NCBI RefSeq assembly: GCF_963853765.1
Contig: NC_088858.1
Location: 6,944,001 to 7,008,000, forward strand
Origin: Magallana gigas
Lineage: Eukaryota
Length of the DNA: 64,000 bases
Direction of reading: 5' to 3'
Positions 1 to 64,000 of the stretch are shown here, piece after piece. The position numbers were made by a program, and so were the translations under genes. Under the pieces are notes generated by a model, which saw only the letters and a program-made list of their open reading frames with translations, did not search any database and was not told where the DNA came from. Position 1 is the first letter of the stretch. Every line of letters starts with the position of its first letter.

Positions 1-12664: not shown

Positions 12665-14088
12665 CGAGGGTCAATAAAAAAATACGAAGACTTTTGCCAT
12701 AGCTACATTGTATCATGTTACTTAACGTCATATTATTTTTAAACTTAGTAGACATAATTTAGCAATAGTTTTAATCAATTTGAAATCAAAAAAGTTTATA
12801 TATTTGTTTATTTTTAAGAATTATTTAGAATCTCATTCTGCAAAAATGAGGTCACGGCTCACGGTCAAAATTTGTGTTATGCCAACAATAATTAACCATA
12901 TTATGTTGAAAGTAAAATATCTATAAATTAGGCTTAAAACCAAATAATATTAAAACCTCGGATTGAGATTTGTCATGATATTCTATGTACCAAATAACGA
13001 CGGGATATATAGTTTCGGTGAACAGATATCAAAAACTAAAGATAGTCATCTTTAATTAAAATTGAATTGAAATTGAATGCGTCACGGCGCAACGAAAAGT
13101 ATAAACAGTATGGATGTAACTCGGGGAAAAAGCCGATACAAACTGTGAACATGCTCAAAGATTGAAAAAAATAAATCAAAAATTATTTGCACGTTTGTGA
13201 TTAACTGTATTACATTTTTAGGGGGAGGCAGTATTTGTATTTTGAACATCAAAAGTTCGAAAGAGAGTAGAATAATTTAATTCTGGTTGTAACTCGCTTT
13301 CTGATTGGCTAAAAAATTATTTTATATCGTATAAAGAATGTTGCCTACGTCATAGTAAGACTAACGTCAAAAACGTATCAATACGCCTGACGTTACGTTT
13401 GAATTTTGTACAATTTTACGTCATTTTAAAGGTCAAATGGCCGTTTTTATCTACAATGAAGAGTAGAAAAATTAAATTATAAGCAATGAATTCAATATTT
13501 ATTAGTTTTATACGATATAAAATGGTTTGAAACAGTTTACGCTTTTTTTATAAACCGCTTCGCGGTTTATAAAGCGTAAACTGCCCCAAACCATTTTATA
13601 TCGTATAAAACAAATAAATATTGAATTCATTCCTTAAATATCTGTAAACATTTGGTCAAAAGAACAAACAATATCTGCCGTTCATGGTTTTTCTTACAGT
13701 AATTGAAGAGACATGCGGTAAAAATTAAAACTTCGAGGAACTAACTTGTGATTCTCGAACAAATGTGAACAAATTAGATGTCGAGCTATATAGTGCCGAT
13801 TTCAATTGTATGGTAGAAAGCACAAACGACTCAGATTGGGAATTTATATTAACTGTGCGTGCGTCATCTTGACGTCATGTTTTCAACGTTGCCGTGCGCC
13901 ATGGTGACGAAACATGTTGTTTTTAAAATGGGGTAGGCCTAACAAAAATACCTTTTCATCAAATGAAATGAAACTTCGTATACCAATAGAATAAGTAGTG
14001 GTGCATAAATTATTTTGTTAGCTGTGACTAATATGAAAAATATATGAGCGACAGGCACATTGTCTTCGTATTTTTTTATTGACCCTCG
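12665..14088. mobile_element. Non-autonomous mariner-like element, 1424 bp
   Basis: Perfect 27-bp TIR cgagggtcaataaaaaaatacgaagac. TA duplication at 12663-64 and 14089-90, in a palindromic atgTAcat target. No transposase ORF. Confidence 0.92.
13270..13640. mobile_element. Hairpin-ended non-autonomous element nested in the mariner MITE
   Basis: 5' tctgattggct plus a ttttatatcgtataaa motif. 3' ~147-bp palindrome 13485-13631 with apex ccgc-ttc-gcgg. Ends ttccttaaata. No TSD seen. Confidence 0.7.
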
Positions 14089-14999
14089 TACATGTTGAAA
14101 AAAGTCTAGGAACACGGCGTCACATAGGAGTCTGTTCCGGAGGAAAAGCTATAAGCATGGATATAAATTTACGAAGAGGAATTTCATACGAGTTGGACGG
14201 AATGGACCAGATGAAACATGGGTTCATCAACCCTCGGGACCATGCCACTTTAACTGTATTTTTTCGGACACCTTTTTCTTACATGCAAACTGAATAATTA
14301 GTTGTCAACAACAAAAAGTTGTTTTCAATATCTATAGTTGGAAGAAGAGAAATAAATTCAAGCTGTAAAGTCTATAAACCCATGCATATCACGAATCTTT
14401 CAAATTCTAGCTGCTGCTCAGATTCGATAAAATAAATACCATAACGGTTAGAGCATATTGTCTACTATTTAAAAGTAGAATTTAAAACTATGATCGTCAA
14501 AATATGAATATTGTCTTCATCAACTTTCATAGTTGGAAGGAGGGCTGTAAAGTTGACGTACAAACCACTTATAAATGTACGCAATTTTTCGTAACAACAA
14601 AATCAAACTGCGTGAGTTAACATTAATCTTATATCTTAAGTAGACAAGGAAGAAGTCGGAGCACCATGCATGGCTGTTTTCAAGCATACGGACCAAAAAC
14701 AACCCTACCAGCAACTCTATCAACCAACTAACCCTTCCAAAAAGAAACTGCAGATAAAAATAAAAAGTAAAAAGGATATCTTTATTTTCTATCACTTCCT
14801 CCTTCTCTCTATTAAAGAATTCACCCATTTATTGGTTGTTGTTTTTTTAAGTATGGAATACAGTTGCCATTCTAGTACAGGGTAAATAATGAAGAACAAA
14901 ATACATACATATGCAAATTACAATTTATACATTTGAACAGATATAACACACGTTTAACCATGTACAGTAAACAATGAACACACCGCGGACAGCCGCCCG

Positions 15000-16342
15000 T
15001 CAGGACTTTTTCCCGCCTGATTTCGATGATTGTCGTTTGGAGGTGGGGGCAGGTTTTGCAGCCTTGGGTTTCCCGCGCCGCTCATCCTCACGCCCTGAGC
15101 CCTTCCTTGACTGCCTTGATTGGGGGCGGGGATTGATGAGTTCTGAATATATGGAAAATCAAATAAGTCATGACATACATAATAGATAGTGTATATATAT
15201 TGTTTACATTGTATATTAAAGAAATGAGTGTTTGGCAGACGTATGAGAATTAATATCGTGAAAGCATTGGATGTCTGACGATTACTATCTGGATTAATAT
15301 ATGGTAAGAGGCGTCTCCTCTTAAAGTTGTTTAGTTCTAAAACATTTCATTCTGAACGCCACGGCGCGCAAATATTGGCTTTTACTGGTAAATATACATA
15401 GACTTTTTTGGAGGTATATTAAATAACAAAATCGTCTCATTAAACAAGCGTTATTAGAAAACTGTCACTGTCGAAATGATAAATACCCACCCATAAATTC
15501 CTGGTTTCCTTCCATGCCGGTCAGGAGAGGGATAAAGGTAAGCCTGTCCCCCATCGTGGACTCGTTCTCGTCCCCAAAGGAGCTACCTGTAATCATATCA
15601 CCTTAGGTTACACCTGTATCTGGTGCATTAAATAAAAAGCTTAATATTTCATTTCCATCATGGTTTTTATTCTCTTTGTAGATAAAGAGTATCTTATGTA
15701 TGGATGAATTATGATTTCTAAAGGAGGGACACCTGACAATCTCGTGGCTATAGTTAGATGCCGAGCAAACAAGGGGATATTTAACGTAACTCAAAAAACA
15801 GACACTACAAACACAGAGATCAAGATAGGACCGGAATATACACTAGTCAGGGCAACAGATGTGGTGAACGCCTCGCCGAGTCACAGGAAGTATAAAGCAA
15901 TAGTAAGAGTTCTTGATTGATGTATACAAACATGTAAGCTTGTTGTACCCATTGTTTTGGTGTAAAATTATTAATAAATATACAAACAACGACCTCATCA
16001 CATGTCCTCTTTAAATGAACAAACGGCAGGTACATGATGTAACTTGTGAAACGAAGCTCGTACAATTATTATGTGTTACACTAACTACATGTCATAAATA
16101 TCAAATCAGGTCGGACATGTAAGCCAGATAACTATCTTCTTTACATTTAACTTTCATGTTAAGCACGGCTTGTCAAAAAGATCATAAATTGATTGCAATG
16201 TCGCAAAGATATTCCAATATGGATGAGGGGATCAACCAGAATTAAGCATATGACCAAAATCAAAGCAGATTTTTGAACAACAATCTTTTAAATAATTATC
16301 CATCCTATAAAGAGGACTTGATTTTAACAGAACTCAATAATA

Positions 16343-16383
<41 letters not shown>

Positions 16384-18452
16384 GGAAGCACGAGCATGCA
16401 AAGATTGCTACATTTCACTAGACTATTGGAAGTGGTGGCAACAAGGATTTGCGTATTTTTTGTAAAAGAATGCATGCATCTTCGGGAACCATTAGTTGAG
16501 AAAGATAGGTGATTGAAATGACGAGCATACGTATTTTTTACAGGGTTATTAAGTCATGAGAGTGATTGTACCGTCGACTTTCAGAAGAATGAGGGTCTCC
16601 CGTTCCTTCAGATGATCGATCCCATAGTCATAGGGGAATTCCCGCAGGTGTTTGACCACGCCCTTCTCATCGGAGAGCTCCACATCGTCTACAACAGAAC
16701 CAGACCAGCTCCATCAAACCACAATGTGATATGAAACAAAAAACTGATATTCTATAGAATAATTTATGAAATCTTTCGGCACTTGGTACATGGATCCCCC
16801 TTTCATATTTAATGTTAAAACCCAGACCGACATACATGTATCCTTCATATATCCTCTAATTTGCATATTAGAAAAAATAAACAGGATGAAAGAGATAAGT
16901 TGCCACCACGTTTGACGTTTAATGCGTTTGCCGGTTTGTTGCAATTTCGAGACAAACCAAAGCAACAGTTAACGAACGTTTGCGCGAGATGCTATAAGCC
17001 ACATGATGTCATGGATGATTTTTTTTGTACATGGAACAAGTCTAGTCGGTAATATAAAGGAAATTAGAGATCCCCAGGTAAATAAAAGAGCCGTTATAAC
17101 CTTACTCTAACTGGTCTCACAAGGTACCTACATAGGTCTGTAACTGATACAATGTAAACCTTGCTCCTTGGCCTTCAGAGATCTCTTTTACAGATTTAGA
17201 GAACCCCGTCACAGATAGCGTCATATTTTGGTGTAACAGGATCCCGGGAGGATTATTGAACACAGGGGGAAAAGCCCATTTGTTTTATACCCCCGCACAC
17301 GACAGGGGGATCCAATCGCCTGACGTGACAAGATAGTCTCTGTAATATCTTCTAATCGTTTAATAACCACCGCTACAACAATCAGCTACCGGCGGCCATT
17401 ATTATCTTACATCTTAATTAGAAAAAAAGCTTTAAATATTTACAACCACCTGTTTAAGCAAATATAGAATTGTAGATTGTGTAATTGTGATTCTGTAGGT
17501 AAGGGGTCTGTGTCAATATTAAACAGGACCAGTGTTGCAGGGTATTGTGTGACTTCAGGTTTGGACATTATTTTTGGGTGTTTAGTCTTACCCTCTCTAT
17601 GGCAATCACAGCGTTTCTTGATGTGCTGTAGAAGAACATCGTTCCTGCAGTTGGCATTGAAGAGACGACTCTGTTCGTCTGTAAATGGAGAAAAAAAAAG
17701 AAACCCTTTTATCAAAACTCTTCATTCATTCAGATTGTTTAAAGATTGTACATAAATAATTCATGTGGAGAAAATACAAGCACATAACATTAGAGTGACT
17801 GAAATCGGTCGACATGAAAGAGATCGCGCAATAAGTAGTTGTCCATAGAAGCTTAAAAACGCTAAAATCACTTCTATAACGGGCAATAAAACAATTTTGT
17901 GTAAAAAGGTTTCTTCGGTCTTTGTGAGATTGGGGGTAATCCACTCGGGCTGAATTTTGAAATGTTATCAACAAACTGTAAAGGTAAATTGTAAATCGTT
18001 AAACCAATAGAATGGGGAGCCATAACTTATCACCTCCATATCACAGTTTTATTGACTACAGGCGAATACACCACACCATTCAAGCTCCATCAACGCAGTG
18101 CTTTCCCTGATGATCGGGGTAAGAAGAAATTAAAATGTTATACCAGTTTTCAATGAACTTCAGTTTATAAATAAAACTGAGAGAAAATCAATAGGACTTG
18201 AATTCATAGGCCACAAAACCAATTTTACAAACAGATCCAAACTTTATGCCAATGGAAGGGGAAAAAATATTTTTTTCTAGTTTCATAAAACATGTTCGAC
18301 GTATTTAAATCCGACATTGATCAGAAACATGGTCTATATACGACTTAATTGAAACTTAATTGAAAAGCAGTTATCTTTGAATTCGCTTAACTGTTGTGTA
18401 AGAATAGAAGGGTGGGAAAAAACTCACCTCCGAATTTGACTGTCACGAACAT
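15000..18452 (-). CDS. Uncharacterized CXorf65/C22orf15-like protein, 155 aa, 5 coding exons
   Basis: Exons 18428-18452, 17592-17678, 16572-16688, 15491-15586 and 15000-15142, all GT-AG and all phase 1. Protein MFVTVKFGDEQSRLFNANCRNDVLLQHIKKRCDCHREDDVELSDEKGVVKHLREFPYDYGIDHLKERETLILLKVD... ends in a basic tail. The MFxxVxFG...xNxxC pattern matches human CXorf65/C22orf15 N-termini from memory. Confidence 0.85.
16270..16520. repeat. Cg170-like satellite/Helitron fragment in an intron
   Basis: tgtcaagtttggttgaaattggcccagtggttc is a core motif I recall from oyster satellite DNA. Confidence 0.5.
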
Positions 18453-19289
18453 GGTCGAGAAATTTTAAATCTGTCAAACAATGTCATGGATGAGATTTTC
18501 ACTCTTCTGTCAGCACATTCTCACTCCATCATCTCTACAGCAGCCTCTTCTATTGCAAGACTCTCAATTTATACAGACAATCCTTAACCAAACTGGCGAA
18601 ACAACGAACCGAAACACAATTATTAATTTGATGTCAGTATGTTTCGAGTATTGATATCCACGTGGAATCAGATTGACATGCACAGTGGTAGTTCTGATCG
18701 AGGACCACTCTGCCTGGAGACAATGCCTTGAGTGTGCGGTTGGGTGAGTCTGGGACACGTTACCGTACCCTGAGTTAAAGGGCTCGGGTGGTTCTGACTG
18801 AAGACAGTCAAGTATACATGTGTCAATCTCTCCGGAGATTTAAACTGACTGGTGGCGATTGGTGGAGTCGTAATCAGAATTAACAAGAGAGGCAAAGTGA
18901 GAAGAGAAATATTTGGCTATAGAAATGTTTTCTGTACAAAGAGAGTGAGACAATATAGATGTTTGCTGGTGATAAACTAAATACACAAAAGGGGAAGTGG
19001 TGTAGTTTTGGCGAATAAACTTTAAACTGACAATACACCATGGAAAGCGCAAAAAGTAAAGTACAGAAAGACACTTATAAACGAATGCATATCAAGCGAG
19101 TGATGTCGAATGACCTTTCAATGTCATTTCTTTACAAACGCAACTTTTTAAAATATTTTGTAGATTAGTATCTCTTTTATAAGATTTATCAATACACAGT
19201 TTACAAAATTTTAGATTAATTATAAGGAATCATTCAAGGTTTCAAGAAATAAAACATGTCAGAAATGAAACTTCCTATATCATTCTCTA

Positions 19290-19732
19290 CTCTGTCCTAA
19301 GATATCCCGGATTCACATTTTGCTTAATTGCTTGATATCTATAAATACCTCAGACTTTAAACGATGTTCAATCAAATGTATGAAAAATTTCCAAGATTTC
19401 TAAGTCGAAACGCCCCTGTTAGCTTATCAGGTTTTAATACAATGCTAAAAAATGTGATGTCTACGGGAATTTTGTATAGCAGCAAGCCCGGATGATAACG
19501 TTGTAAAATTGCGCGATGTATTCAGAGTGTATTCCGACATTCCCCATTATAAATCTCCATAAGGAATCTGTTTTCGTTCCTGTGAATTTTTCCGAGTGAA
19601 AGATGATAATGTGTCAATGAAATTATCTTGGAAATTATTCCTTTCAACTCTTTCAATTGCACTTCTTTCACGTGTATGTGTATATTTAATAAAAATCGTC
19701 CAAATTTGCTGCATAACTATCTTGGGACAGAC
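19290..19732. mobile_element. Tc1/mariner-type MITE, 443 bp
   Basis: ta|ctctgtcctaagata ... tatcttgggacagac|ta with TA on both sides. Homologous to 10034-10487. Confidence 0.8.
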
Positions 19733-20493
19733 TATAAGAAGAATTTTTAAAACTGATAGTATAGTTGTCTGTATGTGTATTAATCGACCAGTATGTGCAC
19801 GTTTCAATTTGACACCGAGTGACTAAAACACATGTATCGATATATGAAATAAATATACAGTCGTGCATGTACATGTACACTTAGAACTGCGTATGGTCAA
19901 TGCATCAACAACTATCGACCAAGGACCATCCCTTTTGTCGGAATGTTTGTGTTTCCTTCAGAAAACAGGGCAGCTGGTTAATGTATATATTTTGAATGTT
20001 TAAATAATACCGGTATTTCTGTTAGAAATACCAGCCATTATCAATACTGAGTTTTCTTGTGTTCTGACAATGTATGGGACATGGGTTTTAATTAACCATT
20101 ATGAGATTGTTAACTTTTAAATCAAGGCGCTTGCCAATTTGATCAAGAGAAATAAAATTATTAATCTAATTTGGTAAATGTAACGAACATTGGTAGATAT
20201 TGATACTTGAATAGATATCCGAATAAATTAGTCACATACACACAAAAAATTCCCTTTTGATTCAATTCTTCTTTAACAGTGAACGTTTTATAATTCACTT
20301 TTTCGAGTTGTGTACACGGGAACTTGAGAATCATATAGTTTCGCGGAAATTGTCATCCCGAGTTGACCCGCCAACCAATCACCGGTCGCGTGCCTTACCC
20401 GTCCCCTTCCTGTGTATCCGAGCCGTAGTCTATGTGTGTGACAGTGACTGAACGGAGCATGACCAAATCCAGTGTAACGGAGAAACGACAAAA

Positions 20494-23400
20494 ATGAAAC
20501 AGAAGTACACGTTCTGGGAGAAACTGAGTTTGAAATGTGTTCTAGTGGGGGACATGAACGTAGGGAAGTCTAGCTTGGCTGCCCGGATATCTTCGAGGAC
20601 GTTCAAGACGGACTATTCTCCGACTCTGTTCGACAACTATGCAGGTATAGACGGCTGCGGGGTTCTCCAACTGTTAATTTTTTTTGTTTAGAATGACAGG
20701 TTCTTTCAATGGTTTGGCTTAAATCAGAGAAAAGTTTTTTGTATTAAGTCGTTTTCTTGGGTAACGCTGGAATTCTTGACACACCAGAAAAAAGTGAAAG
20801 ATTTAGAAGCAAGACTAAGACCTTCGCAAACAAAATTTCGTGATATTGAGAGTTTTAACTGCTTAAAATAAATGACATTGATTTAGTGAGTATATATGTC
20901 ATTATTGTGTTAAAAAATGACTAAAGAAATAAATAAATGAATATAGTTATAAATGAATAAATAGATTGTAAACTTCATAACCTAATGCATTAGTAATAGG
21001 GCGTAAACTGAATTTTTCTTTGTGTATGTTGTTGAATGTTACAAGGTGCAGTCTACACTAAGGGTATATTACCTGTGCATTAAGTGTCAGGCTGTGGTCA
21101 GGTACATGGAAGGCCCCTGAGTCAGTTACCTGTTAGCAAGGTAACTAACTGTTACACCTGATTGTAATCGCGTTCAGTAACCCGACCCTCGAGGCGGACT
21201 CTGTAATGACTACCTCGCCGTATTTCTTACGTTTGCACTGCATGAACTGAGATGAACTATACAGTATCATTGCAAATCAATTAAATGCAGAAAGTCATTT
21301 ATCAAATTTTCAATTTCAAGAACTTTGAATTTCCATACACATAAATGCCTAGTATGTACAGATTAATTAGAAAAAAGTATAACAACTGGGTCGTTAGAAC
21401 TACATATTGACATCTGTGTATCGACAGCTAACGTCATTTACTTCCTGTAAAAATCCGGTATGTATTGAGGATGTGTAAAATATACGCCAAGCCTGAAAAG
21501 AACTTTCCGACACAAAATCCCTTTAAATATTTCTAGATTTAACTGTTAAAAATCTGTGAGTTTTTATCCGTCTCTGTGCGTTTCCCGACCAACTGCAATT
21601 AGCCCTGATACAGCAATGCATATTTTCTAGTTTGCGTTTGGAATTTGGGTTAACAATATAAAGACATCTTTTAAAATACATGTCCCCCGACCAGTTATAA
21701 TTGGGTTAAATGCAGTTACTAGTGTATATATTGGTCATGCAATGTAAATTAGACATTTGGGATATTGTAAGAAAAAAGAACTAAGTCGATAAGTTGTGTA
21801 ATGCGAATCGTAGCTACTTGAATTGTATGCACACATCCGTAACAAAATAAGCTTGAACATACAAATAATGAAAAAGGCATTTTAGCTGGAATAATATGAC
21901 CTGAAACATTACTTATTGCACAATATTGATCATATAGCACTGATCTTAAGCCTCTTAAATGATATCTCATTAATCCTTGGATTTTGCCTTTAACACACTG
22001 TGACCCAAAGTACATTTTCGAGTATCGGCATTTCCTGCGTTCTTCATTTATTGCATAAAAATCTATATTCCCGGAAATAAACGAATAGAGTAACATGCAA
22101 AGTAAAATTTCCTTGGTAATTTTTTTTACTTGTAATTCATTTTTATATGACAACATATGATGGTTATAATTCTGCCCCGAGCTTGCACAAAGCAGAGACT
22201 TTGAACACATAGGTTTGATCTTTGGAACGATGCATTTACATGTATTGCCATTTTGAATTATCATTATTGCAAATATATGGCTATTGACATTTTAGGTTAT
22301 TTGATACCAAACAATTTCTAAAAACATAGCATTAAATAATACATGCATGTGAGATGTCACCAATTAACTTTATTGTCTTTTTTCTATTTCTTATAGCGAC
22401 TGTTTCAGTACATGGAATCCCATATCACCTGAACCTCTTTGACACGGCTGGAAAGGTAACAATCTAATTAAAATCATTTTTGCTATCCAATTCATGCTTG
22501 AAATATCAACATAAATGCAAAACACCCCATATACAGGTGGTTAATTACATAAATATTTATAGGAATACTAAACAATGCAGTCGGTGTTATACCCTAAATT
22601 TTCATTTTGTTTTAATATACCAACATCTGGATGCAGAAATATGTTTTTTATTCAGCTAACAGTAATATTTCCAGCGGGTGTAAGATATATCATAAATATT
22701 TAACACTGTGTCAAATAATTATGCCAGTGCTAGGTGGCATTTTTGCACCCGTCTAAACTGCATATATTGAAAAATTATATACTGAATTATATATTGAAAA
22801 AATATGCCATATGATAGACCATTGCTTAAAGAGTTTACAACCACCTTTGTCATCATTGTATCTCACCTGTCAGGTGAAATATTTATCTTTCAAAAAATTT
22901 TTACAGGAAAATAATTTTTCCCATAGGAAAAAAACCATATTTCTGTAGGGAAATTTCCAATCGGAGGACAAGAACTTCCTATAGGAATTTCAATTCCGAC
23001 AGGATTTCATAAAATTCGATAGGAGATCTTAATTTCCTATAGGAAAACTACCTGTCTGAATCAAATTCTTGTAGGAAATACCATTCCCCTAATGGAAATA
23101 TAATTCCTTTAGGATTTTTAGAAAATCATATAGGATTGTCAATTTTTTCTGTAGGAGAATCATATCTCTTATATGGGAATTATCATTTTCCTATGGGATA
23201 TTAATTTTTAAAAGTTAATTTCTCACCTGTCAGATGAAACACACAAAAATAAAAAGCGGTATTCTGTAGACAATGGAGTATCATTTGGTATATATGGATG
23301 AAACTGCATCTATAAGCGGGTGCAAAAGTGCCACCTTGGCACTTGCATAATTATCCAGTACAGTGTTATTTAATTGACGTTTATATTAAAATCGATATCA

Positions 23401-25300
23401 GACAATTTGAGCTACATGTATAACACCCCTTTTTACAAGTAGGTATTTTCAGGTGCTATAATAATAAAACGTTGTTAATACAGCACATGAAACATCTACC
23501 AAAATACAATTGTTTTTAATTGTAACTGTATGTGGTATCAGTGGTCCTGTTGTGACTTATGACCAATAAAACGCTTTCTGTTTCACAGGGTACTAAAGTA
23601 CAGATTGCGATAACTGTGGTTCGAACCAACATTGTTCTTGCACAACGCGTTTTACAAAATACTGTGTAACTGACGATTTTATCGTAAATATTTTCAGTCT
23701 CACTGAATGGCTCTTTACTGAAAAATTTATACATATCTAAGAATTTCATATATTTTGTTTATCATATTTGCCACCGTGACTGCAAAAAAAACCCAACAAC
23801 ATCATAATAATAATACAAATGACATAAACAAAGAACCATCTCTTCTAAATATTATCGTATTTACGTCTTATTTTAAGGAGGACTTTTCAAAAGTGCGTGT
23901 GATGTCATACATCAACAGTGACGTCTTTCTAGTGTGTTTTTCCATTGACGATGTTAAGTCGTTAGTGCACGTCCAGGAATCATGGGTACCGGAACTACGT
24001 CAACACGTGCCAAACACGCCATTTATATTGGTGGGTACCAAACTGGATGTACGGTTCCAGCAACCAGATATTCAGGTAGGTAACCGAAAGTAACTTACTG
24101 TCCGTTTTCATACACTCTTTTTCTAAGCCATGAGTTTTGCTATTGTCTAAAATATAAGATGGAAAAAAGAACGAAGCGTCATTAACTGTAGGTTTCCGCC
24201 AATGGAGCTTTACATATATACCTGAATACTTTTTATATTTCTTTATAATGGTTCATCAATGAAGATATATACATTTATATAGCATTATTAAGTTAACTAA
24301 AGGCATCTGAAGCAAGTGTTAACTTATTAGCTTCGTTTGATTTTTGTTTATTATGCAAATTTCAACAATGTTGACCTTATTCTTTGCACACTTCTGGTAT
24401 ATACATATACACTACATAACGCCCTCCACCTCTATAGTAAGAACACTATCGTTAGCTCCTATAATTGTGCGATATCCTGGTTAGAGTGGCGGTTTCCCCT
24501 GCTTCAGGAAGAAGGTCAATATTTTTTGGCTTGATAAGATCGCAATTTCCTGATTGTTCGAATAGTTTACAGGATAAAACACACATATATTATAAGTGTA
24601 ATGTAATCTTCCTTCTCTATAACTATCTATACAGTACGGACAAGGTTGCACGTAGAAACATTTTGATATTTTATAGTGTCGTCCTTATGACCCAGAGGTT
24701 GGGGGTCCTATTTTCGTTCTAGAGAGAAGAGAGGATTTTCAGTACCTTGCTTCAGACCTCACTGTTAGACATACATGTTGTTCCATGTACTACATGTATG
24801 TTGCAGTTAAAGGCGTGCCTATGAGCACTTCCAACTGCCAAAAGCCCATAAATACAAACAAAATCTTCATTTCAAAAATGAATAAATTTAAGTCATACTT
24901 TTCTTGACACATTGTTAAACAAGAAAAAAAAGATTTTACAAGCACAGACAGAAAATTCTTGAGGGAAAATGGATATAAAGATGACGTTTTTGTGCTAACT
25001 AAATCTTTTTTTTTCACCATTTTATTTTACATCAATTTTGCTTTTAAGTTTAGAAACCGTTGTATAAAGCGTTATTGACGTGTTTTCAACTTTTGACAGG
25101 TTCTCGACAGTTCCGCGGTCTCGCCAAAGCAGGGTAAGGAAGTTGCGTCGACGGTGGGTGCGTACAGTTATGTGGAGGTGTCCTCGCTCAGCGCTGACGG
25201 CGTGGACGACTTGATCACAGAGATAGTGGAGGCCGCCAAAGCCAACTGGGAAATCAAGTGCGCTCAGAAAAAGAAGTGTCCCTCTTGCGTCATTGTTTGA
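20494..25300 (+). CDS. Atypical Rho-family small GTPase (Cdc42/Rac-like), 202 aa, 4 exons, C-terminal CAAX (CVIV)
   Basis: Exons 20494-20644, 22397-22455, 23878-24075 and 25100-25300, all GT-AG and in frame. Motifs KCVLVGDMNVGKS, YSPTLFDNY, LFDTAGKEDF, DVFLVCFS, WVPEL, LVGTKLDVR, YVEVSSL, KKKCPSCVIV*. Confidence 0.95.
22704..23365. mobile_element. Foldback-type non-autonomous DNA element, copy 2 (complete), in Rho intron 2
   Basis: cactgtgtcaaataattatgccagtgc ... gcacttgcataattatccagtacagtg. Long imperfect TIRs around a CCTRTAGG array. TSD ambiguous (TTAA/TTAT or ATTT). Confidence 0.8.
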
Positions 25301-26705
25301 GATTACTCTGAAATAGACTTCCCCGGTGCTATTTTCAAATTTGATGACCACGTGCCATGATATTGTATTTTGGTGACGTTGTTTGCAGTTGTTATTTGTT
25401 TATTTAAAAGAGATGGTGTCAAACTCTCAGGAGACATCATAAGATATTTTTTAATATGATGATCTCATGACGTATAACTACAGCATAGAAACAATGTGAT
25501 AAAGCAATGGTATAGTAGTATGTCGAGGCAGAGTCACATTCACCGTGCAATACTGTGACATTGTGTCAAACGACACGTATTTATACATGTACATGTATCA
25601 TGCCAATATATGATAACGACACTGTCTCATTTTAGAGACCATGTTATAGCCAAGGATGCGTTTTACGAGTCTGCCTCGTTTGTGAATGTCGACTTTGAAG
25701 TGTGCTTCACGACTCAGTGATACGTTTGTAAAAAGGCGCTGTTGATATTTTATGATGATATTTTTTTTTAACTTTTTTACTGGTTAACAATAAAATGAAA
25801 TTTAAATCTTTCTTAATTTTCAAAAAATTCTTTGCGTTTTACATAGTTGTGAATTATGTAAACCCGTATATTCCAAACAATTTCAAGCTTACAAGAAAGT
25901 ATAATCACTGGAGAGCTTATGAATAGTAATACGTTCTTTAGTGAAACACAACCCATGTCCCAAAGTGAAAGATGCAGCAGCTAAGAATTACAACAGGGAG
26001 ACGATATACTTCATATAACAAACACAAACTGATCATGAGAATTCTCATTGAAAGAGGTGCAATAGGAGAACCTTATTGGTAATATGCATTGTAGGTTTCC
26101 ACGTGCCCCATACATAGAGTTAATAGTATGTACTTATTGTGGACTGTTATAGTGTACTATATCATGTAAAGATGCACGTGCATTTGTCAATGTTTGAGAC
26201 ATAGTAGTAGCTGCCACCATGCACTTCTGACCCACAGGGTATTATTTTGTGTATTTCTATGCGAGTATTACAAGATATTTACATTTGTTATATAGGATTT
26301 TCAAAAACTATTCTTCCGAATATTCTTCTGTGAACAATTATGTAATTATGATACCGAATTTCTATACTGCAGTTTTATAATTAGAATAGTTTCCGCTCAA
26401 AAATTGATAATTATGACATAGAACAGAGAGTTTCACAAATCTCCGGAAAATTATTAAAAATTGTAGATATAAAAATGAAATTTAATTAAGTTCCTCAAAA
26501 TAATATTGCTTCAAGAAGAATGTTTAATGTACACTAAATTCTATGAGATATACATGTAGTTTTAGACACTTTTTTATTTTAAATCCATGCTGTGCATTTA
26601 TGATAAATGGAGAGTGTCGACATGCATTGTAACGTTTTATAAGTTTTTTTTAACCACAAGCCGTAGGTTTTGCTGCACTGAACGAATTGCAACATGTACA
26701 TAAGG

Positions 26706-27015
26706 AATAAGGAATCATTCTTTGAGTATTATGAGGTGATAATTTTGGTCGGGGCGTGATCAAATCCAATAAAGCCCGAAGGGCTTTATGATAGATTTGA
26801 TCATGCCCCGACCGAAATTATCACCTCATAATATTCAAAGAATGGTTCCTTATTACTTATATTTATATAATTTTTAGCCATCGTACGATTAAATATTAAA
26901 ATATAAATAAGCAAACCCCGCTGGCGCCTCAATTTGGCGTCATTTGTATTATGGGTTATATAGTACAAAATCGATACGTAGTGTTATCAAAGACAAAGAC
27001 ACTGGAAAATGGAAA
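26706..27015 (-). mobile_element. Hairpin-ended element (149-bp palindrome 26706-26854, apex gccc-gaa-gggc)
   Basis: Arms ataaggaatcattctttgagtattatgaggtgataatt / aattatcacctcataatattcaaagaatggttccttat. A second copy lies at 34030-34295 in the opposite orientation. Confidence 0.8.
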
Positions 27016-27030
27016 TATATGAATTTGTTA

Positions 27031-27399
27031 TACTTTCATGTTAAATACTGAAATCTGATTGGTTAAGACGCAGTTAATAATATTTACTATTACCCTCAGC
27101 GTTAGCAACGCACTTGGCAACGGGTAATATTAAAAAATGTTACATGCGCGAAAATTATGCGCGTACGGTTCGCTGTAGAATTCACGTTATTCCTATATAA
27201 AAGCAGTAAAATTTTCTTAAAAATTTTAAAAAAGACATTCAGTATAACAAAATAAATAGTGCCTGTTTGGGAGGATAACAGTTGAAATTGACACCCCTCG
27301 AAAACCATTGTCAACCTCCGCTTCGCGTCGGTTGACAATGGTTTTCTCGGGGTGTCAATTTCAACTGTTACCCTCCCAAACAGGCACTATTTATATAAT
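27031..27399 (+). mobile_element. Hairpin-ended element (143-bp palindrome 27252-27394, apex cgc-ttc-gcg)
   Basis: 5' tctgattggtt. Near-perfect arms ataaatagtgcctgtttgggagg / cctcccaaacaggcactatttat. Confidence 0.75.
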
Positions 27400-28275
27400 A
27401 GTAACACTTGGACCATCCCAGTTAGATTTTAACAGTGTATCCATAAAGATAACTAAAATAAATCAAGATAAACAAATGTGAGTTTCTTCCGCTTACAGAC
27501 ATTGACTATTTAGGATTGAGGGATCAACCTAAGTCATATTATTAACCCACTCGGAATGTTTTCTAATCAGGTGAATGAAGTATGTTTCAAAAATTAACAA
27601 GTAACAAATTTAAAGCTTGATAAGTATTATCTAACAACGAATGGCTGAAATCATCTTACTACAGCCAATGATGTTACAATTAATGATTACAACTCTATCA
27701 TTAGGTGATGATTATTCATTGATGTTCTTGGCAAGTTGGTATGGTCTATATTTTAGAAAAGACAAGTTGCTGAAATGGGAGAGAAGGATTACGAAATTCA
27801 TTGCATATTTGGTGTTTTTAACAAGATATGCGATTGAAATCAGAGAAAGGGAGGATATGAAACTCCGTATGTTTGGTGGTTCCGAACAAACAGATATGTG
27901 ACTGACATCGATTCCACGATGACCAATTCATCTACTATTTTAACCAAACTCCACCCCAAAATTAATTACATACATTTCCTCCGGTTTTGCCCGTAAATAA
28001 ATTTTATCTTTATCTTAATATATTTACACCTACATCTATGATTCCCTCTATCTCTTACAGAATCTTACAATTAATTCAAAAATCTATAGAAACAGCCAGA
28101 CTGAAATCTGCGCGCCCCGTTTATCGATTGGTCGAAACCTACAGAGACCTCAGAAAACTTTTTTTTTGCACGGACTGCACGAAATAATCATAATGATGTC
28201 AGACTCAAATTCCCATAGGAGACGGTTTGGCTTTTTCTCTTTGCTTACGTACTAATGTACATTACAGTAATTTAA

Positions 28276-28617
28276 AGCAATATAAGCTGTATTTTTTAGA
28301 ATTTTATTTTGCTGCAAAAACCTGCAGGTGTGACAAATCTGCCTGTAACTTAAACTTTTATGATAAATAAGATTTGAAAAAATCATTAATTTTTGTCAGA
28401 AAAAAGATTTCATTTATAAGGAATACATAGCAGATCAATTTTTGTACAGGACGACAATAATTCAATTTTGCTCCAGTTAAGGCTTCTTTTAAATGACTTT
28501 TCCCACAAAAACAGAGCTGATAGAAATTTTAAAACCATGATATTTTTTGTCATTTTAGAAGATAAAAAACATTTTCTTTAAAAAAAATTCAACGTGAAAA
28601 TTGCAGCCCATATTGCT
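28276..28617. mobile_element. TTAA-flanked (Kolobok-like) MITE
   Basis: ttaa|agcaatataagctgta ... tgcagcccatattgct|ttaa. Confidence 0.8.
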
Positions 28618-28694
28618 TTAATGGATCTTACATACTTTATACAATCAATTTATTTATTTGTTAAAAGAAAGATGTAAATATAAACAATAAAAAC

Positions 28695-28830
28695 CTTTCT
28701 TTGGTGATTCATGCGGGTTATAAAAGTAGCGATCATTGCAGTAAAAAATTACATAACCACTAACGCGCATGACGCGGGTTATGAAATTTTTCTGCAATTT
28801 CGCCACCTTCATATCCCGCATGAATCACTA
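28695..28830. repeat. Imperfect ~135-bp palindrome
   Basis: gtgattcatgcggg...cccgcatgaatcac. A partial related sequence lies near 33645-33680. Confidence 0.65.
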
Positions 28831-29300
28831 TATGAAGCCATTTTATTGTCGCAAAAATATCACTGAACTCGCTACTTCCCTTAAGCAACCAGTACATTCC
28901 CCAGTGATCATAGCACCATGAACTACAATTGATCTACTGTTTCCTCACAAGTAGGGAAAAGCTGATTTAAAAAAAGTAACGAGCGTTCAGCTCAGGTTAG
29001 CCCAGAATTAATGTTACGCTAAAAATATAGTCTCTGTATTGTACAAAGCGAGATAACTCAGTACTCAATATCGTTGAGCAGTTATCCTATGCCAAAATCC
29101 ATTTACTTCTGTATTTCCGGTAGGATTTGAACAGATGTCTTATGTTAAAATCCAAGTCGGAAAATGGCCGTTTCCTCAAAAGAGTTTAACGACTGTTCCA
29201 AGCAAATTCAGTAGTTTTGTTTGAAATAGTTTACATAAGAATAATCACAGGCTAATTCTCTGCATTAGAATTTCCTGTCCGAGCTAATTCAGGTAAAAGC

Positions 29301-30182
29301 CAGGGGCGGATACAGGATTTGTAGTTAGGGGGGGCGTGGATAAAATTATTGAGGCAGGGGGTCTGGGGCCCTGGTGGGGGCCCAGGGGGCGAAGCCCCTG
29401 GAAGCTCCTGGGTTTTCGTGTATTTTGAAGGTAAAAACAGGCTCAAAATAGTGGTATTTTTTCAGTTATGTACACTTTACACAAAAGTATATAACAATTT
29501 GACACAATTTGTTACTTATACCTAATACATGTATTGGATTAAAAACAAAATATTTTAGGCATTTATGAACTCCCAAAATTAACCAGGTTATCAAAGTTAC
29601 AACATTCTAATGACGTTACGGTATCAGACCCCCTATTAGCTGTTAGAAATATCTGATGCATCAAATCTTCAATATTCTTATATTAAAATAGTCTATTTAC
29701 CTAGAAAAAAAATCAAAAAATATACAGTTATTCAGAAATTTCTGCTTGCATCGCAATATGGAAATGACAGCGCAGTCTACACTTGAAACAAAACTGCTGG
29801 GATTTCCAGTCGATTCTTGGTCGAAGCCCCAAGTTCAGGGCCCTGGGGAATTTGATGCAGCTACCATAATAAAATGACCAACACTGCTTGTTTTAAACAC
29901 AGTTTAATTGGTTTGTTATCAGAACCTGTCAACATGCATTAGGATTAGATGTTTATAGATGTTTATAGAGCAGCAGAATTAGTCAGCATAGCACAGCTAG
30001 TGTATCAATGAGGTGTAATATTGAGTCAGGCATAATTATAAATAAAGTGAAACACAAAATGCTAACTTTTCTAGGCCCTATGTAAAATTTATCAAATCAT
30101 CTACAGTCATGCATACTTTGAAAATTTTAGGGGGGGGGGCGTGCGCCCTCCACGCCCCCCCCCCCCCTTAAATCCGCCAGTG
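29301..30182. mobile_element. Non-autonomous TIR element with 5-bp TSD, 882 bp
   Basis: aaagc|caggggcggat ... atccgccagtg|aaagc, with subterminal G and C tracts. Confidence 0.88.
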
Positions 30183-31170
30183 AAAGCAGTGGTGGCAAAA
30201 GCAAAGGATCGGAGTGGTGGAAAGACTGTGTGGCTGACTTATGTGCCACCTGGTATGAAGAGGCCTAAGTAAGTACATTTATCCTGTAGGAAATAAAATT
30301 CCTACAGAATTTTTAGAAAATCCGACAGAATCCAGATGGATTCAGGATTCCTGGGATTTTGTTATTAACTGGAGATCAGAAAATGTATAAATGATGAATA
30401 TATTATCTTTAAATCATTTATTGTAACTGTAAATCAACTTTACATAATGAAATGAACTGTCTTAAAAAATGTAATCCTTATTGGACAAATTTTGAAAGGA
30501 AAAAAATTGTATTTCATTGTCTTTTTATCTCAATACAATGGATATCAATGAGAAATAATTTCATTTCATTGATTTTCAATTCCTACGTAAACTTTGAGAA
30601 TATGAGTAACTACACCGTATTTCTTTTTAGTATGCGAATCTCCATTATATACAAGTATATTGATTAATAACACAGCGCATGCGCGGAATTTTTTTTCTCC
30701 AGAGAGCGAAGAATAGTTATTTTGTTCCCAAGAGTTGATGGGTCGGGGTCCAAGACCTTTTTTCGTTAATTTGACTATGTGAATTCAAGGCGATGGGAGG
30801 GGGTGGGGTAGAACCCATTACCCCCCCCCCCTCCCCCAAACCCCTTTTGATCGTTCAGTATTGACATTCTACAAATGTATCAAAAACGAGGGAACGGATG
30901 GAAGTTCCGATTTTAATTACATTGAAATAGATTTGTAATATATCATATAACTAAAGAAAAAATGCTTGTCATAATTACCACCTTGCTGAAGAAGTACCGT
31001 TCACAAAGCGTACCGAACCGAACCATGCAACTGGTGTAGAAGCACGTTTCAGGGTCTGTAATTTCAATAACACATGCACATCATGTACGTTCACTTTATT
31101 TATTTACTTAGTAAAATGTTGTTAATTTCAAAGATATCTACAAAATAATAATGATATAATGCAATCCCTA

Positions 31171-31258
31171 TTGATATCTGTTATGATCTAAACAATTTGG
31201 TACATGATGTTGCATTGATATCTGTTATGATCTAAACAATTTGGTACATGATGTTGCA
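31171..31258. repeat. Perfect 44-bp tandem duplication
   Basis: ttgatatctgttatgatctaaacaatttggtacatgatgttgca x2. Confidence 0.95.
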
Positions 31259-31776
31259 CTAATAAAAGAAAATCCCATTTTCTGCAGAATATTAGTTTCC
31301 ATAAAATCATTTAAGGTGAATGCAAACACCCGTGATCTTATTCTATTAAAGCTGACGTAACCAATTCAATCGTGTAAAAAATGTCTAGATAAAAGTTGGT
31401 CTTATAGCATTCCAATATTATAGTTTAGATTAATTTAATAATGATCATTCAATTCAGCTCATTAAACTACAACTCAACTATACACACAGCAGCAATAAAA
31501 ATTATTGAGCGGCTGCAGTATTTAATACAAAATGGAAACAGTTCCTGGCTACCGTCACAAATGGCAGTGAACAAACCACCGCGGTCAATTTCATCGATAT
31601 TCAATGTTGATTGCAAAAAGACTTTTAAGCGGTATTGCAAAATAAACGCACAATAAACCATGCCTTCGAATGGAACTTAATAGTCAATGTAGCACGCTTG
31701 GCTGAACCATTGATTAACTGGCACTTTCGTTTAATCCGGCTGGTGTAGAAAGAGCGAGGGAGAGAGACAGACAAAA

Positions 31777-33981
31777 ATGGGGTGGATGGAAAACTTCTTC
31801 TGTTGGATAAAGCACTGTTACTTCCAGTGGGAGGTAGCCAGTATGCTAGTGGTGATGGACCCAATAGAGAAATACATCTTCCGTATCCTTTGATCATGCT
31901 GAAACAGGTTCTTTGAAAACTATGTATAGACGAGATACGATGGGACGACGGGCGCTGATGAAGCTGACCGATTCGTTCTCACGCGGAAAAAAAGGATATT
32001 TGTTGGAAAATCGCTAGTATGTTGATATTATGCTTTAAGTCCTTATTAGTATGCAAATTAATTATTAATCAAATGTTCAACGACTAAAAAGACTATTCTT
32101 TTGTTCTTTAAATTTTTTTTAGTAGGACAGAATTGCGAAATTCTATTTAAGTCGATTATAGCTCGTTTATCTAATTGACAATCCCCCCCCCCCCCGGTTA
32201 ATTCGACTTTGAAGACAGTTATATTACTGATTCGTTCTGAGTTTATTGGGGTTAGAAAGTAAAGCTATCTCAAACCATTACGGATAGTTAAGAGAGATTT
32301 TTGACGCGCCCGGTTAACAATACTGTTTGTGTAATTTATGTAGTCCGAGTTTTAATACTTTATTTACTCTTAAACCACTTCAGCGGCTCAATTCAGTCGG
32401 CGATTTTGTACAATGCATTTAAAATGATTTGTCCGAAAACTGACGATAAAATCGTTTTACGCTAAGTTCTTCTTCAGAAAATATTAAAGATTTGTGTCAA
32501 TATTTTTGGGATTTGTCTACAAAATTCAAGTAGAAATGTTCTTTTAAAAAATCAGTTGATTAAAGATCCAATGCAATCCAACCATTGAGCAGTAATATTT
32601 GGAAAGCGGGCAAATTCAACTAATAAATAAGTCATATGCTCGAAACAGACCGATCTATTATTAATGCTGTACTTAATCTCACTATATCGAATATTTTCGA
32701 TGTTTGTGTTTGGAGAACTTAACTTAAATGACAAATTCCTTTGAAGGGACACGGTGACCGTTTTTGGTTATAAATTATTTTTCCGATTCTAATGTTTACA
32801 ATGCTTCAGCATAGGCGTCGGAACCGGGGGGGGGGGGGGGGGGCACTTTTTTTTTTTTGCAAAGTTAGACCTAACCATTAGGCACATAGTATCATAGAGA
32901 TTTCAGCCCCCCCCCCCCCCCCTTAGGATTTTCATGATTTTGGGAATTAGGGTTTTTTTTTTTGTTTTTGTTTTTTTGCTTGTCAAGATTTCTGAGGATT
33001 AGTTAAGCCCCCACCTCCTTTCAATTAGCTTCCAACGCCACTGTTCAGTGTTCTTTAGCGTTTTTAATAGGCAACCAAAATTTGAGTATCATTCGTTGAG
33101 TTATAAGCGAATTACAGGGCTAACAATTCTTTGTTATGTAAACAAATCTTTTGTTTACATTTTGAATTTTGAATTGAAAATTCCAGTTTTAGACCTAGAA
33201 TGAATATGTTAAACGTTGGGAACTGTTTATTTGTACACAGACAAATCAGCTTGAAATAGATTTTTTTACTGATATATTGTACCCACGTAAACAAAAACGG
33301 GGCACGAGCCTTATTTTCATGACAATGAATTGTGAGCACTTTATCTCGCTTATAACTCTACAACTGACTCTCAAATTTGATTTGATCATTAGAAATGCAT
33401 TCCTAAAGCATTGAAAATAATAAAAACAGAAAAACAATTTGGCCAAAATCATTACCATGCCCCTTCGGCATGGCATTACTTTGTCTCTCTCTATGCTGAT
33501 CAGAAGAATTGGAAGAAGAAAACAATCCACAATGTATGCCACAATATGCAAAGTGTACAGTATATACTCTGTTGTGACTGAGATATATACTCTAGAAGCG
33601 ACAGAAAGTGATTCAAATTCATTTTTGCATTTATTTTAAAAACAATCAAATGCTTTCTTTTGTGATTCATTGCGGGATATGCTGGACTTGTGTCCAATAA
33701 AGGTTGAATCAATGACTCTCATCCGCTAAACCTAAGCACCACAGAAACCAGGGATAAGTACCGGCCATATGCGCCTTTATAGCACGGACAAGGATTTAAA
33801 ACTTTAACTATTTTGTGGTGTACATGGTGAAATTTGACAAACAATAACACAATACCCTCTCCTTAATTCTTGACCAGACGCATTCACTGTGTTATTACTG
33901 GCAGTGGTAATATATTCTACAGTATCCATAGTAACGGGAATCGTGCCTTACCTTTCACTTCCCTTCCAATGGGGAAACTAA
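31777..33981 (+). CDS. SPTSS: Serine palmitoyltransferase small subunit (SPTSSA/B family), 69 aa, 2 exons
   Basis: Exons 31777-31882 and 33878-33981 (phase 1, GT-AG). MGWMENFFCWIKHCYFQWEVASMLVVMDPIEKYIF|HAFTVLLLAVVIYSTVSIVTGIVPYLSLPFQWGN aligns with human YYQYLLVTALYMLEPWERTVFNSMLVSIVGMALYT, followed by one TM helix. Confidence 0.85.
32745..33464. mobile_element. Decayed Kolobok-like MITE in the SPTSS intron, carrying a nested insertion
   Basis: Imperfect TIR agggacacggtgaccgtttttgg / ccaaaatcattaccatgcccct. Flanks are degenerate TTAA. Homolog at 11865. Confidence 0.65.
32810..33043. mobile_element. MITE with 5-bp TSD (TTCAG)
   Basis: ttcag|cataggcgtcggaa ... ttccaacgccactg|ttcag. The homolog at 11865 shows the uninterrupted site. 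Same family as 40581-41070. Confidence 0.85.
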
Positions 33982-34029
33982 TGCCAGCTTGGATCGGGGT
34001 ATCCCGTGCCACAAACAGTAATATTTTAC

Positions 34030-34295
34030 ATTTTCCAGTGTTTTTGCCTGTGATAACACTACATACTAACATTGATTTAGTACTATACAATGCAATTAAT
34101 TTATAATTATTTAATAGTTCAATTATATAAATATAAATAATTGTAAGGAATCATTTTTGAGTATTATGAGGTGATAATTTCGGTCGGGGCGTGATCAAAT
34201 CTGTCATAAAGCTCTTCGGGTTTTATTGGATTTGACCACGCCCCAACCAAAATTATCAACTCATAATACTCAAAAGAATGATTCCTTTTTCCTTA
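34030..34295 (+). mobile_element. Hairpin-ended element, second copy of the 26706 family, downstream of the SPTSS stop
   Basis: Palindrome 34144-34287 with apex gctc-ttc-gggt. Upstream cattttccagtg...gataacactac is shared with the 26706 copy. Confidence 0.8.
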
Positions 34296-34869
34296 AATAT
34301 ACGGAGACTTTCTCAATAAGTTCTATAACATTTCTTTCTCCGCTGTAAACCACTGCTTTTTTTTTTTTATCTCAGGCGACGACAGATTTTGGAAATCACC
34401 GCAATCCAGGACATTATTTTAATGCCAGAGAGGTTTTATGTGAGACATTTATTGTAAAAAAAAAAGACTTACAGTTGGTTTGATTTTACTTTCATGTCAA
34501 TACATGTTCTAGTACTCCCCAAAAAGGAAAAAGTTATAAAAATAGCGTACCCTCAAAAATGGAAGTACATCGTCTTCTTGTGAGTTATCATGAAGAAATA
34601 GGAAACTACACTTGTGTAATTATCACATGTGAAGAATATTCTCGTAGTTACTGCATGTAGATGAGGATTAGAAATCTTTGCCTTTCTCTCTTCAGCTAGT
34701 CCCTTTTCTAGCGTTACAGTGTAATTTACTTACTGCTGACATGTACATGTACTTGTTTGATTTGTATTTTTTTTTAAATAAAATAAAATGGTTGTTATCA
34801 TTTTAAAAGCTTATGCTCTTTTATCACGATATAACCTAGTATGTAAATTAAGATGCTACCAGATAAACA

Positions 34870-46657: not shown

Positions 46658-48424
46658 GCCTATCCAATCTTTTAAACGAATTTAAGTGACATTAATTAAT
46701 AAATAGATAAATAAACTGAACGTCGATATTAAAACGTCAATCAAATTATAAGTACATTATGTTCTGGCTGCTTGGAGAAAATACAACTGAAAACTGCATG
46801 CATGGTCTAGTTCCTTATTCTGCCGAGCTCACGTGGTTAAACATGAGCAAATGACCATGTTGACCCCAAGAATCTACTTCGATATCCGCCATCCTATGAG
46901 ATACGAATCAATAGTGTTCATCGACAAAATCAGAAGTTTTGAAAATGTAGATGTATAAACTCTCAGTTTAGTTTGGATCCTACTTTGTATTTTTATATAA
47001 AAAAAATTCTTCATAACACGCCCTGCTGTTATTTTGTTGTAGCACATCCTATTTTTATTTTTTGTATTATTCATTACAGCAATTCGATTAATTTGGTAAA
47101 TATTTAGCGATAGATTATTCTGTATAAATATATTTACTTTTTTTCAAACAAAACGAATAACCATTAATTAACTGCTTTTCATTCTATAATTGTCATTTTG
47201 ATTGGAATAAAGGGGGCACAATATAGTGCATAGTCTTACATGTAAGTAGTTCACGACTGAACATGGTCACCGATTTGAAGTACCATTATGATATAATTTA
47301 ATTCAGAGGTTACTCGAGCATACCCAGATGATTTGAGGGAATTTCTGGACACAGATAAATGCCTAGCTCATCCGTCGTCTCTACGATTTTGAGGTCTGCT
47401 GAGCGAAGAGTCTGCGGAAGTAAATGGTCGTTCCTTTTATGATTGAGTAAAACAAATCGTCACGGGAAATCTCTTGGAACATTACATTACAATTACCACC
47501 CATGTTATCCGCCAAAACGTTAATGAATATGCATTTTATTTTTGGTCAGATTTTTTATTTACTTCAGACGCGTTTTACGAGTTCCTGCTAAAAATAGTTT
47601 TGTTCAGTGGCAGTAGCCGACTTAGTTTTGAGATTCTTAAAATCTTTAATACGTGATAATAAAGAGATGATTAGTATCTAAATCATTTATAAACAATGGG
47701 TTATCATTTTTCCATTACATATATTTATAAGCATTGGTCAATATGGAATTTGATTTTTAAAAAGTTAACTTATGGTTAGCATATACATGTAGGCATATTT
47801 ACGTGCAACAGAAGAATTTGGTCAATTTATGACAAGGCCGTTAAAATAAATTGCTTTAAAAGTTGTTAGATGTTAAATGCCGGAGTTCGGACCATCGATT
47901 AACTGCCAACCTGCAGATCGAAGGCCATCCTTAAGTGTTTTTGGTCTGTTTAAAACAAAATCTTATAAGATTTCAAAGAAGTCAGAAAGATTATGAAATA
48001 TTACATACTAAGTATGAGGGGTCGACAAAAGTGAAGGTTGTTCTGTGTATGGTTCTGCGTCTAAAAAGTCCAGGATTATAAGAACGCAGTAAAAAATTAT
48101 TAAAGTAACATTGTAACGAAAATTTACAAAATACATATGTATCTGATAATATCAATACATAGGGTCATCGGAAATATGTATTCATCTATTGGTTCATCTT
48201 TTACTAAGATAATCAGCACTTGAAGATTTTAAGACTGTGAGGTCACACCTTAGGACGGACGCACTTTGCCAGGGGTGTTTATGGAATGTCTTCCTCTACC
48301 AGAGCTACACTTTGGGTGATAACTGTGTTTTCTCTCACTTCTTGACCCTTGCTGAGTTTGTTTGATTGCTGGTCATTGACGAGGGGTGACAGAAAAACAG
48401 AAGATTAACCTTACAGAGTTCGTG

Positions 48425-48426
<2 letters not shown>

Positions 48427-48485
<59 letters not shown>
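48427..48485. repeat. (CT)n microsatellite
   Basis: Directly visible. Confidence 0.97.
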
Positions 48486-48488
<3 letters not shown>

Positions 48489-48774
48489 GATTATAAGAGG
48501 ATGTATGTTCACAGAAATATCATATTCCATATCACTAAAACATGAAAGAGTACAATATATCTATGTATAGTTTTGTAAGCAGTCGATACATATGATATAA
48601 AATAATCTTTGTTAACATGAAAACTTTAAGGCGCAAAAAAATATTTCTGTTCATGTGCATGCAATTAGTTTGCGGAAGTTTTCTAGTTTTTTTATGTGGT
48701 ATTTTATAGATTTGGAGGATTTATCGATTTTACTCCTTGTATAATATCACACTTTACCATTACAAAACCCATTC

Positions 48775-48870
48775 CAGTGGTGTCGGAAGCAAAGCAAACT
48801 TAATAGGGCGGGGGGGGGGGGGGGGGGGGGGGGGCTAGACATCAGAATTTCTTGATAAGCAAAGAAAAAA
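48775..48870. mobile_element. Truncated copy of the cagtggcgt MITE family
   Basis: cagtggtgtcggaagcaa, poly-G, ctagacatcagaa: same order as the 40581 copy. Confidence 0.7.
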
Positions 48871-49172
48871 GGGAGGGGGCTTCGTTATGGTTATTTACAA
48901 CTTTAAAATAATATATCAGACCCTTTTGAATCGCTTGCGAATAGTCCGTCTTGGTTTCAATCTAGATACCATTACTGATTGGCGCATGTATTGATACTAG
49001 TACTGATTAACAAATATTAATAAACGAAAAACAAATGTTAAAAAAAGAGAAACAACCCACTTTCTTCCCCAATTTTCAAATTATACACCCAAACAATCTA
49101 ATAGCAGTTTCAAAGTCTGTATCAAAATTAGAAAAAAATTCATTTTTCCAGATCATATGTATTAATAATTAA

Positions 49173-49507
49173 GGGGGAGTAACACATCGTCACAAATAAA
49201 AATGGCTGACCTCTGATCGAAACGACATTTCGTTATATTAAAAGGATTTTATCGACGGCAACGTATACCTTCCTTCATAGCCGGGTGATTAGAGTGTTGG
49301 GCTTGTGATCCGTACATCCTGAGTTCGAATCCATTGGGGGATTGCTGTTACTTACTGAATTGAATTTTTTAGATATTCATTTTTTTTTATCCCAAAACTG
49401 CAAATTGTTCGCTTAGTTGATATCTGAACAGTTTATTTATCATATCTTTCATAATCAAAAAATTTACTGTTTATTCGAGTGACTTTTTCCAGGTGTGTTA
49501 TTCCACC
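49173..49507. mobile_element. TTAA-flanked (Kolobok-like) MITE containing a tRNA-like cassette
   Basis: ttaa|gggggagtaacac ... gtgttattccacc|ttaa. Confidence 0.8.
49271..49340 (+). pseudogene. Degenerate tRNA-like sequence (TGT, Thr-like anticodon)
   Basis: Acceptor stem tccttca/tggggga, A-box-like tagccgggtgattagag, loop ctTGTga, B-box gagttcgaatcc. D and T stems are broken. Confidence 0.55.
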
Positions 49508-50238
49508 TTAATAATGGTCGGCTTCCCCCAAAAGGTGATGCAAAAGTGAAAGTCCCATTCTGGAAATAAAACCCTGATCATTAGCAAATATAGTAGATAA
49601 AGTCATTAATTAAGTGAGTACTATCATTGATTCTTTGGCTAACACTAGTAACAGCTTAAAAAAAATATTGATCGGGGAAAGGATGAATAGGCTAAGTGCA
49701 TTCCGGAACATTCTGGTCCGACCGAATCTATGTTACAGATTGTGGTTGTCGCAAAATATTAATTTCTTATAAATATCTTGTCGCTAAATATTGGATCATA
49801 TTTATTGTTTAGCTTGATTTATTGTTTCAACACAACGATTGATAACTTAAAATATAAAGAGAATTGTTATTTTAGAAAAAAAAATTAACCCGATTGAATT
49901 TTATTACAACCAGAAATGGGATTATCCAAATATTTGTCATTTTAATCATAACACACACCTGGGACTTTTAATAGAAATGTGGGGGTGTGGATGAAGAAAT
50001 AGTAATGTTCAATCACTCATCAATGGTCAGGGTAACAGAAGGTACAGTATAATCACTATCTAATGAATTTGTTCCGTATTTTTAAATTGTACGCAAAATA
50101 TTTTGATTAAATTTTTCTATTCTCTTTATAAGTCTTAGAATAATAAAATTTTACAAAGTACTTTCTCTTTTTAAATATCCGCTCACCCGTTGCTTCAATT
50201 ACCTTAACATTGTCTTTCCAGTATTTTAATTTACTACG

Positions 50239-53200
50239 ATGCCATTTGGTTTGAAATTCAAAAGGACCAGACGTTATGACATTTCTACAAAGAATGTGTT
50301 TGTGGTCGGGGTGGAAATGCTGGACCATTCCTTTTTGGAGTGTACCCTGAACTCTGACAGCACAGGGCAAGAATGCCTGGAGAGCATTGCCCAACGTATA
50401 GAACTCAGTCAGGTATGTACTGCAGCAGACAGATACAACAATGTTCTTTAATGGAGAATTTTCTCTTTGGTATTGCACATCCATGTTTGTTATAGCTGCA
50501 GTTGACACCTACTCATTAGGTCAGGTCAGATCATGTATTTACTGCAATGCTAATGTTGGCATACACATCATACACATGACATACATTTACAAGAACAGAA
50601 GGTTTATATGAACTGTGCTTTTCACCAGTTTATGTCATACACAGTACAGACATTGGTTTGAGCATCTGAGAAGAATATTGATGCATTTACTTTTGACAAA
50701 ACCAACTGGCTAATTAGTTTAATCAACCAGACTGGTTGTAACATGGCTTTTATACATGTTCTACTTGCAAAGGCTTTGCAAAATTTAAAGTGTAGTCCTG
50801 TAACAATGAAAGTACAACTTTAAAAAGAAAACCATTTATAAGTCAAAAATAAATTGTGCTGGATACCTATTGCGAGATCTCAAGATGAATGCTGCGAATT
50901 CTTTACATGTTTTAGGTTATTACAATGAATTATTTAGTTTAAGTAATTTAAAGTTTGCATTTCTTTGTAATTCAGACCCAGTACTTTGGCTTAAGATATG
51001 TAACAAAAAAGATGCAGTATCACTGGATTGATCTAACAAAGCCACTGAAGAAACAGATAGAGAAGAATCTACAACCGGGGCACTCTCCCAGGCTCTACTT
51101 TGGGGTCATGTTCTATATCCCAGGGGCACACAAGATCATTGATGATGTTGCCAGGTAAGTAACCCATCATGTTGTTCCACTCACACAGTTTTGTATTTAT
51201 TAATGATAAAATATTAATGATAGAGAGTAAACTTTTGTCTTGATTGCTCAACTCAGATTTATCCTGTTCAAAAGGTTAGTTTTTATTATCATTTATGTAC
51301 AGTCATGAGTGTTTACCAATTAACATTCTGAAATCATAAAAAATTCTTTTGCAGAATTAAAAAATTCAATAGCAGTCTCAGGATTATATATATCTACTTG
51401 GTCAAAGTTTAATATTTTGAGAATACTGGCAAAGTATCAGTTTTAAGTGCATTTGTGCATTACTTAACCTGGTAAGTAACTTTATGTAGAAATTATGCAT
51501 GAAATGTACTGAGCTATGCTCTTTGTTGTAGATATCAGTACTTTCTACAGCTGAAGACAGATATTGTGGAGGGAAGGGTTCCTGTTGGTAGTGAACAGGT
51601 TATACGTCTCGGTGCTTTTAGTTTACAAGGTAATTGTTGAACTCGTTAATGATAATGAAATCAAAGAATAAAAAATGCTTGAAGTTACCTACCTATATTT
51701 AGTGTAGCAATTGCAATTAGTGTCTTAGTATTTTCATTTTGCAAAATAAGGAATATATCTGTTGTAGCTGAATTTGGGGATTATGAATATGACAAACAAC
51801 ACCAAGAATACTTTGAAGATAATGATTTATTTCCAAAGGTAAGTGAAATTCTAAATGCTGTGTTTCTGGCATAAACCCTATTTAATTTCAATGTTTTCAA
51901 TGGGTTTTGTGAAATCATTTATCTATGTTTACCATTGAAATAAATTACTAGATGAACAATACCTAGTGAAATCTCTTTGAAGTTTGACTGCTAATCCAAA
52001 ATTCAGGGATAGAATTGTATATGTTGTGTTGGTTGGAATGTTACGCCTGATTACTTGGTTAATACATTACATGTGTACATAACAGACAATGTGCCGAGAT
52101 GAGGGAGCTGTGGGAGAGATGATGCAAGAGGTCCTGAACTCTTACAGCAATCTGCAGGGGATCCACCCGGTCAAGGCCGAGATGCAGTACATCAAGGAAA
52201 TCCAGATGATGGACGGCTACGGCATGGAGTACTACACAGCAAAGGTAAAACTAGTCGTAACAATGCAAACAGCAAATAAAACCCTTACACAGCAAAGGTA
52301 AAACAAGTCGTAACGATGCAAACAGCTGATAAAACCCTATTGACTTATAGTATTTGACACAGATTTGTCGGTTAAGGCATTTCTGTGGAATGCAACCCTA
52401 CATTGTTAAGTGAATCAAAGGAATGATTTTTGTGGGTCACAATATACTACATTGTAAATTTATTTTTCTTTTGTTCAAGCTTCAATTTTCTTTAATGTGA
52501 ATTGAGCATGAAATTATTGTTATTCCTAACTGCAATAATGATAAATATACACGTTATAAGGGTCCTAAACATACGTTTTACATTGAACAAATTAAAGAAA
52601 TTAATATTAAAAATTTGTATTTCCCAGTATTTCCCAGTTAGAGAAAATCAGTAGTATTTACCGGGATGGGAAATACCGGTATTTACCACGGGTAATTCCC
52701 AGCACTGGTATTTCCCGGACAACCCTGTATAAGGCCCTGTAAAAAGTTGTCATATTTTTAGGATCAAAGTGGTAAAGAGCTCTACCTGGGAACCTCTTAT
52801 ACAGGTATACTGGCCAGGTATCTTGATGGCACACCTACAATATGTTTCAGGTAAGTTCAAAATGCAATTTTACAGCAGTTGGAACTCTGATAGTCTGATT
52901 GTTATGAAAAAGAAATAAAAAACATATGAATGATATTACATATTGTATGTTCGATTTTAGGTGGGCAGAAATTGCCAGATTAACACAGAGCAAGAAAGTT
53001 TTGGAGATTGACACATCCAAGAGTTCTTGCCACTACACAATGGTAAGACTGTAGATAAAATAGCACATAGCTGGTAGATGTTGCATTTTATAATCTATGT
53101 ATATGTACATTAAGATTCGCATGTATTTAAAACCAAAAAGTACAGTTAAACATATTAACATTGAACAAGCTAATGAATGCTTTTGCCTCAATAGGAAGAC

Positions 53201-56200
53201 TCAGATACTGCAAAATATCTGAAGAGGATGGGCTACCTGATTCAGAAGTTTCACAAAAACAACAAAATGACTCCAAGGTAGGTCCACTTTGAGCTATGAT
53301 ATTGTTTTTTACAATAAAAATCGTAAGATATAAGTTTGCTCTCATTTGCTTTTCATGTCCTCCATTTAATGTTAAATTAATATCGTAAGAGTAAGAGTAC
53401 TGATTTTTCGAGGTATAAATACTTTCGATTCTATTTTTGAAACATGTGACAATCAGGGAATTAATTGAAGCTGCTTATACTGGATTATCTTTTATCTATC
53501 AATGTGGAAGATGACACCAGATGTTTGATATACCACATGCATGATTAAAATTACAAGCATTTCTTTTTTTCCTTTTATTGCTTGTTGGCATTTGATTTTG
53601 TGCCTGTAATTAAGTTCACATTGCATCCAATCAAATGATTTAAATAAACTGTGCACTGGCTGGTCTCGGCATGTTCTATAAATAGAATGATGCATGCCCC
53701 TCTGTTACAGTTCCAGTATCGTTGACCTCTCCGAATTCGCAGCGGACGGGGGACAGTAAGCTATGCTTCACTGCATGTTACTATTCTTAGCTTGTTTCCC
53801 TTGACAACAAGCACATCACTGTGGTGATGTACTTTGGTATCTGCATACACATACATTGTACATTGTATTAATCACTCATATCAGCCATGGGTAAAGATCA
53901 TATTAATACACACTAGCTTAGATTAACCTGGTTGAAAGATAGGTATATATTTATAATTGTATACTCTTACTAGTATAACCATTTTGTTTCTGGGGTACAG
54001 TAATTATGTATATTAATATACTTATATTTATCTGACTATTTCACTCTCTGCTAGGATTTATACTTTATTTCTGTACAATTAATTTTAATGCTGTTTAATA
54101 AAAAAAAAATAACATTAAATAATTGACTTGTAGCATCATAAATATAGATATACATCTTCTGGATCTAATTTGTGTATACAAAAGCATGTTTAACTTTTTT
54201 ATATCAATTGTTACAAAATCAACTTCTTAATACCCAGAACATGTATCTGCTTGATGAAGAGTATGATTTATGCATCCTATTTCCTAATATTTACATAATC
54301 ATTGCTATCAAATTGATGTGCATACAACTTCATTTACTTGCATGAAAATGTTTAATTATCTGTGATACGTACTTGTGCATGTTTAGTCACAGTGTGACCT
54401 AGCAATAAAACTTCTCTGTCTTATTTAGGGACGATATCCAGACGTCACAGCAAGTGTTTTCGGACCCACTGGTAAGTTTGCTCTTATTAAATAGTTTAAA
54501 TTCCTTATTTTACGCGAGTACTTAATTCCTGCAATGCTGCTGTTTTGTATCAAATCGTGAGAATATGAAATCTTGAGCACCAACTTTTTGTATTCATTTT
54601 TTATAGTTCAAAACTGTCTGAAAAATAAAAGTGAGATTTTAAAATCTGCAAGAGGTGCTTCTCGCAATTTTATGCGGGTATTAATTCCTCACATTTAATG
54701 AGAAATCTACATTGTATGTCATAAGTTTGAGATCTTTGCATGTCTGTGGAGCTAAAAGATATGTTAAGGTACCAGTATTCTGACATTGCCTGTATTCATT
54801 TGTTTCAGACCCAGTCGCAGACTTCTCTCACTTACTCCCAGCATTCCACACATTCCCAAATGTCACATGATCAAAGATTTGATCGAGGTAAACTTCACAA
54901 CAGCAATGTATATTATAATTATAATAGCATTCTTTTAACTTTTCTATTCTCTTACTTTCATATACATGTACATGTAGATGAAGAGGTACGAAATTGTGAT
55001 ATGTGAATTTAAAAGTGTTTGACTTGCTAAAAGATGGAATTTTTTTTTTAACAGATTTATCACAGTCTTCCATTGAGGATTTCTATCGCCAATCCCAGCA
55101 GAGTCTGGAGACCACTCACAGTGATATCATCCATTATAATGGAGGTCACATGATTACTGACAGCCCTGTGATTGGTCAGCACACGTCCATGCAGAGGAGC
55201 GAGTCTCAGAAGTCCCCGCTACTGCCAGCGTATCGCCCCAGTCCAAGCTATGATGAAGTGATGCGGCGTAGAATGAGTCAGCAGTCACCTGCTGTACACA
55301 GCTCTCCTATACTCCAGTCTCATCACCACCCCACCACCCTCCCAGACCACAAACTCTACCCCCAGACCTCTCCCAGGCTCATACAGGATGCAATGTTGTT
55401 ACAGCAGCCTGCACCTAATATCATGTTCAACCCTGATGTTACTTTTACAAATGGAAATGCCTATATGAATAGTGAACTTATGTCTTCCTATAGCAACAAC
55501 ACAATGTATGCTAACAGAGCAGCTTTCTCTACAGATCTGGCTAATAGAGGCAGTAACTTAGTCATGCAGCCTACCTACAGCTCGCCAGAGTTGAATACCC
55601 AGCTTCCCCAGTTCAGTATCAAGGAGGCTGAGCCTGTTCATTACAAACCTCCTCCCCCATATCCGCGGTCTAGCACCAGCACTCCAGATCTTGCCAACCA
55701 AACTGTGAGGAGTACTGTGGGGGAAAGTCCAGATTTAGTGTCACGGAAAAATCTGGGGGCTAAGGCAAGTTTTAATGGAAGTATAGAAAGTGTTCCAAAG
55801 GTTGTGGCAGATCACAGTGAACATAGCACTTACTCTATGAACTCTGAAAGTGTTGTCAAAACTAAAGAAAGTGCAATAAACCAAAGACACACACAGGAGA
55901 CAGTGGAGCAAACATTGGTCTTGCCAGACATATCCAAAGCAAGGTTGAGTCCTGATATTACAGTTCAGCATGCAGAGACAGATGATGCCTCTAGTGATCA
56001 CTCCGGTGCTACCTTTCACATCAAAGACACAGACAGTGAAAAGGAAGATGATAGGAGTCCAAAGCTGGACAGTGTCAAATCAAAAATTGCTATAAAATAT
56101 GTTGCTCCCAATAAAGCACCCCCTCCCTCCACCACCAAAGAGCTGATCACTCGAAGGGAAAGCTTCCGTCGACAGATGATAGCACGGTCAGCTCCAGAAA

Positions 56201-59200
56201 ATCCCATCGGAAAGGAAGAGTCCCAGGATCCAGTAGTGATCCCGGAGCACACAGATGGGGGTAATGTAACGGTACCACCCACCACTAGTCAGTCCACATT
56301 CATCCGTCGCTTTTCCAGCAGGCGTCTGTCCCACAAGAAGCCAGAATTGCCCCCCATCACCCGGCGGGCATCTGACATAGGAGCCAAGTTCACAGGGCTG
56401 GATGTAGTACCTCCAGTCAGTAATTACGTGAGACAAGTCAGTGCAGAGTCTGAGGAACAGGAGAAACCAGTGGAGGATAGTGATTCAGACAACGACAAGG
56501 TAAATACTGAGAGAAAGCAAGTTCAGGGCTTGGTTTAAAATGGGCTGCAAACATGTACATATTCCTAAAGAGAATGAATTGTTGGAAATTCACTTATACT
56601 TCCGGTATGATATTAACGACATTATTTAGAAATCCTTTTCTCCATTAGTTTTATAGATGTAAGCAAGAATTCTGGTTACAATTAAAATTTACTTGGAAAA
56701 AATGCTTTAGAAAATTAAGAATTCACATTCTGAAAAACTTTAGGACACCACAGTAAAACTAAAGATGGGGCCTCTGAAAATGGCAGCTATGAATGGTCTT
56801 ACAATGTCACGGCCAATGGTATTAGCTCTTATGAATGACGAAAGCAGAGCACCAAAGGATGAAAGGGTAGGTGTTATAACTACAATGATTTCTGGCAAGT
56901 TTAAAATAAGTACAATGTTTATCCAACTTACTGGTGAAAGTTTTGCTTGATTCTTGTACATTGGGTTTGGAGTAGGATTAGTCCGTTTTTTACATATTTG
57001 AAAGTACATTGATAAAGAAACTTCATGAGTTTTTCAATAAGACTAAGGTTTATGTTATAAAGTTCCACATAAGACAATTTCTTTTTTTTCAGGAATGTAT
57101 TGAAAATGAATTAAGTGAAGCATTTTGCACAACAGTTTAAAATCATATAATCATTATGTGTTTACAGAGGAAGTTACTAGAAAACAAACTGTCAGAAAAC
57201 TTGGTGTTTAAAGAATTTGAGGAGATTCCAAAGAAGGTACAGTCAGCTGAGTGTAGCGTGGCTCGACTCCCAGAGAATGAGATCAGAAACAGGTTCAAGG
57301 ATGTCCTGCCGTATGACATCACTCGAGTCAAACTGACCCCACGGAAGGACAATCACTCTGGTTATATCAATGGTTCACACATAAAGGTACGCACCACTAA
57401 GTTATTAAAATACATGGGTAATTTTTTTTATTATGGTTCTACACAACTACTGAACATAAATCTGTTACTTTTAATCAAACAAGCTTCTAGTATGTTACTG
57501 AAGTTCAGCTTCTTATATTTTGTAATCGGTTGTACATTGTAAATTTTGTCTGTTTAGTTGTCCTTCGGGGATCGAGTCTGGTGGTACATAGCCACACAAG
57601 CCCCGCTAGAAGATACATCCTCCGACTTCTGGCAGATGATTTGGGAGCAAGAAGTGGATGTTATAGCCATGTTGACAGACCTAGCTGTAAGTCCCTCTAC
57701 TTTATCTAGTAGCATTGTGTATTTTTTATTAATAGACCTAAACATAAGTGTCTATAATTACAGGAAATTTCAATCAAGTTATGGTTGCAACAAATGTAGA
57801 CAATTCCCTTTTATGTTGATTGCACATTAATTACACATATCCAAGGTGAAATTAGTGTGTGTATGTATTAATATGTTTCTCTGTAAAACAATAAACATGT
57901 AAATTCTTCTGTTTGCAATGAACATTTAAGCAAATACTAAATTACTTTATACTCATAGATTTAGTGTAAAAAATGAGGAGGATTTTATTGTTTACACTTT
58001 ACACTGTATTGTGCTTCATCTAGAAGTGACCTTATCACTTTAATTTTACTGACCTTACTTTTATATATACAGGAGCAAGGGAAACAGAAATGTCATACCT
58101 ACTGGCCTCAGGAGATTGGTCCAGAGCACAAAATAGTGTTTGGACAGGTAAATACATAATACATGTACATAACTGACACAAATAGTTCATTAGAAGGGGC
58201 CACAAATCTGATAATTGATTAGAACAGAATGTGTACCAGTTTGTCATGTATATGTAGTTTGTACATATAGTTTTGGGTGGCCCTCCTGTTCTGTAATGAC
58301 TCATTCTGTGACATTACTACATAGTTCTGAACGTTTTGTTTTTGTTTTTAGTTTGAGGTGACCCTCCTGTTCTGTAACGATTCGCTGTGTTACATCACAA
58401 ACAGAATATCCGTGGTACATCTCCCCACCAAGAAGGAGAGACAGGTGTGGCACCTACAGTACACTGACTGGCCAGACCACGGCTGTCCCGAGGACATGTA
58501 CGGCTTCCTAGGTAAATACCTCATATATACCTCACACTCACACATACCTCATACTTCACACATTCAGTACAGGGTATGGACAGCTTGTAATCACATCGTA
58601 CTACATTTATAATTAATTAACTGTAATGGAATGTTATTGATAAGTAAACAGTTATAAGATGGTTGTTAAACCAATAAACAGCTACCAATCAGAATAAATA
58701 TACATGCATGTATGTTGCTATGTAAAAGTTCTGTAAATATTAATGTTTTGCAAAACAATATGTTAAAATAATGTGAAAGTTGAATTATACATGGTACAAT
58801 GTGCCAGTGGATATTCATGTATACCTATATAATGATATGAGGTTGTGTTTAGTTGAAACATGACTGTAATGGATTTGTTTTGGTTGTAGGATTTCTGGAT
58901 GAAGTAGACTCGGTTCAGCGACTGGCTGAGAGTGAGGAGGGCAGTGGTAAGAAGTCCCCCATCGTGGTCCACTGCAGCGCTGGGGTTGGGAGAACGGGTG
59001 TGGTCATCCTTACCCAGGTCATGAAGTGGTGTCTGGAACACAACTTTGTGAGTATTGCAAAACCATTACAGATAGAAGTAACAATTAATTTTATTGAAAT
59101 CATTTACAATTTATTTGCAATGTAATATACAATTCATGAATAAACAGTAGTTCTGGAATTTAATTTTATTTTATGAAGAATTTTCACCGTTTTTTGTACC

Positions 59201-59525
59201 ACAGATGTCTTGAATTTTAAAGCTATTTCCTTAAACAATACATACCAGTAAACAATACATACCAGTCAACAATACATACCAGTCAACAATACATACCAGT
59301 CAACAATACATACCAGTCAACAATACATACCAGTAAACAATACATACCAGTAAACAATCATCAGAATTCGATATAAAGGATTTTTTTGTCATTCAGGACA
59401 TAGATCTTCCGAGGGCCCTGGGTGCCATACGTCAGCAACGAATGTTCATGGTCCAGACGCTAGGCCAGTATAACTTTATCCACAAGACTCTGATCCAGTA
59501 TCTAAAGAATTCCAGACTCATCTGA
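50239..59525 (+). CDS. PTPN14: FERM-domain non-receptor tyrosine phosphatase, PTPN14/PTPN21 (Pez) ortholog, ~1179 aa, 19 coding exons
   Basis: Exons 50239-50412, 50976-51154, 51532-51629, 51768-51838, 52086-52244, 52762-52850, 52961-53042, 53195-53277, 53711-53755, 54429-54471, 54809-54887, 55055-56499, 56744-56866, 57168-57386, 57558-57686, 58073-58147, 58352-58511, 58890-59047 and 59397-59525 (3540 nt, in frame). N-terminus [57 protein letters not shown]-terminus NSRLI*. A single invertebrate gene cannot be assigned to PTPN14 versus PTPN21. Confidence 0.96.
52610..52727. mobile_element. 3' fragment of a hAT-type MITE
   Basis: Repeated tttccc/taccgg motifs ending ...cccggacaaccctg. No clear 5' end. 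Confidence 0.45.
59232..59358. repeat. 17-bp minisatellite, ~7.5 copies, in the last PTP intron
   Basis: (aacaatacataccagt[a/c])n. Confidence 0.95.
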
Positions 59526-60624
59526 GAGGACCTGGACAAACTCACTGAACTCAAAAACTCACAACTCTACATGTGTTCTTCAGAACTTTGGTTCGAGAAG
59601 GGCAGGACTTTTTATTGAGTCATGAAAAACAAGATTGTCTAGGGCAATTTAATTAATTTGAATACAACATTTCATAGCTACAGTTCTAATGAAATTTATC
59701 TCTAGTAGAGACAAACATCATGAAAAATAATTACCGTAGTGCCAGGATGTGAAGTCTTTTGTGATACATCTTTCCATAAGAAAATAAGGTTGTCAACAAA
59801 TACAAGGTTTTCAATTTCTGAAAGATTTATCTTGGTGCCATAAAATAGGTAATAAAATAACCAATTGCTTATTCCTAAGGTTCATTTTCAAAAGGAAATA
59901 CTTATATATTCATTGTTTTACTTTTGCCATTTTATATATGGTTAACATTACTTTTTTAAAGCAGAGCAAACATATTCAGAATGGTTAAGATTTTTTGTAA
60001 TGGTAAGAAGAGAACTACATATTTACATTTATTTACAACAGAGTACTTTTAAAAAAGGACAAATATATGCAAAAATATATTTATATATATATTTAGAATT
60101 AAAGATACAGTATGGGCATATTTTCTTAAGAATGATATGTATACAACTTTGTATTTTTCCTTATAAAGCATGCATATGACTGAATGTACAAAACACATCT
60201 ACAGGTATTTATCTATGAAATGACAAGTATTTTATATGATTGTAATTTCTTTTATTGACGATAATTTTTTTTTGTAATCTACAATCAATCCTGAATCTAA
60301 AATGAATATCCTTTATACAGACGAACTCTTAAAATCTTTGATTTTTACTTTTTCGTGTACTTGTCATTTTTACCTTACTTTGCTCGTAGTTTTATGTCTT
60401 ACCTTTTGTATGAGATTTACTTTCTACAGTGTTTGTTGACCTTTTTGAATCATGGTTGTCACCCCTGGTTGTGTGTTATATTTATGACTTTTTCATGGTA
60501 TCTTTATATAATACATTTAATTTATCAGTATTTATCTGTTGTAAAGTTTAACGAACGCTTATATTCATATCTATGACTATGCAAAATATTTATGTTCAAA
60601 TTACTCAATAATGATATAAATATT

Positions 60625-60631
60625 GAGAGAA

Positions 60632-60702
<71 letters not shown>
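60625..60702. repeat. (GA)n microsatellite in the putative PTP 3' UTR
   Basis: Directly visible. Confidence 0.97.
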
Positions 60703-60707
<5 letters not shown>

Positions 60708-61447
60708 ATTTGCATGTACATTTACCAACATTAGCATTAAAAGAAAAAAACACATTACTGGTAATTAAACTTTAAATTAATGATGCTTAAAAACTTGGCT
60801 GTTGTACCAGGCATGTCTGAATTTAAAACAATTATAACCCAGTTTTTTAAAAATTGATGTTTTTTCTTTATGCTGATTTAAGAGTCTTGTATTTTTTTCA
60901 ATATTAAGTGCTTTTAGAGGATATGTTGTCGAAACTTGATTTTGTAACATACTCTGTATATTTTAAACTTTTCATATTTTTAAGAATTTGGATTGTGTCC
61001 TGACTCTTAACTGTTTATTACATTCTGTCAAGTCCCACTTTTGTCCTACAAACTCTAATTCGAGTGTCATGTTCTATATGTTCATCTATGGTTTTGAACT
61101 TAAATCATTTCAATTCAATCAGCTTTATTCTAGTCTACAAAATATTTAACATGAATTGTCAATGTGTTTGTTAATTCAGAATCCACCTTAGTTTCTGTAA
61201 TCGCGTTGTTCTGTAGTTTTGTGGATGGAAGCTTCTTTTTAGTGTCTTATATTTTGCTGACTTTTTAAAAGTTATACCACTACCACCCTTTAGATGCGAT
61301 TCTAGTATACTTAGTATTTCTGACTTTGTGATAAGCTGGCTTCAGTGTATATGTACTTGTTTCTCTGTAAATGGTGCAACCTCTGAACCAGACAGCATTA
61401 AGTGACTGCTTCATTTTATTATCTGTTATATTTTTTTTTGTTAAATG

Positions 61448-61453
61448 AATAAA
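61448..61453 (+). terminator. Candidate polyadenylation signal of the PTP gene
   Basis: AATAAA about 1.9 kb after the stop and just before the convergent ACYP 3' end. Other AATAAA sites exist upstream. Confidence 0.3.
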
Positions 61454-61733
61454 TCACTAGATTAAGCAACAATCGTTTTATTTCATAACTCAGACACTGC
61501 TGTAGTATATGTCATGTATAAAGGGCATAAAACATACAGAACCTAGTATAAACTGTATGAAAACATCTAATTGATTTGTTAGTAATTACATGTAAATTGG
61601 AAGGCAAAAAAGGGGAAAATGTGCATGTCAAATAATTTTATTATGCTTATTTTTATTCATTTATTAGTTTTATTATGAGTATGATGTGATAAATGCATTT
61701 TTAAACGATAAAGCTCTCTGGAAGACACATTAG

Positions 61734-62242
61734 TCAGTAGTCTGGATCCGGAACCGTAAACGACTCGAATTCTAGTTTGGATATCGTTCTCTCGTTTTTG
61801 AATTCTGCTCGGTCTACCCGAGACTCTGGGCTCCCTTCCTTTTCTAACCAATCCTTCCTGTAAAAATACAAAGCGTGTCTCTGTTCACTATATCACAGGT
61901 CTCCAGAAAATAAAGTCAAGATCTTTACGATACCGCTATGCGACTTATTCCCCCTATTAATAATGTTTCAGAAGAAATGTGTTCGTAACTGGACTTACAT
62001 GACTTTGACTTTGTCCTGTGGACCCTGGGCTATTCCTGTAACTGTTCCCTGCTCCGTGTTCCTCACCCAACCGACCAGACCCAGGGACTTAGCCTTTTTC
62101 TTTGTAAACTTTGTAACACATTAAACTAATTACTTTTTAGGGGAAATTTTGTCACATTGGAAAGGCTTGACTTATGAAATTAATAAAAAAATTATATATA
62201 TTAAGTAAAACATCTGTAGAATTACCTTCCTGAAAAATACAT
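61734..62242 (-). CDS. ACYP: Acylphosphatase, 5'-partial (last three coding exons)
   Basis: Exons 62226-62242 (xVFFRK), 61999-62108 ([36 protein letters not shown]) and 61734-61857 ([41 protein letters not shown]). Matches ACYP1 VFFRK...LGLVGWVQNT..GTV.G..QGP...WL...GSP. Catalytic Arg and Asn are present. No first exon found in the window. Confidence 0.93.
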
Positions 62243-62696
62243 CTGAAAAAGAAATAATAAAAATATCAATTTAAAATAAAGAACAAATTGGACAAAAGTC
62301 TGTAATAGAACATCCACGATTATACAGAATTAGAGTGTTAAAAATGTTATGGAGTAAGTTACATGTACACACGCCTCCGTAAATTGATTAGAACAAACAA
62401 ATTCTTGGGGAATGGTGGTGATTATTAATGACGATGCAATATTGCTTGAAATATTTGCGGATCATTATGGTACATGCATGTACATTATCTTGTCACAGAA
62501 ATGCAGGTTATTATTCCCAAGATATTTTTATTTGACAACTGAAAGAATCATGATGCAAGATGAATTGGTTTTACATTGCACCTTATATCACTTTGGTCTA
62601 GTTTAAATGGCTGGAAATGGACCATTTTTACTATACATGTAATAATACAGAGGTAGTGTTTAAGTTGACTATAAAAAAACTCATTTGAACGTGTCT

Positions 62697-62788
62697 CAAT
62701 CTAATTAAAATTAGATGTTAGATCCGCTCCCTTACTACTTGTGTAGCGAGTAAGCGAGCGGATCTAACATCAAATTTAAATTAGATTG
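62697..62788. mobile_element. 92-bp fully palindromic MITE with 9-bp TSD (Mutator-like)
   Basis: aacgtgtct|caatctaatt...aattagattg|aacgtgtct. Confidence 0.85.
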
Positions 62789-63031
62789 AACGTGTCTTAC
62801 TTAACAATTTTCAGTCATTTTCAAAGAAAATTTATATCGATATATCTTTTGGATAAAATAAATAAATGTAGTCACAAACCAACGTTAGATACAAACTAAC
62901 ATGCCTTAACCTATGTATATACATGTATTATGTATAATTATATACACTGGAAATTAATTGAGTATCTCAGTATTGTCCAAATTCGCCCCTTTTTATTCAA
63001 GGATTGGGTACACCCTCAGTCGATCGAACAT

Positions 63032-63119
63032 CATCTTCGCTAACCAAGGTTTACGATCCGCTCCTCTCAAAAGAGAGGGAAGAAGAGGAGCGGATCGTCA
63101 TCCTCGGTTAGCGAAGATG
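63032..63119. repeat. 88-bp palindromic short element
   Basis: catcttcgctaaccaagg..acgatccgctcctc / gaggagcggatcgt..cctcggttagcgaagatg. No clean TSD. Confidence 0.75.
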
Positions 63120-63890
63120 GTCCACCACAAACTAAGGTGGTGGTGAAAATTATGTTATATACACTAATCATATTCTAAATCATAATGCATGCAGGACAAG
63201 ATGTCAGCCAGATCTAGCTCTGTATCCAAGCGTTTCGTTGTTCAACCAGAAGATCTGCGTTAGTTGTCAAAAAGAAAGTGGTTTCTATTAACTGTGAAAT
63301 GCTGTTTAAAATCTCACTTCTTTCCCATGTTTCCCTAGAAATTTCTTTTTTTATTTACAATATTAATACTACTGAGTACACAGGAAAAGGCACAGCGAGT
63401 CCATATGCATCCCAGCCTTCATCTATTTTCGAAGAATGCAGTTCTGTGGTGATGCTGAATTATGCCTGATCACGCCATCTTCCCAAGTCAAGGGTTTCTG
63501 ATCCGCACCGCTTTGTGAGATTTAGAAATACAAGAAAACGTCGGTTGAAAAAGTTGGGGGAGGGGGTGTTCTCGCATTATCACCGGTGTGAGATCGGTTT
63601 GTCCAGCGTGACAGCAGTGTGAGATTTTTTGGTCTTACACTGTGTATTACTACGCCGCTTTTTAAAAACGTAAAAAACGTTGTCTGCTTTAGAGAAATGA
63701 AAAATGATGGATTGAAATTATCCATTGAGTAATTGTTTTGCTTATTAATTATAGTTTATCATATTTTAATTGAAATAAATGTCGTGTGCTCTCATCGGAG
63801 GGATAAATCGAAAGTAATCAACAGAGTAGTCAGAAATCAGTTTTTAATGTAAAATAATGCGAGAAAAATAATCATTCATTATATACTCGG

Positions 63891-64000
63891 GTGGGGTAGT
63901 GAAATTCCACCTCGGGGCCAAGATTCACTGTCTAGAACTCGGCAAAGCCTCGTCATAGACCGTGAATATTGTCACCGAGGTGGAAGTTCACTATCCCACA
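63891..64000. repeat. Hairpin element truncated by the window end (apex ggc-aaa-gcc)
   Basis: tagtgaaattccacctcgg...ccgaggtggaagttcacta. Confidence 0.75.

Follow-up and report, generated by a model that had tools for sequence, protein, structure and literature searches.

A gene of Magallana gigas on the + strand of the window (the whole stretch of 64,000 nt analysed here), at 20494-25300, encodes a Rho GTPase of 202 amino acids that belongs to a molluscan clade without the glycine at position 12. From its sequence and by analogy with Rnd and RhoH, we consider it likely to be an atypical, mollusc-specific Rho protein that would be GTP-locked and lipid-anchored. Catalogues of the Rho family hold eight or nine subfamilies, and only Rnd, RhoH and RhoBTB are treated there as hydrolysis-deficient. 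The clade is absent from two published surveys of the family, and in this sense it is undescribed, as an earlier note on this DNA had proposed, although the protein is already annotated as "cdc42 homolog".

Gene structure and expression

The coding sequence of 609 nt is distributed over four exons, and all three introns are of the GT..AG type and leave the open reading frame intact. An N-terminal extension of 12 residues, the P-loop GDMNVGKS (20548-20571) and Phe37, Tyr41 and Thr44 of switch I are encoded by coding exon 1 (20494..20644, +, 151 nt, ending in phase 1). This exon is separated by intron 1 (20645..22396, +, 1752 nt) from coding exon 2 (22397..22455, +, 59 nt), at the end of which DTAGK of switch II is found. 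Behind intron 2 (22456..23877, +, 1422 nt), coding exon 3 (23878..24075, +, 198 nt, covered by RNA) encodes what is left of switch II, the core beta strands, G4 (TKLD) and the first part of a shortened Rho insert. Intron 3 (24076..25099, +, 1024 nt) is followed by coding exon 4 (25100..25300, +, 201 nt including the stop codon at 25298-25300) with the remaining insert, EVSSL (G5), the C-terminal helix, a polybasic stretch, Cys196 (25277-25279) and the CAAX box CVIV (25286-25297). Nested MITE-like repeats, both inverted and direct, are located within intron 2 at about 22681-23388.

PolyA RNA reads and contigs place the splice joints exactly: 20644 is joined to 22397 by skipping 1752 nt (X22 reads and an X9 contig), 22455 to 23878, and 24075 to 25100 (in an X9 contig whose shorter side spans 198 nt). 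The RNA depth of the exons lies on the strand expected of a + strand mRNA, and no variant is listed at the key codons in the RNA data. Between three polyA libraries the depth of the gene differed more than 10-fold. The homolog search was run with exon 3 alone first and then with full-length relatives; the latter recovered the NCBI RefSeq protein "cdc42 homolog [Magallana gigas]" (listed as P0277), a letter-for-letter match to the spliced protein, and the protein cluster of P0277 is present on 472 contigs. Among oysters the four-exon structure is kept, with the 151-nt exon 1 also found in Ostrea and Saccostrea and the 59-nt exon 2 in other oysters as well as the oyster paralog. At this locus Magallana gigas has a functional gene in single copy, which is spliced and expressed.

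Substituted and retained residues

In the alignment to human Cdc42, codon 21 (ATG, 20554..20556, +) places Met at the Gly12 (Ras/Cdc42) position, and codon 70 (AAG, 22453..22455, +), the last of exon 2 and abutting the gtaaca donor, places Lys at the Gln61 position. Ser165 (TCG, 25184-25186, +) of G5 stands at the Ala159 position. The equivalents of Phe28, Tyr32, Thr35, Asp57 and Gly60 are unaltered, the motifs GDMNVGKS, DTAGKEDF, TKLD and EVSSL start at residues 19, 66, 124 and 162, and an alignment gap makes the Rho insert 3 residues shorter than that of human Cdc42. In switch II, F, K and V replace Tyr64, Arg66 and Pro69 of Cdc42. The residues at positions 12, 61 and 159, the short insert, the intact motifs and the four-exon reading frame had all been described in the earlier note, and they are confirmed by the sequence, the Cdc42 alignment, the RefSeq identity and the RNA joints. 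Its view of A159S as a third activating-type change has to be rejected, since ECSSL is found in many sequences of canonical Rac type that have GDGAVGKT and Gln61. Ser159 occurs commonly as a natural variant in canonical Racs and is no evidence of activation; judging from these sequences it is probably neutral.

With its Ras-type G domain the protein fits the Rho family of the Ras superfamily. Pfam Ras matches were obtained on exons 1, 3 (E 1.2e-12) and 4, and the motifs GxxxxGKS, T35, DTAG, TKLD and SSL were found. An AF2 model of the G domain (pLDDT 82, pTM 0.81) has a Rho-like fold, with TM values of 0.77-0.82 to RhoA/Cdc42, and effector-bound structures of Cdc42, RhoA and Rac are its closest matches in the PDB. 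The extra residues between G4 and G5 are modelled with a pLDDT of ~49, and the insert helix is absent from the model. Identities in the Foldseek comparison were 41% to Cdc42, 40% to Rac1, 40% to RhoU and 35% to RhoH. With respect to Cdc42 proper, Phe56 is present, and Gly12, Gln61 and a tree grouping with Cdc42 are absent; RhoJ/RhoQ (TC10) likewise form a separate tree group, and the oyster protein lacks the Gly12 and Gln61 of that group. Substituted positions 12 and 61 next to retained nucleotide-binding residues agree with the functional class proposed here.

Conservation and phylogeny

Members of the clade were found in a chiton, cephalopods, gastropods and bivalves, that is in four molluscan classes, with an unbroken reading frame in every sampled species. 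The clade alignment holds 43 sequences. None of the 42 sequences scored at position 12 has Gly there; seven other residues occur instead (Thr in 13, Ser in 11, Ala in 8, Met in 4, Glu in 3, Cys in 2 and Pro in 1). At position 61, scored in all 43, Lys was counted 25 times, Arg twice and Gln 16 times, the latter in gastropods, cephalopods, the chiton and Solemya. Lys61 is fixed in the sampled autobranch bivalve orthologs, except that mytilids have Arg. Among oysters, Saccostrea has ATG and Ostrea has ACG (Thr) at the Gly12 position, and all four have AAG at the Gln61 position. The Met/Lys pair is therefore not a private error of one genome. As the signature of a lineage, which the earlier note had seen in it, only the loss of Gly12 holds clade-wide, whereas Lys61 is restricted to bivalves. 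Residue 61 as read from exon-3-only ORF fragments (P0002, P0014 and others) was rejected, because the residue before EDF is translated intron in these cases. High-scoring matches in fish and firefly were discarded as tandem or fused Cdc42 gene models.

Invariant throughout the clade are the equivalents of G10, G15, K16, S/T17, Y32, T35, F37, D38, D57, G60, D118 and S158. The guanine-nucleotide and Mg2+ ligands (G1-G5) are constant, whereas positions 12, 13 and 61 drift. Cys199 is invariant and Cys196 is kept in at least 90% of the clade; Phe65, the equivalent of Phe56, is also invariant, with Trp at this position in Rac and Rho. A second oyster paralog combines Thr12 with Asn61, so that the catalytic positions are still drifting while the fold is kept. 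An oyster paralog is located at C6:28.81 Mb. Among four oysters dN/dS was 0.04-0.12 (YN00/NG86), and 0.045-0.068 for the least saturated pair; two saturated pairs gave no defined dS by NG86, so that YN00 and the closest pair were relied on. The gene is under strong purifying selection.

In both trees, which were built without RhoH, RhoV, Rnd, RhoBTB and Mtl sequences, the clade is monophyletic (93/78 and 94/85, UFBoot 93-94) and separate from Cdc42 proper, RhoJ/Q and Rac, and in the second tree also from oyster RhoU, which entered by its C-terminal two thirds. RhoQ/RhoJ form a group of their own (100/100). The branching of chiton, cephalopods, gastropods and bivalves inside the clade reproduces the species relationships, and its sister is a bivalve paralog without CAAX box and with canonical Gly/Gln. 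The atypical lineage postulated in the earlier note is thus distinct from these four groups, but it is Mollusca-wide, and a lophotrochozoan scope is not borne out. The first tree sets the clade within the Cdc42 branch, away from Rac (94/92). Within the Rho family the clade belongs to the Rac/Cdc42-like part; Phe56 hints at the Cdc42 branch, but the tree has a polytomy as its backbone.

One change each suffices on the tree for the loss of Gly12 and for the replacement of Gln61 by Lys/Arg. Read in this way, the tree puts a single loss of Gly12 on the stem of the mollusc subfamily and a single, later change of Gln61 to Lys on the autobranch bivalve stem. The lineage is defined by the loss of Gly12 alone, with Lys61 as a later step confined to bivalves. 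The clade probably originated in early molluscan evolution.

Proposed function and alternative explanations

As inferred from Ras/Rho biochemistry, the protein would bind GTP and would hydrolyse it neither alone nor with the arginine finger of a RhoGAP; it would therefore be constitutively GTP-bound, like Rnd1-3 and RhoH. Its conserved effector face (the equivalents of Thr35, Phe37, Asp38 and Tyr40) is predicted from motifs to engage Cdc42/Rac-type effectors. Prenylation of the CAAX box and palmitate on one or two conserved cysteines upstream of it are probable, also by motif prediction, and these lipids would keep the protein on membranes without dependence on RhoGDI. Its output would depend on the amount made, the anchoring site and the rate of degradation. 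Since gastropod, cephalopod and chiton members have Gln61, the ancestral protein was perhaps only partly impaired.

Retention of Gln61 in these members also fits with a normal GDP/GTP cycle, in which the substitutions would be tolerated or a lineage-specific GAP would supply the catalytic residue in trans. Some GTPases without Gln61 are indeed switched off by dedicated GAPs giving the catalytic residue, as Rap is by RapGAP. Moreover, switch II is well conserved near position 61, and the bivalve Lys61 is strict rather than drifting, which leaves room for a role of its own. However, in Ras, Rac, Cdc42 and RhoA the arginine finger of the GAP is blocked when Gly12 is substituted, and Ras Q61K is strongly hydrolysis-deficient. 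The spread of position 12 over seven residues, never Gly, and of position 61 over K, R, N and Q among close relatives is the pattern expected once hydrolysis is no longer selected. We therefore regard normal cycling as unlikely. The strict Lys61, encoded by AAG in four oysters and present in 25 bivalve sequences, may alternatively be a selected functional residue and not mere inactivation. Such a lysine could, for instance, contact the gamma-phosphate in cis and lock GTP, or be the residue on which a bivalve-specific off-switch acts, through lysine modification or a GAP with its own catalytic residue. This would amount to a new kind of Rho switch control, and we give the reading a small chance. 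A nucleotide-free or GDP-locked pseudo-GTPase, acting as a scaffold or a sink for GEFs or effectors, would agree with the altered equivalents of Tyr64, Arg66 and Pro69, which may disturb GEF contacts, and with the insert helix missing from the model. It is highly improbable, as the strict clade-wide retention of the nucleotide and Mg2+ ligands is hard to explain without nucleotide binding.

Two further explanations concern the descent of the gene. The clade could be the invertebrate ortholog of vertebrate RhoH and would then reveal a deep origin of a known atypical subfamily. A chordate RhoH cluster ranked first in the ESM Atlas feature search (0.98), and RhoH was among the top Foldseek matches (TM 0.81/0.85). 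Shared traits are the short insert, the lack of Gly at position 12, the start KCVLVGD and a Ser after the P-loop Lys-Thr/Ser, and cephalopod members have GDSAVGK as in RhoH. Yet these are traits expected to converge after the loss of hydrolysis; the identity to RhoH is below that to Cdc42, Rac1 and RhoU, and Phe56, FDNYA and WVPE of the clade are Cdc42-like, with Trp56, YENTG and WIGE in human RhoH. The ITAM-like motif (Tyr73-Ala86) and the C-terminal LFSINE insert which characterize RhoH (PMC8072805) were absent from the 202-aa protein on inspection, and the table of a 2020 Rho survey lists RhoH for vertebrates only. When the C-terminal half of the chiton sequence was used as a query to find RhoH, only 2 proteins were returned. 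Orthology to RhoH is very unlikely. A decaying or functionless Cdc42 duplicate with unconstrained catalytic residues could account for the automatic label "cdc42 homolog" and for an identity of only 35-41% to every canonical Rho, but it is refuted by the reading frames intact in four classes, the low dN/dS, the spliced and polyadenylated mRNA, the invariant nucleotide-binding residues and a gene tree that matches the species tree.

If the GTP-locked state applies, this unlisted clade of four molluscan classes would have arrived separately at the design of Rnd, RhoH and RhoBTB, and nothing known on small GTPases is overturned. The order of the changes is readable, with the loss of Gly12, then the replacement of Gln61 in bivalves and then drift of the catalytic site in later duplicates. 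Gln61, Lys61, Arg61 and Asn61 on a background without Gly12 form a natural series in which the contribution of each step to the loss of hydrolysis could be followed. Our results correct the label "cdc42 homolog" on most named RefSeq and UniProt entries, and in oysters of commercial importance the protein is a candidate for the regulation of cytoskeleton or membrane traffic.

Comparison with known Rho systems

By sequence, the best match in the PDB is Cdc42 (158 bits, identity 41-44%), and Phe56, FDNYA in switch I, WVPE and a CAAX box occur in both proteins. Unlike Cdc42, the clade lacks Gly12 and its bivalve members lack Gln61, and the oyster protein has the shorter insert without predicted helix, the N-terminal extension and additional cysteines upstream of the CAAX box. 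Separate canonical genes, CgCdc42-1/-2, are present in the oyster. The "Tc10" of a bivalve survey was considered as this gene and rejected, having a different, canonical sequence with GDGAIGKT and Gln61.

Rnd1-3, RhoH and RhoBTB, without Gly12/Ala59/Gln61, are GTPase-deficient and constitutively GTP-bound (PMC4974793; PMC8072805), in Rnd via substitutions at positions 12, 59 and 61 (PMC4974793). With RhoH the oyster protein shares substituted positions 12 and 61 (Ser/Asn in RhoH), a shortened Rho insert and a CAAX box, and by analogy probably the mode of action. Mytilid members of the clade have the P-loop GDSECGK, as does CgRnd, which is another oyster gene. Rnd differs by having Ser61, a long extension at the C-terminus and a CAAX box of farnesyl type that ends in Met, whereas the oyster protein has Lys70, a short C-terminus and CVIV. 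The Met/Lys pair is therefore unlike Rnd and RhoH, as stated in the earlier note.

For RhoU/RhoV (Wrch/Chp), the Foldseek alignment takes in the N-terminal extension at 38-40% identity, and CgRhoU has a phase-0 intron directly after codon 61 as well. RhoU/V are distinguished by Gly12, Gln61, a full-length insert, a proline-rich N-terminus and a CCFV/FCFV/CCFL end, none of which is found in the oyster protein, and CgRhoU lies at another locus (C6:19.2 Mb) and outside the clade. The same two positions are altered in oncogenic Ras/Rac mutants (G12V, Q61K/L), and the best PDB sequence match, 1A4R, has Val at position 12 in the aligned sequence. These mutants are somatic lesions of a cycling switch, whereas the oyster substitutions are ancient changes of the germline that selection has kept in a dedicated paralog.

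Results

Window positions 20300-25500 were read and spliced, which gave a Rho gene of four coding exons on the forward strand (20494-20644, 22397-22455, 23878-24075 and 25100-25300) with canonical GT..AG borders and a coding sequence of 609 nt for 202 amino acids. Its exons match Pfam Ras. The P-loop reads GDMNVGKS, switch II DTAGKEDF, G4 TKLD and G5 EVSSL, and the protein ends with KKKCPSCVIV. In a HMMER alignment with human Cdc42, Met21 aligns with Gly12 and Lys70 with Gln61, and the Rho insert is 3 residues shorter; in the AF2 model (pLDDT 82) the insert helix is predicted to be absent. An earlier note had read these exons, motifs and substitutions from the DNA, and splicing together with the Cdc42 alignment recovered all of them in place.

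Exact joints at all three introns appear in polyA RNA reads and in contigs of RNA libraries, and the exons are covered on the strand that a plus-strand mRNA predicts. At codons 21 and 70 no variant is listed in the RNA data. Three equally sized libraries differ more than 10-fold in RNA depth, which weakly hints at regulated expression. One X9 RNA-library contig (window 22241-22397, depth about 10) keeps most of intron 1 and joins a GT at 22242 to the normal exon-2 acceptor; it may be an unspliced precursor or reflect a minor alternative donor. The gene is single-copy, the next-best exon-3 match in the M. gigas genome being only 47-49% identical. P0277, a protein from the homolog searches, is identical to the spliced product and is named 'cdc42 homolog [Magallana gigas]' at NCBI and 'Cdc42-like protein' in UniRef; its protein cluster was found on 472 contigs.

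Intron 2 harbours nested MITE-like repeats (22681-23388), with outer inverted arms at 22681-22751 and 23317-23388 and an inner unit delimited by direct repeats of 19 nt at 22861 and 23221. Many RNA reads match the element and then continue into unlike sequence, which means that it is transcribed from copies elsewhere. Also in the window are a pogo/Tigger-like transposon on the minus strand (38751-40537; two adjacent ORFs of 330 and 256 aa, the first with HTH_psq and DDE_1) and a plus-strand low-complexity ORF of 511 aa with no Pfam match (55003-57542), followed by an exon that opens a protein-tyrosine-phosphatase domain. This ORF and exon probably form one non-receptor PTP gene.

Searches that began from exon 3 and went on from full-length relatives detected orthologs in the oysters Saccostrea, Ostrea and Crassostrea virginica, a scallop, mussels, heterodont clams, Solemya, many gastropods, Octopus, Argonauta and a chiton. 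Where named, most are auto-labelled as Cdc42 or Rac homologs and a few as 'hypothetical' or 'uncharacterized protein'. The Ostrea and Saccostrea genes, spliced from genomic DNA, have a common exon plan of 151/59/198/201(198) nt. Pairwise dN/dS, a check proposed in the earlier note, is 0.04-0.12 among four oysters, with dS saturated in most pairs, and 0.045-0.068 in the closest pair. All four share AAG at codon 70; at codon 21 three have ATG and Ostrea has ACG.

The substitutions are thus not private to M. gigas. Across the 43-sequence clade alignment, Gly is absent from the Gly12 position (T13 S11 A8 M4 E3 C2 P1), position 13 varies too, and the Gln61 position holds Lys in 25 sequences, Arg in 2 and Gln in 16. 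The equivalents of G10, G15, K16, S/T17, Y32, T35, F37, D38, D57, G60, D118 and S158 are invariant in the same alignment. Most members end in CCxCaaX; the CAAX-box Cys199 never varies, and at least 90% keep Cys196.

Two IQ-TREE analyses (LG+C20 PMSF; 52 and 55 rows) were run, with oyster RhoU represented by its last exon from the M. gigas genome and with RhoH, RhoV, Rnd, RhoBTB and Mtl outside both trees. The molluscan sequences form one clade (support 93/78 and 94/85), which branches into chiton, cephalopods, gastropods and bivalves, the pattern expected of vertical descent within Mollusca. It is nested in none of Cdc42 proper, RhoJ/Q, a Lingula/Candidula 'Tc10-like' pair, Rac or oyster RhoU. 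The first tree places it in the Cdc42 branch apart from Rac (94/92); the backbone became a polytomy once partial rows were added. A single change suffices for the loss of Gly12 and another for Gln61 to Lys/Arg. Since the protobranch Solemya retains Gln61, Lys61 arose on the autobranch bivalve stem; the clade is defined by Gly12 loss only, Lys61 being a bivalve step. A profile search of limited sensitivity gave no non-mollusc member above ordinary Cdc42 score. Of the lophotrochozoan lineage suggested earlier, its separateness from the families in the trees holds, while its extent is, on present evidence, molluscan only.

Sister to the clade (91/76) is a bivalve paralog group with P-loop GDGG(V/T)GKT and, in scallops, Gln61; its insert is short like that of the clade, but it has no CAAX box. 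It comprises Pecten P0041, Ylistrum P0376 and their oyster ortholog (GDGGTGKT, short insert) at about 47796394-47800986 on the minus strand of C6, the contig carrying the window (loci L006, L017, L018). Adjoining the latter on the plus strand (C6:47787437-47789646, locus L017) is a Rho-like gene with GDDSVGKT (Asp12) and a divergent G5 FFESS, possibly RhoBTB. A second, more degenerate oyster member of the clade (C6:28,808,696-28,815,996, plus strand; loci L005, L016, L019) has four exons in the layout and phases of the window gene and encodes 207 aa. It has GDTKSGKT (Thr12), DTAGNHEM (Asn61, His62), G5 ECSSK and C-terminus ECCFIV, and it groups beside mytilid sequences, which carry Arg61; long-branch effects may contribute to this placement.

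RhoA-like tandem arrays lie at C3:5.24-5.26 Mb and C4:50.87-50.89 Mb (loci L002-L004, L007, L008, L010, L011). The C3 copies are full-length and single-exon with GDGSTGKT, and one C4 copy has Lys at the Gln position of switch II (DTSGKRE), a further natural case. The 786-aa P0003 from an ENA metagenome contig has three tandem Rho domains, the first of which (GDTEVGKS, DTAGKEDF) combines non-Gly12 with Lys61 outside the mollusc clade.

Discussion

Gly12 leaves space for the GAP arginine finger and Gln61 places the attacking water; Ras Q61K is a classic oncogenic, hydrolysis-deficient change. In the molluscan clade the binding and effector residues are invariant and positions 12, 13 and 61 vary, which indicates that the clade has retained nucleotide binding and its effector face and has freed the catalytic positions alone. 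Such drift among close relatives is expected when selection for hydrolysis has ceased. The oyster protein would bind GTP and remain GTP-bound, and Cdc42/Rac-type effectors are plausible partners because the effector face is conserved. The C-terminal cysteines, read in the light of H-Ras, RhoB and TC10, suggest prenylation at the CAAX box plus palmitoylation of the upstream cysteines, and with these RhoGDI-independent membrane residence. The finding is real, and the core of the earlier reading is right in kind.

A third activating change, A159S, had been proposed as well. Ser occupies the Ala159 position in 32 of the 43 clade members and also in many canonical Rac-type sequences with GDGAVGKT and Gln61. 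Judged from these sequences, Ser159 is a common natural variant that does not speak for activation.

The 2015 bivalve survey lists oyster Rnd, RhoU, Mig, 'Tc10' and RhoBTB as genes separate from the window gene, and the strings GDMNVGKS, DTAGKED and MKQKYTFW were not found in its supplement. No such oyster gene is in the table of the 2020 metazoan survey, and full-text searches gave no description of the lineage, which is therefore annotated but undescribed in the literature searched.

Identity of the oyster protein is 41% to Cdc42, 40% to Rac1, 38-40% to RhoU, 37% to RhoA and 35% to RhoH. Orthology of the clade to RhoH, compared here by sequence inspection and search ranks, is a serious rival: a chordate RhoH cluster ranks first in the ESM Atlas feature search and RhoH is among the top structural matches. 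Where human RhoH is distinctive (Trp56, YENTG, WIGE), the clade reads as Cdc42 does (Phe56, FDNYA, WVPE), and the ITAM-like and LFSINE elements of RhoH (PMC8072805) are absent from it. Rnd1-3, RhoH and RhoBTB, in which Gly12 and Gln61 are missing, show no GTP hydrolysis and stay bound to GTP constitutively (PMC4974793; PMC8072805). The oyster gene is a member of a mollusc-wide subfamily whose mode of action is most likely that of Rnd and RhoH.
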